A stretch of 64,000 nucleotides of DNA, taken from assembly GCA_963699155.1 (NCBI GenBank), contig OY969414.1, positions 747,757 to 811,756 of the forward strand, given 5' to 3'. The notes beneath the pieces are model-generated. The model was not told the DNA's origin. It made no database searches and was given only the letters and a program-made list of their open reading frames with translations. A program made the translations under genes and the position numbers. Source of the stretch: an uncultured Chlamydiales bacterium (GTDB lineage: Bacteria; Chlamydiota; Chlamydiia; Chlamydiales; JAAKFR01). Each line of letters opens with the position of its first letter. Position 1 is the stretch's first letter. Below, piece after piece: positions 1 through 64,000 of this stretch.

Positions 1-1343
1 CCATCTCCATATTTCATCATCAATTGAAGTCGGAGGATATTGAAAAAGATCCGCGATTTTTGCACCCCTGATTGGAGAGATCGTTGTGCGAAGCTGAGGG
101 CTTCATCTAATGTCACTTTTGCCTTTTCAAGATCGAAAGAGCGGAGGCTCTCTGCGAGAGAGAGAAGCGCTTCTATTTTTTCTAAAATATCAGGGATCGA
201 TAGAGCTCTTTCCCCGACTTCCTGGAATGTCAAAGAGGCCGCTTCTGGGTCGTATTGAGCTTCAATAGCGGCAACTTTGAGAAGGGATTGGCAGCAAAGA
301 ACTCTATCCGAATTGGCTTTCGCTATCGTTTTTGCTCTCTCGGGGTTCCTAAGAGCTGCTTCATCAGCGACGCTATGCAGGCAGGCAGAAAAGATCGCTT
401 GAGTCTCTTTTTTTAATCGTCTTGTTGACACCCGCATGTATTGTGAAATCGCTCGTGCCGTTACTTGAGCAGCATCCAGGTCAATGGTTGCGTGAATGGC
501 GACCAGATTAAGCATCTCATCTAAAACCTCGTCACGCTCAAAAATGGCTTGAAAGGCCTCTACCGCTCTCTGGATCGTCCTCACTGCTCCTTGCTGATCA
601 AAACGGAGTTGTACCTTTAAAGCTGCGACAAAAGCACGAAAGCGTTCTTCTGGCTGATCGATGGCCTCTATAGCAACTAGCACTTCAGAAATGAGGGTTT
701 TGGCAAGTCGTGGATCTATTTCAGGACAACTATTTATAATCCCTATCAGAGTGTGGATACGCACATAATTATCTACTATAGAACGCGCTAAAGTGATCGC
801 CCGGTCCAAATTGAACCGGGAAAGAAAAGGGAGTGCTTCTTCAAGTGCACGCCCTCGATCATCAAGATTTTCCAAAGTGAGAATCAGGTCCAAGGCGCTT
901 TCTACTGTAGCTTGAGCATTGCCAGGGATAGCTTCATGTTCGATCTTTGCCATTTCAAGAAGAGAGCGCAATCTGAGATATTTAGACGGAGGAGCGGTTT
1001 GGTTCTCTTCAGGCACCTTTGCCTTTTTTTTTGACTCTTCCAGAAACAGTTGGGCGCTGCCCTGATCTCGTGACCATTCGGCCAAAAAGATTGCTCGCAT
1101 TGCGATTATACCTATACTTCCTGGCAGGGGGGGAAAGAGAGTTTTTGCCCAAAGAAGGGTGATCCTCTTTCTTAAAGGATTATCTTTCCTAAGAGTGGCC
1201 TCTCTCCATTCTTTGCATATCGACTGGCAGGTAACAAGCTCTCGTGTAGTTAATAATTTGAAAATTTCAACCTTAAGCTCTAACAAAAGGTGATCAAAGT
1301 GGAAAGCTACAAAGCTCGTTTGGGAAATAATTAGCGAACTCAT
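1..1343 (-). CDS. F-box domain protein with C-terminal alpha-helical repeats (partial, runs off window start)
   Basis: Hand translation from ATG at 1343 is open to position 1: MSSLIISQTSFVAFHFDHLLLELKVEIFKLLTTRELVTCQSICKEWRE..., matching the F-box consensus pattern. Absent from the ORF track because no stop lies in the window. Confidence 0.75.
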   Translation of the reverse strand, partial: MSSLIISQTSFVAFHFDHLLLELKVEIFKLLTTRELVTCQSICKEWREATLRKDNPLRKRITLLWAKTLFPPLPGSIGIIAMRAIFLAEWSRDQGSAQLFLEESKKKAKVPEENQTAPPSKYLRLRSLLEMAKIEHEAIPGNAQATVESALDLILTLENLDDRGRALEEALPFLSRFNLDRAITLARSIVDNYVRIHTLIGIINSCPEIDPRLAKTLISEVLVAIEAIDQPEERFRAFVAALKVQLRFDQQGAVRTIQRAVEAFQAIFERDEVLDEMLNLVAIHATIDLDAAQVTARAISQYMRVSTRRLKKETQAIFSACLHSVADEAALRNPERAKTIAKANSDRVLCCQSLLKVAAIEAQYDPEAASLTFQEVGERALSIPDILEKIEALLSLAESLRSFDLEKAKVTLDEALSFAQRSLQSGVQKSRIFFNILRLQLMMKYGD

Positions 1344-1374
1344 TTTTAATTACGACAGAATAAATTATAAGCTT

Positions 1375-1713
1375 TTATTTTTCAAGCAATACAACTTCAG
1401 AACAAAAGTTTCTGAGAAATTGAATTGCTTGATCGGGGGGAAGGTGGGTAAGAGCGAAGGCTTGCCTTTCATCGAGGTAAAGAATTTCAGTATACTTTTC
1501 TAGGTTTGCTAAAATGCGCTCCCGGTATTTCTCTAGGGTTTCGGGAACGGTTCCTGCGAGATCTAAGGAGGCCCTTGAACCTGCCGCTTGAGCCACTTTA
1601 AGAGCACTTTCCATGGCGACTCCATTTACAAGGAGCTCTTCCCCTACAGAGATGGTCTCTCCTCCTAGAAGAGGAGTGGCCGCCAGAGCGATGAGAAAAA
1701 AGAACTTTTTCAT
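1375..1713 (-). CDS. Small secreted hypothetical protein
   Basis: MKKFFFLIALAATPLLG signal-peptide-like N-terminus; internal ATG of ORF 1375..1857. Confidence 0.6.
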   Translation of the reverse strand: MKKFFFLIALAATPLLGGETISVGEELLVNGVAMESALKVAQAAGSRASLDLAGTVPETLEKYRERILANLEKYTEILYLDERQAFALTHLPPDQAIQFLRNFCSEVVLLEK

Positions 1714-1758
1714 ATACTCATGTTGATTCCTCCCTCCTTTTTTGGCAATATCCTCCTC

Positions 1759-2496
1759 ATGCGTTTTACAGTGATCACGATTACCTACAATGCAGAGAAA
1801 TTTTTGGCAGAGACACTCGCTTCTGTTGCAGAGCAAAAAGGGGTCACCTATGAACACCTACTTTGGGATGGAGGGAGTCGTGACCGCACTCTCACCATTG
1901 CACGCTCCTTTCCTTCTGTGCGGATTATAGAAGGAAAAGATCAGGGAATTGCCGATGCCATGAATCGGGCTGCCTCTCATGCTCAAGGGGAATTTCTTCT
2001 CTTCCTTCATGCCGATGACCTCCTAGCCCATTCTCAGAGCTTGTTGCTCTTTGATCGCGCGATCCGCCACCATCCAGGGGTAGAATGGCTCTATGGGCGC
2101 GCTCATATTATTGATGAAAATGGCCAGCTGCTGAAAACAACTCCCTATGAGCCTTTTGCTGCAGAGAGGTTGAGGAAATACAATTTTATCACCCATCCGG
2201 CCACCCTACTCTCCCGCTCTCTTTTCCAAAAGAGTGGAGGCTTTCAGCCCCATTTGCGTTACTGTATGGATTATGATCTCTGGCTGAGGCTGGCACGCCA
2301 CCACCGTCCTCTTCCACTACCGACCGTTGTCGCCTCCTTCCGTGAACATCGCCAGTCGCTTTCGACGCGCGAACCACTCGCTGTTACAGACGAAGCCTAC
2401 CAGGTCAGGAATCGCTATCTCTCTTCGCTCTTTGAGCGATTGCGTTCCTATCAGACATGGAAAAAGCGGAGAAGACACATTTTGAGGTCGGAGTGA
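1759..2496 (+). CDS. Glycosyltransferase family 2
   Basis: FTVITITYNAE, DGGSRD, GIADAMN, FLHADD (DxD region), MDYDLWLR motifs. Confidence 0.92.
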   Translation: MRFTVITITYNAEKFLAETLASVAEQKGVTYEHLLWDGGSRDRTLTIARSFPSVRIIEGKDQGIADAMNRAASHAQGEFLLFLHADDLLAHSQSLLLFDRAIRHHPGVEWLYGRAHIIDENGQLLKTTPYEPFAAERLRKYNFITHPATLLSRSLFQKSGGFQPHLRYCMDYDLWLRLARHHRPLPLPTVVASFREHRQSLSTREPLAVTDEAYQVRNRYLSSLFERLRSYQTWKKRRRHILRSE

Positions 2497-3524
2497 AAAA
2501 CTGGCCAAGTAAAGCTGCCTTATGGCTCCACGAAAAGATGCCTGTCAGCCGGCGGGTCTATTTCATCTATACCCATAAAAATGGTTTCAATCGCTTTTAT
2601 AATGGACTGAAGGCCAATACGGAAATCAGCTACTGGTGCTACACAGCTTTGAAGGATCGCTTTCCCGGTGTCCGCTTCCTCCGATTGCAAGATGAAAAAC
2701 CGGAAAGAATTGATCAGATTCGCCCCCAGGATGTGGTGATAGGCCATGTAGGCCCCACCTTCGCTCAAGCGGCCCGTAAGACAACAAAGTTGATCGCCTT
2801 CAATCCCTGGGCGGGTCATGACGCTCGATTGGATCAGGCTTTCAACGACGCTGGCGAATGTGAATCGAAGCTCTTCGACCGCTGTGCAGCCCTCGTCCTT
2901 CTCACTTCAGAGCATAATCAGAAGAGCTATTTCGAGCGGCCGAGTAATATCTGGCACACCTATTTTCAAAATTTCCAGCGAGCGAAAAGAGTCCGTCTCG
3001 TTCACCAACCGATCGATCTCGCCCTTTTTAAAAGAATTAAATGGGACTATCTCACCGATAATTTTCTCTATATCGGCCACAATGGATATATGAAATGTCT
3101 CGATGATAGTCGGGCGCTTGTCAAAGCAGTAGGGCGCCAACTCCATCTTTTTGGAGTGGAGGGAAAAAAATTGAATCATCTCGACCCTGTTCAAGTGGGC
3201 CAGCTTCCACCTCTAGCTGATTTTTTTATTCAGCCCGGCATGTGGGAGGCTCAGTGTGTCTCGATTCTGGAAGCTGCAGCTCGAGGCTTTATCCCCATTG
3301 TTTCTCCTGAAACAGGCTATCCCTATTCCCACCCCTTTCTCTTGCGCTATCACGATATTGATTATAATTTAAAAGTGATCAAAGAGCTGCTCACAACCAC
3401 TTCAGAGGAGCGAAGAGAGCTGGCAGAGATCCTCTATCAGCAACTGGCCACCGATATCCACCATAACAATTGGCGAACTTTGACCGATGTCCTTGTCGAA
3501 GAAGTAGCCTTACTCTATAATTAA
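2457..3524 (+). CDS. Putative GT-B fold glycosyltransferase
   Basis: ADFFIQPGMWEAQCVSILEAAARG resembles the GT4 E-x7-E motif; co-oriented and overlapping with the GT2 gene. Confidence 0.6.
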   Translation: MEKAEKTHFEVGVKNWPSKAALWLHEKMPVSRRVYFIYTHKNGFNRFYNGLKANTEISYWCYTALKDRFPGVRFLRLQDEKPERIDQIRPQDVVIGHVGPTFAQAARKTTKLIAFNPWAGHDARLDQAFNDAGECESKLFDRCAALVLLTSEHNQKSYFERPSNIWHTYFQNFQRAKRVRLVHQPIDLALFKRIKWDYLTDNFLYIGHNGYMKCLDDSRALVKAVGRQLHLFGVEGKKLNHLDPVQVGQLPPLADFFIQPGMWEAQCVSILEAAARGFIPIVSPETGYPYSHPFLLRYHDIDYNLKVIKELLTTTSEERRELAEILYQQLATDIHHNNWRTLTDVLVEEVALLYN

Positions 3525-3527
3525 CGC

Positions 3528-3884
3528 ATGTGCTGCTGCGTTCCCTCTGAAACAAACCTTGTAGATCTCCAAACGGCGCGCCAAGAGTATCAATCCTATG
3601 ATGCTCAAGACCGCGACGCCCGGATCACCGCTCTTGTCCTGGGCATGATCTCTCTCTTTTTCTTTGCTGCTTCCTGTGTCTTATATGGTATGGGAACTCT
3701 GCCACCCACCAGCCTGATGGGGCTTGGGATGCTTCCCTATCTTGGGGGCACCTTTTTCAATTTCCTCTCACTCGGCATTCTGGCAGGAACTATTATTTTT
3801 GGAATGGTGGCTGCGGTCCGCACCTGTCAGAAAGATCGCCTTACTTTGGTTGCGTCTCCTTCAACAATTCCTGGGGATGGTTAA
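3528..3884 (+). CDS. Small membrane protein with bilobed hydrophobic domain (Inc-like candidate)
   Basis: Two long hydrophobic segments joined by a short Gly/Pro loop. Confidence 0.5.
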   Translation: MCCCVPSETNLVDLQTARQEYQSYDAQDRDARITALVLGMISLFFFAASCVLYGMGTLPPTSLMGLGMLPYLGGTFFNFLSLGILAGTIIFGMVAAVRTCQKDRLTLVASPSTIPGDG

Positions 3885-4428
3885 TCCCAAAATGGTGGAG
3901 AAACTTTTGGGAGACCCCATAAAGAACAGGCCTTCCAGGTGCCTCTAAGCGCCCCGTCTCTTCAATTAAACCGCGCTCTTGGAGCGATGCCATTGTTCCG
4001 GAACAGTCAACTCCTCGAAGTTTATCGATCGCGCGCCTCGTGATCGGTCCTCTGTAAGCGATGATCGCTAAGACCTCTGTCGCCGCATGAGAGAGCTTTT
4101 CCCCTCTACGGTCGTGCAGGAGCTGCTGGATATAGGGTCGCATGGCCGGATCAGATCGGAGAAGGTAGCCACCTGCAATGAAATCGATCTGGAAACCTCT
4201 TTTTTGGGTGCGGTATTCAGCTGCCAACTGCTCGATCAGCTGTTTCAACTCCTTGGAGCGGATGGGGAAAGTGCTCTCGACCACCTCCCGAATCTTTTCC
4301 ACAGAAAGTGGTTCGTTCGAGGCAAACAGGAGTGCTTCGATCACTCTTTTGATTTCATGCTCCCGCGTCAATTCTCGAGGACGAAGGACGGTCTCTAACT
4401 CAGATTCGATTAAATTAAGAGATTTCAT
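3841..4428 (-). CDS. scpB: SMC-Scp complex subunit ScpB
   Basis: IEALLFAS, LSHAATEVLAIIAYRGPITR, RGVD, PGRPVLYG motifs. Confidence 0.95.
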   Translation of the reverse strand: MKSLNLIESELETVLRPRELTREHEIKRVIEALLFASNEPLSVEKIREVVESTFPIRSKELKQLIEQLAAEYRTQKRGFQIDFIAGGYLLRSDPAMRPYIQQLLHDRRGEKLSHAATEVLAIIAYRGPITRRAIDKLRGVDCSGTMASLQERGLIEETGRLEAPGRPVLYGVSQKFLHHFGINHPQELLKETQPK

Positions 4429-5110
4429 AAGCAGATAAGTAGAGGTGATCCTCTTCTCTAGAGAGTTTAATTTCTTGATATTTCAATAATTCCAATAGGG
4501 CCAAAAAGGTGACAATCAATTCCTGGCGGCTCATCGTTTCGACAAAAAGGGTCTCTAAGCTGAGGCGAGGAGTCGTTTTTATTGCGGCTCTTAGCCATAC
4601 CAGTTTGTCAGCTACTTGCCACTCTTCCGCCTGGATCATCTTTTGGGGAAGCTTTTCCGCCCTTTGAAGCGCTTCCGCCAGAAAGTGTTTCAAAACATGG
4701 TGGTCGATCTCCTCTAAGCCAAGCCCAACCTCTTTCTGGAATGGCTGTAGCGCCCGCGGGAAATAGGCTCTCTGTTCCTCCTCTTTCTCAGCTAACGTTT
4801 TGGCTAAGTCGCGCAATCTACAATATTCGATCAGATTCTGAATCACCTCTAGCCTGGGGTTATCAGCCAATTCTTCGCTCTCACCTCCTGCCTCAGGCAG
4901 CAGCTTCTCGCTTTTCAACAAGAGGAGCGAAGCTGTAAGTGCGACCATTTCACTTGACAGATCGACATCCTCTACTCTCTCCATCAATTGAGCCGTCAAC
5001 TGCTTCACCACCACACCGCAAGGATCAATCTCCTCCTTTTGAATGAGATAGAGCAGTAGCTCGAGGGGCCCCTCAAAATTGTCTAATTTGAACGAAGGAA
5101 AGTGAAACAT
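4415..5110 (-). CDS. scpA: Segregation and condensation protein A
   Basis: FEGPLELLLYLI at N-terminus, IVTFLALLEL at C-terminus; adjacent to scpB. Confidence 0.95.
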   Translation of the reverse strand: MFHFPSFKLDNFEGPLELLLYLIQKEEIDPCGVVVKQLTAQLMERVEDVDLSSEMVALTASLLLLKSEKLLPEAGGESEELADNPRLEVIQNLIEYCRLRDLAKTLAEKEEEQRAYFPRALQPFQKEVGLGLEEIDHHVLKHFLAEALQRAEKLPQKMIQAEEWQVADKLVWLRAAIKTTPRLSLETLFVETMSRQELIVTFLALLELLKYQEIKLSREEDHLYLSAYEIS

Positions 5111-5192
5111 TATTCAATGCTAAAGTTTTTTTGAATTCTGCCGATACCTTTTAGAGCTGCCTATAGAATAATCCAATTGTAGGGAAATTGCA

Positions 5193-7127
5193 ATGAAACT
5201 ACGTCGTCTTCTACTCCTAAGCTCTCTTTTTTTATCGATCTCTCTATCAGCAACGCAGCCGGCGATCCTGGCCAGTGATGATATCAGGGGGGTGATGGAG
5301 CAGTTATTTGACTACCATATCGATAAAAAAGAGATAACACCGGTGGTTTTAGAGCGTTCTTTGAAAGTCTATGTGAAGCAGTTTGACCCGTCATTTGCCT
5401 ATCTTCTTAAAGAAGAGGTTTCTACCTATCTACATCCCGATGAAACCGCTTTGAAAAGCATTTTAAATGATTACCAAAATGACCGCTTCACCGCCTACTT
5501 TGCGCTGAACCGCAAAATTCAGGAGAGTATCCTGCGCGCAAGAGGATGGCGCTCAGATTGGGAAAAAAATCCAAAAGCCTTGATCGCAGATGCCCAAAAA
5601 GTGGTTTTTGATAGAGAGCGGGATCAAGAGGCGGCCAGTTCGATCAGTGAACTGAAAGAGCGCCACTACAATCGGTTTGTCGATCTGATTGCTCTTCAGC
5701 TCCATGATCTCAATTTAGAGAATGTAGCTGGAAAGGAGGCCCAGATCGTTGCGCTCTGTGAGAAACAGCTGACAGGCATTGAAAATGAATATCTTCCTCA
5801 GACAGCTCAAGAGCATTTTGTAACATTGAGAACATTGAAGGCTTTGGCTCATAGTCTAGATGCGCATACAGCTTATTATAGTCCTGAAGAAGCCTATGCG
5901 ATGAAAGTCCAGCTCGAAAAGGGGATGTCAGGGATCGGTGTCGTTCTTAAAGAGGGGCTCGATGGGATCATTATCCAAGAAACGCTCCCAGGCGGCCCTG
6001 CTCAACTCAGTGGCAAGATTAAAAAAGGGGATGTGATCGTCGAGGTGGATGGGAAATCGATCACGAAACACTCCTTTCAAAAAACGTTGGAGTTGATGAA
6101 AGGCAAAGAGGGGACAAAAACGGTTCTTGGCATTGTGCGCAGCTCTCCCGAGACCCCAAAGATGTTCCGCGTGGAACTGACGCGCTCTAAAATTGTCTTA
6201 GCCGATAAGCGTGTCGATCTCTCTTCTGAACCCTATGGAGATGGCGTTCTTGGAAAAATCACGCTCCACTCCTTTTATGAGGGTGATGATGGTGTCAGTA
6301 GCGAGAAAGATTTGAAGAAAGCGATCGATCAGCTGAAGGAAGAGGGACCGCTCTACGGACTTGTCTTAGATATGCGAGATAATACCGGAGGATTTCTCTC
6401 TCAGGCTGTGAAAGTGAGTGGCCTCTTTTTAACCAGCGGGGTCGTTGTCATCTCGAAATATTCCGATGGTTCGGTCAAATATTACCGCACAGTCGATGGG
6501 AAGCGCCATTTTGATGGACCTCTGGTCGTTCTTATCTCGCGCGGCTCTGCCTCAGCTACTGAGATTGTAGCTCAAGCCTTAAAAGATTATGGTGTAGCTG
6601 TCATTGTGGGTGATGACCAAACTTATGGAAAGGGAACTATTCAGCATCAAACGGTGACCACTGATGGCAGCAATGCTTTCTTTAAAGTGACCATAGGACG
6701 CTACTATACTGTCTCAGGGAAATCGACTCAGATCGACGGAGTGAAATCTGATATCACCGTTCCTTCGAGTTTAAACTACGAAGAGGTCGGTGAGGCTTTT
6801 CTCGAATATCCTCTGCCTGCAGATTGGGTCGATCATGCCTATCAAGATAGCTTAGAAGATATTGATCCGATGGCCCGTAAATGGTTTCAGAAATATTATC
6901 TCCCTTATCTTCAGGTCAAAGAGACGCGCTGGGATTCTCATCTACCCACATTGAAGGCGAACAGCACTAAGAGGGTCGAACAGAACAAGAATTTCCAACT
7001 CTTCCTCAAACAGATCAAAGAGAAGGTCCAACTGGTAGAAAATAATACCCATGGTGCCAATGATCTTCAGATGGAAGAGGCGATCAATATTGTCAAAGAT
7101 ATGATTTTCTTAAATCAGCAACCCTAA
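5193..7127 (+). CDS. tsp: Tail-specific (C-terminal processing) S41 protease with PDZ domain
   Basis: LDAHTAYYSP, GIGVVL (PDZ), DMRDNTGG, SASATEI, TYGKGTIQ. Confidence 0.93.
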   Translation: MKLRRLLLLSSLFLSISLSATQPAILASDDIRGVMEQLFDYHIDKKEITPVVLERSLKVYVKQFDPSFAYLLKEEVSTYLHPDETALKSILNDYQNDRFTAYFALNRKIQESILRARGWRSDWEKNPKALIADAQKVVFDRERDQEAASSISELKERHYNRFVDLIALQLHDLNLENVAGKEAQIVALCEKQLTGIENEYLPQTAQEHFVTLRTLKALAHSLDAHTAYYSPEEAYAMKVQLEKGMSGIGVVLKEGLDGIIIQETLPGGPAQLSGKIKKGDVIVEVDGKSITKHSFQKTLELMKGKEGTKTVLGIVRSSPETPKMFRVELTRSKIVLADKRVDLSSEPYGDGVLGKITLHSFYEGDDGVSSEKDLKKAIDQLKEEGPLYGLVLDMRDNTGGFLSQAVKVSGLFLTSGVVVISKYSDGSVKYYRTVDGKRHFDGPLVVLISRGSASATEIVAQALKDYGVAVIVGDDQTYGKGTIQHQTVTTDGSNAFFKVTIGRYYTVSGKSTQIDGVKSDITVPSSLNYEEVGEAFLEYPLPADWVDHAYQDSLEDIDPMARKWFQKYYLPYLQVKETRWDSHLPTLKANSTKRVEQNKNFQLFLKQIKEKVQLVENNTHGANDLQMEEAINIVKDMIFLNQQP

Positions 7128-7162
7128 CCTATCTGGCAACATGTTGCTCTAGCAACCCTAAC

Positions 7163-8341
7163 CTATCGTGGAACGTGTTGCTCAGGGATGGCGATCAGAT
7201 CCTCGCTCATGACAGCCTCTTTAAAGATCTCTTGGAGCTCTCCAAATTGCATCTTTTCCGGAAAGCTATCTGTCCACGATTTCACGGTATATTCTTGTCT
7301 AAAGAAATGGTCGAGAGCAAAGGGAATCCCTGAGGCAAAGATGGGATTCAAAGATCCGGTCTCAGCAAGGATCTCAGGTCGATTTGTCATCTGAAAATGG
7401 AGATGGGGAACTGTACTATTCCCTGAATTGCCGATCAGTCCTAAAAGTTCACCCTTTTCGACGAGGTCTCCTTCTTTAACTTTTATGCTATGGGGTATTA
7501 GATGGGCATAGAGTGCAAAGGTATTCTCATTGATCTTTAAGAAGATATAGTTTCCCATGACAGTATCGAGAGCAAAGGGTTTGTTGGACCCTTGTTGAGG
7601 TTTATTGTCAGGTATTCCATCTTTTACTTTGACAATCTTTCCATCAGCAACGGCGAAGACTGGCTTCCCATAACAGACGTAGCTTTCAAGGCGCCGTGGA
7701 TTGCCGTGGTACCAGCCGCCGTCAGTGTCGAATTGGATCCAGTCAACGGCGAATCGTTGGGCGATGCGAATCATCCCATCGACAACAAAAGCAGCCCTCC
7801 GATGGGGACTCTGATTAGAAGCAGCGTTTGGAGCCCACCAGTGGTCCCCTTGTATCGGAGAGGCGATGGTGATGGGAGGCGTGAAATCGACCTCGATGGG
7901 TTGGACCTCAATTTTTTGCACATTCTTGCCATAGGAAATTTCAATGGTGTGATGGATGGCGTGGGGCACGTCACTTTCCTTCGGGAAGGTTAAAAAAATA
8001 AAGAGAATACCTGATTGTGACGGCTGGAGGATAGGCTCATGCTCTTTTGTCATGGTAGATCCGCCCGGAGCAAACATCTCTTTGAGAGCATTCTCATCAA
8101 AAACCTTGTTAAAAGTGGTATCGGCCAAGGTGAGCGATTTAAGGGTGATCGGCTCTGACGAGAAATTACTGACGAATAGCTCATAGACTAGATGGTATTG
8201 TCCATCGCCCTTGAAGAGATGATTTTTGTCCTCTAAAGGATAGACGATCAGTGCTTGAGGGAGATTCTCATAGGGATCATCCCCCCAAACAGTAAAGCTC
8301 CCAAAACAGAACAAGAATAGCAAGAAAAAGACTCTTTTCAT
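7163..8341 (-). CDS. Secreted M23 family metallopeptidase
   Basis: Signal peptide; RFAVD, GKPVFAVADG, YAHL, GNSGNSTVPHLHF. Confidence 0.88.
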   Translation of the reverse strand: MKRVFFLLFLFCFGSFTVWGDDPYENLPQALIVYPLEDKNHLFKGDGQYHLVYELFVSNFSSEPITLKSLTLADTTFNKVFDENALKEMFAPGGSTMTKEHEPILQPSQSGILFIFLTFPKESDVPHAIHHTIEISYGKNVQKIEVQPIEVDFTPPITIASPIQGDHWWAPNAASNQSPHRRAAFVVDGMIRIAQRFAVDWIQFDTDGGWYHGNPRRLESYVCYGKPVFAVADGKIVKVKDGIPDNKPQQGSNKPFALDTVMGNYIFLKINENTFALYAHLIPHSIKVKEGDLVEKGELLGLIGNSGNSTVPHLHFQMTNRPEILAETGSLNPIFASGIPFALDHFFRQEYTVKSWTDSFPEKMQFGELQEIFKEAVMSEDLIAIPEQHVPR

Positions 8342-8381
8342 TGTCGAAAAACCTTCCTATGATCTATGTTGTTACCTCTTT

Positions 8382-8454
<73 letters not shown>

Positions 8455-8565
8455 AAATTTTAATTTTGGTCAAGTAAGGAAACCAAAGTATTTGGCTTCC
8501 GTCTGGAATCGAAGCGTAGCGCCATGCGAGAGCAGGCGCGAAGCCGGCTCGAACGACAAAGCGCG

Positions 8566-9024
8566 GTAGCGCCCCGTTCGCAGGCAAGAGTGGCGAGGCG
8601 TTAATTCCGCAAGATGAACCGGAGATTCTTTCACTGACTCAGGTGTTAACCAGGCCCAGGCATTGCGGGGCCGGCGCGTAGCGCCCCGTTCGCAGGCAAG
8701 AGTGGCGAGGCATTAGTCCTGCAAGATGAACCGGAGATTCTTTCACTGACTCAGGTGTTAACCAGGCCCAGGCATTGCGGGGCCGGCGCGTAGCGCCCTG
8801 TTCGCAGGCAAGAGTGGCGAGGCATTAGTCCTGCAAGATGAACCGGAGATTCTTTCACTGACTCAGGTGTTAACCAGACCCAGGCATTGCGGGGCCGGCG
8901 CGTAGCGCCCCGTTCGCAGGCAAGAGTGGCGAGGCATTAGTCCTGCAAGATGAACCGGAGATTCTTTCACTGACTCAGGTGTTAACCAGGCCCAGGCATT
9001 GCGGGGCCGGCGCGTAGCGCCCCG
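8566..9024. repeat. Tandem repeat, 4 x 112 bp plus an 11-bp partial unit
   Basis: GTAGCGCCC unit starts at 8566, 8678, 8790, 8902 and 9014; units near-identical with the first slightly diverged; no variable spacers. Confidence 0.97.
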
Positions 9025-9100
9025 ACGTGAGAGGATTCCATTTCATTCAAAAAAATGTCCCACGCTTTTGATCCGCAAAAGAAATTTGTTCTTAAGTGTT

Positions 9101-9640
9101 ATGATTCAGCAACCCTTCCGTTTTGATTTTAAGCTAGTAGATAAAGCATACCGATCGCTTGTACATGGCTGGCTAGCAAAGCCTCATGTTGCAAAATGGT
9201 TTTATGGAGAGGGTCTGCAAAATACTCTCAATCATCTTGACGACTTTTTGGAAGGGTCATCTTTTGCCCAGTATTGGTTAGCATACGATAAAGGTCACCC
9301 TTTTGCTTTCCTTATCACCTCTTCGGTCTGTAAGCCAGGTGATGAATTAACCAAATGGTGCACAAGGGAAGGGGTTGCGATTACGCTTGATCTACTGATT
9401 GGTGATACGAGTTATTTAGGAAAAGGGCTGTCACCTATTTTGATTCGAGAGTTTCTTATCAGTCAATTCCCTCAAGCTACTGAAGTGTTAATAGATCCAG
9501 AGGCGACAAACGCTCATGCTATCCATGTGTATAAAAAAGTTGGTTTTACACTTTTGGGTGAATTTATTCCCTCTCATAGTCCTCATCCTCATTACATGAT
9601 GCGATTAGATATGAAAAAGCTAATGAAAGAGAGACCCTGA
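9101..9640 (+). CDS. GNAT acetyltransferase (AAC(6')/AlcB-like)
   Basis: WLAKPHVAKWF, DLLIGDTSYLGKGLS, IDPEATNAHAIHVYKKVGF. Confidence 0.85.
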   Translation: MIQQPFRFDFKLVDKAYRSLVHGWLAKPHVAKWFYGEGLQNTLNHLDDFLEGSSFAQYWLAYDKGHPFAFLITSSVCKPGDELTKWCTREGVAITLDLLIGDTSYLGKGLSPILIREFLISQFPQATEVLIDPEATNAHAIHVYKKVGFTLLGEFIPSHSPHPHYMMRLDMKKLMKERP

Positions 9641-9751
9641 ATTTCTTGGCTTCCGGCTTGCTTCCGGGTTCTTATTTTTTGAATTGCGCGATGAGTGAGC
9701 TATCCAATTTTAAGGCAGTGTGATATTTAGTGCTCTTCGGGATGAGGGGCA

Positions 9752-11155
9752 ATGGTTCTGGTTCGATCGATTTCGTGGGTGTGCAAAGTTTTCTTGCTCG
9801 CGCTGTTGGTTTCTGGCTGTCAAGTGGGGCCTCGTTACCATCCTCCGGAAATGGTGGTTGCAGAGGGGTGGAAAGCGCCGCAGGGCATGATGCCTCTGCC
9901 ACAAGTGGCCTGTTGGTGGGAGATTTTTCAGGATCCGACGCTCGATCACTTGATCAAGCAGGCGATTTGCAATAATCCCTCGCTAGAGGCTGCGTCGCAG
10001 CGGATTGAGCAAGCAAGAGCGATGGCGCAAATGACAAAATCGCGCCTAGTTCCTCAGCTGAATTTTGATCCTTCAACGAGCAATAAACCGCTCCGTGTTC
10101 ATACTTTTGGGGCAACCAATACGCCACCACCCACTTTGATCAAAGATCACATTGCGAAGTATGCTTTACCCTTCACTCTACTCTATGAGTTTGATTTTTG
10201 GGGAAAATGGAGAAATCAATATAAAGCGGCCATTTTTAGAGCGGAAGCAGAATGGGAGGGCTACCAAACCGTATTATTATTTCTGACGACAGACCTTGCC
10301 AACCTCTACTTCCAGCTGCGAATTCAAGATGCCCAAATCGAGCTTTTTAGAAAGATTTTAGAAACACGCCACACCGCTTCCAATATTCAACAATCTAGAT
10401 ATAGCTTACAGCTTCGCAATTACTTAGATGTGAGTTTTTATCAATTGGATTATTCGACTATTGAGTCAGAGTATTTTGATGCGCTCAAGCAGCGCATGCT
10501 GATTGAAAATCAAATGGCTCTCTTGCTGGGTATTTCGCCCTCGGAATTCACTCAGGGTCCGTTGCCTCTGATGGAAAAGCCTCCACACATTCCGGCAACG
10601 CTTCCGGCAGCTGTATTGCTGCGTCGTCCTGATTTGGCAGAACAGGAGCGCCGGATGGCTGCCTTTCATGCAGAGATCAATGTGGCCTACGCCTCCTATT
10701 TGCCCTCTATTGATTTAGCAGCAACCTTTGCCTTTCTTTCGAACAATTTTGTGGAAACAATGAGAAATGTCTGGTCAATAGGAGGTAATCTCACACAAAT
10801 TTTTTTTGATGGGGGAGCCAGGCGTGCCAATGTCAAACTATTCACCGCAAAATTTAATGAAGCAGTTGCACTCTACCGGGAAATCGCTTTAACTGCATTT
10901 CAAGAGGTAGAGGATTCTCTTTCTTCTATCAAGTGGATTGAAAATGAAATGGATGCGATTGCAAATGGCATAAATGCGATGGAGACTGCTTCTCAAATTT
11001 CTTTAGATCGCTATACATTCGGCTTAGCTGACTATTTGGAAGTGGCTAACAACGAACGCCTCACTCTTGAGCAGCAGCGGCTCTATCTTCAGCTTCTGAG
11101 CCAGCTCTACCTGCACACGCTCCATTTGATTAAAGCGATTGGGGGAGGCTGGTAA
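9752..11155 (+). CDS. Efflux outer-membrane factor lipoprotein (NodT/OprM family)
   Basis: Lipobox LVSGC, WWEIFQDPTL, LLRRPDL, C-terminal KAIGGGW. Confidence 0.92.
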   Translation: MVLVRSISWVCKVFLLALLVSGCQVGPRYHPPEMVVAEGWKAPQGMMPLPQVACWWEIFQDPTLDHLIKQAICNNPSLEAASQRIEQARAMAQMTKSRLVPQLNFDPSTSNKPLRVHTFGATNTPPPTLIKDHIAKYALPFTLLYEFDFWGKWRNQYKAAIFRAEAEWEGYQTVLLFLTTDLANLYFQLRIQDAQIELFRKILETRHTASNIQQSRYSLQLRNYLDVSFYQLDYSTIESEYFDALKQRMLIENQMALLLGISPSEFTQGPLPLMEKPPHIPATLPAAVLLRRPDLAEQERRMAAFHAEINVAYASYLPSIDLAATFAFLSNNFVETMRNVWSIGGNLTQIFFDGGARRANVKLFTAKFNEAVALYREIALTAFQEVEDSLSSIKWIENEMDAIANGINAMETASQISLDRYTFGLADYLEVANNERLTLEQQRLYLQLLSQLYLHTLHLIKAIGGGW

Positions 11156-11161
11156 GTAGCG

Positions 11162-14100
11162 ATGTGGATTGTGAGATTAGCCCTCGCCAGACCCTATACC
11201 TTCGTCGTGGTCTCTCTTGGGATACTCCTCTTTGGCATCTGGTTTATGATCCGTATCCCTAAAGATATTTTCCCCAATATCAATACTCCTGTCGTCAGTG
11301 TGGTCTGGTCTTATCAAGGGATGACTGCAAAAGAGTTTGAAGAGAGGATTACCACGTTTAGTGAATTTTCCCTATCCAGCACTGTCAATGGAATCGAGCG
11401 CATCGAATCTCAAACACTCAACGGCCTCGCACTGATCCGCCTCTATTTTCATCCCGATATAGAAATTCAAACGGCTATGGCTCAAATCACAGCCACCTCT
11501 CAAGCCATCTTAAGGCGTCTGCCAGTCTCAATCACGCCTCCTGTGATTTTGCTCTATTCACCTTCAACGGTGCCGATTATCCAAGTGTTGATCTCCAGTG
11601 ATACCTTGTCAGAGCATCATCTCTACGATTATGCCTCATTCCGGCTTCGGCATTTAATCGCAACGATTCAAGGGCTAACCCTGCCTCCCCCTTTTGGCGG
11701 AAAGGTGTTGGAATTGATGGTAGACACCTATCCGGAGGCATTGCAAGCACGCGGGCTCTCTCCCGCTGACGTAAGTGCGGCCATCAATCGGCAAAATATC
11801 ATTATCCCCACAGGAGATGCAAAAATTGGAAAAATCGACTACTTCATGAATTCCAATAATACGCTCGAGAAGCCTGAAGATTATAATAATATCCCCATCA
11901 CCGTGAAGGATGGTAACTACATTTATCTGAGAGATGTGGGATTTGCCCATGAAGGGTTTCCTCCTCAAATCAACGTTGTACGCGATGAAGGAGATCGTGC
12001 CGTTCTGTTAACCCTGCTCAAAAATGGAAATAGCTCCATCTTAGAGATCATTAAAAAACTCAAAGAGCTTTTGCCTACCCTCAAAGCCGCAGCCCCTCCG
12101 GGAATTGAGATCGAACTGCGCGCGGACCAGTCGATCTTTGTCAAAGAGGCGATAGGAAACATATTTAAAGAGGGGCTTCTCGCCAGCCTGTTTGTAGGAA
12201 TTCTCATCTTATTCTTTTTAAGGAGTTGGATCCATACGGCGATCGTCTTCATCTCTATCCCTCTCTCTATTTTAGCGACCATTATTCTTTTGGATTGGAT
12301 GGGTCATTCTTTAAACTTGATGACCTTAGGAGGGCTGACCCTTGCCATAGGGATATTAGTCGATAATGCGACGATCACTGTCGAAAATATTCATCGCAAC
12401 CTCTCCTTAGGAAAACCTTTGAAAGAGGCAATCCTAGAGGGTTCGCATCAGATTGCACTTCCCTCTTTTGTCTCATCTCTTGCGATTTGCATCGTATTTC
12501 TGCCCATCGTCCTCTTAGTAGGCCCTGCTAAGCTTCTCTTTGTCCCCTTTGCCTATTCCGCAGCGATCGCTATTGCTATCTCCTATTTTCTCTCAAGGAC
12601 TCTGGTTCCGGTCATGATTCTCTATTTGTACAAAGAGAAGCAGTTCAAACCAGTCCCCATCTTTGATCGAGTACAAATAAAATATGAAAAAGCGCTTCAC
12701 TGGTCTTTGGAAAATCGAGCGATTCTCTGCATAGTTTCTGTGATGATTTTTTGTACTGTTTTTCTCTTATTCCCCTTTATTGGGACCGATTTTTTCCCCT
12801 CCTCAAATCCCTATCAGCTGAGGCTGCATGTCAGAGCGCCTCCAGGGACCCGTATAGAGGTCACGGAGCAAATTTTTAGTAGAGTCGAAGAGGAGATTAA
12901 AAAGGTCATTACCAGAGAGGAGATTGTGGCGATCTCAGATAATATTGGCACCAACCCCATCCCCTACACCTTGGCTTTTGGAGATAATGCCACCATTGGA
13001 ACTTGGGATGGGGAGATCCTCATCTCCCTGCGGCCCTCTGGAAGACACAAAGGGTCTTATTACAAAGAGCGATTGAGAAAACATCTCAATGAATCTTTTC
13101 CCGACTATGCCTTCTTTTTCCAACCTGCTGACATGATCAGCCAAATTCTCTATTTCGGGTTGCCAGCACCTATCGATGTCAAAGTGATCGGTTATGATAG
13201 TGCCAACAATTTAAAAGTCGCAGGGGAGTTAGTGGAGCGCATTGCACGCATTCCGGGAGCTGTCGATGTGCATCTGCATCAAGATGTTGATGTCCCCGAA
13301 TTATTTGTGAATGTCAATCGAGCTTTGCTTTCACAAGTGAATCTGGCGCAAGAGAATATCGCCCATAATTTATTGATCACCAATAGCGATAGCACTGTAG
13401 TCACGCCTAATTATTGGATCAATCGGAAAATGGGGCTTCCCTATCTCATCGCTGTCCAAACCCCAAAATATCGTGTCGACAGTTTGGAAGCATTGATGCG
13501 CACACCCATTTCTTATAATCTTCAGGAAAAAACAGCGGCTCTCTTAAGTAACTTTGCAACCCTAGAGCGCAGGACGACTCCCGGGGTAGTTAATCACTAT
13601 AATATTCAGCCTGTCTATGATATTTATGCCAATATTCAAGGAAGTGACTTAGGGAATGTCGCTGCAAAAATCGAGAAAATCATTGAAGAGCTGCAGCCTC
13701 AAATGGCCCCTGGTAATGAAATTCGCCTCAAGGGGATGGTGAGTACCATGAGAAGTTCTTTTACAATGTTAGGATTAGGACTCATTGCCAGCATTGTGTT
13801 GATCTACTTTATTTTGGTGATCAATTTTCAATCTTGGTTAGATCCGTTTATCATCATTTTTGCCCTTCCGGGTGCTCTAGCAGGAATTTTCTGGGCGCTC
13901 TTTTTGACACAAACCTCCATCAACATCTCTTCACTCATGGGAACCATTGTGGCCATGGGATTAGCCACTGCGAATAGTATTCTCGTCATTACCTTTGCCA
14001 ATCAAGAGCTCTTCCAAAAAAAATCTCCAAAAGAGGCGGCACTTTCTGCAGGAAAGACACGTCTTCGACCTATCTTGATGACCACCCTTGCGATGATTTT

Positions 14101-14272
14101 GGGAATGGTTCCCATGGCTTTAGGAATTGGAGCTGGAATGGAAGAGCAGGCTCCACTCGCAAGGGCCATGATTGGAGGACTCTTGTTAGCCACACTGTCG
14201 ACCCTATTTTTAGTCCCTGTTATCTTCTCCTATTTTCGAAAAGAGCCTAACCCTTATCTGGAGAATCGATGA
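11162..14272 (+). CDS. RND efflux permease (AcrB/CzcA superfamily)
   Basis: 1036 aa; GILVDNA, RLRPILMTTLA, PLARAMIGG. Confidence 0.95.
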   Translation: MWIVRLALARPYTFVVVSLGILLFGIWFMIRIPKDIFPNINTPVVSVVWSYQGMTAKEFEERITTFSEFSLSSTVNGIERIESQTLNGLALIRLYFHPDIEIQTAMAQITATSQAILRRLPVSITPPVILLYSPSTVPIIQVLISSDTLSEHHLYDYASFRLRHLIATIQGLTLPPPFGGKVLELMVDTYPEALQARGLSPADVSAAINRQNIIIPTGDAKIGKIDYFMNSNNTLEKPEDYNNIPITVKDGNYIYLRDVGFAHEGFPPQINVVRDEGDRAVLLTLLKNGNSSILEIIKKLKELLPTLKAAAPPGIEIELRADQSIFVKEAIGNIFKEGLLASLFVGILILFFLRSWIHTAIVFISIPLSILATIILLDWMGHSLNLMTLGGLTLAIGILVDNATITVENIHRNLSLGKPLKEAILEGSHQIALPSFVSSLAICIVFLPIVLLVGPAKLLFVPFAYSAAIAIAISYFLSRTLVPVMILYLYKEKQFKPVPIFDRVQIKYEKALHWSLENRAILCIVSVMIFCTVFLLFPFIGTDFFPSSNPYQLRLHVRAPPGTRIEVTEQIFSRVEEEIKKVITREEIVAISDNIGTNPIPYTLAFGDNATIGTWDGEILISLRPSGRHKGSYYKERLRKHLNESFPDYAFFFQPADMISQILYFGLPAPIDVKVIGYDSANNLKVAGELVERIARIPGAVDVHLHQDVDVPELFVNVNRALLSQVNLAQENIAHNLLITNSDSTVVTPNYWINRKMGLPYLIAVQTPKYRVDSLEALMRTPISYNLQEKTAALLSNFATLERRTTPGVVNHYNIQPVYDIYANIQGSDLGNVAAKIEKIIEELQPQMAPGNEIRLKGMVSTMRSSFTMLGLGLIASIVLIYFILVINFQSWLDPFIIIFALPGALAGIFWALFLTQTSINISSLMGTIVAMGLATANSILVITFANQELFQKKSPKEAALSAGKTRLRPILMTTLAMILGMVPMALGIGAGMEEQAPLARAMIGGLLLATLSTLFLVPVIFSYFRKEPNPYLENR

Positions 14273-15396
14273 GTAAGAAAAAATGGGTGGTTCCCTGTCT
14301 CATATTCTTTATCCTGACTGGCCTCTTTACCCCTTTCTATCTTCTCCATCTCAGACGTGTCGATCATACGATTGCCTTTTCAAGAGATGAAGAGAGTCCT
14401 CCTTCCATGCGCACGCTCGTTGTTCACCATGACAAAAGAGAGATCGAGCTCATACTGCCTAGTTTTTTGGATGCCATCAATATCACCCCTATTTTGTCGC
14501 GGACAAATGGTTATCTGGCTGCCTGGTATGTCGATATTGGAGATAGAGTCAAGGAGGGGGACTTACTCGCGACTATCGAAACTCCTGATATCGATCAAGA
14601 GCTGATCCAAGCGGAGGGCGATTTAAGAGCCGCTCTCTATAAAGAAAATATCAGACGCGTTACCGCTGAACGAGGAACGAAATTGTATGCACACAATCCC
14701 GAAGCCATTTCAAAAGAAGAGCTCGACCTGATGATTGCCGCTCACGACCAAGCTCGTGCCGATAGAGAGAGCGCAGAAGGGCGTGTGGGGCAATATAAAT
14801 ACTTGCAGGGATTTAAAAATCTCTATGCTCCTTTTGATGGCACGATCATTGAAAGAGGAATCGATATTGGATCGCTGATTACTGCTGGCAGCAACAGCTA
14901 TGCCCAAAGGATCTTTCAAATTGCCAAATCAGATCTCTTGCGTGCCTTTGTCAGTGTTCCACAAAGTTATTTCCATTTAATCAAAGATGGAGTGGAGGCC
15001 GAGGTGCATGTCCCTCAATTTCCTCAGAAACTATTTATCGGAAAGATCGACCGCAATGCTAGGGCACTCGACCCCAGGGCCCGCACACTGCTGACTCAAG
15101 TCAATATCGACAATCCAAATGGAGAACTTCTTCCTGGGCTTTATGCAGAGGTCAAATTTAAATTTCCCTCACAACAAAATACATTTCTCGTTCCACTCGA
15201 AGCAGTCATGATCCGCTCAGGGCCTCCCTGTGTGGCAAAGCTTGATACGCAAAACAAAGTTCATTTTCAGGAGGTCAAAATTGGAAGGGATTTTGGTACT
15301 CAGTTTGAGATCATTGATGGTCTATCGGATGGGGATGAGATCCTCGCCCGTGTGAATGATCGAGTGAAAGAAGGAATGGAAATTAAGCGCATCTGA
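14269..15396 (+). CDS. RND periplasmic adaptor (membrane fusion protein)
   Basis: VDIGDRVKEGDLL, APFDG, LLPGLYA motifs; N-terminal TM segment. Confidence 0.93.
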   Translation: MSKKKWVVPCLIFFILTGLFTPFYLLHLRRVDHTIAFSRDEESPPSMRTLVVHHDKREIELILPSFLDAINITPILSRTNGYLAAWYVDIGDRVKEGDLLATIETPDIDQELIQAEGDLRAALYKENIRRVTAERGTKLYAHNPEAISKEELDLMIAAHDQARADRESAEGRVGQYKYLQGFKNLYAPFDGTIIERGIDIGSLITAGSNSYAQRIFQIAKSDLLRAFVSVPQSYFHLIKDGVEAEVHVPQFPQKLFIGKIDRNARALDPRARTLLTQVNIDNPNGELLPGLYAEVKFKFPSQQNTFLVPLEAVMIRSGPPCVAKLDTQNKVHFQEVKIGRDFGTQFEIIDGLSDGDEILARVNDRVKEGMEIKRI

Positions 15397-16232
15397 TGGT
15401 TCATTGGCTTTTTTCAGTACTCCTTTTTGTGATTTCTTATTTTGCGGGCATTGTGGGGGCTTTAACCGGATTGGGGGGAGGGGTCATCATTATCCCCGCT
15501 CTTGTTCTGCTTCTCAAGGTGGATATCCACTATGCGATGGGAGCTTCTCTTATTTCCGTGATAGCGACCTCCAGCGGATCATCCATAGCCTATCTGAAAC
15601 AGGGATACACCAACTTAAAAGTTGGCATTTTCCTGGAGAGCGGTGCTGTTTTGGGTGCCCTTTTAGGAGCCTATCTTGTCGCCTTTGTCTCCACCTCTCT
15701 CATTTCCATTTTATTGGGAGTGGTTCTCATTTTTGCTGCTTTTTTTTCGATCAAAAAGAAAGAAAATGGTGGCAAAGAAAAAAAATCGCATCCCTGGGCG
15801 ATTGCTCTTAAAATGGAAGGTGAGTACCCGACAGAGGAGGGGTTTAAATCTTATGCTATCCAGCGCGTTCCTCTGGGACTCTCCTTGCTGACCTTTGCAG
15901 GATTTATGTCAGGACTGCTGGGCATCGGCGCCGGATCGTTAAAGGTGTTGGCAATGGACAAAGTGATGGACCTTCCCTATAAAGTTTCCACAGCGACAAG
16001 TAATTTTATCATCGGCATCACGGCCGCGGTGAGCTGTGGCATCTATCTTGCGCGCGGCTATATTGAGCCCATTATCACCTTTCCAGTGCTTTTAGGGGTC
16101 GTTTTAGGTAGCTTTTCGGGTTCTAAATTTTTAGAAAAAATAAAAAGCAAGTGGTTGCGCCTGATTTTTGCAATCGTCATCGCAGTGGTCGCCGTGGAGT
16201 TAATTTATAAGGGAATCACTGGAGGAATATGA
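15396..16232 (+). CDS. TauE/SafE (TSUP) family exporter
   Basis: GALTGLGGG, SGLLGIGAG, ATSNF motifs; polytopic membrane protein. Confidence 0.9.
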   Translation: MVHWLFSVLLFVISYFAGIVGALTGLGGGVIIIPALVLLLKVDIHYAMGASLISVIATSSGSSIAYLKQGYTNLKVGIFLESGAVLGALLGAYLVAFVSTSLISILLGVVLIFAAFFSIKKKENGGKEKKSHPWAIALKMEGEYPTEEGFKSYAIQRVPLGLSLLTFAGFMSGLLGIGAGSLKVLAMDKVMDLPYKVSTATSNFIIGITAAVSCGIYLARGYIEPIITFPVLLGVVLGSFSGSKFLEKIKSKWLRLIFAIVIAVVAVELIYKGITGGI

Positions 16233-16507
16233 ATGACCGGTTTAAGTTAATGATCGGTTACCTATTTTCTCTCGGCCTGCTGATCTCTCTGTTACTCACC
16301 GCGAGCGGTGGGATCTATTATCTCATTAAAGAGGGGAGTGCCCTCGCTATCAGCCTGATTCAAATGGGCATTCTTACTCTCATCCTGACGCAAATTTTGC
16401 GTGTCTTCCTCGTGGGCTTATATTATTGGAAAAAGCACGATTTCAAATTTGTCTTCTTTAGTTTTTTCATCTTTGGAATTCTTCTGCTCTCTTTTTGGCT
16501 GCGATAA
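16229..16507 (+). CDS. DUF1634-like small membrane protein
   Basis: Three TM segments, IQMGILTLILTQILRV; typical position downstream of TauE/SafE. Confidence 0.65.
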   Translation: MNDRFKLMIGYLFSLGLLISLLLTASGGIYYLIKEGSALAISLIQMGILTLILTQILRVFLVGLYYWKKHDFKFVFFSFFIFGILLLSFWLR

Positions 16508-17240
16508 AAGCCTCCATAATGGCGTGACGAAGCCCTGCGGCTTCTAGAGCTCGGATGCCGGCGATAGTGGTCCCTGCAGGCGAGCAAGTTTTCCAGCGCA
16601 GTTCTGCAGGTGAATCGGGAGATTCATAGAGGAGGGTTAGAGCCCCGCCGACCATCTGTTTCACCAATTCATAACCGGCATCAGAGGAAAAGCCTAAAGC
16701 GATCGCAGCGTCGACCATCGCTTCAACCATTGTAAAGACAAAGGCAGGTCCTGAGCCGGTGAGGGAGGTGACAGCGTTGAAGAGTGATTCATCGATCCAG
16801 CGGAGCATGCCGAGCGGAGAGAAGATCTCTTCGATTCTCGCTTTGAATGGGGCCAGAGCCTCATCTTCGGCCAAAGCCACGATTCCATCTCCATAGCAGA
16901 CAGCCAAATTGGGCATCATTCGCAAGACAGTACATTGAGGAAAAGCCTCTTTGAGCCTTTGTGTGGAGATGCCTGTAAGAATACTGACCATCAATCCAGA
17001 AAAAGGTTGAAGCTCTGTTTTGACCTTCTCAAAGTCTTGCGGTTTGACCGCTAAGAGAATGCCATCGCCCTGATCAAGGCCCTCAAGGGGAGACTGACTC
17101 GAGGGCGCCCCAATGGCACGTGCTAATGCATCCGATTTTTCAGGGTGCTTGTCATATACAGAAATTTCTTTACCCGCTTCCTGTAGGGTTTGGGCGATCG
17201 CAGAACCCATCGCGCCTGAGCCAATGATTCGGATTTTCAT
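16467..17240 (-). CDS. proC: Pyrroline-5-carboxylate reductase
   Basis: IIGSGAMG, LAVKPQ, RMMPN, GSGPAF, SPAGTT. Confidence 0.96.
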   Translation of the reverse strand: MKIRIIGSGAMGSAIAQTLQEAGKEISVYDKHPEKSDALARAIGAPSSQSPLEGLDQGDGILLAVKPQDFEKVKTELQPFSGLMVSILTGISTQRLKEAFPQCTVLRMMPNLAVCYGDGIVALAEDEALAPFKARIEEIFSPLGMLRWIDESLFNAVTSLTGSGPAFVFTMVEAMVDAAIALGFSSDAGYELVKQMVGGALTLLYESPDSPAELRWKTCSPAGTTIAGIRALEAAGLRHAIMEAFIAAKKRAEEFQR

Positions 17241-17288
17241 AAGACCATAAGTTATATTTGATCTTCCTGAAGCTACCAGAACTTTCCA

Positions 17289-17318
17289 TTGACGTCTATT
17301 CCCTCTGTTAGCTATAGT
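17289..17318 (+). promoter_or_regulatory. Putative sigma70-type promoter of rplU-rpmA
   Basis: TTGACG-18 nt-TATAGT ending 27 bp upstream of the rplU start. Confidence 0.55.
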
Positions 17319-17345
17319 TGAAACTCATTTTAACTGGATAAAAAA

Positions 17346-17660
17346 ATGGCTAACACCGCAATTATTAGACTTGGAAGTAAGCAGTATCAAGTTGCTGAAG
17401 GGGATCTGCTCGACATCGACCTCATGGAGGGCGAAAAAGGGAGCAAAATCCAATTTAAAGATGTATTATTCGTGCAGAATGAGAAAGGAAGTAAAGCAGG
17501 CGCCCCTCTCGTTTCTGGTGCGGTTGTCCACGCAGAAGTGGTCGATCATGTGCGAGGGCCCAAGGTGATTGCTTATAAATACAAGTTGCGCCAAAGAAGT
17601 ACACGCCGCAAAGTCGGCCACCGTCAACATTACACACGCGTAAGAATTACTGAGGTATAA
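17346..17660 (+). CDS. rplU: 50S ribosomal protein L21
   Basis: [18 protein letters not shown]. Confidence 0.98.
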
Positions 17661-17662
17661 TC

Positions 17663-17911
17663 ATGGCACATAAGAAAGGTCAGGGTTCGACACGAAACGG
17701 CCGAGATTCAGCAGCACAACGGTTAGGTGTGAAGGTAGGAGCGGGAGAATTTGTGAAGGCGGGCAGCATTCTTGTCCGCCAGCGAGGAACAAAGTGGCAT
17801 CCTGCAAAAAATGTCCGTCGAGGCAGTGATGATACACTCTTTTCGATGGTCGATGGAATCGTCTCTTTCCGCAAAGCTGATAAAACCTTCGTCTCGGTCA
17901 GCCCCGCCTAA
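17663..17911 (+). CDS. rpmA: 50S ribosomal protein L27
   Basis: [16 protein letters not shown]. Confidence 0.99.
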
Positions 17912-17963
17912 ATAAAATAAAAAAACAGAACGTGCCCGTAGGCGTGCCCATGACCAACTCTAA

Positions 17964-19788
<1,825 letters not shown>

Positions 19789-19792
<4 letters not shown>

Positions 19793-20511
19793 GATCTCTC
19801 CTTTCCGATTTTAAGTGGCGAGTGATAGAGCCCCATCGCAAAATGCTCGCACACCTTCTCTGGGGCCATTTCCAGCAGTTTTTTTTGTACGCAGAAAACC
19901 TTGTCAACATGTTCTACAGCAGTGTTGAGATCGTGCGTGACCATGAGAACCGTGATCTCTCCTTTCAGAGAGGTCAACAACCTATAAATTTCAATCTGAG
20001 CCGCATAATCGACACTTGCTGTGGGCTCGTCTAGCAAAAGAAGAGAGGGTTTACCGGCCAAAGCTCTTGCGATGAGCACTCTTTGGGCCTGTCCCCCTGA
20101 TAAAGAGGCGAATGAGGCATTGATGAATTTTTCCATTCCTACCTGTTTTAGTCCCTCAATAGCTGCAGAATGGTCGTCAGGGCTAAATGTGCCATGCCAG
20201 GAGAGGTGGGCGAGCCTTCCTCCAAGAACTACCTCCTCAACCGAGATAGGAAAGTGACGATCGAAGTGGAATACTTGCGGCACCCAACCTATTTTGGAGC
20301 GAGCTTCCACAGGATTTTTGCCCAAAATCTCGATAGAGCCCTTCATGGGCTTCAGAAAGCCCATCAGGAGGGCAAGTAGGGTCGTTTTTCCACCCCCATT
20401 AGGCCCAAAAATGCCGACAAACTCACCCGACCGCACCCTAAAGGAAATATCGGATAAAACCTCGCCTGAAGGGTAGGCAAAGGAGAGATGGTCAACAACG
20501 ATGACACTCAT
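19789..20511 (-). CDS. Zn/Mn ABC transporter ATPase (ZnuC-like)
   Basis: GPNGGGKTT, LSGGQ, LLLDEP. Confidence 0.93.
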
Positions 20512-21320
20512 AGCCCGGAAAAGCGCTCAGCAATCTGACGGATATTGGCCAGAACATTTTCTTCGTAAGGGTCGAGGAAGAGCGTTTGAGCTCCTAGCTC
20601 CTCTGCGATCCGCTTTCCCCCTTTGGGATTATGCTGCTGCTGCAAAAAGACCTTCTTGATGCCGCCGGCACGTGCTTTTTCAATCAAAGCGGTGATATAG
20701 CGAGGCGTAGGCTCTCTCCCCTCCATTTCGATCGAGAGCTGCTCTAGCCCATAATCGCGGCAGAGATAGCCAAAGGCAGGATGAGAGACTAAAACCATCC
20801 TCTGTTTAGAAGGGAGTAAGAGCGCTACACAGGCGTGATCCAAACGGTCGCACTCCTCTTGAAATTCCGCCAAATTCTTCTGAAATAGATCCCCATGCTC
20901 AGGATCGAGCTCTTTTAAAACAGTCGCGATCTGCTCTGCTTGGTGCTTCAACATACGGAAACTCAGCCAGATGTGAGGGTCGTGTGCATCATGATTACAA
21001 CAGCCACAGCCTGCTTGAATCAGATCGAGCCCCTCCCTTTGATCGACAATCTTGAGTTGGCTCATCGCAGAGAGCAGTCGATTTTCAAAACTCTCCCCAA
21101 TTCGGAACCAGACATCTCCCTTTTGCGTCTCCAGCATCTGTTTGGTCGATGGCTCATAGGTGTGCGAATTAGCTCCCGGTGGAACAACCACCTCAACGGC
21201 GACCCACTCACCCCCCACTCTCTCTACAACATATTTTTGAGGAGCAATGCTGACAAAAACCCGAGTTTGGCCATAAAGGCCACCCATAAAGAGTAAAACT
21301 ACCAATAAAAATTTACACAT
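20508..21320 (-). CDS. Zn/Mn ABC substrate-binding protein (ZnuA/AdcA-like)
   Basis: SHTYEP, DPHIW, HPAFGY motifs. Confidence 0.92.
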   Translation of the reverse strand: MCKFLLVVLLFMGGLYGQTRVFVSIAPQKYVVERVGGEWVAVEVVVPPGANSHTYEPSTKQMLETQKGDVWFRIGESFENRLLSAMSQLKIVDQREGLDLIQAGCGCCNHDAHDPHIWLSFRMLKHQAEQIATVLKELDPEHGDLFQKNLAEFQEECDRLDHACVALLLPSKQRMVLVSHPAFGYLCRDYGLEQLSIEMEGREPTPRYITALIEKARAGGIKKVFLQQQHNPKGGKRIAEELGAQTLFLDPYEENVLANIRQIAERFSGL

Positions 21321-21350
21321 GAGGTAACCATTTTATCCTCAGGATTTTTT

Positions 21351-21385
21351 CTTTACAACAAAGATATCTCGAATAAAAATCTCTC
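21351..21385 (+). promoter_or_regulatory. Duplicated 35-bp promoter-like block, copy 1
   Basis: CTTTACAACAAAGATATCTCGAATAAAAATCTCTC is identical at 21671..21705; both copies precede a GGAGG site and an ATG. Confidence 0.7.
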
Positions 21386-21412
21386 GCTTTCTCATCCAAC
21401 TTTGGAGGAACT

Positions 21413-21625
21413 ATGTCAATCAGATATCTAAATGCACAATCTAAAGTAACCCATGCTGAAGCAGAGGTACTGGCGTTAGAAAATAAATTGAGCAGAGAAA
21501 GTGACTGGGAGAAGATCAGCGATCTTTGCGAGAGAATCAAGAGTGCCAGAAAAGTGTTAGAGAGCACCATCGCGCTGCGTGATCTAATGGCAGAAAACGA
21601 TAGAAAATGGGGGACAAATCGCTGA
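21413..21625 (+). CDS. Small coiled-coil hypothetical protein
   Basis: GGAGG Shine-Dalgarno upstream, helical charged composition. Confidence 0.7.
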   Translation: MSIRYLNAQSKVTHAEAEVLALENKLSRESDWEKISDLCERIKSARKVLESTIALRDLMAENDRKWGTNR

Positions 21626-21670
21626 TAAAAAAATTTGCATTTCAGAGAGCCATCTACCCTCAGGATTTCC

Positions 21671-21705
21671 CTTTACAACAAAGATATCTCGAATAAAAAT
21701 CTCTC
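21671..21705 (+). promoter_or_regulatory. Duplicated 35-bp promoter-like block, copy 2
   Basis: Identical to 21351..21385. Confidence 0.7.
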
Positions 21706-21730
21706 TTTTTAATTCGTTCCATGGAGGGTT

Positions 21731-22045
21731 ATGGCAATTTCTAGTTTCGCAGATGCACAAGCACGGGTAGCAGCTATGGATAGCTTTTCCGCCAGCGAAG
21801 CACAAAGCTATGCAGATCGAGTCTTCAGTCCTGTCAGAACCTATGTGGAAAAGAGCGTCCCCTGTTATGCGCCAAGGCCCTCTCCTGCGCCACAAAGAGC
21901 TGGTATGCCAAGACCGCAAGCCGAACATACAAGTCAGGTCTATCACCGTTCTCAATCTGCAAGCCATAGACCAGCTCAGGGCTACCAAACAGGCTCTTCG
22001 CAAACGGCATATACAGGAAGAGGCGGGGCAATACCTGGAAGATAG
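21731..22045 (+). CDS. Hypothetical protein, Ser/Pro/Gln/Arg-rich and likely disordered
   Basis: GGAGG SD upstream; ends 8 bp before the next ATG. Confidence 0.55.
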   Translation: MAISSFADAQARVAAMDSFSASEAQSYADRVFSPVRTYVEKSVPCYAPRPSPAPQRAGMPRPQAEHTSQVYHRSQSASHRPAQGYQTGSSQTAYTGRGGAIPGR

Positions 22046-22053
22046 GGAAAACA

Positions 22054-22530
22054 ATGGCAGCTGCAGTCAGTTTACAAAAAGATCAGGCCCAACTCGCTGT
22101 TGTTCAGCAGCAGGCAACAGTTGCTCAGCTAGAACAGAGAATTTCCGTTCTTAGCTCCAATGTAGAGAGGTTAAGGCAAGAACGTGCAGCAGGTTTGACT
22201 GTCTCCGCAGTGGCAGAAGTGGCTTGGAAAGCTGCCGGCCAAAGAAGAAGTGCTTTTATAAAGTTGCATTCCGAAGAGAAAAAGGATGGGCAGAGCTGTT
22301 TAAAAAAATTGAAGAAAGAAGAACAGGATGAATTAGATTATTTAGTGGATGAATGTAGGAAAACAAAGAGAGTCCATTCCACAGCATTGGATATAAACAG
22401 TAAAACAATCTCTGAATTGACTGATGCTGAAAAGGCTTATGTGGCTGAGAATCCCACCACGACCTCGATGTTGATCAGTGAAAGAGCCAAACTAGATGTG
22501 CTGAAACAACAATTGGCTCTCTTTAAGTAA
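22054..22530 (+). CDS. Coiled-coil hypothetical protein, paralog A
   Basis: Shares MAAAVSLQK..AQLAVVQQQ, RISVLSSN and C-terminal QLALFK with the next gene. Confidence 0.85.
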   Translation: MAAAVSLQKDQAQLAVVQQQATVAQLEQRISVLSSNVERLRQERAAGLTVSAVAEVAWKAAGQRRSAFIKLHSEEKKDGQSCLKKLKKEEQDELDYLVDECRKTKRVHSTALDINSKTISELTDAEKAYVAENPTTTSMLISERAKLDVLKQQLALFK

Positions 22531-22561
22531 GAGTTGCAAACCCTAAACTAGGAAAATACCT

Positions 22562-23035
22562 ATGGCAGCAGCAGTCAGTTTACAAAAAGCCCATGCCCAA
22601 TTGGCCGTCGTTCAGCAGCAAGAAAAAGTCAATGCTCTTCAAGGCAGAATTTCCGTTCTTTCGTCGAATATAGATAGGTTGACTCAGGAACGTGCAGTTG
22701 CACGACAAGCCGTAGATGCCGCAGCAGTGATCAAGAGCGCTGCCTACCGAAGCAAAAAAACTTTTATCGATGCCCATTCCGCAAAGAGGTATGGGTGTAC
22801 CTATTTGAAAAAGTTGAAAGATGAAGAACAGCAGCAGTTAAATCAGCTAAATGGTAACTTCATACAGGCGGTAAAGGCATGGCGCAAGTTTGTGGATCAA
22901 CAAGCTAACATAGTTATTGCATTGGGTGATGCCGTCAGGACTTCTGATGCAGAAACTCCCACTGCAGTCTCAGCTTTGAATATCGAACGAGCTCGACTAG
23001 AAGTGCTGAGAAACCAGTTAGCGCTTTTTAAATAA
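22562..23035 (+). CDS. Coiled-coil hypothetical protein, paralog B
   Basis: Tandem paralog of 22054..22530. Confidence 0.85.
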   Translation: MAAAVSLQKAHAQLAVVQQQEKVNALQGRISVLSSNIDRLTQERAVARQAVDAAAVIKSAAYRSKKTFIDAHSAKRYGCTYLKKLKDEEQQQLNQLNGNFIQAVKAWRKFVDQQANIVIALGDAVRTSDAETPTAVSALNIERARLEVLRNQLALFK

Positions 23036-23066
23036 TCGAGGACAAAGAACCCTCATGCCCCCATCA

Positions 23067-23154
23067 GGAGGAGTGTCCGAGCGGCCGAAGGAGCACGCTT
23101 GGAAAGCGTGTATACGCTAACCCCGTATCGTGGGTTCGAATCCCACCTCCTCCG
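23067..23154 (+). tRNA. tRNA-Ser (GGA)
   Basis: GGAGGAG/CTCCTCC acceptor stem, CACGC-TTGGAAA-GCGTG anticodon arm, long variable arm, GGTTCGAATCC. Confidence 0.97.
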
Positions 23155-23162
23155 ACAGGAAG

Positions 23163-23188
23163 ACCGGCGTATGCCGGTTTTTCTTTTT
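23163..23188 (+). terminator. Rho-independent terminator after tRNA-Ser
   Basis: ACCGGC-GTAT-GCCGGT followed by a T tract. Confidence 0.8.
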
Positions 23189-23273
23189 ACGGAGGAGAGC
23201 GAGTGAAGAGGTTCACTCGCGAGTGGGTTTCGAAGGGTTGAGCGATGCCGCACGGCAGCGCGCCTAACGGCGT

Positions 23274-23375
23274 GGCCCCGCTCTGCCTGGTGCTGGTTAA
23301 ACCGTGAGGTAGTGAGAGTATTTATGTTTTCATATTGCAGGAGTAATGCCTCGCCACTCCTGCCTGCGAACGGGG
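23274..23375 (-). repeat. Diverged inverted copy of the 112-bp repeat unit
   Basis: Reverse complement CCCCGTTCGCAGGCAGGAGTGGCGAGGCATTACTCCTGCAATATGAA...TTAACCAGCACCAGGCAGAGCGGGGCC aligns to the 8566 unit. Confidence 0.9.
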
Positions 23376-23441
23376 AACCCCGGGCGGGGAGCTCACCGAA
23401 ACTTCGCAACGACTCAGCCTAGACGAAGAGGCGCCGTAAGT

Positions 23442-23506
23442 CTGCAAAATGACATCTCTAATGTCATTTTGAGTCTCAAAGTGACATTAGAGATGTCATT
23501 TTGCAG
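23442..23506. repeat. 65-bp near-perfect palindrome with nested internal palindromes
   Basis: 32-bp arms with 1 mismatch and a 1-nt centre; each arm contains CAAA(A/G)TGACAT-N5-ATGTCATTTTG. Confidence 0.95.
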
Positions 23507-23674
23507 GTTTTAGGGAGAACTCTTTTTGCCAGGTGTCGAGCTCTTTGCTTCATTACGGCCATTTTTGCGAGAATTTTGGCCGTATTGGACGAATACGGCC
23601 ATTATTTGGCCGTAAAAATTTATTGGTTCTTAACGGGGTTTTGATAAAATCGACCTTCAAAGGTAGGTATTTTT

Positions 23675-24578
23675 ATGAGTATGGCTATTTCTGGGGATGG
23701 TAGGAGGCCTGTAGCAGGGGAGCCTGTTAGCTGTTGGAGTATCAGCCAGATTACACTGTTTGTGGCGGGGCTGCTGGCCATGGTGGGATCTGGGGTGATG
23801 TATCACTATGGGATCAACGCCATCGCTGTGTATGGTGTGGGTGGCGCTGGTGGAGTGCTGGCAGTGGGGGATAATTGTTCATAGTGTTGTGAAAGATTGC
23901 TGGAAGAGGGGTGTAGAGAAGCAGCCGGAACCTCCTGCTCAAGAAGCCGTTGATCCCTTTGATGCCTACAGGAAAACCGAAGAAAGAGAGAGGGCTTTGG
24001 CACGGCGCAGACTGGATGAAGCTCTGCCCAAATTTCAAGCTGGGGAGTTGAATAAAGATCAACAATCGCAGCTTTTAGGTGATGCAGCCTCGGTGGGAGA
24101 TAAGGATGCGGTGAGGGCATGCTTGAATGGAGGGGTTATACCACGACTAGCAGATCTGTTCGGCGCCATTGATACGACCAAAGGAGATGCTCTCGCTGTT
24201 GTGCAGCTGATTCTAATGAAGAGTTTCTCTTTAGTTAATGCGCAGGCGAAATATACGGGCTCCACTCCTTTACATTATGCCATGGAATTTCTCTATGATA
24301 GGCCTGAGAGGCAGGCTCAAATGGTCCAGCTGCTTGTGGATTATGGAGCCTCGGTTTACCTTCTCAATGAGAGGGGAGTAACCCCATTGAATCTTGGACT
24401 AGGTTTTGGAGGGGATAATCCGGTCGATGCGATTCTCATTCTCTCAAGGGAGGGAGCGATTGGTAGTTTGTCGCTTTTAGAAGCAGAGATGAACCAAAGA
24501 TGGAGAGAAGCTCCTGCAAACCAGGAAAAGATCGCAGAAATCAAGAGACTTTGGAAGGCTAATCCAGATGTCGATTAG
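23675..24578 (+). pseudogene. Membrane-anchored ankyrin-repeat protein split by a frameshift in a G5 run
   Basis: ORFs 23675..23884 and 23808..24578 fuse if one G is removed from 23866..23870; ankyrin motifs GSTPLHYAM, LLVDYGA, GVTPL. Confidence 0.75.
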
Positions 24579-25896
24579 TGAAGTTCACAGCCACCAACGA
24601 TTCACTGAGATTGAGCCAGTAGATCTGGGTGTCAGGCAGATATGTGATGTGGTCACGACGCTGGCGGTGGGGATATTGCTGCTGGTGGCGGTGAGCTTAT
24701 CGATCTACTACGCTGTCCGGCCTGTAGCTCCAATGATTCAGTTCACGGCTGACTTCTCACTTTCGTTGCCTCTTCTTATTTGTGGAGGGATTGGGGTGGG
24801 GCTTCTGGTCGTTCTTGTCATCCAACTGATCCGATTTAAACCAGTGAAGCTGGCATTTAGAGAAACTGTCGTGAAGCTGACGATAGGAGTCCCTTCTTGG
24901 AGAGAGAGGGTCATGAATGACCATACGGCAGCTCGTCCTCAGGGAGAGACAGTTGCTCAATTCGAAGAACAAATGAAAAAAGAGAGAGCAACCGATAAAA
25001 AATTGGGAGAGGAGCTCGATGTTTTTTATGCACTTTTTAATGGCTATTCTTACCCTACACGTGATGGTGTGAAGATCTCCTTCTATGAAAACAAAACTCA
25101 ACACGAGGGTCCCCTAGTCATCTATTTTCACTCGACCTATGGAACTGTGCTCAAACATTTTAGAGGGGAATATTGGAGCATGTTTTATGAAAGGCATGGA
25201 TTCAATGTGATGATGGTAGAATATCGTGGGTATGATCAGAGTGAAGGAGAAGCTGCTGGCCCCAATCAGGAGCTGAACGCTTACCTCGATGCAGAGGCGG
25301 CGTGGGTCTGTGCACGAGAATATGGTTATTCTAATCAGCAAATCATCGCTCATGGCTCCCACGTTGGCTGCAACTATGCGACCGCTTTAGCCTATTTTTT
25401 TGGAGTGGAACATCTCATCTTAGAAGAACCCTATACAAGTATAGCCGATTTCATTAGCAATCAGACTATATTAGATAGAGAGACCTCCTCGGGGATCGTG
25501 AGAAGCTCTTCTGATCAAATCTCTTTAGAGCGAAACCAGGAGTGGCCTGAAGCCCGCCCTCTAGTGGCCGACGGTTTCGATAATTTGAACAAGATCACTC
25601 ATTGCCTGAGCCGTCTCTTTGTCATTGCCAATCAAAAAGATAAATTTTTTCCTGCTCATTTTTCTGAGGCTATAATAAGAGCCAAATATCCTTTCCAGCC
25701 TGACGAACAAAAGAAGTGTTTGGTTCTGAGTGAGAAGACGAAGGACTTTTTCCGCGATGCTGAGGCCTATGTCAAATTCTTCCAATTTTTATTTGAAGGG
25801 GGGCTGATCGAAGAGGCTCCTGTCGAAACGGGCAAGTCCGATCAAGAGATGCTCAATCAGCCATTTCAACGCCCTCATGCTATCTCAATTGTTTAA
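24568..25896 (+). CDS. TM-anchored alpha/beta hydrolase-fold protein, catalytic motif degenerate
   Basis: VIYFH, FNVMMVEYRGYDQSEG, YLDAEAAW, IIAHGSHVG, LILEEPYTSI; two N-terminal TM segments. Confidence 0.8.
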   Translation: MSISEVHSHQRFTEIEPVDLGVRQICDVVTTLAVGILLLVAVSLSIYYAVRPVAPMIQFTADFSLSLPLLICGGIGVGLLVVLVIQLIRFKPVKLAFRETVVKLTIGVPSWRERVMNDHTAARPQGETVAQFEEQMKKERATDKKLGEELDVFYALFNGYSYPTRDGVKISFYENKTQHEGPLVIYFHSTYGTVLKHFRGEYWSMFYERHGFNVMMVEYRGYDQSEGEAAGPNQELNAYLDAEAAWVCAREYGYSNQQIIAHGSHVGCNYATALAYFFGVEHLILEEPYTSIADFISNQTILDRETSSGIVRSSSDQISLERNQEWPEARPLVADGFDNLNKITHCLSRLFVIANQKDKFFPAHFSEAIIRAKYPFQPDEQKKCLVLSEKTKDFFRDAEAYVKFFQFLFEGGLIEEAPVETGKSDQEMLNQPFQRPHAISIV

Positions 25897-25937
25897 AAGA
25901 TTGTCACTAAAATCTAATTAGATTAAAATATTCTGCT

Positions 25938-27287
25938 ATGTTTCAGTCTATAATCCACTTATTGTCGAAAGTCGATGAGCTTTTTTGGGGCTACTTCGCC
26001 TTTATGCTGATCATGATTTTCGGCCTCTTTCTCTCCTACAAATCGGGTTTCATTCAAATCCGCGGCTTACCTGGGATTGTTAAGACTTTTTTCCACTATT
26101 TAGGTGTCAAAGGGGATGGTGCGCGAGGTGTACATCCCTTAAAGGCTTTTTTTGCCTCCACAGGGGGCATGATCGGTATCGGCAATGTCGTGGGTATCGT
26201 GACAGCGATCCAGATTGGAGGCCCTGGTGCCCTGCTCTGGGTCTGGATAGCTGGAGTGATCGGCGCCATTGTGAAATATAGTGAAATCTACCTCGGTTTC
26301 AAATTTCGAGTCGAGAATGGCGAAGGGGGGTATGATGGCGGCCCCATGTATTTTTTACGTAAGGCCTTTAAAGCCAGGTGGGTTCCATTGGCTGTCGCCT
26401 TTCTGCTCTGCATTTATGGCGTTGAGATCTATCAGTTTTCGGTTATCACAGAAAGCATCACGACCAATTGGCACTTCCCGCGTGCAGCAGTTGTTGGAGT
26501 CCTTTTAGTTTCCGTCTTTTATGCAGCTGTTGGCGGTGTGCAACGGATTGGCAAAATCTGTAGTTGGGTGATGCCGATCTTCCTTCTCGTCTATGTCCTG
26601 ATCGGTTTCTGGGTCCTTTTCCATGAGATCGACATGATTCCCGAGCTGTTGGTCACCGTGTTCACCTCGGCTTTCAATGGCCATGCAGCTATCGGAGGTT
26701 TTGCTGGAGCGGGTGTCCTCGTCGCGATTCAACATGGCATTTCCAGAGCTGCCTACTCCTCCGATATCGGCATTGGATATGATTCGATCATCCAGAGCGA
26801 GTCGAGCTCCGTCCATCCCGAAAGACAATCGAGACTCGCGATTTTAGGGGTCTTGATTGATAATAGCATCTGCACTGTCAGCATGCTGATCGTCCTCATT
26901 TCAGGGGTTTGGAAAGCTGAGCCTGCCTACCTAGGTTCTCAGCTTGTTCAGGAGGGCTTAAGTCAATATATCCCTTACATGCAATATTTTATCCCACTCT
27001 TCTTCATCGTGACTGGTTATACGACCATCATTGCCTACTTTGCTGTCGGGATCAAATGTGCCCGTTATCTTGCACCCCATTGGGGAAAAAAGGTCTATCT
27101 TTTGTATGCCCTTGGGGCTTTCATTTTCTTTTCCTATATTCCTCAAAGTCACGCACTTTTGGTAATGTCTGTCTCAGGTGCTCTCCTCTTGATCACCAAT
27201 CTTTCAGGTATTTTCCGCTTGCGTCATGAAATTAAATTTTCAGAAGCGGAACAATATGAATTATTTCAAAATCAAAAAACAATTTGA
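25938..27287 (+). CDS. Alanine/glycine:cation symporter (AGCS family)
   Basis: IGIGNVVG, GGPGALLWVW, GGPMYFL. Confidence 0.93.
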   Translation: MFQSIIHLLSKVDELFWGYFAFMLIMIFGLFLSYKSGFIQIRGLPGIVKTFFHYLGVKGDGARGVHPLKAFFASTGGMIGIGNVVGIVTAIQIGGPGALLWVWIAGVIGAIVKYSEIYLGFKFRVENGEGGYDGGPMYFLRKAFKARWVPLAVAFLLCIYGVEIYQFSVITESITTNWHFPRAAVVGVLLVSVFYAAVGGVQRIGKICSWVMPIFLLVYVLIGFWVLFHEIDMIPELLVTVFTSAFNGHAAIGGFAGAGVLVAIQHGISRAAYSSDIGIGYDSIIQSESSSVHPERQSRLAILGVLIDNSICTVSMLIVLISGVWKAEPAYLGSQLVQEGLSQYIPYMQYFIPLFFIVTGYTTIIAYFAVGIKCARYLAPHWGKKVYLLYALGAFIFFSYIPQSHALLVMSVSGALLLITNLSGIFRLRHEIKFSEAEQYELFQNQKTI

Positions 27288-27352
27288 AATTAATTCATTT
27301 ACAAATTAATTAGCATACTAAATAATTAAAAATATAATTTAACGGTGGTGCT

Positions 27353-27691
27353 ATGGCTACTTCTTGGCTTATTGCAATTAGTGTGGGTGTTATTGCGATT
27401 GCATTTATCATTCTCGTCATCTTTCTCATTCTGACCCTGCATTCGTTGCAGCGCACGATTGAGAATGTGGATCAAAAGGTAAAGAATTTCGATCCCCTCT
27501 TGCGCGTTGTCAATCAGGCCGGGACTGTCATCGAAAAAAAGGCCACAAAAATAAAACAACTATCTGAAGAAGCTGAAGAGGAAATAGAGACTCAAAAAGC
27601 GCGTTCGGCCAATACCGTGATGGAAGTGGCGGAATGGGCGCTGATTGGTTTCACTCTTTGGGATAGAATCAGACACAAGAAATGGAGATAA
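27353..27691 (+). CDS. DUF948-like membrane-anchored coiled-coil protein
   Basis: IAIAFIILVIFLI TM segment then coiled coil; adjacent to a YtxH-like gene. Confidence 0.7.
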   Translation: MATSWLIAISVGVIAIAFIILVIFLILTLHSLQRTIENVDQKVKNFDPLLRVVNQAGTVIEKKATKIKQLSEEAEEEIETQKARSANTVMEVAEWALIGFTLWDRIRHKKWR

Positions 27692-27695
27692 AATT

Positions 27696-27947
27696 ATGTC
27701 ACGCAATTCAACGGGTAAAGGTTTTGCATGGGGTGCGATTTTTGGTGGAATCGTTGGCGGATTAACGGCTCTGCTCTATGCTCCCAAAACAGGAGATAAA
27801 CTCCGAAAAGAACTGGGCGATAAATGTTGCGATGTTTCTGATAAAGCCTGTGATCTTTTCGATGATGTCTGTGATCAGGCAGCCGATCTCGCAGCAAAAG
27901 CAAAAAACATTGCTTGCAAAGCCAAAAGAATTTCGAGAAGAGATTAG
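27696..27947 (+). CDS. YtxH-domain protein
   Basis: FAWGAIFGGIVGGLTALLYAPKTGDKLR motif. Confidence 0.85.
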   Translation: MSRNSTGKGFAWGAIFGGIVGGLTALLYAPKTGDKLRKELGDKCCDVSDKACDLFDDVCDQAADLAAKAKNIACKAKRISRRD

Positions 27948-28069
27948 GCCTCTAGATGGCTTCTGAGAAGCTATGGCTGTTTTGGGAAGCGGAGCTGTTA
28001 AATTCTCATTGACGAAATGTTTATAAGGTAAATAAAATTTTGCCTTTAGAACATTAACAGGAGAAAATA

Positions 28070-28453
28070 ATGGCTACCCCACCACCTGGCGCAACTGGCT
28101 TTTCAGCCTCTACACCGACACCCCATTCCCTCGCATCCTCATTTTCAAAGAGTGGACCTGCTGTCCATGCTAAATCAACTCCAGTAGGAGGGAAGAGTCA
28201 GATGCCGAGCAGCATCGTCATCAATACCTTCGTGAATTGCTGCGCGCTCCAAACCTCCGACTGGCGCCGCATCATTGCGGTGGTTACCCTCATTATCTCA
28301 GCCGCTCTCGTCGCATTCTTAGCCTGTTATGCAGCGGGCATCTTCCATTTTGAGAAATTTATTGGACCTATCGGTTCGAGCGTCTCGCTCTCAGGCGCAG
28401 GATTGATCTTCGTTCTGTCGACCACATCGCTCGTATTGAGTTTTAAGAGATAA
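28070..28453 (+). CDS. Inc-like membrane protein
   Basis: Ser/Pro/Thr-rich N-terminus without signal peptide, C-terminal bilobed hydrophobic domain; AGGAG SD. Confidence 0.6.
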   Translation: MATPPPGATGFSASTPTPHSLASSFSKSGPAVHAKSTPVGGKSQMPSSIVINTFVNCCALQTSDWRRIIAVVTLIISAALVAFLACYAAGIFHFEKFIGPIGSSVSLSGAGLIFVLSTTSLVLSFKR

Positions 28454-28506
28454 AAAAAGAGCCTCTGCTGCAGTGGAAAAAAGAGCCTCTGCTGCATTTT
28501 GGGAGG

Positions 28507-29127
28507 CTAAAACCAGACGCCGACGCCGGCACCGAAGGTCAGTCCACTGATGTCGACACACGAGGGGATCACATCACTCTCTTTGACCTTAAAATTGGAC
28601 TTGTCGAAATGTTTGAGCGAGTAGTCGACGAAGAAATCGATGATCACAAACCGCAGGGGATGGAAGAGGGCGCCTACTGAAAAGACCCCTCCAAGCCCCT
28701 GTGCACGGTCGATGCGCTTGGAAAACTCATCTTTTGTATCGAGACGGAGCCAAAAGTACTTCAAACCGATGCTGCCATAAGCTTGTACACAGCACGGGAG
28801 TGAATGGAGATATTTTATTCCGCCAGCAGCCGGAATAATCTTGATCTGACAATCTTGGATGCCGACTGCACTTTGTCCTCGCGAATGGAGGTAGTTCCCA
28901 CTTGCCCAAACAAAAAGGCCACGCCACCAGTTACGGCAAGAACGACTGAAAGGTGAATAGGAAAGCTCGCCTTGATAATTGGCCCACCCATCAGGAAAAA
29001 TCTGTCTGAGAATGTCATTCGTTGGCCTGAAATAGCCTGCTTTAAATTCTGCAATATACTCATCAGCCTGTAAGGAGGGGGCGAAAAGCAAGATTAAAAA
29101 GAAAAACACAGAAACTGTCATTCTCAT
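28507..29127 (-). CDS. Outer-membrane beta-barrel protein
   Basis: Signal peptide, alternating beta strands, C-terminal GVGVWF. Confidence 0.75.
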   Translation of the reverse strand: MRMTVSVFFFLILLFAPSLQADEYIAEFKAGYFRPTNDILRQIFPDGWANYQGELSYSPFSRSCRNWWRGLFVWASGNYLHSRGQSAVGIQDCQIKIIPAAGGIKYLHSLPCCVQAYGSIGLKYFWLRLDTKDEFSKRIDRAQGLGGVFSVGALFHPLRFVIIDFFVDYSLKHFDKSNFKVKESDVIPSCVDISGLTFGAGVGVWF

Positions 29128-30650
29128 AGGATTCGTTTTACCGTATGGCTCTCAATATTGTCTACATTTACGATCGACAGTTCATAGTTGACAGGGTCAA
29201 AGGGGCAACGATAGTCCGTATACTGCAATGTGTGAGCCGGTAAAATCGTTTGAATGACGCCATTTCTGCGGATGATGTACCCCATGACATTGGGGCTTTC
29301 CGCATGGCTCCATATGAGGTAGCCATGATTAATTTTACGAGAGGGATAGCGCACCTCTACCTTTTCTCCCTTAAAATAGTCGGGGGGAAGCAGGTAATTC
29401 CCGATAGCATACATGAGTCGACCTTGATAAAGAAGAGCGAGTAGGACATTTCCAAACGCATCACTGGAGAAGTCATAGGAATGAAGCTGCATGTATTTAT
29501 CGAGAGAGATGGGAGGTATCCACCCTTTATCATAGTGGACAAGCTGCAACATGCGATTGTTGAGCCAACCAAAATTAAGTTTCCCTAAAGGATCAGAGAT
29601 CGATTTGATATGCTCAACATGCTTTTCACTCTGGGTCAATTGCTGAATGGAAAACCATTGGTTATTCTCAATATCGACCTCAGCGAGATAGAGCCCATGT
29701 TGTGGCCCCTGGTTCCTGTTCCAGAAGAGTTGGATTTTGTTGGGATTTTTACCAAATTGAGGTTTTGAGCCCCCCTCTTCTCGTTCACTGACATAGGACC
29801 ACTGATTTTTCTGTGCGAGGTAGCGGACATATTGAAGATAATGGACACTCTGTTTGGAACTTTTCTTCTCCCAGATCAGAACCATATTATTGGCTGGGTC
29901 GACTGCAACATCGGGATGAGTGAGAAGGGTCTCTGTCCAGTCATAGCCAAAATTGATGGGCGTCCCCCATAAATAGTGAAGACGATGAAAGCTGACCGCT
30001 TGGATAAATGTTTGGCTGGGTGACTCTTTCTCTTTTGTCAGATGTGCCTCCCACGCTACGAGGCCTATACCTTGTGCATTCATCGAAATTTTTGGACGAC
30101 TACAGGTAAAGCCGACAGTAGAAATATCTGAAATCGGAGACCATGTTTGAACCATTTCGGAATAAAAAATGCCTTGGATGAGCTTTTCCAAACCATTCCA
30201 GGCAACCCAGACAATGGCTAGATTTCCCTCTGCATCAAATATGGATTCAATATTTTCTACGGCAAAGGGGAGATTTAAGAAGAAGGGGCTTGACCAAACC
30301 CCAGCAAGATAGCGGGAAAGTCCCAAGCTATTAGATTCTGCATCATACCAGAGAACGCCCCCTTTGCTCTGGTCATTGAAATAGCTGGCTAAGATCGTGA
30401 TAGCGCCCGTTTGAGTGCCGATCCCTATAGGAGGTGTCCACTGTTTTTCGACGAAGTGGTAGATTGAAGAGAGAATGCGATTCTCCTGCTTTTGGTGCCA
30501 GACCAGCAGGCCGCGGCTCGTTCGGTTGACTGAGACTTTCATGGAGCTTGTTTCTGACGATGAAGGCACCTGCATGATGGGCGACCATTGCAAGGCAGAG
30601 TGAGCTACTGTAGAAAAGAGGCAGAAGAATACTAAAAAAAATCTCGCCAT
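29124..30650 (-). CDS. Secreted beta-rich repeat protein with FnIII-like C-terminus
   Basis: Signal peptide; repeated W-S/T-P...I/L..D..GN..vW units; C-terminal LIWS...GYIIRRNG...YTD...YELS. Confidence 0.55.
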   Translation of the reverse strand: MARFFLVFFCLFSTVAHSALQWSPIMQVPSSSETSSMKVSVNRTSRGLLVWHQKQENRILSSIYHFVEKQWTPPIGIGTQTGAITILASYFNDQSKGGVLWYDAESNSLGLSRYLAGVWSSPFFLNLPFAVENIESIFDAEGNLAIVWVAWNGLEKLIQGIFYSEMVQTWSPISDISTVGFTCSRPKISMNAQGIGLVAWEAHLTKEKESPSQTFIQAVSFHRLHYLWGTPINFGYDWTETLLTHPDVAVDPANNMVLIWEKKSSKQSVHYLQYVRYLAQKNQWSYVSEREEGGSKPQFGKNPNKIQLFWNRNQGPQHGLYLAEVDIENNQWFSIQQLTQSEKHVEHIKSISDPLGKLNFGWLNNRMLQLVHYDKGWIPPISLDKYMQLHSYDFSSDAFGNVLLALLYQGRLMYAIGNYLLPPDYFKGEKVEVRYPSRKINHGYLIWSHAESPNVMGYIIRRNGVIQTILPAHTLQYTDYRCPFDPVNYELSIVNVDNIESHTVKRIL

Positions 30651-30720
30651 AAAACATCCCTTGAAGCACGAAGAGATATTTTTTAAAGAAAATTTAAACT
30701 AAATGCAAGTCTTTTTGATA

Positions 30721-30879
30721 ACTCGGCTTTGTACAATTTTTGGACGAAGATGCTGAAAGAGGCAAAATCCAGCGTAATGAATTACACAGGAAGGGTATAA
30801 TTTACCCTTCCGAAGAAATTCATTTAGCTGGATGAAGCATCTTTCAGCAGATGAGTTCAAAAATTGTACAAAGCCGAGT
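30721..30879. mobile_element. 159-bp palindromic MITE/RPE-like element
   Basis: Perfect 22-bp terminal inverted repeats ACTCGGCTTTGTACAATTTTTG plus four further nested stems. Confidence 0.7.
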
Positions 30880-31465
30880 GGGAATTGAGTACAGTTTCTA
30901 CTGCCGCTTGGGTGAGGGCATCGATTTCGATGTTGACGCCATCGCCTATCCTCTTTTGGCCTAAAGTGGTCCGCTTGAGAGTTTCAGGGATCAGATGGAC
31001 GGTGAAATGCCCCCTTGCTTTATCGACATCGACCAAGGTTAGGCTGATGCCATCGATAGCGACGAACCCCTTTGAAAAAAAATAGTTCATCCACCCTTTA
31101 GGACAGGAAAATTGGTAGACATTATCAGAAATTGAAGAAAGAGTGGCTGTGCCATAGATATGACCAGATAAGAGGTGGCCTCCGATTTCATCACCAATGC
31201 GGGCCGACCTTTCCAAGTTAACCAGAGAGCCGATGCCCATTTTTTTAAAAGTCGTCCTAGAGATCGTCTCTCCAATGGCATCGAACCAGACTTTAGAGGA
31301 GGCCTGTTCGACAACCGTCTGGCAGACGCCATCGACAGAGACACTCGCCCCTTTTTCTAGCCCCTGCAAGAGCTCTTCAGGAAATTCCACAGCATATTTG
31401 AGGAGAGAGTCGATCTTGTCTAAGGCAACAATCTTGCCAATGCCTTTAACAATCCCTGTAAACAT
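30857..31465 (-). CDS. ribE: Riboflavin synthase (alpha chain)
   Basis: MFTGIV start, SVDGVCQT, VNLER, GGHLLSGH, IDGISLT. Confidence 0.96.
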   Translation of the reverse strand: MFTGIVKGIGKIVALDKIDSLLKYAVEFPEELLQGLEKGASVSVDGVCQTVVEQASSKVWFDAIGETISRTTFKKMGIGSLVNLERSARIGDEIGGHLLSGHIYGTATLSSISDNVYQFSCPKGWMNYFFSKGFVAIDGISLTLVDVDKARGHFTVHLIPETLKRTTLGQKRIGDGVNIEIDALTQAAVETVLNSHSALYNF

Positions 31466-31540
31466 AGAAGAAAGTATAAAATTAGCTAGCTTTCTTTTCG
31501 ATGAAAATATATCATTTACAACCAAATTTTTGGTAATTCG

Positions 31541-32050
31541 ATGAAATGTCCCTTTTGCGCACACGAGGAGCTTAAAGTCACCGATTCGCGAAACGCGACC
31601 GAAGCGAACGCCATTCGCAGAAGACGGGAATGTCTGAACTGTAACCGCCGCTTTACCACCTTTGAGACTGTCGAATTGGCGATGCAGGTCCACAAGAGAG
31701 ATGGCCATTACGAGGACTTTCAAGAGCAGAAGCTGATCAATGGTTTAGATGCCGCCTGCCGCCATACCAAAATCAGTCACGATCAGGTACGAGCTCTCGC
31801 TTCGAGGATCACAAGCGAGCTGATGCAGCAGCAGGTGAGAGAGATTTCTACAAAAGAAATCGGGGAAATAGTAATGAAATATCTAAAGGGTATGGATACG
31901 ATAGCCTATGTCCGTTTTGCTTGCGTCTATCGCCGCTTTAAGGATATAGGTGAGCTCATGGAAGCGATCCATTCCATAGGAAATAATCAAAGCTTGGAAG
32001 ATGAAGAGCTAGAGGGTGTGGAGAAGAACAATGGTGTTATCAAAAGCTAA
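31541..32050 (+). CDS. nrdR: Transcriptional repressor NrdR
   Basis: MKCPFC, IRRRRECLNC, RFTTFE, AYVRFACVY. Confidence 0.98.
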   Translation: MKCPFCAHEELKVTDSRNATEANAIRRRRECLNCNRRFTTFETVELAMQVHKRDGHYEDFQEQKLINGLDAACRHTKISHDQVRALASRITSELMQQQVREISTKEIGEIVMKYLKGMDTIAYVRFACVYRRFKDIGELMEAIHSIGNNQSLEDEELEGVEKNNGVIKS

Positions 32051-32405
32051 AGTGGAAGAGTTCAAAAAACGGTTGATCAAGATGCGGGTCCAGTTGACCC
32101 ACACTCTAGAGGGGACCACTCGAGAGGTGAAACGACCCGACGAGGCAACTGGTTATTCTCAACATCAGGCGGATCAAGGCACAGATGACTTTGACCGCAC
32201 CATCAGCCTAGAGGTCACCACCAAAGAATATCAACTCTTACGCCAGATCGATCGAGCCTTGGAGAAAATTGAGGAAAATACCTACGGAATTTGCGATGTG
32301 AGCGGTGAAGAGATCCCCTTAGCTCGTCTTGAGGCCGTTCCCTATGCCACTATGACAGTGAAGGCCCAAGAAAAATTCGAGAAGGGGCTCCTTTCTGAAA
32401 CATGA
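32031..32405 (+). CDS. dksA: DksA/TraR family protein
   Basis: ADQGTD, IDRALEKI, YGICDVSGEEIPLARLEAVP. Confidence 0.92.
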   Translation: MVLSKAKVEEFKKRLIKMRVQLTHTLEGTTREVKRPDEATGYSQHQADQGTDDFDRTISLEVTTKEYQLLRQIDRALEKIEENTYGICDVSGEEIPLARLEAVPYATMTVKAQEKFEKGLLSET

Positions 32406-32914
32406 TAAAACCCTATCTCCGGGCAGCCGGGCTTCTTTTACTGGGCCTGGTTCTTTTGTTAACCGATTTTGTCAGTAAAGCTTACGTCTACCATCTTCTC
32501 TCTTCCTATGGGCTTTCAGCTGTTGACTTGACTGTTTTTAGAGATTGGTTTGGCATCGATTTCATGATCACTTTAGCCATGAACAGAGGTGCTGCCTGGG
32601 GCTTTTTCTCTAACTTTCAAATCCTTCTGCTCGTTCTCAGAATCGTGATGATTGTTGGGATGTTCATCTATCTCTTTTTCTTCAACCAACGTTTTTCACA
32701 AGCGATCCCTTTTGTGATGATCATCGCGGGAGCATTGGGAAATGTCGTCGATTTCTTCCTCTATGGCTCTGTGGTCGATTTTCTCCACTTTAATTTGTGG
32801 GGTTACCATTTTCCCGTCTTCAATTTTGCCGATAGCTGCATCACGCTAGGTGTCTTCTGGCTCCTCATCGCTACCTCCTTGAGACGAAAAGGGAAGAACT
32901 ATGCTGGAGTCTAA
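32402..32914 (+). CDS. lspA: Lipoprotein signal peptidase II
   Basis: NRGAAWG, GALGNVVD, VVDF, FNFAD. Confidence 0.96.
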   Translation: MIKPYLRAAGLLLLGLVLLLTDFVSKAYVYHLLSSYGLSAVDLTVFRDWFGIDFMITLAMNRGAAWGFFSNFQILLLVLRIVMIVGMFIYLFFFNQRFSQAIPFVMIIAGALGNVVDFFLYGSVVDFLHFNLWGYHFPVFNFADSCITLGVFWLLIATSLRRKGKNYAGV

Positions 32915-33584
32915 AAAAAACCTCCCTGCTCCTTTGCAGGTCTCCAAATGGATCAAACTTCCCCTTTTGATCGATGCTGAGGAGATGCAGGGGCTCATCG
33001 ATGCACTTCCTCCCTTTAAGCTCTATGACGTGCAGAAGGTAAACTCCGTGAATTCTGGTGTGGAGGCTCCTACCTATCTTGTAGAGGGATATCGACGCTA
33101 TGTCTCGCATCTCCAAAAAGGGGAAACGCCGCCTCTAGATCAATTCCGAGGCCTCTTCTCGGCAGCCTGGAGTGTTACTGACGAGGCCTTTTTTTCAGTG
33201 GCTATCGATGAGGGAAGAAGGTTGTTCAAAGCCATCACACCGATCGTCCAGACACAGATGAATCAAATCCGTTATGCTCCAGAGGAAAAAGTCTTCCGTA
33301 CCCAAGTTTTTGGGCCTGATACCCTTTGTTGGGGCATTCAGATCGGCTTTCCTCACCTCTTTTTAGACCCGACAAGCTATGAAGCACTCTCGACCCGGGA
33401 GTTCCCCAACATGGCTCTCTTCAATGCAGTCCAAAGATGGGTCCGTCAGAACACCGTTCCGACCCCATTTATCGTTGAAGGGGAAAAATTGAATTCCCCC
33501 ATTCGCTTAGGTAAAAAGTGCTTTTCTTGGATTGCCTCACATCCCCAATTGAAAGCATTAGGAATATCCATTGATCGAGCATGA
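32901..33584 (+). CDS. Hypothetical protein
   Basis: 227-aa ORF overlapping both neighbours within an operon. Confidence 0.75.
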   Translation: MLESKKNLPAPLQVSKWIKLPLLIDAEEMQGLIDALPPFKLYDVQKVNSVNSGVEAPTYLVEGYRRYVSHLQKGETPPLDQFRGLFSAAWSVTDEAFFSVAIDEGRRLFKAITPIVQTQMNQIRYAPEEKVFRTQVFGPDTLCWGIQIGFPHLFLDPTSYEALSTREFPNMALFNAVQRWVRQNTVPTPFIVEGEKLNSPIRLGKKCFSWIASHPQLKALGISIDRA

Positions 33585-34044
33585 ACTGCAAAAGCTTTTG
33601 ATCGAGCGACAGGAGACCCTTTCCCTTGCCGAATCGTGTACAGGAGGGGGAATCTCTGCCCGCCTTGTCAAAGTTCCCGACTGCTCACACTACTTTTTAG
33701 GGGGTCTTGTCAGCTATTCGGGGGCAGCCAAGGAGAAGCTTCTCAAGGTCAAGCACGAGACGATTCAAAAATGGGGCGAAGTCAGCGAACAAACCGCTCA
33801 AGAGATGGCTCAAGGAGCTCTAACAGCATTCGGTTCCACACACGCTCTCGCCGTCACGGGCATTGCAGGGCCATCTGGAGGATCTCCTGAAAAACCTATC
33901 GGAACGGTTTTTGTGGCCATTGCCTCTAGGGAGGGTCTTCTTTCAAAGAAACACTATCTTTTCTCTGGGGCGCGCGAAGAAATTATCTCAAAGACAATAG
34001 AAGAGGCACTCCTCTATCTCCTTAATTCATTAAAAATGATATAA
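33571..34044 (+). CDS. CinA/PncC family NMN amidohydrolase
   Basis: AESCTGG, VTGIAGPSG, KPIGTV. Confidence 0.92.
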   Translation: MIEHELQKLLIERQETLSLAESCTGGGISARLVKVPDCSHYFLGGLVSYSGAAKEKLLKVKHETIQKWGEVSEQTAQEMAQGALTAFGSTHALAVTGIAGPSGGSPEKPIGTVFVAIASREGLLSKKHYLFSGAREEIISKTIEEALLYLLNSLKMI

Positions 34045-34054
34045 TTCTTCCCCT

Positions 34055-34864
34055 ATGAATTACCAGCTATTAGACAGTGGGGATGGTTATAAACTGGAAC
34101 AATTTGGTGAAATTATCCTCATAAGGCCAGCTGTTCAGGCCCTCTGGAAGCCTCAACTCCCCAAAGAGGTCTGGAAGAAGGCCCATGCAAGATTTTCGAG
34201 GGAGGGGCAGAATCAGTGGGAGGAGTTTCGCCCCATTCCATCCCAATGGCAGATCACCTTTGAAGGGGTAGAGCTTCGGTTAAAAAGAACCGATTTTGGC
34301 CATCTCGGTCTCTTTCCCGAACATGCGCTCCTCTGGCCCTGGATGTTTCAATTTCCCCTCAAGGGGGCTAAAGTTTTAAACCTTTTCGCCTATTCTGGAG
34401 CCGCTACCTTAGCATTGGCTTCGCAAGGAGCTGCTGTGACACATCTGGATGCCTCACCAGGAATGGTCCAGTGGGCGCGTGAAAATGCGGAGCTCAATGG
34501 CCTGAGCGGTGCGCCCATACGCTGGCTCGTCGACGATGTGCGTAAATACCTGGCGCGCGCGGAGCGTCGGGGAGAAACTTATGATGCAGTGATTTTAGAT
34601 CCCCCCTCCTTTGGACGGGGAAAAACGGGCGAGATTTTTAAAATTGAACGCGATCTCCCGCTCATTCTCCAGCAGTGCCAAAAGCTGCTTACCAACAAAC
34701 CTCTCTTCATTTTGTTTACCTGCCATACACCTGGATTTACACCGCTTGCGATGGGACAAGTGGTGAAAGAAGCCTTGCCCAAGGGCGTGATTGAAACGGG
34801 AGAGATGTACATCGATGGACCTTATAAGCTGCCTAGCGGGACATTTGCCAAATGGAGACCATAA
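34055..34864 (+). CDS. Class I SAM-dependent (rRNA-type) methyltransferase
   Basis: VLNLFAYSG, ILDPPSFG. Confidence 0.9.
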   Translation: MNYQLLDSGDGYKLEQFGEIILIRPAVQALWKPQLPKEVWKKAHARFSREGQNQWEEFRPIPSQWQITFEGVELRLKRTDFGHLGLFPEHALLWPWMFQFPLKGAKVLNLFAYSGAATLALASQGAAVTHLDASPGMVQWARENAELNGLSGAPIRWLVDDVRKYLARAERRGETYDAVILDPPSFGRGKTGEIFKIERDLPLILQQCQKLLTNKPLFILFTCHTPGFTPLAMGQVVKEALPKGVIETGEMYIDGPYKLPSGTFAKWRP

Positions 34865-35667
34865 CTAGCCTTCAAAATCCCAAGATCAAGCAGGCTCTCA
34901 AATTGTGGAAACGGAGCGAGAGGGAAGAGTCGGACCGTTTTTTGATAGAAGGCTATCGCGAATTGAGCCGAGCAGTGGGCGCACAATTGAAAATCGAAAC
35001 ACTCTTTATCTGCCGTGAATTGTTTCTTGGTAGTAATGAGGAGTCGTTGATCAACCAGCTGGCTGCACAAAAAAGTGCGATCATTCCCTGTTCAGAAGCA
35101 GTTTTCAAGAAGCTCTCTTATCGTGATCGCCCCGACGGCTTGATTGCTGTGGCGCCTCAATTCCATACGACGCTGGACTCGCTATCAAAGAGGCCAAACC
35201 CCCTTTACGTGGTGGCTGAGGGCATTGAAAAGCCGGGAAATTTGGGAACGATTCTCCGTTCCTCGGATGCCACCGGTGTCGATGGAGTGATTGTTTGCGA
35301 TCGCCAGACAGATATTCATAATCCCAATGTGGTTCGAGCGAGTGTAGGGACCCTCTTCACCCTTCCCGTTATCGAAGCTGAGGGAGAGGCCGTTTTCTCG
35401 TGGCTTAAGAATCAAAAGATCGCCATAGTATCTGCCACACCCTCAGCAGAGCGGCTTTTTACAGAAGTTGATTTGAAAGGGCCCTTAGCGATTGTCGTTG
35501 GCACTGAACAGTATGGATTGTCTCAGCGCTGGATGCACGGGGCAGATCTTCAAGTGAGAATCCCTATGCTCGGCAGAGCCGACTCGCTCAATGTGGCTAT
35601 GGCAGCCACCCTCCTCCTTTATGAAGCTGTCAGACAGAGAAATGATGGAACCACTCTACGTCGATAA
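34852..35667 (+). CDS. TrmH/SpoU family RNA methyltransferase
   Basis: PGNLGTILRS, GTEQYGL, SLNVA. Confidence 0.95.
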   Translation: METITSLQNPKIKQALKLWKRSEREESDRFLIEGYRELSRAVGAQLKIETLFICRELFLGSNEESLINQLAAQKSAIIPCSEAVFKKLSYRDRPDGLIAVAPQFHTTLDSLSKRPNPLYVVAEGIEKPGNLGTILRSSDATGVDGVIVCDRQTDIHNPNVVRASVGTLFTLPVIEAEGEAVFSWLKNQKIAIVSATPSAERLFTEVDLKGPLAIVVGTEQYGLSQRWMHGADLQVRIPMLGRADSLNVAMAATLLLYEAVRQRNDGTTLRR

Positions 35668-36292
35668 CCATCTGCTCGTGCTCAATAAGTCGGCAGGCTT
35701 ACTGTGCCAACCCAATGGCACTTCAGATCCCTCATTAGAATTACAGGGGAAAGAGTGGCTAAAAAGAGCGTTCAACAAGTCTGGAAATGTCTTTCTCCAT
35801 GCCATGCACAGACTTGACCGGCCCGTTTCCGGAGTTGTTCTCTTTGCACGCACAGATAAAGCGCTTTCGCGCTTAAATGCTTTTCTGCGAAAGGGTGACT
35901 TTCACAAAAAATATATCGCTCTAGTGGAAGGCCATTTTCTACAAAGCGAGGGCATCCTGGAACATGTATTGGTGAAAGAGGAGCACTACTCCCGCCTGGC
36001 TACTCCCAATGAGGAAGCGGCCAAAAAGTGCCTCTTACGCTACCGGACGCTCAAAAAATTCTCGGATAGTTCATTGATAGAAGTGGAGCTCCTTACAGGC
36101 CGCTATCACCAGATTCGCTGTCAATGTGCTGTAGAAGGTCATCCAGTAGTGGGCGATCTGAAATATGGCTCAAAAGTGGCTTCAGACCAGCTCTTTCTCC
36201 ACCATGCTCTTCTGGAATTTCCTCATCCGACTTTAGAGAAGATGGTGAGGGTTGAAGCACCTCTACCTACTATCTGGGATAACTATTATTAA
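35642..36292 (+). CDS. RluA family pseudouridine synthase
   Basis: HRLDRPVSG, TGRYHQIR, GDLKYG. Confidence 0.95.
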   Translation: MMEPLYVDNHLLVLNKSAGLLCQPNGTSDPSLELQGKEWLKRAFNKSGNVFLHAMHRLDRPVSGVVLFARTDKALSRLNAFLRKGDFHKKYIALVEGHFLQSEGILEHVLVKEEHYSRLATPNEEAAKKCLLRYRTLKKFSDSSLIEVELLTGRYHQIRCQCAVEGHPVVGDLKYGSKVASDQLFLHHALLEFPHPTLEKMVRVEAPLPTIWDNYY

Positions 36293-36368
36293 TTTTAGTT
36301 TGGATAAGTTGCTTTTTAAATCATTTTAGGGTATATTTACTCTAATCTTTTTTTCAACGTTTGGGTAA

Positions 36369-36995
36369 ATGGGATTAGAAGGCAAAATTTTAAACGCCAT
36401 TGACGATAGCACCAATGCGATCCAACAACTTACCAGGCCGCAATCCCTGGCCTTTATCGAAAAAAGTGCACTCGCTTTAGCTGCCTGCTTTCAATCAGGG
36501 GGTAAAGTGCTTCTAGCGGGAAATGGGGGAAGTCTCTGTGATGCCTCCCACTTCGCTGAAGAGCTGACAGGCTTTTTTCGGCGCCACCGAAAAGCGCTTC
36601 CTGCGATTGCCCTCTCTGAACCAGGTCATTTAACTTGTGTTGCCAACGATATAGGCTTCGAACAGGTCTTTGCGAGAGCCATCGAAGCCTATGGCAAAAG
36701 AGGAGATCTCTTTATCGGTTTAACGACGAGTGGTAATTCTGCCAATATGGTCTTAGCCTTTGAGAGGGCAAAAGAGATGGGTTTATCGACGATTGCTTTT
36801 CTCGGAAAAGGAGGAGGAAGGTTGAAGGGGCAGGCCGATCTGGAGCTCATCATTGAGGAGTTTGAGACCTCTGATCGTATCCAGGAAGCCCACATGACGG
36901 CCATCCATATCATTATCGAAATGGTAGAAGAGCTTCTCTTCAAGCAGAGTGAGGAGGATTTTCTCCAGCAACTCTTGGCGGTGGTCCGCCGATGA
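36369..36995 (+). CDS. gmhA: Sedoheptulose-7-phosphate isomerase
   Basis: GNGGS, HFAEEL, TTSGNS, RIQEAH. Confidence 0.95.
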   Translation: MGLEGKILNAIDDSTNAIQQLTRPQSLAFIEKSALALAACFQSGGKVLLAGNGGSLCDASHFAEELTGFFRRHRKALPAIALSEPGHLTCVANDIGFEQVFARAIEAYGKRGDLFIGLTTSGNSANMVLAFERAKEMGLSTIAFLGKGGGRLKGQADLELIIEEFETSDRIQEAHMTAIHIIIEMVEELLFKQSEEDFLQQLLAVVRR

Positions 36996-37978
36996 GTTGG
37001 GTTTATCGGAGTGGGGTCCGTCTGCGCCATTGGTTCTACGACCAAAAAGTTTTGTCCAAAGCCTTTTCACCTCTGCCCACCGTCAGTATCGGTAATCTGG
37101 TAGCAGGCGGTTCAGGCAAATCGCAGGTGGCTCTCTTACTCGCTAACACTCTCTCAGATCTTCCTCTAGCTATCCTGTCGCGCGGTTATAAAGGAGGCGC
37201 AGAACATGCGCCCGATCCGCTGATCGTCGATACCCAGAAGCATTGCCCTGCCCGCACGGGTGACGAGCCATGGCTTCTCTCTTCTAGACTCCACTCGAGC
37301 TCCTCCTTCGTGGTCGTCAATAAGAGCCGCTACAAGAGCGCTCTCGCTGCAGAAAAGTGGGGAGCGCGTCTACTCATTCTCGATGATGGGATGCAGCACC
37401 GCGCACTCCACCGCGATTTTGAAATCGTCGTGATCGATGGAAAAACCCCTCTGAAGGCATTTTTGCCTTGGGGAAAATTGCGGGAAGAGCCCTATCGTCT
37501 CAAAGAGGCCGATGCTCTGGTCTATATCGGCGAGCCAAAAGCGGAAGTAGCAGCAGAGATCACGCAGCATACCGATGCCCCTGCCATCACTATGGAGATC
37601 ATTTCTGAAGGAAATTTCGATTTAGAGGGTGTGGAGTGCTCCTTAAAGGAAAGAAAGGTCGCCCTCTTCTGCGGTATTGGAAACCCGCTCCGTTTTGTGA
37701 AAACAGTCGAGCAGTTGGGTGGAGAGGTGGTAGCCACTCTCTTTGCCCCTGATCATGAACTGCCCTCAAAAGTAGATTTGGACCGATTTGCCATCGAAGC
37801 GAAAGAGAAAGGAGCAGAATATTTAGTCTGCACTGAAAAAGATAAAGTGAAACTCTCAAAGAATCAATGGCCCCTCAAAATAGTTTGGGTCAAAGCAGCT
37901 CTTCGTGTCGTTGCCAATCAGGAAGGATGGCAGAAGATCATCGAAGAAATTAAATTAATGGTGAGGGTCATACCATGA
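36992..37978 (+). CDS. lpxK: Tetraacyldisaccharide 4'-kinase
   Basis: GNLVAGGSGKS, SRGY, GDEP, LDDGMQH, TEKD. Confidence 0.96.
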   Translation: MSWVYRSGVRLRHWFYDQKVLSKAFSPLPTVSIGNLVAGGSGKSQVALLLANTLSDLPLAILSRGYKGGAEHAPDPLIVDTQKHCPARTGDEPWLLSSRLHSSSSFVVVNKSRYKSALAAEKWGARLLILDDGMQHRALHRDFEIVVIDGKTPLKAFLPWGKLREEPYRLKEADALVYIGEPKAEVAAEITQHTDAPAITMEIISEGNFDLEGVECSLKERKVALFCGIGNPLRFVKTVEQLGGEVVATLFAPDHELPSKVDLDRFAIEAKEKGAEYLVCTEKDKVKLSKNQWPLKIVWVKAALRVVANQEGWQKIIEEIKLMVRVIP

Positions 37979-39237
37979 AACTGTGGAAAAAAATGCTCAT
38001 CGGTATTGGGTTGGGCATCGGAGCAGGCTACCTGCTCGGGCCTCACGCACAATATCTGAAGCCAGTAGGCACCATCTTCTTAGGCCTCCTCAACATGTTG
38101 GTCGTGCTGCTGGTCTTTTCTTCGATGACAGTTGGTATCACTTCGATCAACGACATGCGCAAACTGGGTAGGGTTGGCCTCAAAACCTTGCTGATGTACT
38201 TGGTGACAACGGCCATCGCAATCATCTTTGGCCTCATTGCTGCCCATCTGATCAATCCAGGTGTTGGTTTGGGGCTCAATCATGGCGGTGAGATCAAAAT
38301 CGATGAGACGCCTGAGATCTTAAACATCCTCCTCGACCTCGTCCCGAGCAATCCGATTGGTTCACTAGCGAGTGGAAACATCTTACAGGTTATCGTCTTC
38401 TCTATCTTTTTGGGACTCGGAATCAACTTTGCGGGAGAAAAAGGAAAACCGGTTGCCCGCGTGCTGGAATCACTTTCTGAAGTGATGTTTACCATGACGG
38501 GAATGGTGATGAATTTGGCGCCATACGGGATTTTTGCCATCATGGCCTGGGTTGCAGGGACATTTGGAGCTAGCATTCTCCTCCCTCTTCTCAAGCTAGT
38601 CTTGGCTCATTATGTGACTTGCCTTTTCCATCTCGTTGTCGTTTTTGGAGGGATCCTCTTTTTCATGGCAAAAGTGCGTGTCATGCCCTTCTTTAAAGGG
38701 ATGAGCGATGCGATCACCATCGCTGCTTCGACAACGAGTAGTTCAGCGACGCTTCCAGCCTCCCTACACTGCTGTGAGGAGAACTTAGGAGTCCCCAAAA
38801 ATATTGCCAGCTTTGTTCTGCCCCTCGGCTCAACTGTGAACATGAATGGAACGGCTATCTTTCAGGGGATTGCCGCCGTCTTTATTGCTCAGGCCTATGG
38901 GATCGAGCTTCCCTGGACGAGTCTTCTACTCATCGTCGTCACAGCGACCCTTTCAGCCATCGGCTGCGCAGGTATTCCAGGAGGCGGTTTGGTCACTCTT
39001 TCCATCGTTTTAGGCTCTGTGGGACTTCCTCTCGAAGGGATTGCCATCATTGCTAGCATCGACCGGATACGTGATATTATCGGAACGGTGGTCAACATTC
39101 TCGGGGATGCTGTCGTCGCCGTCTATGTCGCTAAATCGGAAGGGGAGCTCGACGAGGAGTGCTACAATAGCGAAGTCTATGTCAATTACCAAGATTCTTA
39201 CGCCAAAAAGGGCGCGACCGTCACAGAGGAGACTTAA
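37975..39237 (+). CDS. Dicarboxylate/amino acid:cation symporter (GltT/GltP family)
   Basis: TTSSSATLP, GSTVNMNGT, DRIRD. Confidence 0.93.
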   Translation: MKLWKKMLIGIGLGIGAGYLLGPHAQYLKPVGTIFLGLLNMLVVLLVFSSMTVGITSINDMRKLGRVGLKTLLMYLVTTAIAIIFGLIAAHLINPGVGLGLNHGGEIKIDETPEILNILLDLVPSNPIGSLASGNILQVIVFSIFLGLGINFAGEKGKPVARVLESLSEVMFTMTGMVMNLAPYGIFAIMAWVAGTFGASILLPLLKLVLAHYVTCLFHLVVVFGGILFFMAKVRVMPFFKGMSDAITIAASTTSSSATLPASLHCCEENLGVPKNIASFVLPLGSTVNMNGTAIFQGIAAVFIAQAYGIELPWTSLLLIVVTATLSAIGCAGIPGGGLVTLSIVLGSVGLPLEGIAIIASIDRIRDIIGTVVNILGDAVVAVYVAKSEGELDEECYNSEVYVNYQDSYAKKGATVTEET

Positions 39238-39238
39238 T

Positions 39239-40438
39239 ATGAGCAGCGAAATGATTGAAGTGATTCTGCCCAAATTAGGCGAAAGTATCGTGGGGGCGAC
39301 AGTCGTGCAATGGCTGAAACAGGAGGGAGATCCTGTCGCAGTGGATGAGGCCCTTTTGGAAGTATCGACCGATAAGGTCAATTCCGAGATTCCCTCTCCA
39401 GTGGGTGGAATCCTCAAAGAGATCTGTGTCCGGCAGGATCAGGAGATCGAAGTGGGAGCGCTTTTGGCCCGCATTGAAGTGGGCGCTTCTCAACATTCCA
39501 CACCCAGAATGGCGGTAACCCCTCCAGAATCACCTGTGAAGAGTGAAAGTAGGGAAGAGGTTTTCTCTCCCGCCGTCCTCCGTTTAGCTCAGCTAGAAGG
39601 GATTCCCTTTGACACGCTACGCAAAATTGATGGGACGGGAGATGGCGGTCGAGTGACGAAAAAGGATGTCGAGCGCTTTGTCCAGTTGAGGAGGCCAATG
39701 AAGGCTGCCAGCTGTCCCGCCGCACCAGTGGCTGTTGCCAGCGAAAAACCAAACGAAGAGCGGCTTGTCATGTCAGGCATGCGGAAGGCGATTGCCGAAA
39801 ATATGGTCCGCTCCTTTTATGAAGCGCCGCACGCCTCTCTTGTGATGGAAGCCGATGTGACAGATGCGATGAAGTTGATCAGCCGCGAAAAGGAGCGTTT
39901 CTTAGAGGCCCATGGGGTGAAATTGACAATCACCACTTTTCTCATCCAGGCTCTCAGCAAAGCGCTCCAGCAATTTCCGATGCTCAATGCCTCACTTGAA
40001 GGGGATACGATCGTCATGAAGCGCTATGTCAATGTGGGCATCGCTGTCAACATTGAAAAGGGGCTCGTTGTCCCCGTCATCAAGAATTGCCAAGAGAGAG
40101 GTTTGGTGAGCCTAGCCAAATCGGTCGCCGATCTTTCCACACGCGCTAGATCCAATAAACTTTCGCCCCAGGATGTCACCGAGGGCACTGTCACCTTGAC
40201 CAACTTTGGAATGACCGGAGCGCTCATCGGGGTACCGATCATCCGCTATCCCGAAGTGGCCATTATCGGCGCAGGCACTGTCCAAAAAAGGGTTATCGTC
40301 AGAGAAGATGACTCATTGGCTGTCCGCCACATGGTCTATCTCACTCTGACCTTCGACCATCGAGTTATCGATGGCATTTATGGCTGCCAGTTCCTCGCAG
40401 CCTTCAAGCAGCATCTGGAATCAGTGACAGTTCATTAG
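39239..40438 (+). CDS. 2-oxoacid dehydrogenase E2 dihydrolipoamide acyltransferase
   Basis: Lipoyl STDKV, E3-binding GTGDGGRVTK, catalytic DHRVIDG. Confidence 0.93.
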   Translation: MSSEMIEVILPKLGESIVGATVVQWLKQEGDPVAVDEALLEVSTDKVNSEIPSPVGGILKEICVRQDQEIEVGALLARIEVGASQHSTPRMAVTPPESPVKSESREEVFSPAVLRLAQLEGIPFDTLRKIDGTGDGGRVTKKDVERFVQLRRPMKAASCPAAPVAVASEKPNEERLVMSGMRKAIAENMVRSFYEAPHASLVMEADVTDAMKLISREKERFLEAHGVKLTITTFLIQALSKALQQFPMLNASLEGDTIVMKRYVNVGIAVNIEKGLVVPVIKNCQERGLVSLAKSVADLSTRARSNKLSPQDVTEGTVTLTNFGMTGALIGVPIIRYPEVAIIGAGTVQKRVIVREDDSLAVRHMVYLTLTFDHRVIDGIYGCQFLAAFKQHLESVTVH

Positions 40439-40509
40439 GACTCATAGAAAAAGTATTCTCTAGTTGAAAATTCCAATTTTGTGATTAAACAGTGTCAAAA
40501 GGAGTTTTC

Positions 40510-40659
40510 ATGAACCTATTTCACCACCCTCTCACCTTCCCCATCATCTCATTGATCTTCGGGATCCTCATTCTGATCTTCCCAAAGCTACTCAATTTCA
40601 TGGTGGCCATCTATTTGATCATCGTGGGTTTAATCGGGCTCTTGGGCTACTTTAAATAA
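40510..40659 (+). CDS. DUF3096-like small membrane protein (49 aa)
   Basis: Hand translation MNLFHHPLTFPIISLIFGILILIFPKLLNFMVAIYLIIVGLIGLLGYFK; AGGAG SD; shorter than any ORF in the track. Confidence 0.8.
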   Translation: MNLFHHPLTFPIISLIFGILILIFPKLLNFMVAIYLIIVGLIGLLGYFK

Positions 40660-40699
40660 AAAACCTCTCGCATAACCTCCTTCTGCTGTTCGCATAAGG

Positions 40700-41701
40700 T
40701 TATGCAAGAGGTGTCTTTTTTTCCTGAAATGAGTGGAGCAGCGCCACCCCGACCACCACAATAGGGGTTGCGAGTGCCAACCCCAGTGCTCCCACGATCA
40801 TCACAAGGATCATCTGGACCAGGATGGTAAAGCCGGGAGGAATCGAGACGGTGCGCTGTTCAATCTGGGGCGTGATGAAGTAGCCATCGATGAAGTGGAT
40901 CACCAGGTAGAGAATGGTCACGTAGAGTGCTTTCCAGGGGCTCTGGGCAAAGGCGATGAGGATCGCAGGGATAGAGGCTAAAATGGACCCCACATAGGGT
41001 ATGAAGGCCAGTAGAGCTGCTAGCAAGCCCAAAATCAGCGCGAGATTGACCCGCAAAGCCCATAGCCCGATGAAGGTCAGAAGGCCGATCACGACCATCG
41101 AGAGACATTTCCCGAGCAGCCACCACTTCAAGGAGAGACCAATCCGCTCGATGATCTCTTGAGCCCGCTGCTGACGCGTGGCTGGCACCTGAGCGATGAA
41201 CCAGCGGAAATATTGTTGCGGATTCAAAGCGAGATAGAATCCTAAAATGATGAAGAAGATAAAACCGATGACAGAACCGAGGGTCGAAGAGAAGACGGTG
41301 ACGATACTTTGTACCAATTTTTCATTCGAAAAGGAGAGCTCTTTGGTAAAAGTGGGGCTATTGAGAAAGCCCAAATAAGGGGCAAGCACCTTTTCCAAAT
41401 TTTTTCCGGCCTGAGGCAGTTGTTGGATGAGGAGATTTGTCTGATCAGTGATCAATGGTGCATAGAGCCAGAAGACAAAGGTGAAAATTCCGATCAAAAA
41501 GAGAAGAGCTAGGGACAAAGCGAGCAGGTAAGGAAGTCGTGTCACCATTTGGGCGAAACTTCCTAATGCATAAAGCAAAATCGCTAACAGAACTGCTGCG
41601 AAGGCAAGCAAGAAGATATCGATCGCACGCCAAAAAATGAGGGCAAAAACGACAAGCCCAAATAGCAGCCAAATTGCCCGACTGACTCTTTTGTCCAACA
41701 T
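40700..41701 (-). CDS. AI-2E family transporter
   Basis: FIPYVG, YFITPQI, LALATP motifs; polytopic. Confidence 0.88.
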   Translation of the reverse strand: MLDKRVSRAIWLLFGLVVFALIFWRAIDIFLLAFAAVLLAILLYALGSFAQMVTRLPYLLALSLALLFLIGIFTFVFWLYAPLITDQTNLLIQQLPQAGKNLEKVLAPYLGFLNSPTFTKELSFSNEKLVQSIVTVFSSTLGSVIGFIFFIILGFYLALNPQQYFRWFIAQVPATRQQRAQEIIERIGLSLKWWLLGKCLSMVVIGLLTFIGLWALRVNLALILGLLAALLAFIPYVGSILASIPAILIAFAQSPWKALYVTILYLVIHFIDGYFITPQIEQRTVSIPPGFTILVQMILVMIVGALGLALATPIVVVGVALLHSFQEKKTPLA

Positions 41702-41741
41702 AGATCCTCCTCACTCTTCTAGTGAGAAGGAAGATTATTTT

Positions 41742-42446
41742 CTAGGCTTTCAAATAGGATGTAGAATCAAACAGACCAGCTCGCGTCCCAAAATAGTCGA
41801 GCTTGAGCGCTTCTTCCTTTGAACCCTTCTCTTCAGTATAGGCCGCTTTGATCGAAAGGGCTTCAGCATCACGTCGCTCTAACGCCTCTTTTTTTCCCTG
41901 GATTGTGATGCGCATTTTAAAATAGGTTGTCTGATTGGGATCTATAAAACCGCTCTCAGCTACTTCCATTTTCTTTCTCAGAGACTCCATGATCAAAGTG
42001 AAATCCGTTTGCGTTGTGTCGAGTTTGGAAATTCTACCTGCTTCGGAAAGAGTCGCTTTTGCAACTAATTTGCCATCAACAGGGTGAGGATGAACAAGAC
42101 CCTTCTGAAAGTTAAGCATTTTCAGTACTCCACCGGCCGTCTGTTGTTCCAGGAGTTGAGCGGCATGGATAGCAAGAGTAGTCGAATCAAGCTTCTCCTC
42201 GAGCTGTTGGAAGACGTAGTCAGCCTTTTTCACTCCCTGAGGAGCTTGAGCCGGATCGATCACTGCCCCATTGACTTCCAACCTTCCTAAGCGATTTAAA
42301 TCCGTATAGGCGCTGCTCCAGAGGGGAGCACCTCCTTTTACCCTTCTAGAGGGGACCATTTCATAATGGCCCTGCGTCGGCCCCAATTGTTTCTCTAAAA
42401 GAGAAGAGCCCGGATAGATACTCCCAGAATCTTTATTAATTGCCAT
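41742..42446 (-). CDS. Hypothetical protein
   Basis: 234-aa ORF with no recognised motif. Confidence 0.65.
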   Translation of the reverse strand: MAINKDSGSIYPGSSLLEKQLGPTQGHYEMVPSRRVKGGAPLWSSAYTDLNRLGRLEVNGAVIDPAQAPQGVKKADYVFQQLEEKLDSTTLAIHAAQLLEQQTAGGVLKMLNFQKGLVHPHPVDGKLVAKATLSEAGRISKLDTTQTDFTLIMESLRKKMEVAESGFIDPNQTTYFKMRITIQGKKEALERRDAEALSIKAAYTEEKGSKEEALKLDYFGTRAGLFDSTSYLKA

Positions 42447-42569
42447 AAATAACTATACTTAATTAAATTTGCTAATATTTTAACAAATTAATTAAATAAA
42501 GTAAATATTTTATAATAAAGTTATTCTGGGAAACTTCTCCCTTTGCAAACTCTTAACGAACGGACAATT

Positions 42570-42599
42570 CTTTCCAATATATTGGAAAGCTGATATAAT
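42570..42599 (+). promoter_or_regulatory. Palindromic operator next to an extended -10 element
   Basis: Perfect 20-bp palindrome CTTTCCAATATATTGGAAAG followed by TGaTATAAT. Confidence 0.65.
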
Positions 42600-42633
42600 T
42601 AACTTAGATGACATCTTCTTAAAGGGACTAAAC

Positions 42634-42963
42634 ATGACCAAGAAAAAGACATTAAAAAAGCGAGAAGAATGTTTTAATGACATTCCAATCGTAAAGCCCA
42701 GTAAACAAGTAAAAGTTAAAAAGTTTGACCCAGAAGAAAAGCTAAGAGATAAAAACTTTGTTGCCCAGGCTCTTTTCGATGCGCTTTCAGAAGGTGATGA
42801 GGAAGCTGCTCTTGAAATTATCAACGCCTATGTGCAAGCGATGAAGAAAACTGAAATTGCCAAACATGAAAAAATGGCCACATCTACTGTTTATCACGCC
42901 CTATCGCCTAAAGCAAACCCAACTTTAAAAACTGTAGCTAAACTACTGCACGCGGTTGCTTAA
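42634..42963 (+). CDS. HTH addiction-module antidote-like protein (orphan)
   Basis: KFDPEEKL, TEIAK...STVYHALSPKANPTLKTVAKLL HTH signature. Confidence 0.75.
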   Translation: MTKKKTLKKREECFNDIPIVKPSKQVKVKKFDPEEKLRDKNFVAQALFDALSEGDEEAALEIINAYVQAMKKTEIAKHEKMATSTVYHALSPKANPTLKTVAKLLHAVA

Positions 42964-43091
42964 CTGAGAATCTCATTGTTTTTCTCGAAGCGAGATTCCA
43001 GAGGGCCACTCTTCGATTTTTATAATCAACTCTATCTGGGGGATCAAAGCAAGACTCTGCCCAGTTGGTATTCCCAAGTTGGTCCTGTTTT

Positions 43092-43493
43092 TCATTTGAT
43101 CAGGAAGTATTTCTTTAAAGTTTCGTTGTGCCTCTCGATATCCAGTTCGGGATAGCGCGCTTCGAGCTGAGCCCAAGTATCTCGTGAGCTAAGATCATCG
43201 AGGTTGGAGGGTTTTTGACTGTGCCAAGACCTCTGACTGAGGGAAATTCTCCTTAAAATGATCGGAAGGGCAATTCCTGATGCGAGGGCGACCCCGGCTC
43301 CTGCCCCACCTAGAGAGAAATAGAGGGAGGGATCGAGATGGCCAAAATAGGCGCCAACGCCGCCAGCGGCAGCCAAAAGCCCTATGATTAGGCCTGCAAT
43401 AGCTATATTGCGTAATACTTGATGTTTTTTCTCTGCGGCTATGCAGCTAGGCCGGCTAGTTGATGGGGTAATTAATAAAGAGGTGTCTGACAT
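43092..43493 (-). CDS. Inc-like membrane protein
   Basis: Bilobed hydrophobic domain IAIAGLIIGLLAAAGG...GAGVALASGIALPIIL. Confidence 0.6.
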   Translation of the reverse strand: MSDTSLLITPSTSRPSCIAAEKKHQVLRNIAIAGLIIGLLAAAGGVGAYFGHLDPSLYFSLGGAGAGVALASGIALPIILRRISLSQRSWHSQKPSNLDDLSSRDTWAQLEARYPELDIERHNETLKKYFLIK

Positions 43494-43547
43494 AGTGATA
43501 TCCTTTTTACAAAGAACTTATAATATATAAATTGTTAATTAACAAGT

Positions 43548-43605
43548 TTTTATTGTTCGACGTTGGAGAAGCCCTGGCTTGCCGTCAAGAAGGGAGAGGT
43601 TTTGG
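43548..43605 (-). repeat. Degenerate direct-repeat copy of the icd 3' end
   Basis: Matches 43790..43846 with an indel and a few substitutions. Confidence 0.9.
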
Positions 43606-43791
43606 TGATGTGGCTACTATGGCCTGCCAGAAGCTTGGGCTGATCAACCCTTCTTTTTGAAGGGCCTTGATTTCTGCTGAATTATTAGGAGTATGAATCG
43701 TTGAAAAACCCTCGTCTCCTCCTAGGTAGGCCCCAATGATGAGATCGACGGTGTACTTTTTGAAATTTTGAGTCGCCGCTGTGTAAGGCTT

Positions 43792-45225
43792 TTATTGTTC
43801 GACGTTGGAGAAGCCAGGCTTGCCGTCAAAGAGGTAGAGGTTTTGGGTCTGGATGATGTCGAGGCCTGCTTGATCGAGCTTCTGGAGGAGGGAGGTGATC
43901 TGGGTGAAGGGGATGGGGGAGGGGCTTTCGAATCTGCAGCGCCAGTGGTCGATACAGAAGGTTTCGGGAATGCCTTGGGGCCAGACCTTGACCCCGCGGT
44001 TGGTGATGAGGGAGAGCTTGAGGGTGGAGCCTAAGGGTTGGAGCCTTTTCTGGAGGGTGTCGACAGCATCGTGGGAGTAGAGGTAGACATCGACACCGAC
44101 GAGTTCGCGTTTGGTTGAGAAGGGGGTTGAACCGTGATGAGACCACTCTTCGTGGGGTTTGGTTTTGTAGGTGACTGCGGGGAGGGTTTTGGGTTTCTGG
44201 CCGAGGCGCAGGGCAATGGCTTCGGCAAACTCGCGGGTGCCTACTTTCTGGCGGCTGGTTGGCTCTCGATAGATGTCGGGGGTGTGGATCCCCTCTTCGA
44301 TTGTCTTGAGGAAGGCGTTGTGGATCTTTTCGGCCACCTCGGGCTGATGGATATGGACGAGCATGAGGACTGATGAGAGGAGGAGGCCAGCGGGGTTGGC
44401 CACATTTTGGCCAGCCCTTTTGGGAGCTGAACCGTGGATCGCCTCATACATGGCCCCCTTTTCGCCGATATTGGCAGTGCCGACCAGGCCGACGGAGCCG
44501 GTGATCTGGGCGGTCACATCGGAGACGATATCGCCATAGAGGTTGGGCATGACGATGAGATCGAAATGTTCGGGGGTATCTGCCACCTTGGCGGTGCCGA
44601 TATCGATGATCCAGTGCTCATGTTCGATCTGGGGGTACTCTTGAGCGATCTGGAGAAAAATTTTGTGAAAGAGACCATCGCTGAATTTGAGAATATTGTC
44701 TTTAGTGAAGCAGGTGACCTTTTTACGCCCATAGCGAACAGCATACTCGAAGGCGTAGCGGATGATCCGTTCACAACCGGGGCGACTGATCAGTTTTAGG
44801 GCCTGACAGACATCGGGGGTCTGCTGGTACTCGATTCCCGTATAGAGATCTTCCTCGTTTTCCCGGATAATGACGACATCCATTTGGGGATGTTTCGTCT
44901 GGATGAAGGGGTAGTAGGAGACGCAGGGGCGGACATTGGCATAGAGCCCCAGGGCTCCCCGGATAGTCACGTTGAGGCTGCGGTAACCCCCGCCCTGTGG
45001 GGTGGTGATAGGCGCTTTTAAAAAGACTTTTGTTCTACGGAGCGACTCCCAAGCCTCTGGCTCGATCCCTGCGGGCTCTCCCGCTAAGTAGACCTTTTCC
45101 CCAACAGCAATTTTTTCAATTTCGATCTGAGCCCCCGCCTCTTTCAAAACATGGAGAGTGGCGGCCATGATCTCTGGGCCGATGCCATCGCCCTCAGCAA
45201 CAGTTATAGGGGTTTTCTTGACCAT
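43792..45225 (-). CDS. icd: NADP-dependent isocitrate dehydrogenase
   Basis: GDGIGPEI, RENEEDLY, PNLYGDIVSD, EAIHGSAP. Confidence 0.96.
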   Translation of the reverse strand: MVKKTPITVAEGDGIGPEIMAATLHVLKEAGAQIEIEKIAVGEKVYLAGEPAGIEPEAWESLRRTKVFLKAPITTPQGGGYRSLNVTIRGALGLYANVRPCVSYYPFIQTKHPQMDVVIIRENEEDLYTGIEYQQTPDVCQALKLISRPGCERIIRYAFEYAVRYGRKKVTCFTKDNILKFSDGLFHKIFLQIAQEYPQIEHEHWIIDIGTAKVADTPEHFDLIVMPNLYGDIVSDVTAQITGSVGLVGTANIGEKGAMYEAIHGSAPKRAGQNVANPAGLLLSSVLMLVHIHQPEVAEKIHNAFLKTIEEGIHTPDIYREPTSRQKVGTREFAEAIALRLGQKPKTLPAVTYKTKPHEEWSHHGSTPFSTKRELVGVDVYLYSHDAVDTLQKRLQPLGSTLKLSLITNRGVKVWPQGIPETFCIDHWRCRFESPSPIPFTQITSLLQKLDQAGLDIIQTQNLYLFDGKPGFSNVEQ

Positions 45226-45289
45226 AACCGCTACCTTAGAACATTTTTTCAATGACTTCAAGGCCCTTTCTGATTAAAATTCTACTCTC

Positions 45290-46249
45290 ATGTTCCAGGA
45301 TCTTTTAGTCAAACAGAAGCAGCATCTCGATACCTACTTCGATCAGATCGATAGTGCCAGTTGTGAAGCACTTGTCGATGCCATTTTAGCCTGCCAAGGG
45401 GTTCTCTATTTTACCGGGATCGGTAAGAGCGGTTTCGTCGCTCAAAAAATTGCCGCCACAATGCTCTCGACAGGGACCAAAGCCTTCTTTCTGCCACCGA
45501 TCGATGCGCTCCATGGTGATCTCGGCATGGTCGCTAAAAAAGATCTCGTCCTGATTTTGAGTAAGAGCGGCGAAACTGAGGAGCTTCTCCAGCTTCTGCC
45601 CTCGATTCGCAATAAAGGGGCAGCCATCGTCGCCATTACCTCAGAAAAGGGGAGCCGCCTGGCTAAGGGGGCCGATCGGACGGTCATTCTTCCTTGCGAA
45701 AACGAACTCTGCCCTTTCGATCTCGCACCGACCACCTCGACCGAAGTGCAACTGCTCTTTGGAGATGCTCTGGCGATTGCCTTGATGGAAAAGAGAGGTT
45801 TCAGTCTCGCCCAGTTTGCAGAGAACCATCCGGCAGGCCGCATCGGCAGGCGAAGCGCTCTCAAAGTGCGTGATCTGATGCTCGACGAGGAGCGCACACC
45901 TCTCTGTCTCTCCGACGATCGTTTAGAGGAAATTCTGGTCGATTTTTCGAGCAAGCGGTGCGGCTGCATGATCGTCATCGATAGCGACAAAAGACTGAAG
46001 GGCATTTTTACCGATGGCGACTTGCGACGCGCCCTCCAGGCAAAGGGGGAAATGGTCCTCCAACAACATGTAGGGGTACTAATGACCCAAACGCCGAAAT
46101 CGATTTCTGTGGATGCCGCTGCCTGGGATGCTTTGAAGCTGATGGAATCAGATCAAAAGCATCCTGTCATGGTTCTCCCCGTTCTCGATGATGAGGAGGC
46201 TGTCGTCGGCATCATCAAGATGCACGATCTGATCCAAGCTGGTCTTTGA
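45290..46249 (+). CDS. kdsD: Arabinose-5-phosphate isomerase (KpsF/GutQ, SIS plus CBS domains)
   Basis: TGIGKSG, HGDLG, APTTST, HPAG, GIFTDGDLRR. Confidence 0.95.
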   Translation: MFQDLLVKQKQHLDTYFDQIDSASCEALVDAILACQGVLYFTGIGKSGFVAQKIAATMLSTGTKAFFLPPIDALHGDLGMVAKKDLVLILSKSGETEELLQLLPSIRNKGAAIVAITSEKGSRLAKGADRTVILPCENELCPFDLAPTTSTEVQLLFGDALAIALMEKRGFSLAQFAENHPAGRIGRRSALKVRDLMLDEERTPLCLSDDRLEEILVDFSSKRCGCMIVIDSDKRLKGIFTDGDLRRALQAKGEMVLQQHVGVLMTQTPKSISVDAAAWDALKLMESDQKHPVMVLPVLDDEEAVVGIIKMHDLIQAGL

Positions 46250-46838
46250 GTGACGCACCACCCCATGCAAGCTGGTCTTTGATTTCCTGACTTGTTGCTT
46301 CTCTGATTTCCTTCCATGTTGCTTCTGTAAAGTAAGGCATGAAAAGATCACAACCCTCAAACTGCTGCTGGCTATGAGCCATGAAGGCGGCACCATCAAA
46401 ATGGGGCTGCAGGACTTTGATTTTTTCCCGACTCTGCTTCTTTAGCCAGATCCCGATGCCATAGAGATCCTCTTTCTCCAAATAATCCATCTTCTCCAGG
46501 CAGGTTAGAGGAATCTGCATCAAAGGTTTGCCATTTCTTTTGAAAGTCAGCGACTCTGCATCGACTTGCAACAGGTGGGGATGGAGCTGCAAGCGCGAGA
46601 GCTGGCGGTAGGGCCATAATCCGAGCGCAATCAACGCCATCCCTGTCAGAAAAAGGGGAATTCCGACGATTTTCAGAAGAGAAAGGGGCAAAAATGTCCC
46701 TCCAATAATGAGCAGGAGTGCCCCAGCTCCACCGAGAATGGCCCCCCGTTTGAGTGAATGATTTAGGAGCTGAGAGCGGATGGCGCTGCGATAGATTTCT
46801 CTTTCCGTGAGACGATCCATGCAAATAGGATATTCCAT
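46215..46838 (-). CDS. Membrane hypothetical protein
   Basis: Two N-terminal TM segments followed by a soluble domain. Confidence 0.7.
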   Translation of the reverse strand: MEYPICMDRLTEREIYRSAIRSQLLNHSLKRGAILGGAGALLLIIGGTFLPLSLLKIVGIPLFLTGMALIALGLWPYRQLSRLQLHPHLLQVDAESLTFKRNGKPLMQIPLTCLEKMDYLEKEDLYGIGIWLKKQSREKIKVLQPHFDGAAFMAHSQQQFEGCDLFMPYFTEATWKEIREATSQEIKDQLAWGGASLKDQLGSDRAS

Positions 46839-47530
46839 ACACTATAACAAAAGATACGGAAGAATGAGAGCGAGGAAGCAAAACTGGCCTCGATCACCTC
46901 ATCGCCTTTCCCCTCTAAAATCCATTTTAAACGGGCTATATTGAAGAAGAAGAGTCCTTTTTCAATAGTTGATTCCGTGACACTACCCTCCTTCGCCCAT
47001 TCCTTGACGAGATAGCGGTGCCATCCTCGAAGGAGCTTTTCGCGGCTGTTTCCACCCTCACTGTCGACATAATGGTCCAAAACATAGTTCTCGGAAGGAA
47101 AGAGAGTCTCTTTTTTAAGTATAGGCTGCTGAAAATAGGCGTAGCCCACAACCAGCATGGGCAGAATCCAAACAGTTTTGCTTGCCCCTTCGATCTGAAA
47201 GAGCAGGAGAAAGGAGATGAGGATGGAGAAAAAGAGCCAGGCGAGGGCAAACGGGGGAGTCGCACTCAAAAAATGGCTCCCTAACGCTTTCCAGAAGGAA
47301 GGGACAGTTTTCTGAAGGGCTACCGAATAGCCCTCTAAAATGAGCCGTTGGTCACTGGGAGAGAGCTGTTGAAACAACTCATTTTTTTCATGCACCATCT
47401 CATAGAGAGCGAGCTGCGATTTATAGGCTACGATTGCTTTGACATAGGGTTGAAGCAACAGCCAAAATAAAAAAGAAAATGCCAAACAAAGATGGCAGAT
47501 GATTAAAATTTTTTTCTTGCGAGACATCAT
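46763..47530 (-). CDS. Membrane hypothetical protein
   Basis: About four hydrophobic segments. Confidence 0.7.
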   Translation of the reverse strand: MMSRKKKILIICHLCLAFSFLFWLLLQPYVKAIVAYKSQLALYEMVHEKNELFQQLSPSDQRLILEGYSVALQKTVPSFWKALGSHFLSATPPFALAWLFFSILISFLLLFQIEGASKTVWILPMLVVGYAYFQQPILKKETLFPSENYVLDHYVDSEGGNSREKLLRGWHRYLVKEWAKEGSVTESTIEKGLFFFNIARLKWILEGKGDEVIEASFASSLSFFRIFCYSVWNILFAWIVSRKEKSIAAPSALSS

Positions 47531-47558
47531 TTAACGACACTTCTATAATTTATTCCCT

Positions 47559-48419
47559 ATGCGTATAAAGAGAAACTTATTTTTCTTAGTTATCTTTGGT
47601 TTATTGAGTTGGTTGGCCATTTATTCATATAACCATGTGACCGATGGTTTCAGTATCTATCAGATGAGCTCCTCTCTGCCTCCCTGCCCACAATTTGAGG
47701 TGGCATTGACTCATGAGAAAAAAGAGAGTCTCCAACAGGTTTTAGATCAGCCCTTCCGTTACATGGGTAAAGGATGCCAGTTTTATGTCTTTTCCAGCGC
47801 TGATAATCACTATGTGATCAAATTTCTTAAGCAGAAACATCTCAGGCAGTTTGAATGGCTGCAGCGCCTTCCCATGCCCCATCCGTGGCGTAAGCTCGCT
47901 GACCAAAAAATAGAGAGGCGCAAGGAGCGGGTAGAACGTCTCTTTTCTAGCTGCAAATTGGCTTATGAGAAGATGGCAGAAGAGACGGGGCTTCTCTATG
48001 TCCATCTCAACCAGATACCTGCATTAGAAAAAGAGATCCTGCTTATCGATAAGTTGGGTCTCAACCATCATGTGGCGATCGACGATTATGAATTTGTGAT
48101 TCAGAAAAAAGCAGTACCCGTTAAAGAGGCGTTGGCCGATCTGACACCCGAAGAGGTGGCTCACAAAATCGAAGAGCTGGCCCACCTCGTATTAGCCCGC
48201 TGTCAAAAAGGGATTCGAGATCGAGACCGCTCCTTTGTCCAGAATGTGGCCTTTTCTGCCAGCGAAGGGAGAGCTATTTTTACCGATGTGGGTCAATTTT
48301 ATGAAGACCCAACTATCCTCTTAGAGGAAGAACAGGCAAAAGATTTAGCGAAGCGTCTCTCTAATCTCGGCTACTGGATGGGCCGCCATTTTCCCGATTT
48401 AGCCCAGACGGTTCCATGA
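47559..48419 (+). CDS. Signal-anchored protein with kinase-like motifs
   Basis: GKGCQFYVF, YVIK, GIRDRD...N, FTDVG in kinase subdomain order. Confidence 0.55.
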   Translation: MRIKRNLFFLVIFGLLSWLAIYSYNHVTDGFSIYQMSSSLPPCPQFEVALTHEKKESLQQVLDQPFRYMGKGCQFYVFSSADNHYVIKFLKQKHLRQFEWLQRLPMPHPWRKLADQKIERRKERVERLFSSCKLAYEKMAEETGLLYVHLNQIPALEKEILLIDKLGLNHHVAIDDYEFVIQKKAVPVKEALADLTPEEVAHKIEELAHLVLARCQKGIRDRDRSFVQNVAFSASEGRAIFTDVGQFYEDPTILLEEEQAKDLAKRLSNLGYWMGRHFPDLAQTVP

Positions 48420-50392
48420 TCAATAGAGCTTCCGAATGTCACCTTTCCTACTGCTTAAGCCCACCTCGAGAAAGTTGTATCATGGCCACAACGATCACTC
48501 TCATTGCGCTTGCGGGCATTTCCACACTCACTTTTTGTCTACTGGGCCATTTTCAACTGATCTCGGGTATTAATACCCTTTCCCAGACCGTTTTAGCATG
48601 CTCCAGTGGGGGATTGGCGGTCGTGGCTTTAGTGATGAGTGCAGTGAGTGCGCTGAAGGAGAAGGAGCCTATCCTTCCAGAGATTCACGATCCTGCCACT
48701 CTCAAAGCCACTTTGGACCAGCTCTGTACAGGGATGATCGAGGCCTTAGAAGCCGAAGATCCGATGGATACGATCCATCAATTGGCTGAAGAGATTCCTT
48801 TAGAACTTTTGGAAAAGGCTGTTCAAACGGCCTTCAATCACAAAAGCAGCGCACAAAAGCTCGCACAAAGCATGATAGGACAGGCACAATTTTTTGTGGC
48901 AGCAAGACATCCTCCCACACCGAGCTGTCAAGCCAGGATGAGAGATCTCGGTGATAAGATCTTGGGCCTCTTTGATAACCTCTTTTGGGCATTCGGGATT
49001 TCAGAGTTCTTTAAACCTTCCGAAAACGACCAACATGCCGATGCCAAATTCCAAAAAATTGTAATGCTCATCAGCTTCTTTACCTTGATGACATCGACAA
49101 TCCTTCCTCTTCTCGGTATTACGACGGGATCCTCCGTCGTTGCAGGGATTCTCATCTTTTTCTGCGTCATGAGCCTGATCTGGCCAAAGATCCGCCCCTT
49201 TTCCACCCATCTTCCCGAAGCGGAAAATTGGTCGAAACAGGTCCGTATGGGCGAAATGATAGCTCCCTTAGGTCGTAAAGAGGCCGTCGACAGAATCCGG
49301 GATGCTCTCAATCAGCGCCAGCCGGTCATGATTGTCGGCCCCTCTGGAATCGGTAAAACCATAGCTGTACAAGCACTGACAGCTGCCATTGAGCAGGGCA
49401 AAAGTCCTGAACTGGCTGGCAAAGAGGTGATCTACTTTAATATGGCCGACCTCATCTCACACTATGATTACTCGGGCTACCGCAACACCATTTTAAAACG
49501 GATCTCTGCAGCCGGCATCCACAATTATATCCCTGTCATCGATAACCTCCTGAAGGCCTATAAGCCTCATGAGGGTACCGATGTCGGAAGCCAGCTGCGC
49601 ACCTTTCTCGATGACAAACCCGAAAATAGTTTTAAGTTTTTCATTGGGATCGCCGAATTGGAAGAATATGCGGAATGGGCCGCTACTTCTGAAGCTTCTG
49701 AAGGACGCCGTTTCGATAATGTCGTTTATGTCAGAGATACGAGCATAGAAAATACGCTCGCCATTCTTCGCCGCCACATTTTACAAGAAGCGCCCTACGC
49801 ATTGGTGGAAAAGGGGGCATTAGAATTTCTCTATGAGTCGACTAAAGACAAGGGCCCTCTTCCCTTATTCCCTCTCCAGATCCTCAAACGATGCATCACA
49901 AAGATCTCACAAACTCAAAAGACGCCACTTGCACAGAAGAGAGATCACGAAGAAAGTAAGCTCTTAGAAGCCCACTCTGAGGGTGCTGTGAGCGGTGATG
50001 AAGTGGTCTCTACGAAGATCGATACGTGTGAAAATCATTTAAAAGTGGTGCAAGAAAAGTTTGATCCGCAGAAGAAAGATGCCGACCTTGTAGCAGCAGC
50101 TCGAAATGCTTTAATCAAAGTACGTGAAGCCAAATTCCAGGCCGTCTTAGATACAGTATCCTCAGAAGAGAATCAAAACAAGCTGACAGAATTCTTGCTG
50201 CTGAAATATTTCTTCGAGAGGCATCTCGAAGAGGCCATCCGAACTACAAGTCAAAAAATTCCCGGCTTTCGCGCCACGATCAATCGTGAGCTGGTCCAGG
50301 AGGCTCTCAAGGAATATGAGGAAAGCCATCGAGAGCAGATCCAAGCTGTGCAAGAAGGTCAAAAACATAAAAAAGACCGTTTAAAAACATGA
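48416..50392 (+). CDS. Membrane-anchored ClpB-NBD1-like AAA+ protein, paralog A (Walker B degenerate)
   Basis: GPSGIGKT, PELAGKEVIYFNM, PVIDNL, GRRF; four TM segments. Confidence 0.8.
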   Translation: MINRASECHLSYCLSPPRESCIMATTITLIALAGISTLTFCLLGHFQLISGINTLSQTVLACSSGGLAVVALVMSAVSALKEKEPILPEIHDPATLKATLDQLCTGMIEALEAEDPMDTIHQLAEEIPLELLEKAVQTAFNHKSSAQKLAQSMIGQAQFFVAARHPPTPSCQARMRDLGDKILGLFDNLFWAFGISEFFKPSENDQHADAKFQKIVMLISFFTLMTSTILPLLGITTGSSVVAGILIFFCVMSLIWPKIRPFSTHLPEAENWSKQVRMGEMIAPLGRKEAVDRIRDALNQRQPVMIVGPSGIGKTIAVQALTAAIEQGKSPELAGKEVIYFNMADLISHYDYSGYRNTILKRISAAGIHNYIPVIDNLLKAYKPHEGTDVGSQLRTFLDDKPENSFKFFIGIAELEEYAEWAATSEASEGRRFDNVVYVRDTSIENTLAILRRHILQEAPYALVEKGALEFLYESTKDKGPLPLFPLQILKRCITKISQTQKTPLAQKRDHEESKLLEAHSEGAVSGDEVVSTKIDTCENHLKVVQEKFDPQKKDADLVAAARNALIKVREAKFQAVLDTVSSEENQNKLTEFLLLKYFFERHLEEAIRTTSQKIPGFRATINRELVQEALKEYEESHREQIQAVQEGQKHKKDRLKT

Positions 50393-52332
50393 TCACACTT
50401 CCACTCAACTATACTTCAGAGCATTGGACCGTTTCTGGAAATCAACAGCAGGCAAAAGAAGCGCAGGTATTAATTGTTTCAGGGCTCGCGGCTGCAGCGA
50501 TTGTACTCGTAACCTATTCGCTGCTCTCCTATTTTCAGGTCGTGAACAGCATCAATGCCATTGCTCAGTGGAGTTTGTTGGGAGCTGGGGGAGCTTCCGT
50601 TGTCGCTGCTGCCCTCCTTTCGTTTTTCTCCCCCAAAGAGCTACCCTCGGTTTCCATCACCAGCCCGGAAGAATTGAAGATTCACTTAGAAAAACTGTGT
50701 CGAGAAATGGTCCAGGGGGAGGATCCTCTCGAAGCGATGCAGAAGATTATGGAAAGCCTTCCTCTAGACATGTTGGAGAAAGCTGTGGGAAGTCAAGGCG
50801 CTCTGCAATTGGCTCGAGATATGGTTGTGGAGTCTGAGTTCTATTTTAATGCCAATGAGACATTCTCTCAGACTCTTCAGGCAAAGATGAAAAACCTCCT
50901 CTATACCCTCATCAGCATCATCGATAGTACCTTAGCGATTTTGGGAATCGCCGATTTCTGTAAGCCCTCTGAAAGTAGCTTTCATGCCGATTTCAAATTC
51001 CAGAGGATCATGATGATTATCAGCCTCTTTACTCTTCTAACAGCCACTTTACTTCCGCTTCTGGGTGTCACCTCAGGGGCCTCCATCGTCGGAGGAGTCA
51101 TGCTTCTAATTGCTTTGCTCAGCTTGATTTGGCCAAAGATCCGTCCCTCACTCGGTGAGCTGCCGCGTGGAGAAAATTGGTCGGAGCGGGTGCAGAAAGG
51201 CAAAATCTGGAATCCTGGAATGAGAGCGGAGCTGGTGCAAGAGATCTACCACTATTTGCGTGCGCATCGGCATGTCATGTTCATCGGACCATCGGGCATC
51301 GGTAAAACTAATCTCGCGCAGGAGATCACTCAAGGGATCGAGCAGGGAGAGTTGCCTGAGTTTGCAGGCAAAAAAGTTATCTATTTTAATATGGCTGAGC
51401 TGGCCGCCAGCGCAGATATCTTTAGCAATGAGAACATGATCTTAAAAAGGATCGAAGAGGCTGTAGGCGATCGAGCAGAGGACTATGTTTTAGTTTTTGA
51501 TGAAGCCCATGCCGCTTTCGCTGACCTCACATTTGGAAATAAGTTTAAAACCTTCCTCGACAAAATGCCTTACGTCCTCTGCATGACGACAGCTGAGGAG
51601 TATATGAAGTTTATTTTTATCGATCAGGCAGCAGGCGATCGCCGATTTGTGAAGCTTAATGTTGGTAGTACAACACCCGAAGAAACTGAGGCGATCGTCA
51701 GCTATGACATTTTAAGAAAGGCTCCTGCAACACTCATGGAAGAGGGTGCTCTCGAGCATCTCATCGAACAGACAAAGGAGTTTCCACAGCCTCTTTCGGC
51801 TCTCACCTTTGCTTCCCAAGCCCTCATGGAGCTCAATCTGCCCCATTACACTCCAAAGATGAAAGAACTCCAGCAGACGAAAAAAGAGCGCCTTCTCATG
51901 GGAGCGAGAGGGGTAGTTCTAGGAGCTGCTTCTCAAACAGGGGACCAAAAACGATTTCAGACAGTTGAAGGGTCAAAAAAAACAATTGCGCAACTGGACC
52001 AAGAGGTGGCTCTCGAAGAAGAAAAGCTGCATCAACTAAAAAAACTCAAAGAAGAGCTGACCGCTGTGAGGAAAACAAAATACCAGACTGTACGCTCTAT
52101 CGACCAATCAGGACCCTCAGAAGTCGAACTCAACCAACTGCTCCTTCTGAAATATCTTCTCGAACCCAAACTCGAAGAGGCGATCAAAAAAATCTCTGCC
52201 GATATGAAAGTGGATTCACTATTCAATCGTGAGATCATTGATAAAGTCATCGCCGCCGAAAAAGAGAACCAAGAAAAAAGAAAAGTGGCTATGGAGCAGG
52301 CAAAAAAGGCATCCGAAGCGCGCCAGGTTTAA
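50389..52332 (+). CDS. Membrane-anchored ClpB-NBD1-like AAA+ protein, paralog B
   Basis: GPSGIGKT, PEFAGKKVIYFNM, LVFDEAH, TTAEEY, DRRF; four TM segments; C-terminal coiled coil. Confidence 0.85.
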   Translation: MITLPLNYTSEHWTVSGNQQQAKEAQVLIVSGLAAAAIVLVTYSLLSYFQVVNSINAIAQWSLLGAGGASVVAAALLSFFSPKELPSVSITSPEELKIHLEKLCREMVQGEDPLEAMQKIMESLPLDMLEKAVGSQGALQLARDMVVESEFYFNANETFSQTLQAKMKNLLYTLISIIDSTLAILGIADFCKPSESSFHADFKFQRIMMIISLFTLLTATLLPLLGVTSGASIVGGVMLLIALLSLIWPKIRPSLGELPRGENWSERVQKGKIWNPGMRAELVQEIYHYLRAHRHVMFIGPSGIGKTNLAQEITQGIEQGELPEFAGKKVIYFNMAELAASADIFSNENMILKRIEEAVGDRAEDYVLVFDEAHAAFADLTFGNKFKTFLDKMPYVLCMTTAEEYMKFIFIDQAAGDRRFVKLNVGSTTPEETEAIVSYDILRKAPATLMEEGALEHLIEQTKEFPQPLSALTFASQALMELNLPHYTPKMKELQQTKKERLLMGARGVVLGAASQTGDQKRFQTVEGSKKTIAQLDQEVALEEEKLHQLKKLKEELTAVRKTKYQTVRSIDQSGPSEVELNQLLLLKYLLEPKLEEAIKKISADMKVDSLFNREIIDKVIAAEKENQEKRKVAMEQAKKASEARQV

Positions 52333-53408
52333 CTTTGTTGAGGTTCGGGAATCGTCTTTCGTAGAAAGATCATTTCTCGTTTAAACTGCACAAACCTTTC
52401 ATGACATAGCTCCTCCTCTGTTCTACCAAGCGATGCAATCATACAAGCCTCATAGGCTATTTCCGTTTTCTTAATTTCATAAGACAATCTTTCAACGTGT
52501 CTATGGCGCTCGGTTGGGGAGAGTGTGGCAAATTGAAGTCCAAAAGAGGCTTGGCGAGTCATTTCCATTTGGAGATCGAGCTGCAATGGAAAAGCATATT
52601 GAGAGGGATCGATCAGCTGCATTGTAGAGAGCGCTTCTTCAGACAGTTCACAAGCTTCATGATCATTTCCCAGAATATGCTCATGGAGTGCAGCTGCTCT
52701 CAAACAATTAGCTGAGGTAAACAAATTCTCTGTGAAGGGAGCATGGATGTAATCGCGAGGTGTTAATCCCTTAAAGCGATGCTTTCCTGGAGATAGCTTT
52801 AAAAAAGCAGTGGCAGCGGATTGGAGGAGAGAGCTTGCGACAGCGTTGCCTCTCTGAGTCAATTTTTTAAAGGCTTCAGGGGAAGATTCTCTGGGCGCCT
52901 TATCCAAAATTCCGCCCTCATAAATTAGCTTGATCCCTTTTTGAAGCCAGGTGAGTTGTTCGAACGGGCTTTCAGCCAATTCCGCAGCATCTACGGCAGC
53001 TTCTGCTTCATTGATCTGTTCTCTCCATAATGTATAACGTGTTCTCCAGTTCTTGCCAGTGCTCTCTATAGCTGATTGAGCTCTGCGAGCAGAGAGTGCT
53101 CGGACAATCGGATCTTCATCATCCCCTCTGTAGGATTGTGAGGGTAGGGATCCTTTTTCGAGATAATTCCGAAGATCGCCTGGGGAAATTGATAGTTGAC
53201 GGCAGGTCCCATTCGCGATTCTTGGGGCAGTCGGGGAATAACTCTTTTGAGGCATTGCGGCGACGAGTGTGGCACCCAGGGGAATGAGGATTATCAAAAT
53301 AATACAAGCGATAGCGAGTGCCTTTGTCGCATCAAATCGAAAGGAGGCTCTTGGAGGTGGCTCTGTTGCAGCAATAGGAGGATTGTCTCGGGAAACTGGA
53401 GCTGCCAT
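52329..53408 (-). CDS. Membrane-anchored hypothetical protein
   Basis: N-terminal TM segment, helical remainder. Confidence 0.7.
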   Translation of the reverse strand: MAAPVSRDNPPIAATEPPPRASFRFDATKALAIACIILIILIPLGATLVAAMPQKSYSPTAPRIANGTCRQLSISPGDLRNYLEKGSLPSQSYRGDDEDPIVRALSARRAQSAIESTGKNWRTRYTLWREQINEAEAAVDAAELAESPFEQLTWLQKGIKLIYEGGILDKAPRESSPEAFKKLTQRGNAVASSLLQSAATAFLKLSPGKHRFKGLTPRDYIHAPFTENLFTSANCLRAAALHEHILGNDHEACELSEEALSTMQLIDPSQYAFPLQLDLQMEMTRQASFGLQFATLSPTERHRHVERLSYEIKKTEIAYEACMIASLGRTEEELCHERFVQFKREMIFLRKTIPEPQQS

Positions 53409-53424
53409 ATTTTTCTCCTAGGAT

Positions 53425-54462
53425 CTATTTTTTTCGGGAATTTTTCTTGGGAGGCGGAGCTTCCGCTTTGACTTTGCTTTTAGGGGCAGCTTTCTTTTTG
53501 ACTGGCTCGTCCATTTCTTCATCATCATCCTCGTCTTCGTCTTTTTCACTGAAGGAGGGGATGGTAAACTCTCCTTCGAGGCCGAGCTGCATGGAGAGTT
53601 TGCGGAGGGAGGCAAATTTTTCGGAAAGGGCTTGCAGTTGACTTTCTGAATCGGAGCGGGTGGTGCCACGTAAGTGGGCCAAAAATTCCTCTTCGGTATC
53701 AAATTTTTCAGAGAAGGTGATTGAAGAGGCGGAGGTAATTTCGGGGAGGTAGAGGAAGCGGCGCACTGTGGGTGTTACCTGAGTGAAGATATCGCTTGTC
53801 ACCTGGGACTCAATTTCAATCTTGGCCACCTGCTTGGGCGGACGACCACGTTTAGGTCGGGGATTCAGTGCTTCGTTGGAATAGTAGGTTTCCGCCTTCT
53901 TCACAAGAGCGGAGCGTGCCTGGGCGAGATCTTTGGTAACTTTGGGTTCAAAGAGATGAATTTTGAGCTGCTCGATGGTAATGCGTGGAAGATCGAGATC
54001 CTCTTCAAAGACAAATTTAAAGCTATTATTGCGGAGCCATTCGATGATGCGCACACGTGAACGTTCTTGATAATATTGCTGCCACTTTTCTAGCTCAGTT
54101 TCGTTATCGTAGATGAATTCGAGAAACTGCTCACGGGCATCTTTAGAGCCGATGATATCGAGAAGTTTTTCTTTGGTATCGATGTCATAAACTTTTTCGT
54201 TGACAAACCCCTCCATGATCTTTTTGGTCTCATAGAAAGTCAATTTTGAGATGAGGGCATAGCGACCCGCCTGGGCTTTCAACTCTTCTTCCAGCTTTTC
54301 GATCTCCTCGACCTCTTTATCGAGGTCGACGAAGACAATAAAACCTTCGACGCGGTCTAGATAGAAATCGCGCTCATCATTCGATTTGGAGAAGGCATCC
54401 ATGAGTCGGAGGGCTCGAAGAATGAGGGGATTTTGTGCTTGAGGCTGAGAAGATTGTTTCAT
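53425..54462 (-). CDS. UPF0158 family protein
   Basis: RLMDAFSKSNDERDFYLDRVEG, KWQQYYQERSR; downstream of dapF as in chlamydiae. Confidence 0.85.
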   Translation of the reverse strand: MKQSSQPQAQNPLILRALRLMDAFSKSNDERDFYLDRVEGFIVFVDLDKEVEEIEKLEEELKAQAGRYALISKLTFYETKKIMEGFVNEKVYDIDTKEKLLDIIGSKDAREQFLEFIYDNETELEKWQQYYQERSRVRIIEWLRNNSFKFVFEEDLDLPRITIEQLKIHLFEPKVTKDLAQARSALVKKAETYYSNEALNPRPKRGRPPKQVAKIEIESQVTSDIFTQVTPTVRRFLYLPEITSASSITFSEKFDTEEEFLAHLRGTTRSDSESQLQALSEKFASLRKLSMQLGLEGEFTIPSFSEKDEDEDDDEEMDEPVKKKAAPKSKVKAEAPPPKKNSRKK

Positions 54463-55211
54463 GCTCCAGCCATTATAGGTGTTTCTTCCTTTAAAACCAA
54501 GATGGGACCTTCGAGAACCACTTCTGACCAATCGTCATTAAAAGAAACTTTTAAAGTCTCACCTGAACGGACGCCTACCCGAATCGGCGAGGGAAGAGCA
54601 TGCACTTTGTGCGCAATCAGAGCAGCAGCTGTGGCACCAGTGCCGCAAGCTTGCGTCTCTCTCTCCACACCCCGCTCATAGGTGCGTAGAGCGATGGAGC
54701 CATCTTCCTGCAAAGCGACAAAATTAATATTGGCTCCAGCTGGGGCAAAAAGGGGAGAAAAACGGAGAGCCCTGCCGATTTCATTGACTGCGATGGTGTC
54801 TACGCGGTCAATAAAATAGACAGCATGAGGAACACCGGTGTTCACAAAATGGAGATCATAGGGAAGATTCAAGCGGAGTTGGCTAGGTGGAGCTAAGCGG
54901 ATGGCGACGCCTTTCTCCGTCAACCAGCCCTCCTGTAGGCCCGCCAGCGTCTCGATCAAGTAGGTCGATTTTTTCACACCGAGATAGTGGATCAGACAAC
55001 GGATTCCATTGCCACACATCTCCGCTTCACTTCCATCGGAGTTAAAGATCCGCATTTTGGCATCTGCGTGAGTGGAATCTTCCAAAAGGATCAGGCCATC
55101 AACCCCTTCATGCTGACACAAAGAGGCAGCAGTTTGCTCATCAAATCGATGTGAGCGATTGTCACCTACAAGGAAAGTATTGCCTGCGCCTGAATAACGT
55201 ACCCACCTCAT
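54459..55211 (-). CDS. dapF: Diaminopimelate epimerase
   Basis: [34 protein letters not shown]. Confidence 0.97.
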
Positions 55212-55807
55212 TTGAGATCTTTGGCTGTAGAGACAATCTTATCGAGAAGGCCGAACTTTAACGCTTCCTGAGCCGACATCCAGGTGTCTCGGTCGAGCGC
55301 TTTTTCGATCTCTGGTTTGGTGCGTCCCGTATGCTCGACGTAGAGATCGACCAGAAGGGAGTGGGTTTTGAGTATCTCTTTGGCTTGGATGTCGAGATCG
55401 GTTGCTTGTCCCATGACCTGACCTGAAATGGAGGGCTGGTGGATCATGAACCTGGAGTGGGGTGTGGCGTAACGCTTGCCTGGGCTGGCACATAAGCTCA
55501 AAACAGAGCCCATCGAAGCTGCCAAGCCACTGACGCAGGTGATGATTGGCGAGGAGATCATCTTCACCTGGTCCCAAATGGAGAAACCAGCGTCTATCGA
55601 TCCTCCTGGGCTGTTGATGATAAAAATGATCGGCTTTCCAGGATTGGAGAGCTCGAGATACCACAGTTTCCGAATGGCCTCATAGGCTGTTTCATTATCG
55701 ACCTGCGTAAAGAAGAAGAGCCGCCGTGATTGGAGAATCGTATGGTCGATCTTATCGTCTAAGCGTTCGAAATCCTCTTTCTCTATTTCCTTTTCCACTT
55801 TCGCCAT
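55208..55807 (-). CDS. clpP: ATP-dependent Clp protease proteolytic subunit
   Basis: INSPGG, GLAASMG, MIHQP, DRD; AGAGG SD 8 nt before the ATG at 55807. Confidence 0.97.
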
Positions 55808-55813
55808 GTTCAA

Positions 55814-56066
55814 AACCTCTTTCAATCTAAAATTAAATCAGGGTAGTAGAGTTTCACAACCTCTTTCAATCTACAATTAACTCAGGGTAGTAGAGTTTCA
55901 CAACCTCTTTCAATCTACAATTAACTCAGGGTAGTAGAGTTTCACAACCTCTTTCAATCTATAATTAACTCAGGGTAGTAGAGTTTCACAACCTCTTTCA
56001 ATCTATAATTAACTCAGGGTAGTAGAGTTTCACAACCTCTTTCAATCTACAATTAACTCAGGGTAG
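55814..56066. repeat. Tandem repeat, 5 x 44 bp plus a 33-bp partial unit, copying the glyA 3' end
   Basis: Units start at 55814, 55858, 55902, 55946, 55990 and 56034 (AACCTCTTTCAATCTACAATTAACTCAGGGTAGTAGAGTTTCAC). Confidence 0.97.
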
Positions 56067-57511
56067 AGCGGATGGCGGCTGAGCAGATCGCGCACCCTTT
56101 GCCTTGCCTCACCTAAAATTTGGGGATCGGTCTCCCCTTTCGCTTTTCCGGGCTTTCCCGATTCTGCCATCTTAGGACGCGTATTTTTTAGGACCAATGC
56201 AATCAGATCGGCCACCTCGTCCATTTCTGTAGGACCCATCGTTAGTGTTGTCAAAGCGGCTGTTCCTAAACGGATACCGGAAGTGTACCATGCGCCATTG
56301 GGGTCGAATGGAACCATATTCCGATTCACAGTCATGCTGGCCTCTGTCAAAGCGCCCTCCGCTATTCTGCCTGTTATACCCAGTTTGGAGACATCAAGCA
56401 AGACAAGATGATTATCAGTTCCACCAGTCACGACCTCGATCCCCCTTTTGACAAGAGATTCTGCGAGCGCACGGGCGTTAGTGATCACCTGGCCTGCATA
56501 GCGCTGAAACTTTTCTGTGGCCGCTTCTTGAAAGCCAATCGCTTTGGCAGCAATGACATGGGGAAGGGGACCTCCCAGCACATAGGGACAACCCTTATTG
56601 ACACTTTCCGAAAAATCAGCCGTGCAGAGAACGAATCCGCCGCGAGGACCGCGTAACGTTTTATGGGTCGTCGAGGTGACCATCTGGGCATAGGGAATTG
56701 GATTTTCTTCCCCCACAAAGGCCTTTCCAGCGACCAGACCAGCAAAATGGGCCATATCGACCATCAAAACAGCACCCACCTCATCGGCAATTTGACGCAT
56801 TTTTGCAAAATTGATCCGGCGCGGATAGGCCGAGTAGCCCGCCAGAAGGATCAACGGTTTTTCACGGCGAGCAATCTCGGCGATGGAGTCATAGTTGAGG
56901 AGGTGGGTCTTGCGATCGACCTCATAAGTGACCGCACGCATCATTTTGGCTGAGACATTTTGTCGGAAACCATGCGTCAGGTGGCCTCCTGATCCGAGAG
57001 CCATTCCTAAAAAGGTCTGATTGCAGAGCTCTTGACGGAGCGTTTCAAATTCAGCTGCAGTTAGCTCGTCAGGGTTTTTTTTGCCCAGTTTTTCCAACGT
57101 TTTGTTTTGGATTTTCTGTCCCAAGATCGCCCAAAATGCGACGAGATTGGCATCTGCACCCGAGTGGGGTTGCACATAGGCATGTTCGGCGCCAAAAAGT
57201 GTACGAGCCCTCTCAGCGGCTTCCGCCTCGATTGCGTCAACATTTTCACATCCCGCATAAAAACGGTGGTAGGGATAGCCTTCACAATATTTGTCCGTTA
57301 GCAGATTACCCATGGCCAGCTGAACAGAGAGCGAACTATAATTTTCTGAAGCGATCAGCTTCAGCGTAGAGCGCTGGCTGCGCAGCTCCTGAACGATCGA
57401 TTGGGCAATGGTGGGGGCAACTGTTGACAGATGGTCCAGAGCAGCTAAGTAAGCGATGACATCGGAGCGCCGCTCCTTCTTCTTCGCGAGATAGTTATCC
57501 AAAAATTGCAT
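56042..57511 (-). CDS. glyA: Serine hydroxymethyltransferase
   Basis: LIASENY, QPHSGA, GGHLTHG, STTHKTLRGPRGG. Confidence 0.98.
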   Translation of the reverse strand: MQFLDNYLAKKKERRSDVIAYLAALDHLSTVAPTIAQSIVQELRSQRSTLKLIASENYSSLSVQLAMGNLLTDKYCEGYPYHRFYAGCENVDAIEAEAAERARTLFGAEHAYVQPHSGADANLVAFWAILGQKIQNKTLEKLGKKNPDELTAAEFETLRQELCNQTFLGMALGSGGHLTHGFRQNVSAKMMRAVTYEVDRKTHLLNYDSIAEIARREKPLILLAGYSAYPRRINFAKMRQIADEVGAVLMVDMAHFAGLVAGKAFVGEENPIPYAQMVTSTTHKTLRGPRGGFVLCTADFSESVNKGCPYVLGGPLPHVIAAKAIGFQEAATEKFQRYAGQVITNARALAESLVKRGIEVVTGGTDNHLVLLDVSKLGITGRIAEGALTEASMTVNRNMVPFDPNGAWYTSGIRLGTAALTTLTMGPTEMDEVADLIALVLKNTRPKMAESGKPGKAKGETDPQILGEARQRVRDLLSRHPLYPELIVD

Positions 57512-57601
57512 GGGGCAAAGATTAGGTCGAAAGTACGAAAAAGTCAAATAACGCGAATTTTGGATAAGAAAATTAGTGCTCGCGCCCGTGAGCGTGCCCG
57601 T

Positions 57602-57871
57602 TCAAATAGGGAACTTAGGGTTAATCCTAACAGAAGCCCCAGGGTAGAGAGGGTGGCTTTCGCCGAGCTCGTAGGTGTTGTCGTTCACCAGAACTTTGAA
57701 TTCGGCGGTCGAGAAGGGGGTATCTGTTTCAAAAACCCATTCGTCGGGTTTCTCATGTTTCAGCTGGACCCCTTTATCCCAACTAAGGTCAGAAACCCCC
57801 TCGCCGCGGAGAAAAATGGTGTTGGCAAAATTGGGGTCTACCTGAACGACGATGCGGGTCTTTTTTGGCAT
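57602..57871 (-). CDS. Small beta-sandwich protein, CBM20-like
   Basis: IFLRGEG...LSWDKG...W...EFKVL...YELG resembles the starch-binding CBM20 pattern. Confidence 0.55.
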   Translation of the reverse strand: MPKKTRIVVQVDPNFANTIFLRGEGVSDLSWDKGVQLKHEKPDEWVFETDTPFSTAEFKVLVNDNTYELGESHPLYPGASVRINPKFPI

Positions 57872-57979
57872 ATGAGCGCATAGTGAATTTTTAACTTTAA
57901 TTTTGCAAGCGTTCTGCCGAATTCCCTTGCATGGAAGAGCCAAAGGGAGTATGATCCACCGTTTTAATTTAGGGAATCT

Positions 57980-58753
57980 ATGCAAGAATCTTTTCATCAA
58001 CTTCTCACGATTCAAGAGCTCGATATCAATATGATCCGTCTGATGAGGGTCAAAAAAGAGAGATCGCGGGAACTGGAAGAGATCCACACCTTGAAGTCTG
58101 ACATCGGCAAGCAGGTGGCTGACAAAGAGGTTCAGATTATGGAGACCAAAAAAGAGCTCCGAATGGGTGAGACCCAGATCAAGGAGATCCAGGAGAAGGT
58201 TGCTAAGCTAGAAGCGCAACAGGCCGCTGTCAAAAAGATGGATGAATTCAATGCGTTGACCCACGAAATGACCCATGCAGGCCGCGAAAGAACAGCTGTG
58301 GAACAGAAACTGAGCGATCTGATGGATAAGCTGGCTATTGAAGAAGATCTTCTCATCACTCTCCGTGAAAATCTCACCTCGACCGAAAACAATAGCAATA
58401 TGATTGAAAAAGAGATTCTCGAGAGTATCGATAAGATCAACGAAGAGGGAAGGGCGCTGCTAGAGCAGAGGGAAGAGCTGAAAAAACAGGTCGATTCTGA
58501 AATCTTTAAGATCTACGAGCGCCTGTTGAAAAACAAGAGAGACCGCGTCGTCGTGCCCATCGAGCAGAGAACCTGCAGTGGTTGCCATATCGTTCTGACA
58601 CCCCAGCACGAAAACCTCGTCCGCAAAGGGGATCGGCTGGTCTTTTGCGAACACTGCTCACGCATTCTCTTTTGGCAGGAAGCTCCACCCGTTGAAGGGG
58701 AGGAGGCCGCGCCCCGTCGCCGCCGCCGCCGCACTGCAGCCAGCGCCGCTTAA
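57980..58753 (+). CDS. cdsZ: Coiled-coil plus C4 zinc-ribbon protein (CT398/CdsZ-like)
   Basis: IQELD, long coiled coil, CSGC...CEHCSRIL; upstream of rnpB. Confidence 0.85.
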   Translation: MQESFHQLLTIQELDINMIRLMRVKKERSRELEEIHTLKSDIGKQVADKEVQIMETKKELRMGETQIKEIQEKVAKLEAQQAAVKKMDEFNALTHEMTHAGRERTAVEQKLSDLMDKLAIEEDLLITLRENLTSTENNSNMIEKEILESIDKINEEGRALLEQREELKKQVDSEIFKIYERLLKNKRDRVVVPIEQRTCSGCHIVLTPQHENLVRKGDRLVFCEHCSRILFWQEAPPVEGEEAAPRRRRRRTAASAA

Positions 58754-58894
58754 CATAGACCGGCTGTCGCAGCAGCAGCCGCTTAACGTAGAACTGCGCT
58801 TCGCATCTGCCGCGCTGCTTAAACGTAGAACCACGCTTCGCAGCTGCCAGAGCCGCTACGGTGGCTTCTCTCGCAGCTCGCCGCCGCTAGCGCC
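58730..58894. repeat. Degenerate tandem repeats (about 5 units of roughly 31-38 bp) derived from the cdsZ 3' end
   Basis: Recurring CGCA..GC..CCGCTTAAC(G/A)TAGA units, decaying toward rnpB. Confidence 0.75.
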
Positions 58895-58909
58895 ATTCGT
58901 TTCATTTTT

Positions 58910-59260
58910 GTGGGGGGAAGGGCAATCGCTGCCTCGCTGATCTCGATCAGTGAGGGAGAGGAAAGTCTGGACTTCGTAGAAGAGGATACCAGCGAAAGGC
59001 TGGGGGCCGCAAGGCTACGGAAAGTACAACAGAAAACATACCGCTGGCATTGCCAGAGAGGCTGAAAATCCTAGCTTAAGGAGCTGGGCGCACTTGAGGA
59101 GACTCAAGGCGGTGTAAACCCTATCCGAAGCAAGACGAAAAGAGAATATGGTTCTTCGCCATCTCTTTGAAGAGTCGCTTGAGAACTGCGGTGACGCCGT
59201 TCCTAGATGAATGATTGCAGCCCGTCGTGGCTAACAGAATCCGGCTTATTCTCCCCCCAC
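58910..59260 (+). ncRNA. rnpB: RNase P RNA
   Basis: GAGGAAAGTCTGG, ACAGAAA, GTAAACCC, CTAGATGAATG, AACAGAATCCGGCTTA; terminal GTGGGGGG/CCCCCCAC P1 pairing. Confidence 0.95.
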
Positions 59261-59291
59261 TTTTTTTAAAGAAAAACTAGAGGAAATTTTC

Positions 59292-61103
59292 ATGGCCGCT
59301 GTCGTTTTAGATCCATCTACCCCTGCCAACCCATTGAAAGAGAGAGGAGCTGTGATACCCTCTTCCTTTCTCCCCTTTGAGGAGTTTAAGGCAAAGTTTA
59401 GCTTAGGTGAAACCTCCACAGAGAAAGAAAATGTGAACACGCGTCACCTGAGCACAGTTCTGAGTGAAGATAGAGGCAAAGGGCTCTCCCTACTTTTGGC
59501 AGAAGAAGTCAATGTTATAGAAGGCTTTAAAAAGTTTGCCCCACAATTGGATCAACTTGCCCCTGAATTAGCGGAGAGAGCGAAACAGGGTGGACGCATC
59601 ATTTTTATCGGTGTTGGCTCTAGTGGACGACTTGGTTTGGATTTGGCTGCAAAAGTGACGTCACACTGTCCGGCGCTCAAATGTGTGGGGATTCTGGGAG
59701 GTGGAGATGGAGCCCTCATCCAGGCTAGAGAGGGTTTTGAAGATTCTCTTGCAGAAGGCAAAACCAGTGCTCAAAAAATGGCCATCACAGCGTTAGATAC
59801 CGTTTTTTTAATCTCTGCGAGCGGCTCTGCCTCATTTAATGCGGGCTTTGGGCATGAGGCGGCAAACCAGGGTGCCAAAGTCTTCTATTTCTACAACAGT
59901 CAAGAAGTGCCTACGAGGACAAAAGAGCTCTTCACGCGCATCAATAATCCTGTCATTCCCCTCTTACTCGACATTGGGCCTCAAGCCATTTTAGGATCAA
60001 CACGCCTCCAAGGATATAGTATAGGCCGAGTCTGTTTGGGCTACTTGTTAGGGCAAACCCTTTTCCATTTTGAGAATAGAGAAGATTGGGGGCACTATTC
60101 TTCTGTAGCTCTCGTTCACAAACTCGAGCTGGCTCTTAAAAACATCGACTCCCAGCTGGACAATCTGATTCGAATCATCGAGGAAGAATATCGCGTTTTT
60201 TCAAGCCCAGAATCCAACTTCAGGCGGGCGCGAGACATGACATCTGAGGGATATGTTACCTTGCTTGGCACTGCCTCTTCCCTCAGAGAAGAGTTGATTG
60301 ATAGTGTGGAAACCTCACCCACTTTCTTTTTGAACCCTCGGAAAAGAGAGCGTGAAGACAAAAAAAGACGCGCTGAATACCAAGCCTATCTCGTTGGTGA
60401 GTCAGATAATGTGAAGGCATGGAAGACGGTTTTAGGGAGAGATCCCTATTTTCCTGAGGATTGGAAGGAAGTCGATGACTTCATTCTCGCGGCAGAGATG
60501 GATGGGAAAGAAAGCTTTCAGAATCGTCCTCATGGCCCGGGTAATTTTGTCCTAGGGGTCGATGTATTGCACCGTGGTCAGACACTTTCTCCACAGCTTG
60601 TGGAGTCACTACACAAAGTGAAACAAGCAGGCGGGGGAACTGCGCTCCTCATTCTTTCAGAAGATCAACTCTCTGTTCCAGAGGATCTTGCAGATATTAT
60701 TTCTGTGGTGCAGCAGGAGGATGATCCATTGGGCATTATATTCAGTCAGTTACTGAAATGGCAGCTCAATCTCATTTCTAATGGCACGATGATTTTAATG
60801 GGTAAAGTCTCCGGCAATCGGATGATCGACTTGCGCACCTCCAACAACAAGCTGATTGATCGCTGCATGCGCCTCATCCATGAACAATGGTCCTTGCATC
60901 ACCCAGATGAGCCCCTTGATGATCGCAAACTGTATGAAATGATTATCGATGTTTATACCAAACAGAAAGGCAATCAAGAGCAGGGTGAATATACCCCTTC
61001 CACTTTAAAATTGGTTCTAGCCATGCTTGAGAAGCGCTCTTCATTCGAGGAGGCCACTCATCTGCTGAGAGAGATCGGCGAGAATATTGACCAATTATAT
61101 TAG
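59292..61103 (+). CDS. Double-SIS MurQ/glucokinase-regulatory-protein (GKRP)-like protein
   Basis: TEKEN, GSSGRLG, REGFED, GSTRL, DSVETSPTF, GKVSGNRMIDL..SNNKL; 603 aa. Confidence 0.8.
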   Translation: MAAVVLDPSTPANPLKERGAVIPSSFLPFEEFKAKFSLGETSTEKENVNTRHLSTVLSEDRGKGLSLLLAEEVNVIEGFKKFAPQLDQLAPELAERAKQGGRIIFIGVGSSGRLGLDLAAKVTSHCPALKCVGILGGGDGALIQAREGFEDSLAEGKTSAQKMAITALDTVFLISASGSASFNAGFGHEAANQGAKVFYFYNSQEVPTRTKELFTRINNPVIPLLLDIGPQAILGSTRLQGYSIGRVCLGYLLGQTLFHFENREDWGHYSSVALVHKLELALKNIDSQLDNLIRIIEEEYRVFSSPESNFRRARDMTSEGYVTLLGTASSLREELIDSVETSPTFFLNPRKREREDKKRRAEYQAYLVGESDNVKAWKTVLGRDPYFPEDWKEVDDFILAAEMDGKESFQNRPHGPGNFVLGVDVLHRGQTLSPQLVESLHKVKQAGGGTALLILSEDQLSVPEDLADIISVVQQEDDPLGIIFSQLLKWQLNLISNGTMILMGKVSGNRMIDLRTSNNKLIDRCMRLIHEQWSLHHPDEPLDDRKLYEMIIDVYTKQKGNQEQGEYTPSTLKLVLAMLEKRSSFEEATHLLREIGENIDQLY

Positions 61104-61674
61104 GGCATCGAAATGCGGGAGAAGAACTCGGCGCGGAGGGTGCTGTTGTTCTCGAAGCAGCCCTTGAGAATGTGTGTTTCCATCGAAGCGGAGCAGTCTT
61201 GGACACCGCGTGCCACCATGCAGAAGTGGACGGCTTGGATGCAGACGGCCACGTTTTCTGTGTCGAGATGTTCGATCAGGGATTGAGAGATTTCAGCTGT
61301 CAGCCGCTCCTGCACCTGGGGACGTTTAGCAAAATAGTGGATGAGACGGGGAATTTTGGAGATACCCATAATTTTCTTATGGGGGAAGTAGGCGACATGG
61401 ACTTTTCCTGAGAGAGGAACAAAATGGTGCTCACAAAAGCTGACGAAGGAGATATTTTTGACCAGGACCATCTCTTCGGGGATGTTCTCTTCTTGGAAGG
61501 TCAGTTTGGGGAAGCTCTGGCTCTCTAGCCCTGAAAAGATCTCATCGACATACATGCGGGCGATTCGGTGTGGAGTTTCTTTAAGAGAAGGATCGTTGAG
61601 ATCGAGGCCAAGGATTTGCATCACCTCTGCCATTTTCTCGGCGATCAACTCTTTTTTCTTCTCAGGAGACAGTT

Positions 61675-61678
<4 letters not shown>
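61100..61678 (-). CDS. folE: GTP cyclohydrolase I
   Basis: ETPHRIA, CEHH, QVQERL, HFCMVARG. Confidence 0.97.
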
Positions 61679-63255
<1,577 letters not shown>

Positions 63256-63303
63256 GGCTGTTCAGGATACGAGAAGGGGAATAAAAAGAGAAGAAGCAGA
63301 AGC

Positions 63304-63332
63304 TGGAGCGGGTATCCAAATAGCCCGCTCCA
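63304..63332. terminator. GC-rich hairpin, probable terminator
   Basis: TGGAGCGGG...CCCGCTCCA inverted repeat just downstream of the OMP gene stop. Confidence 0.6.
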
Positions 63333-63343
63333 AATAAGAACTT

Positions 63344-64000
63344 TTAGAAATAATAGGCCAAGCCGATAGAGGTGACCTGTTTTCTGGCTCGTGTAGAAAA
63401 CTGAGCGGTATGAGTAATGATTTCACCTTCAAAGAAGGTTGGTCCTGAAGAACCGCTTGTTTTCACTCTCCAATACTGTACTGAGTAAAGGTATAAGCAA
63501 CCTGGAGGCTGAGACATCGGGTGATCATATGCTCCACACCAAAACCTCCCCTAAATGCAACAGAAGTTCTCCTTTTATTCACTGAAATTAGGCTTGCAAA
63601 AGGAGGCAAACCAACTTCGCTTAAGCTATCTGTAAAACTTCCCTTGAATCTTTCTTTATTGACAGCACCACCAAGCAGTCCAAAGAACAAGGTTCTTTGG
63701 CAGAAAACCCAGCCGGGCTTAAAATCAAAAGTAAATTCTGCAGTGGAAAGTTTTGTGCGAGTATTGAGGTTTTCGGTTTGAACTGCTTCAAAAACCCCAG
63801 GGGTGATAGTAGTAGCAATTTCCTCATACTTATGGTTAATATCAAAGCTAGAAAAGTTGACCCCTAGCCGGCCTCCTAAGTAAATATTGCCACACTGAAG
63901 GCCCCAACCAGCAAAGACCTCTCCCCATGGTTTTATCCTATAATTCTTACTCTTTTCAATTAATTCATTGGTTTCGGTTGTTCCGGCAACTAGAACTGTT
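63344..64000 (-). pseudogene. Outer-membrane beta-barrel protein frameshifted by a 5-bp duplication (5' part beyond window)
   Basis: Frame open from 64000 (GEVFAGWG, YLGGRLG, GGFGVEH, LQVAYTFTQY); TACTG duplicated at 63474..63483; the other frame ends GLAYYF*. Confidence 0.8.

Follow-up and report, generated by a model that had tools for sequence, protein, structure and literature searches.

Predicted membrane-anchored ClpB-like AAA+ paralogs in tandem, one with degenerate hydrolysis motifs, in an uncultured Chlamydiales bacterium

Two adjacent genes, termed A and B, in the 64,000-nucleotide stretch of DNA analysed here (the window) are probably paralogs that diverged long ago within a membrane-anchored family derived from Hsp100/ClpB and holding one AAA+ module, with B active and A non-hydrolysing. 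On sequence and profile evidence the soluble part of both proteins is homologous to Hsp100 NBD1 joined to the ClpB middle domain, and the family layout would run from a polar N-terminus through a helical N-domain and a bilobed hairpin to an NBD1 and a middle-domain coiled coil, both of ClpB type. Judged by its named matches the family is confined to Chlamydiota, and it has apparently not been described previously; in agreement with the earlier note on this DNA, which had recognised no described system, no account of the family was found in the literature, and an architecture combining NBD1 and middle domain with Inc-like hairpins was not found in the literature, Pfam or NCBIfam. As a tandem of a live and a dead gene the pair is particular to this genome and does not represent a conserved system.

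Layout of the gene pair and its hydrophobic hairpins

The genes and the reading frame directly upstream are as follows.

47559..48419, + strand, upstream 286-aa ORF with a hydrophobic segment at its N-terminus (ORF list)
48416..50392, + strand, gene A, 658 aa, degenerate hydrolysis motifs (ORF list; family profile E 2.0e-238)
50389..52332, + strand, gene B, 647 aa, full set of catalytic motifs (ORF list; family profile E 5.4e-261)

Both frames match the family profile at E 1e-238 or better, so that chance is not an issue. The two paralogs of about 650 aa with a 4-bp overlap reported in the earlier note are present as described, with the TGA of A overlapping the ATG of B at the junction aaaacATGAtcaca (ATGA at 50389-50392). 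An ATGA overlap absent from that note also joins the stop of the 286-aa ORF to the start of A, and because of this overlap the ORF is probably co-transcribed with A; a promoter-like site at 47521-47549 upstream of the ORF is a consensus match only and putative. The 286-aa protein was rejected as an obligate partner of the AAA+ family because its homologs, found in 32 of 41 related genomes, include some from genomes that have no AAA+ gene, and it forms a separate, wider family. Small ORFs near A and B also bear long hydrophobic blocks. BLASTP aligns A with B over nearly their full length with 34% identity (638 columns, E 5e-94). The GC and GC3 of the pair are native to the genome, and a recent horizontal acquisition was rejected on this ground; no tandem repeats were found in 47000-54000. 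Short contigs from three DNA runs are identical to the window with zero variants. A canonical ClpB (865 aa) and a ClpC-like protein (826 aa) are encoded elsewhere in the genome, which makes the pair an addition to the housekeeping Hsp100 proteins.

The arrangement of domains along the two proteins is given below.

48485..48655, + strand, A hydrophobic hairpin 1, residues about 24-80 (hydropathy)
48656..49054, + strand, A family-specific soluble N-domain, residues about 81-213 (alignment)
49055..49189, + strand, A hydrophobic hairpin 2, residues about 214-258, conserved membrane anchor of the family (hydropathy, alignment)
49214..49900, + strand, A NBD1-like AAA+ module, residues about 267-495, approximate limits (profile searches)
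49901..50320, + strand, A middle-domain-like coiled-coil tail and returning helix, residues about 496-635, approximate limits
50467..50628, + strand, B hydrophobic hairpin 1, residues about 27-80 (hydropathy, alignment)
50629..51003, + strand, B family-specific soluble N-domain, residues about 81-205 (alignment)
51004..51138, + strand, B hydrophobic hairpin 2, residues about 206-250 (hydropathy, alignment)
51163..51828, + strand, B NBD1-like AAA+ module, residues about 259-480 (profile searches)
51829..52263, + strand, B middle-domain-like coiled coil and returning helix, residues about 481-625

The hydrophobic blocks were located by Kyte-Doolittle hydropathy in 19-aa windows with a threshold of 1.6, and the count of four TM segments per protein is a reading based on this hydropathy. 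Each protein contains two bilobed blocks at the hairpin positions listed, with inter-lobe loops of 5-11 uncharged residues, and together with the profile matches these blocks agree with the earlier assignment of two hydrophobic hairpins, a single AAA+ module and a coiled-coil tail. Hairpin 2 is conserved family-wide, and the additional N-proximal hairpin is a feature of this genome's taxonomic family; of 34 N-terminal regions aligned, only 8 contain hairpin 1. The even number of membrane passes would place all soluble parts on one side of the membrane. The N-domain gave nothing significant against the PDB (best E 0.041), and 34 members do not agree on any Pfam family.

Homology to Hsp100 proteins and the catalytic motifs

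Searches of the PDB with phmmer match ClpB at E about 1e-10 for A and for B, with A aligning to 4hse and 1qvr up to residues 629-635, and the NBD1 region of the NCBIfam ClpB/ClpA models is matched at E about 1e-10 by both. The family profile matches ClpB 1qvr at E 3.1e-42, with profile positions 208-561 corresponding to ClpB 157-512, and the 44 best PDB chains are all Hsp100-type, followed by a gap to midasin at 2e-11. When the family is aligned with 18 chlamydial ClpB sequences, hhalign reports 99.8% at E 1.3e-28 across 349 columns, placing family positions 212-578 on ClpB 167-544, from the start of NBD1 to the NBD1-NBD2 linker, and thus the protein ends at this linker; A and B terminate about 25 residues past the aligned position and NBD2 is absent. 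The middle domain appears to be inserted in the NBD1 small subdomain as in ClpB, the profiles covering ClpB about 400-544 including the motif-2 Arg-Tyr. The ClpB/ClpA NBD1 pattern proposed earlier is borne out by these searches, and the tail, described at that time as resembling the ClpB middle domain, is homologous to it beyond mere resemblance. The likeness to the ClpB/Hsp104 NBD1 and middle-domain fragment (4hse, 1qvr) comprises the Walker A, Walker B, sensor-1 and RRF motifs, the lid subdomain, a long coiled-coil middle domain at the same place and the reach to the inter-NBD linker. A and B differ from ClpB/Hsp104 in lacking the Clp N-domain (no Clp_N match in Pfam) and NBD2 and in carrying, ahead of NBD1, an N-domain peculiar to the family and a membrane anchor, and their NCBIfam ClpB scores of 36-39 bits miss the equivalog cutoffs of 1232-1417. 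No M41 protease domain was matched in Pfam at E <= 0.1, and the ESM Atlas gave leads below 0.9 only, to short Clp NBD1-type clusters.

The best Pfam match of B is NACHT (31.1 bits compared with a cutoff of 26.7), accompanied by weak nSTAND and AAA_16 matches, as would be expected if the proteins were signalling NTPases of the STAND/NACHT type. The match is limited to the P-loop region (residues 295-364, profile 2-71 of 167), the Hsp100 NBD1 and middle-domain matches are far stronger (E 3e-42 and 99.8%) and PADLOC returned no notable match, making this assignment extremely improbable. A defence-system reading was rejected, PADLOC giving marginal P-loop matches only.

The motifs of the AAA+ modules are located as follows.

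49337..49360, + strand, A Walker A GPSGIGKT, intact, residues 308-315
49532..49549, + strand, A degenerate Walker B PVIDNL, residues 373-378, Asp kept and Glu replaced by Asn
49643..49669, + strand, A degenerate sensor-1 IGIAELEEY, family Thr-Thr replaced by Ala-Glu
49703..49714, + strand, A Arg-finger motif GRRF, intact
51286-51309, + strand, B Walker A GPSGIGKT, residues 300-307
51412-51435, + strand, B pore-loop segment
51490-51510, + strand, B Walker B LVFDEAH, residues 368-374
51577-51603, + strand, B sensor-1
51637-51648, + strand, B Arg-finger motif DRRF
52141-52155, + strand, B LLLKY, aligned with the ClpB motif-2 Arg-Tyr

All motifs quoted in the earlier note were found in the translations, namely GPSGIGKT, the segment given as PE[L/F]AGK.VIYFNM, which reads SPELAGKEVIYFNM in A and LPEFAGKKVIYFNM in B, and RRF in both, and the contrast between LVFDEAH in B and PVIDNL in A, where the catalytic Glu is missing, is likewise present. 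B carries the complete set of NBD1 motifs, namely Walker A, the DE of Walker B, the Thr of sensor-1 and the Arg finger, and also keeps an aromatic residue in its pore loop, whereas A departs at Walker B (DN) and at sensor-1 (AE), the second of these departures being absent from the earlier note. Of 58 family rows covering the Walker B motif, 55 read DE, and A differs from the family there by L to P, E to N, I to L and H to L changes; sensor-1 is TT in 50 of 51 other aligned members. A retains G308/G313/K314, D376 and R432. By homology B is predicted to be an active ATPase that would form a ring on the membrane surface and pull on or remodel protein substrates. A, having kept the nucleotide-binding and Arg-finger residues and lost the catalytic Glu and sensor-1 Thr, is predicted to bind ATP without hydrolysing it. 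Ring formation by an NBD1-only protein and contact between A and B are assumptions of this mechanism.

The Lys-Tyr of LLLKY in B aligns with the ClpB Arg-Tyr, the Tyr falling at the position of E. coli Y503. According to PMC4023160, mutation of Y503 de-represses E. coli ClpB, and the ClpB middle domain binds Hsp70/DnaK. Among 53 filled family rows the Y503 column holds Tyr in only 13 and Phe in 3, and the pore-loop aromatic is absent in 13 of 57 rows; given this variation, the family as a whole may not share threading and coupling to Hsp70.

Distribution of the family and status of gene A

The family has 22 matches among 5.8 billion clusters, and all 4 that carry an organism name are Chlamydiota. 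Searching with an N-domain profile yields 257 representatives at 50% identity; lengths among the best 150 run from 146 to 743 aa, with most between 550 and 700 aa. Among 400 sampled genomes of the phylum 77 match the family (E <= 1e-40), with 9 of 22 positive in this genome's own taxonomic family and 0 of 29 in the small-genome family f19 (1.0-1.2 Mb). Copy number varies and tandem duplications are lineage-specific; most positive genomes have a single copy, a count limited by the scoring of three candidates per genome. Three genomes of the same genus keep the synteny with one gene each at the site, the ortholog being IS-disrupted in G002 and C-terminally short (604 aa) in G001. Neither gene is clearly essential, given these disrupted and shortened orthologs and the volatility of the family. 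Neither the small flanks nor 19 loci extended by up to about 6 kb to either side revealed conserved partner genes.

The earlier note had made conservation of the pairing and of the Walker B asymmetry a test of its proposal, and this part is refuted by the single genes in the same-genus genomes and the DE in nearly all family rows. A conserved, dedicated active/inactive hetero-oligomer (for example A3B3) encoded as a two-gene system is accordingly very unlikely. In favour of such a system, A and B are translationally coupled here and have identical anchors, and one copy has lost its catalytic motifs in three genomes with two same-subfamily copies (G000, G111 and G347), a hint that live/dead pairs arise repeatedly. 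Against it stand the prevalence of single-copy genomes within the limit of three scored candidates, the single syntenic genes, the other tandem pairs, which are independent duplications with both copies intact in G148, and an AU test indicating that A and B are not sisters (p 0.004). The same test led to rejection of A as a recent copy of B. No ortholog of A was found, nor any relative above 40% identity among the 5.8 billion clusters, which together with the single syntenic genes and the prevalence of DE speaks against a conserved two-component system.

The loss of the hydrolysis motifs, the missing ortholog and an end branch of 1.28 substitutions/site compared with a median of 0.76 could also mean that A is a functionless, decaying duplicate and that B alone matters, and degenerate second copies do occur in two other genomes, in one of them (G347) next to a copy broken by a stop. 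The 658-codon frame of A is nevertheless still open, its 4-bp overlaps with both neighbours are preserved and its losses cluster in the hydrolysis motifs, with Walker A, Arg finger, hairpin 2 and lid retained. Overall conservation of A equals that of B, family-conserved positions being kept at 58 of 76 in A and 56 of 75 in B; the two are among the most divergent members at these positions (0.76 and 0.75, compared with 0.60-0.99 over all 52). In identity to the family both lie at the 8th percentile for the AAA large domain, and the other domains of A lie at the 42nd, 34th, 76th and 30th percentiles. Decay is therefore considered improbable, and the neutral evolution of A that the earlier note had named as fatal to its proposal is not supported.

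Within the preferred reading of an active B and a non-hydrolysing A, the latter could tentatively be placed with B in mixed assemblies, as a subunit without catalytic activity that acts like a trap or as a regulator, a role favoured for A because it is co-translated with B and has the same anchors, and one to which we give somewhat less than even weight. Non-hydrolysing sites that bind nucleotide next to active ones are found in AAA+ assemblies with inactive subunits or rings, for example Pex1/Pex6 D1. The dead partners in assemblies of the Pex1/Pex6 kind are conserved and obligate, whereas the dead paralog A is unique to one genome.

Membrane location and relation to known systems

The bilobed hydrophobic domains had been likened to those of chlamydial inclusion membrane (Inc) proteins, and A and B each hold two domains that fit the hydropathy criterion stated in PMC3048545 (two TM segments of 15-32 aa with a loop under 30 aa). 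Members of the family could well be Inc-type T3S substrates of the inclusion membrane, a serious candidate location if short of an even chance, with the N-domain, NBD1 and middle domain in the host cytosol, where the motor would act on proteins of the host or the bacterium to remodel them, perhaps aided by host Hsp70. The family resembles the Inc proteins in its Chlamydiota-only named matches, its fast evolution, its helical and coiled-coil soluble parts and its patchy occurrence, and the variable copy number with lineage-specific duplications, the disrupted or truncated same-genus copies, the 19 loci without conserved neighbours and the nearby small ORFs with hydrophobic blocks point in the same direction. 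The first 24 residues have an S/T/P/N/Q fraction of 0.40 (median percentile 0.90) compared with a background of 0.25 for 1475 ORFs encoded in this genome, a compositional hint drawn from related sequences with uncertain start codons and a single-genome background. N-terminal enrichment in these residues marks T3S signals. The family differs from Inc proteins in that hairpin 2 lies ~170-230 residues from the N-terminus in most members and in its absence from all 29 sampled f19 genomes, and no Inc protein with an AAA+ motor domain was found in the literature. Heterologous T3S reporter assays have been applied to other chlamydial Inc proteins (PMC3048545, PMC6925127).

The K/R residues flanking hairpin 2 on the motor-bearing side also fit ordinary inner-membrane insertion, and a location in the bacterial inner membrane with a cytoplasmic motor is a plausible though tentative alternative, in which the proteins would act as a tethered ClpB-like remodeller or extractor. 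Membrane-anchored AAA+ machines that face the cytoplasm, such as FtsH, are common in bacteria. The middle domain could then cooperate with chlamydial DnaK, considering its homology to that of ClpB and the Hsp70/DnaK binding of the latter (PMC4023160, as cited above). The patchy, volatile and fast-evolving distribution with no conserved neighbours would be unusual for a quality-control factor, the N-termini ahead of hairpin 1 have no net positive charge and the Y503 equivalent is not kept family-wide, all of which argue against the inner membrane. FtsH and the extractors of the Msp1/ATAD1 type have, as A and B are predicted to have, a single AAA+ ring held at the membrane by N-terminal TM segments. 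A and B belong to a different AAA+ clade, their best PDB matches being Hsp100 proteins, and they have a ClpB middle domain and no M41 domain.

Plasmodium HSP101 of the PTEX translocon (6e10/6e11) is related in its NBD1 sequence (E about 1e-34 with the family profile) and is likewise an Hsp100-type motor, one that an intravacuolar parasite employs at its vacuole. HSP101 differs in that it is soluble, has two rings and docks on membrane proteins distinct from itself, and any functional parallel is speculative. The most far-reaching proposal, which we regard as unlikely, is that the family is the first inclusion-membrane class with an Hsp100 motor, T3-secreted and anchored by Inc hairpins, with its NBD1 and middle domain facing the host to extract or remodel proteins and possibly recruit host Hsp70, and with a two-subunit live/dead ring in this genome.

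Known Hsp100 motors are soluble one- or two-ring machines. The family described here would be a phylum-restricted Hsp100 branch cut down to NBD1 and the regulatory middle domain and joined to Inc-like hairpins, and with 257 clusters at 50% identity it is large enough for a curated family model. With a paralog naturally dead at Walker B and sensor-1 encoded next to a live one, the pair provides a ready means of studying how an Hsp100 ring is tuned by subunits that do not hydrolyse ATP. Should the motor face the bacterial cytoplasm, the family would be a protease-free membrane counterpart of ClpB; should it face the host, it would bring a new effector activity, ATP-driven protein remodelling, to the pathogen vacuole and would be a bacterial analogue of the malaria translocon's Hsp100.

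Layout of genes A and B and their neighbors

Genes A and B are neighboring ClpB-like AAA+ paralogs, B with all catalytic motifs and A degenerate, and are placed among the following features.

46215-46838 and 46763-47530, minus strand: small ORFs of 207 and 255 aa, kept in the same-genus genomes
47521-47549: promoter-like consensus match, directly before the 286-aa ORF
47559-48419, plus strand: upstream ORF of 286 aa, overlapping the start of A in the same way as A overlaps B
48416-50392, plus strand: A, 658 aa
50389-52332, plus strand: B, 647 aa
52329-53408, minus strand: ORF of 359 aa between B and the UPF0158 gene, with one hydrophobic block

The A/B junction is aaaacATGAtcaca, with ATGA common to the stop codon of A and the start codon of B. 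Given the ATGA overlaps at both junctions and the promoter-like match, the 286-aa ORF, A and B look like one transcription unit. The GC composition of A and B is native to the genome. The two proteins share 34% identity over 638 columns (E 5e-94), and hydropathy windows place two bilobed hydrophobic blocks, termed hairpin 1 and hairpin 2, in each (residues about 24-80 and 214-258 in A, about 27-80 and 206-250 in B), with uncharged inter-lobe loops of 5-11 residues. Every motif cited for the pair in the earlier note is found in the translations, confirming what it observed, and besides the Walker B change A has also lost the sensor-1 Thr-Thr.

The 286-aa ORF carries a hydrophobic segment at its N terminus and is a member of a family of hypothetical proteins, present in multiple copies, with homologs in 32 of 41 relatives; the closest Atlas clusters are mostly from Chlamydiota, and the only fold leads are weak (0.86-0.87) Atlas neighbors with WaaY/YrbL kinase-like families. 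One compared genome, G031, has 13 matches to this ORF, nine of which form a run at G031:C4:21243-27966. The 207-aa protein contains a 45-residue hydrophobic block, also bilobed in appearance, and neither it nor the 255-aa ORF has a family assignment. The 359-aa ORF has no Pfam or NCBIfam match, and tblastn against the syntenic loci of the three same-genus genomes gives none for it.

Relationship of the family to Hsp100 proteins

For A and B, Pfam returns only weak generic P-loop matches, the best for B being NACHT, whose 167-position profile is covered no further than position 71. Single-protein searches of NCBIfam and the PDB identify the NBD1 region of ClpB/ClpA/ClpC with E values of about 1e-10. 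A family profile built from 52 members leaves no ambiguity: it matches Thermus thermophilus ClpB (PDB code 1qvr) with an E value of 3.1e-42, profile positions 208-561 corresponding to ClpB 157-512. The 44 top PDB sequences (all E <= 1.5e-23) are of Hsp100 type (ClpB, Hsp104, ClpC, ClpE, ClpA, and HSP101), two of these chains being labeled otherwise (8xon_S and 2p65_A), and the first match after them is midasin at 2e-11. Profile-profile comparison with 18 ClpB sequences from the window genome and relatives aligns family positions 212-578 to ClpB 167-544 (99.8% probability, E 1.3e-28, 349 columns), a span that opens at the initial NBD1 helix, takes in the lid and the entire middle domain, and ends at the linker before NBD2. 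The C termini of A and B lie about 25 residues past the linker-aligned position. Judged by these alignments, which extend across the middle domain as far as the linker, the tail and the ClpB middle domain are genuine homologs; NBD2 and the Clp N-domain are both absent from A and B. The earlier reading of the AAA+ module as following the ClpB NBD1 pattern and of the tail as resembling the ClpB middle domain is supported.

The Lys-Tyr of the B motif LLLKY is aligned in the profile-profile comparison with a ClpB Arg-Tyr, the Tyr of which is the Escherichia coli Y503 position in motif 2. The text of PMC4023160 dealing with the middle domain gives it as the Hsp70-binding element of ClpB, with mutation of Y503 de-repressing the E. 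coli protein. Across the family the equivalent column has Tyr in 13 and Phe in 3 of 53 filled rows, and therefore the residue is not family-wide. Elsewhere the genome encodes a canonical ClpB (865 aa) and a ClpC-like protein (826 aa).

With B as the query, 22 proteins are retrieved from 5.8 billion clusters, and all four with an organism name are from Chlamydiota; members of the A/B family with names are likewise from Chlamydiota only. An N-terminal profile composed of the N-domain and hairpin 2 and searched against 1.84 billion representatives gives 257 matches at E <= 0.001, of which 213 reach <= 1e-10 and 139 reach <= 1e-30. Of the 257, the best 150 have lengths of 146-743 aa, mostly 550-700 aa, and hence this module accompanies the AAA+/middle-domain part; the two-ring form is not seen among them. 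The core architecture starts with a polar N terminus and a helical domain roughly 150 aa long, followed by one bilobed hairpin, then NBD1, and last the middle domain; hairpin 1 is present in 8 of 34 aligned N-terminal regions, all eight from the taxonomic family of the window. The N-domain has no relative in Pfam or the PDB. In a phylum census (three candidates scored per genome, one further genome left out), 77 of 400 scored genomes match at E <= 1e-40; positives number 9 of 22 in the family of the window and 0 of 29 sampled in a small-genome chlamydial family (1.0-1.2 Mb). Source annotations of family members are "AAA family ATPase" or "ClpA" and nothing else. A full-text literature search found no description of such proteins, and the term "atpase" has 0 occurrences in the article text of the Inc surveys PMC3048545 and PMC6925127, supplementary Inc tables aside.

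A sister subfamily, found in other chlamydial families, shares the layout of the A/B family; its proteins are about 690-760 aa long, except for one of 958 aa. In eight genomes sampled (loci L071-L078), a hydrophobic block directly precedes the AAA+/middle-domain module in seven of the eight proteins. The sister N-domain is longer and different from that of the A/B family, and the two co-occur in some genomes.

Conservation of the pair and the state of A

Gene order around the locus is kept in the three same-genus genomes (isocitrate dehydrogenase, KpsF-like, two small membrane ORFs, the AAA+ gene, UPF0158, DapF, ClpP, and GlyA), with one family gene each at the syntenic site. The pair is not conserved, and the idea of an active/inactive two-gene machine kept in relatives is not supported. 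The G002 gene is B-type (49% identity to B) and is split into 499-aa and 183-aa pieces by an element inserted close to where the middle domain begins, the G001 gene (604 aa) lacks the final part of the tail, and the G003 gene (765 aa) is of a different lineage.

L035 8706-9799 (G002:C1, syntenic locus): IS630-like element carrying an HTH ORF (181 aa) and a DDE ORF (179 aa)

A 26-row tree, made by taking five long-branch rows and one partial row out of a 32-row tree, places B in a well-supported clade with the G002 protein and six metagenomic proteins (SH-aLRT 99), and A groups with the G001 protein and the B clade with the branching order unclear (support 92). The rejection of a constraint making A and B sisters (AU p 0.004) shows them to be old paralogs and rules out a recent duplication as their origin. 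No relatives of A above 40% identity were found anywhere searched.

Walker B is DE in 55 of 58 family rows covering the motif, the three exceptions being the following.

A: DN
Second copy in G111, unlinked, L069 (G111:C14): DG, with sensor 1 and the Arg finger changed too
Tandem-pair copy in G347, L066 (G347:C2): Walker A and Walker B degenerate

The degenerate second copies of G111 and G347 have independent origins, and the neighbor of the G347 copy has intact motifs in a gene split by a stop codon. In another tandem pair, in G148, both copies are intact. The G148 pair (45% identity, 108 bp apart) and the G347 pair (about 60%, 213 bp apart) are lineage-specific duplications. Thus, tandem duplication is recurrent in the family and dead copies originated on three occasions or more, and there is no conserved live/dead system.

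Several features of the A sequence speak against its neutral decay. The frame is open over 658 codons although the end branch is about 1.3 substitutions per site. Of the family positions with at least 80% conservation, A retains 58 of 76 and B 56 of 75, and several of the 18 departures in A fall within the hydrolysis motifs, where Walker B is changed from L to P, E to N, I to L, and H to L and sensor 1 from TT to AE. A has preserved the Gly/Lys of Walker A, the Asp of Walker B, the invariant RRF Arg, and hairpin 2. Outside the AAA large subdomain, the domains of A and B are ordinary in conservation; the identity of A to the family is at the 42nd percentile for the N-domain, 34th for hairpin 2, 76th for the lid, and 30th for the middle domain. 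The AAA large subdomain is at the 8th percentile in both A and B, and thus the motor domain has diverged in both, the erosion of A being no greater than that of B. The shared low value possibly reflects co-evolving interfaces or relaxed constraint on both proteins. Ten contigs of 151-180 bases from two soil-metagenome runs (X1 and X2), at low depth, are identical to fragments of 48697-52071, and no polymorphisms were seen at A/B in DNA reads.

Membrane location and proposed action

The hairpins of A and B fall within the hydropathy definition of Inc proteins as worded in the article text of PMC3048545, and the Inc-like reading of these segments is supported. A host-facing Inc location is not quite an even prospect. 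The family behaves as accessory host-interaction genes do, being patchy across genomes and variable in copy number, with IS-hit or truncated copies in the same-genus genomes and no conserved neighbor genes across 19 loci compared. The family N termini are enriched in S/T/P/N/Q (0.40, with 0.25 as the value for 1475 crude ORFs from the window genome), a hint that is weak because these sequences are related to one another, their starts are not certain, and a single genome supplies the background. The positive charges flanking hairpin 2 and the middle domain's DnaK-linked origin agree equally well with a chaperone of the inner membrane facing the cytoplasm, a location slightly less likely than the host-facing one.

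By homology B carries the complete Hsp100 NBD1 catalytic set, and its stretch that aligns with the pore loop of ClpB NBD1 contains an aromatic residue, as do 44 of 57 family rows. Rings of B at the membrane surface would pull on or remodel proteins, driven by ATP, and the middle domain may regulate the ring, perhaps via Hsp70. A would bind ATP without hydrolyzing it, resembling in its Asn for the Walker B Glu the "trap" variants of ClpB, which in the mutant descriptions of PMC4023160 are engineered as E279A/E678A. Because A has the anchors of B and the translation of the two is coupled, A could enter mixed rings in which its intact Arg finger would serve the B site and its own site would be ATP-locked, a hypothetical arrangement that falls some way short of an even prospect. 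What is new is the family, apparently an undescribed branch of the Hsp100 lineage, pared down to NBD1 and the middle domain and fused to Inc-like hairpins, and of which the window genome carries an unusual live/dead pair.
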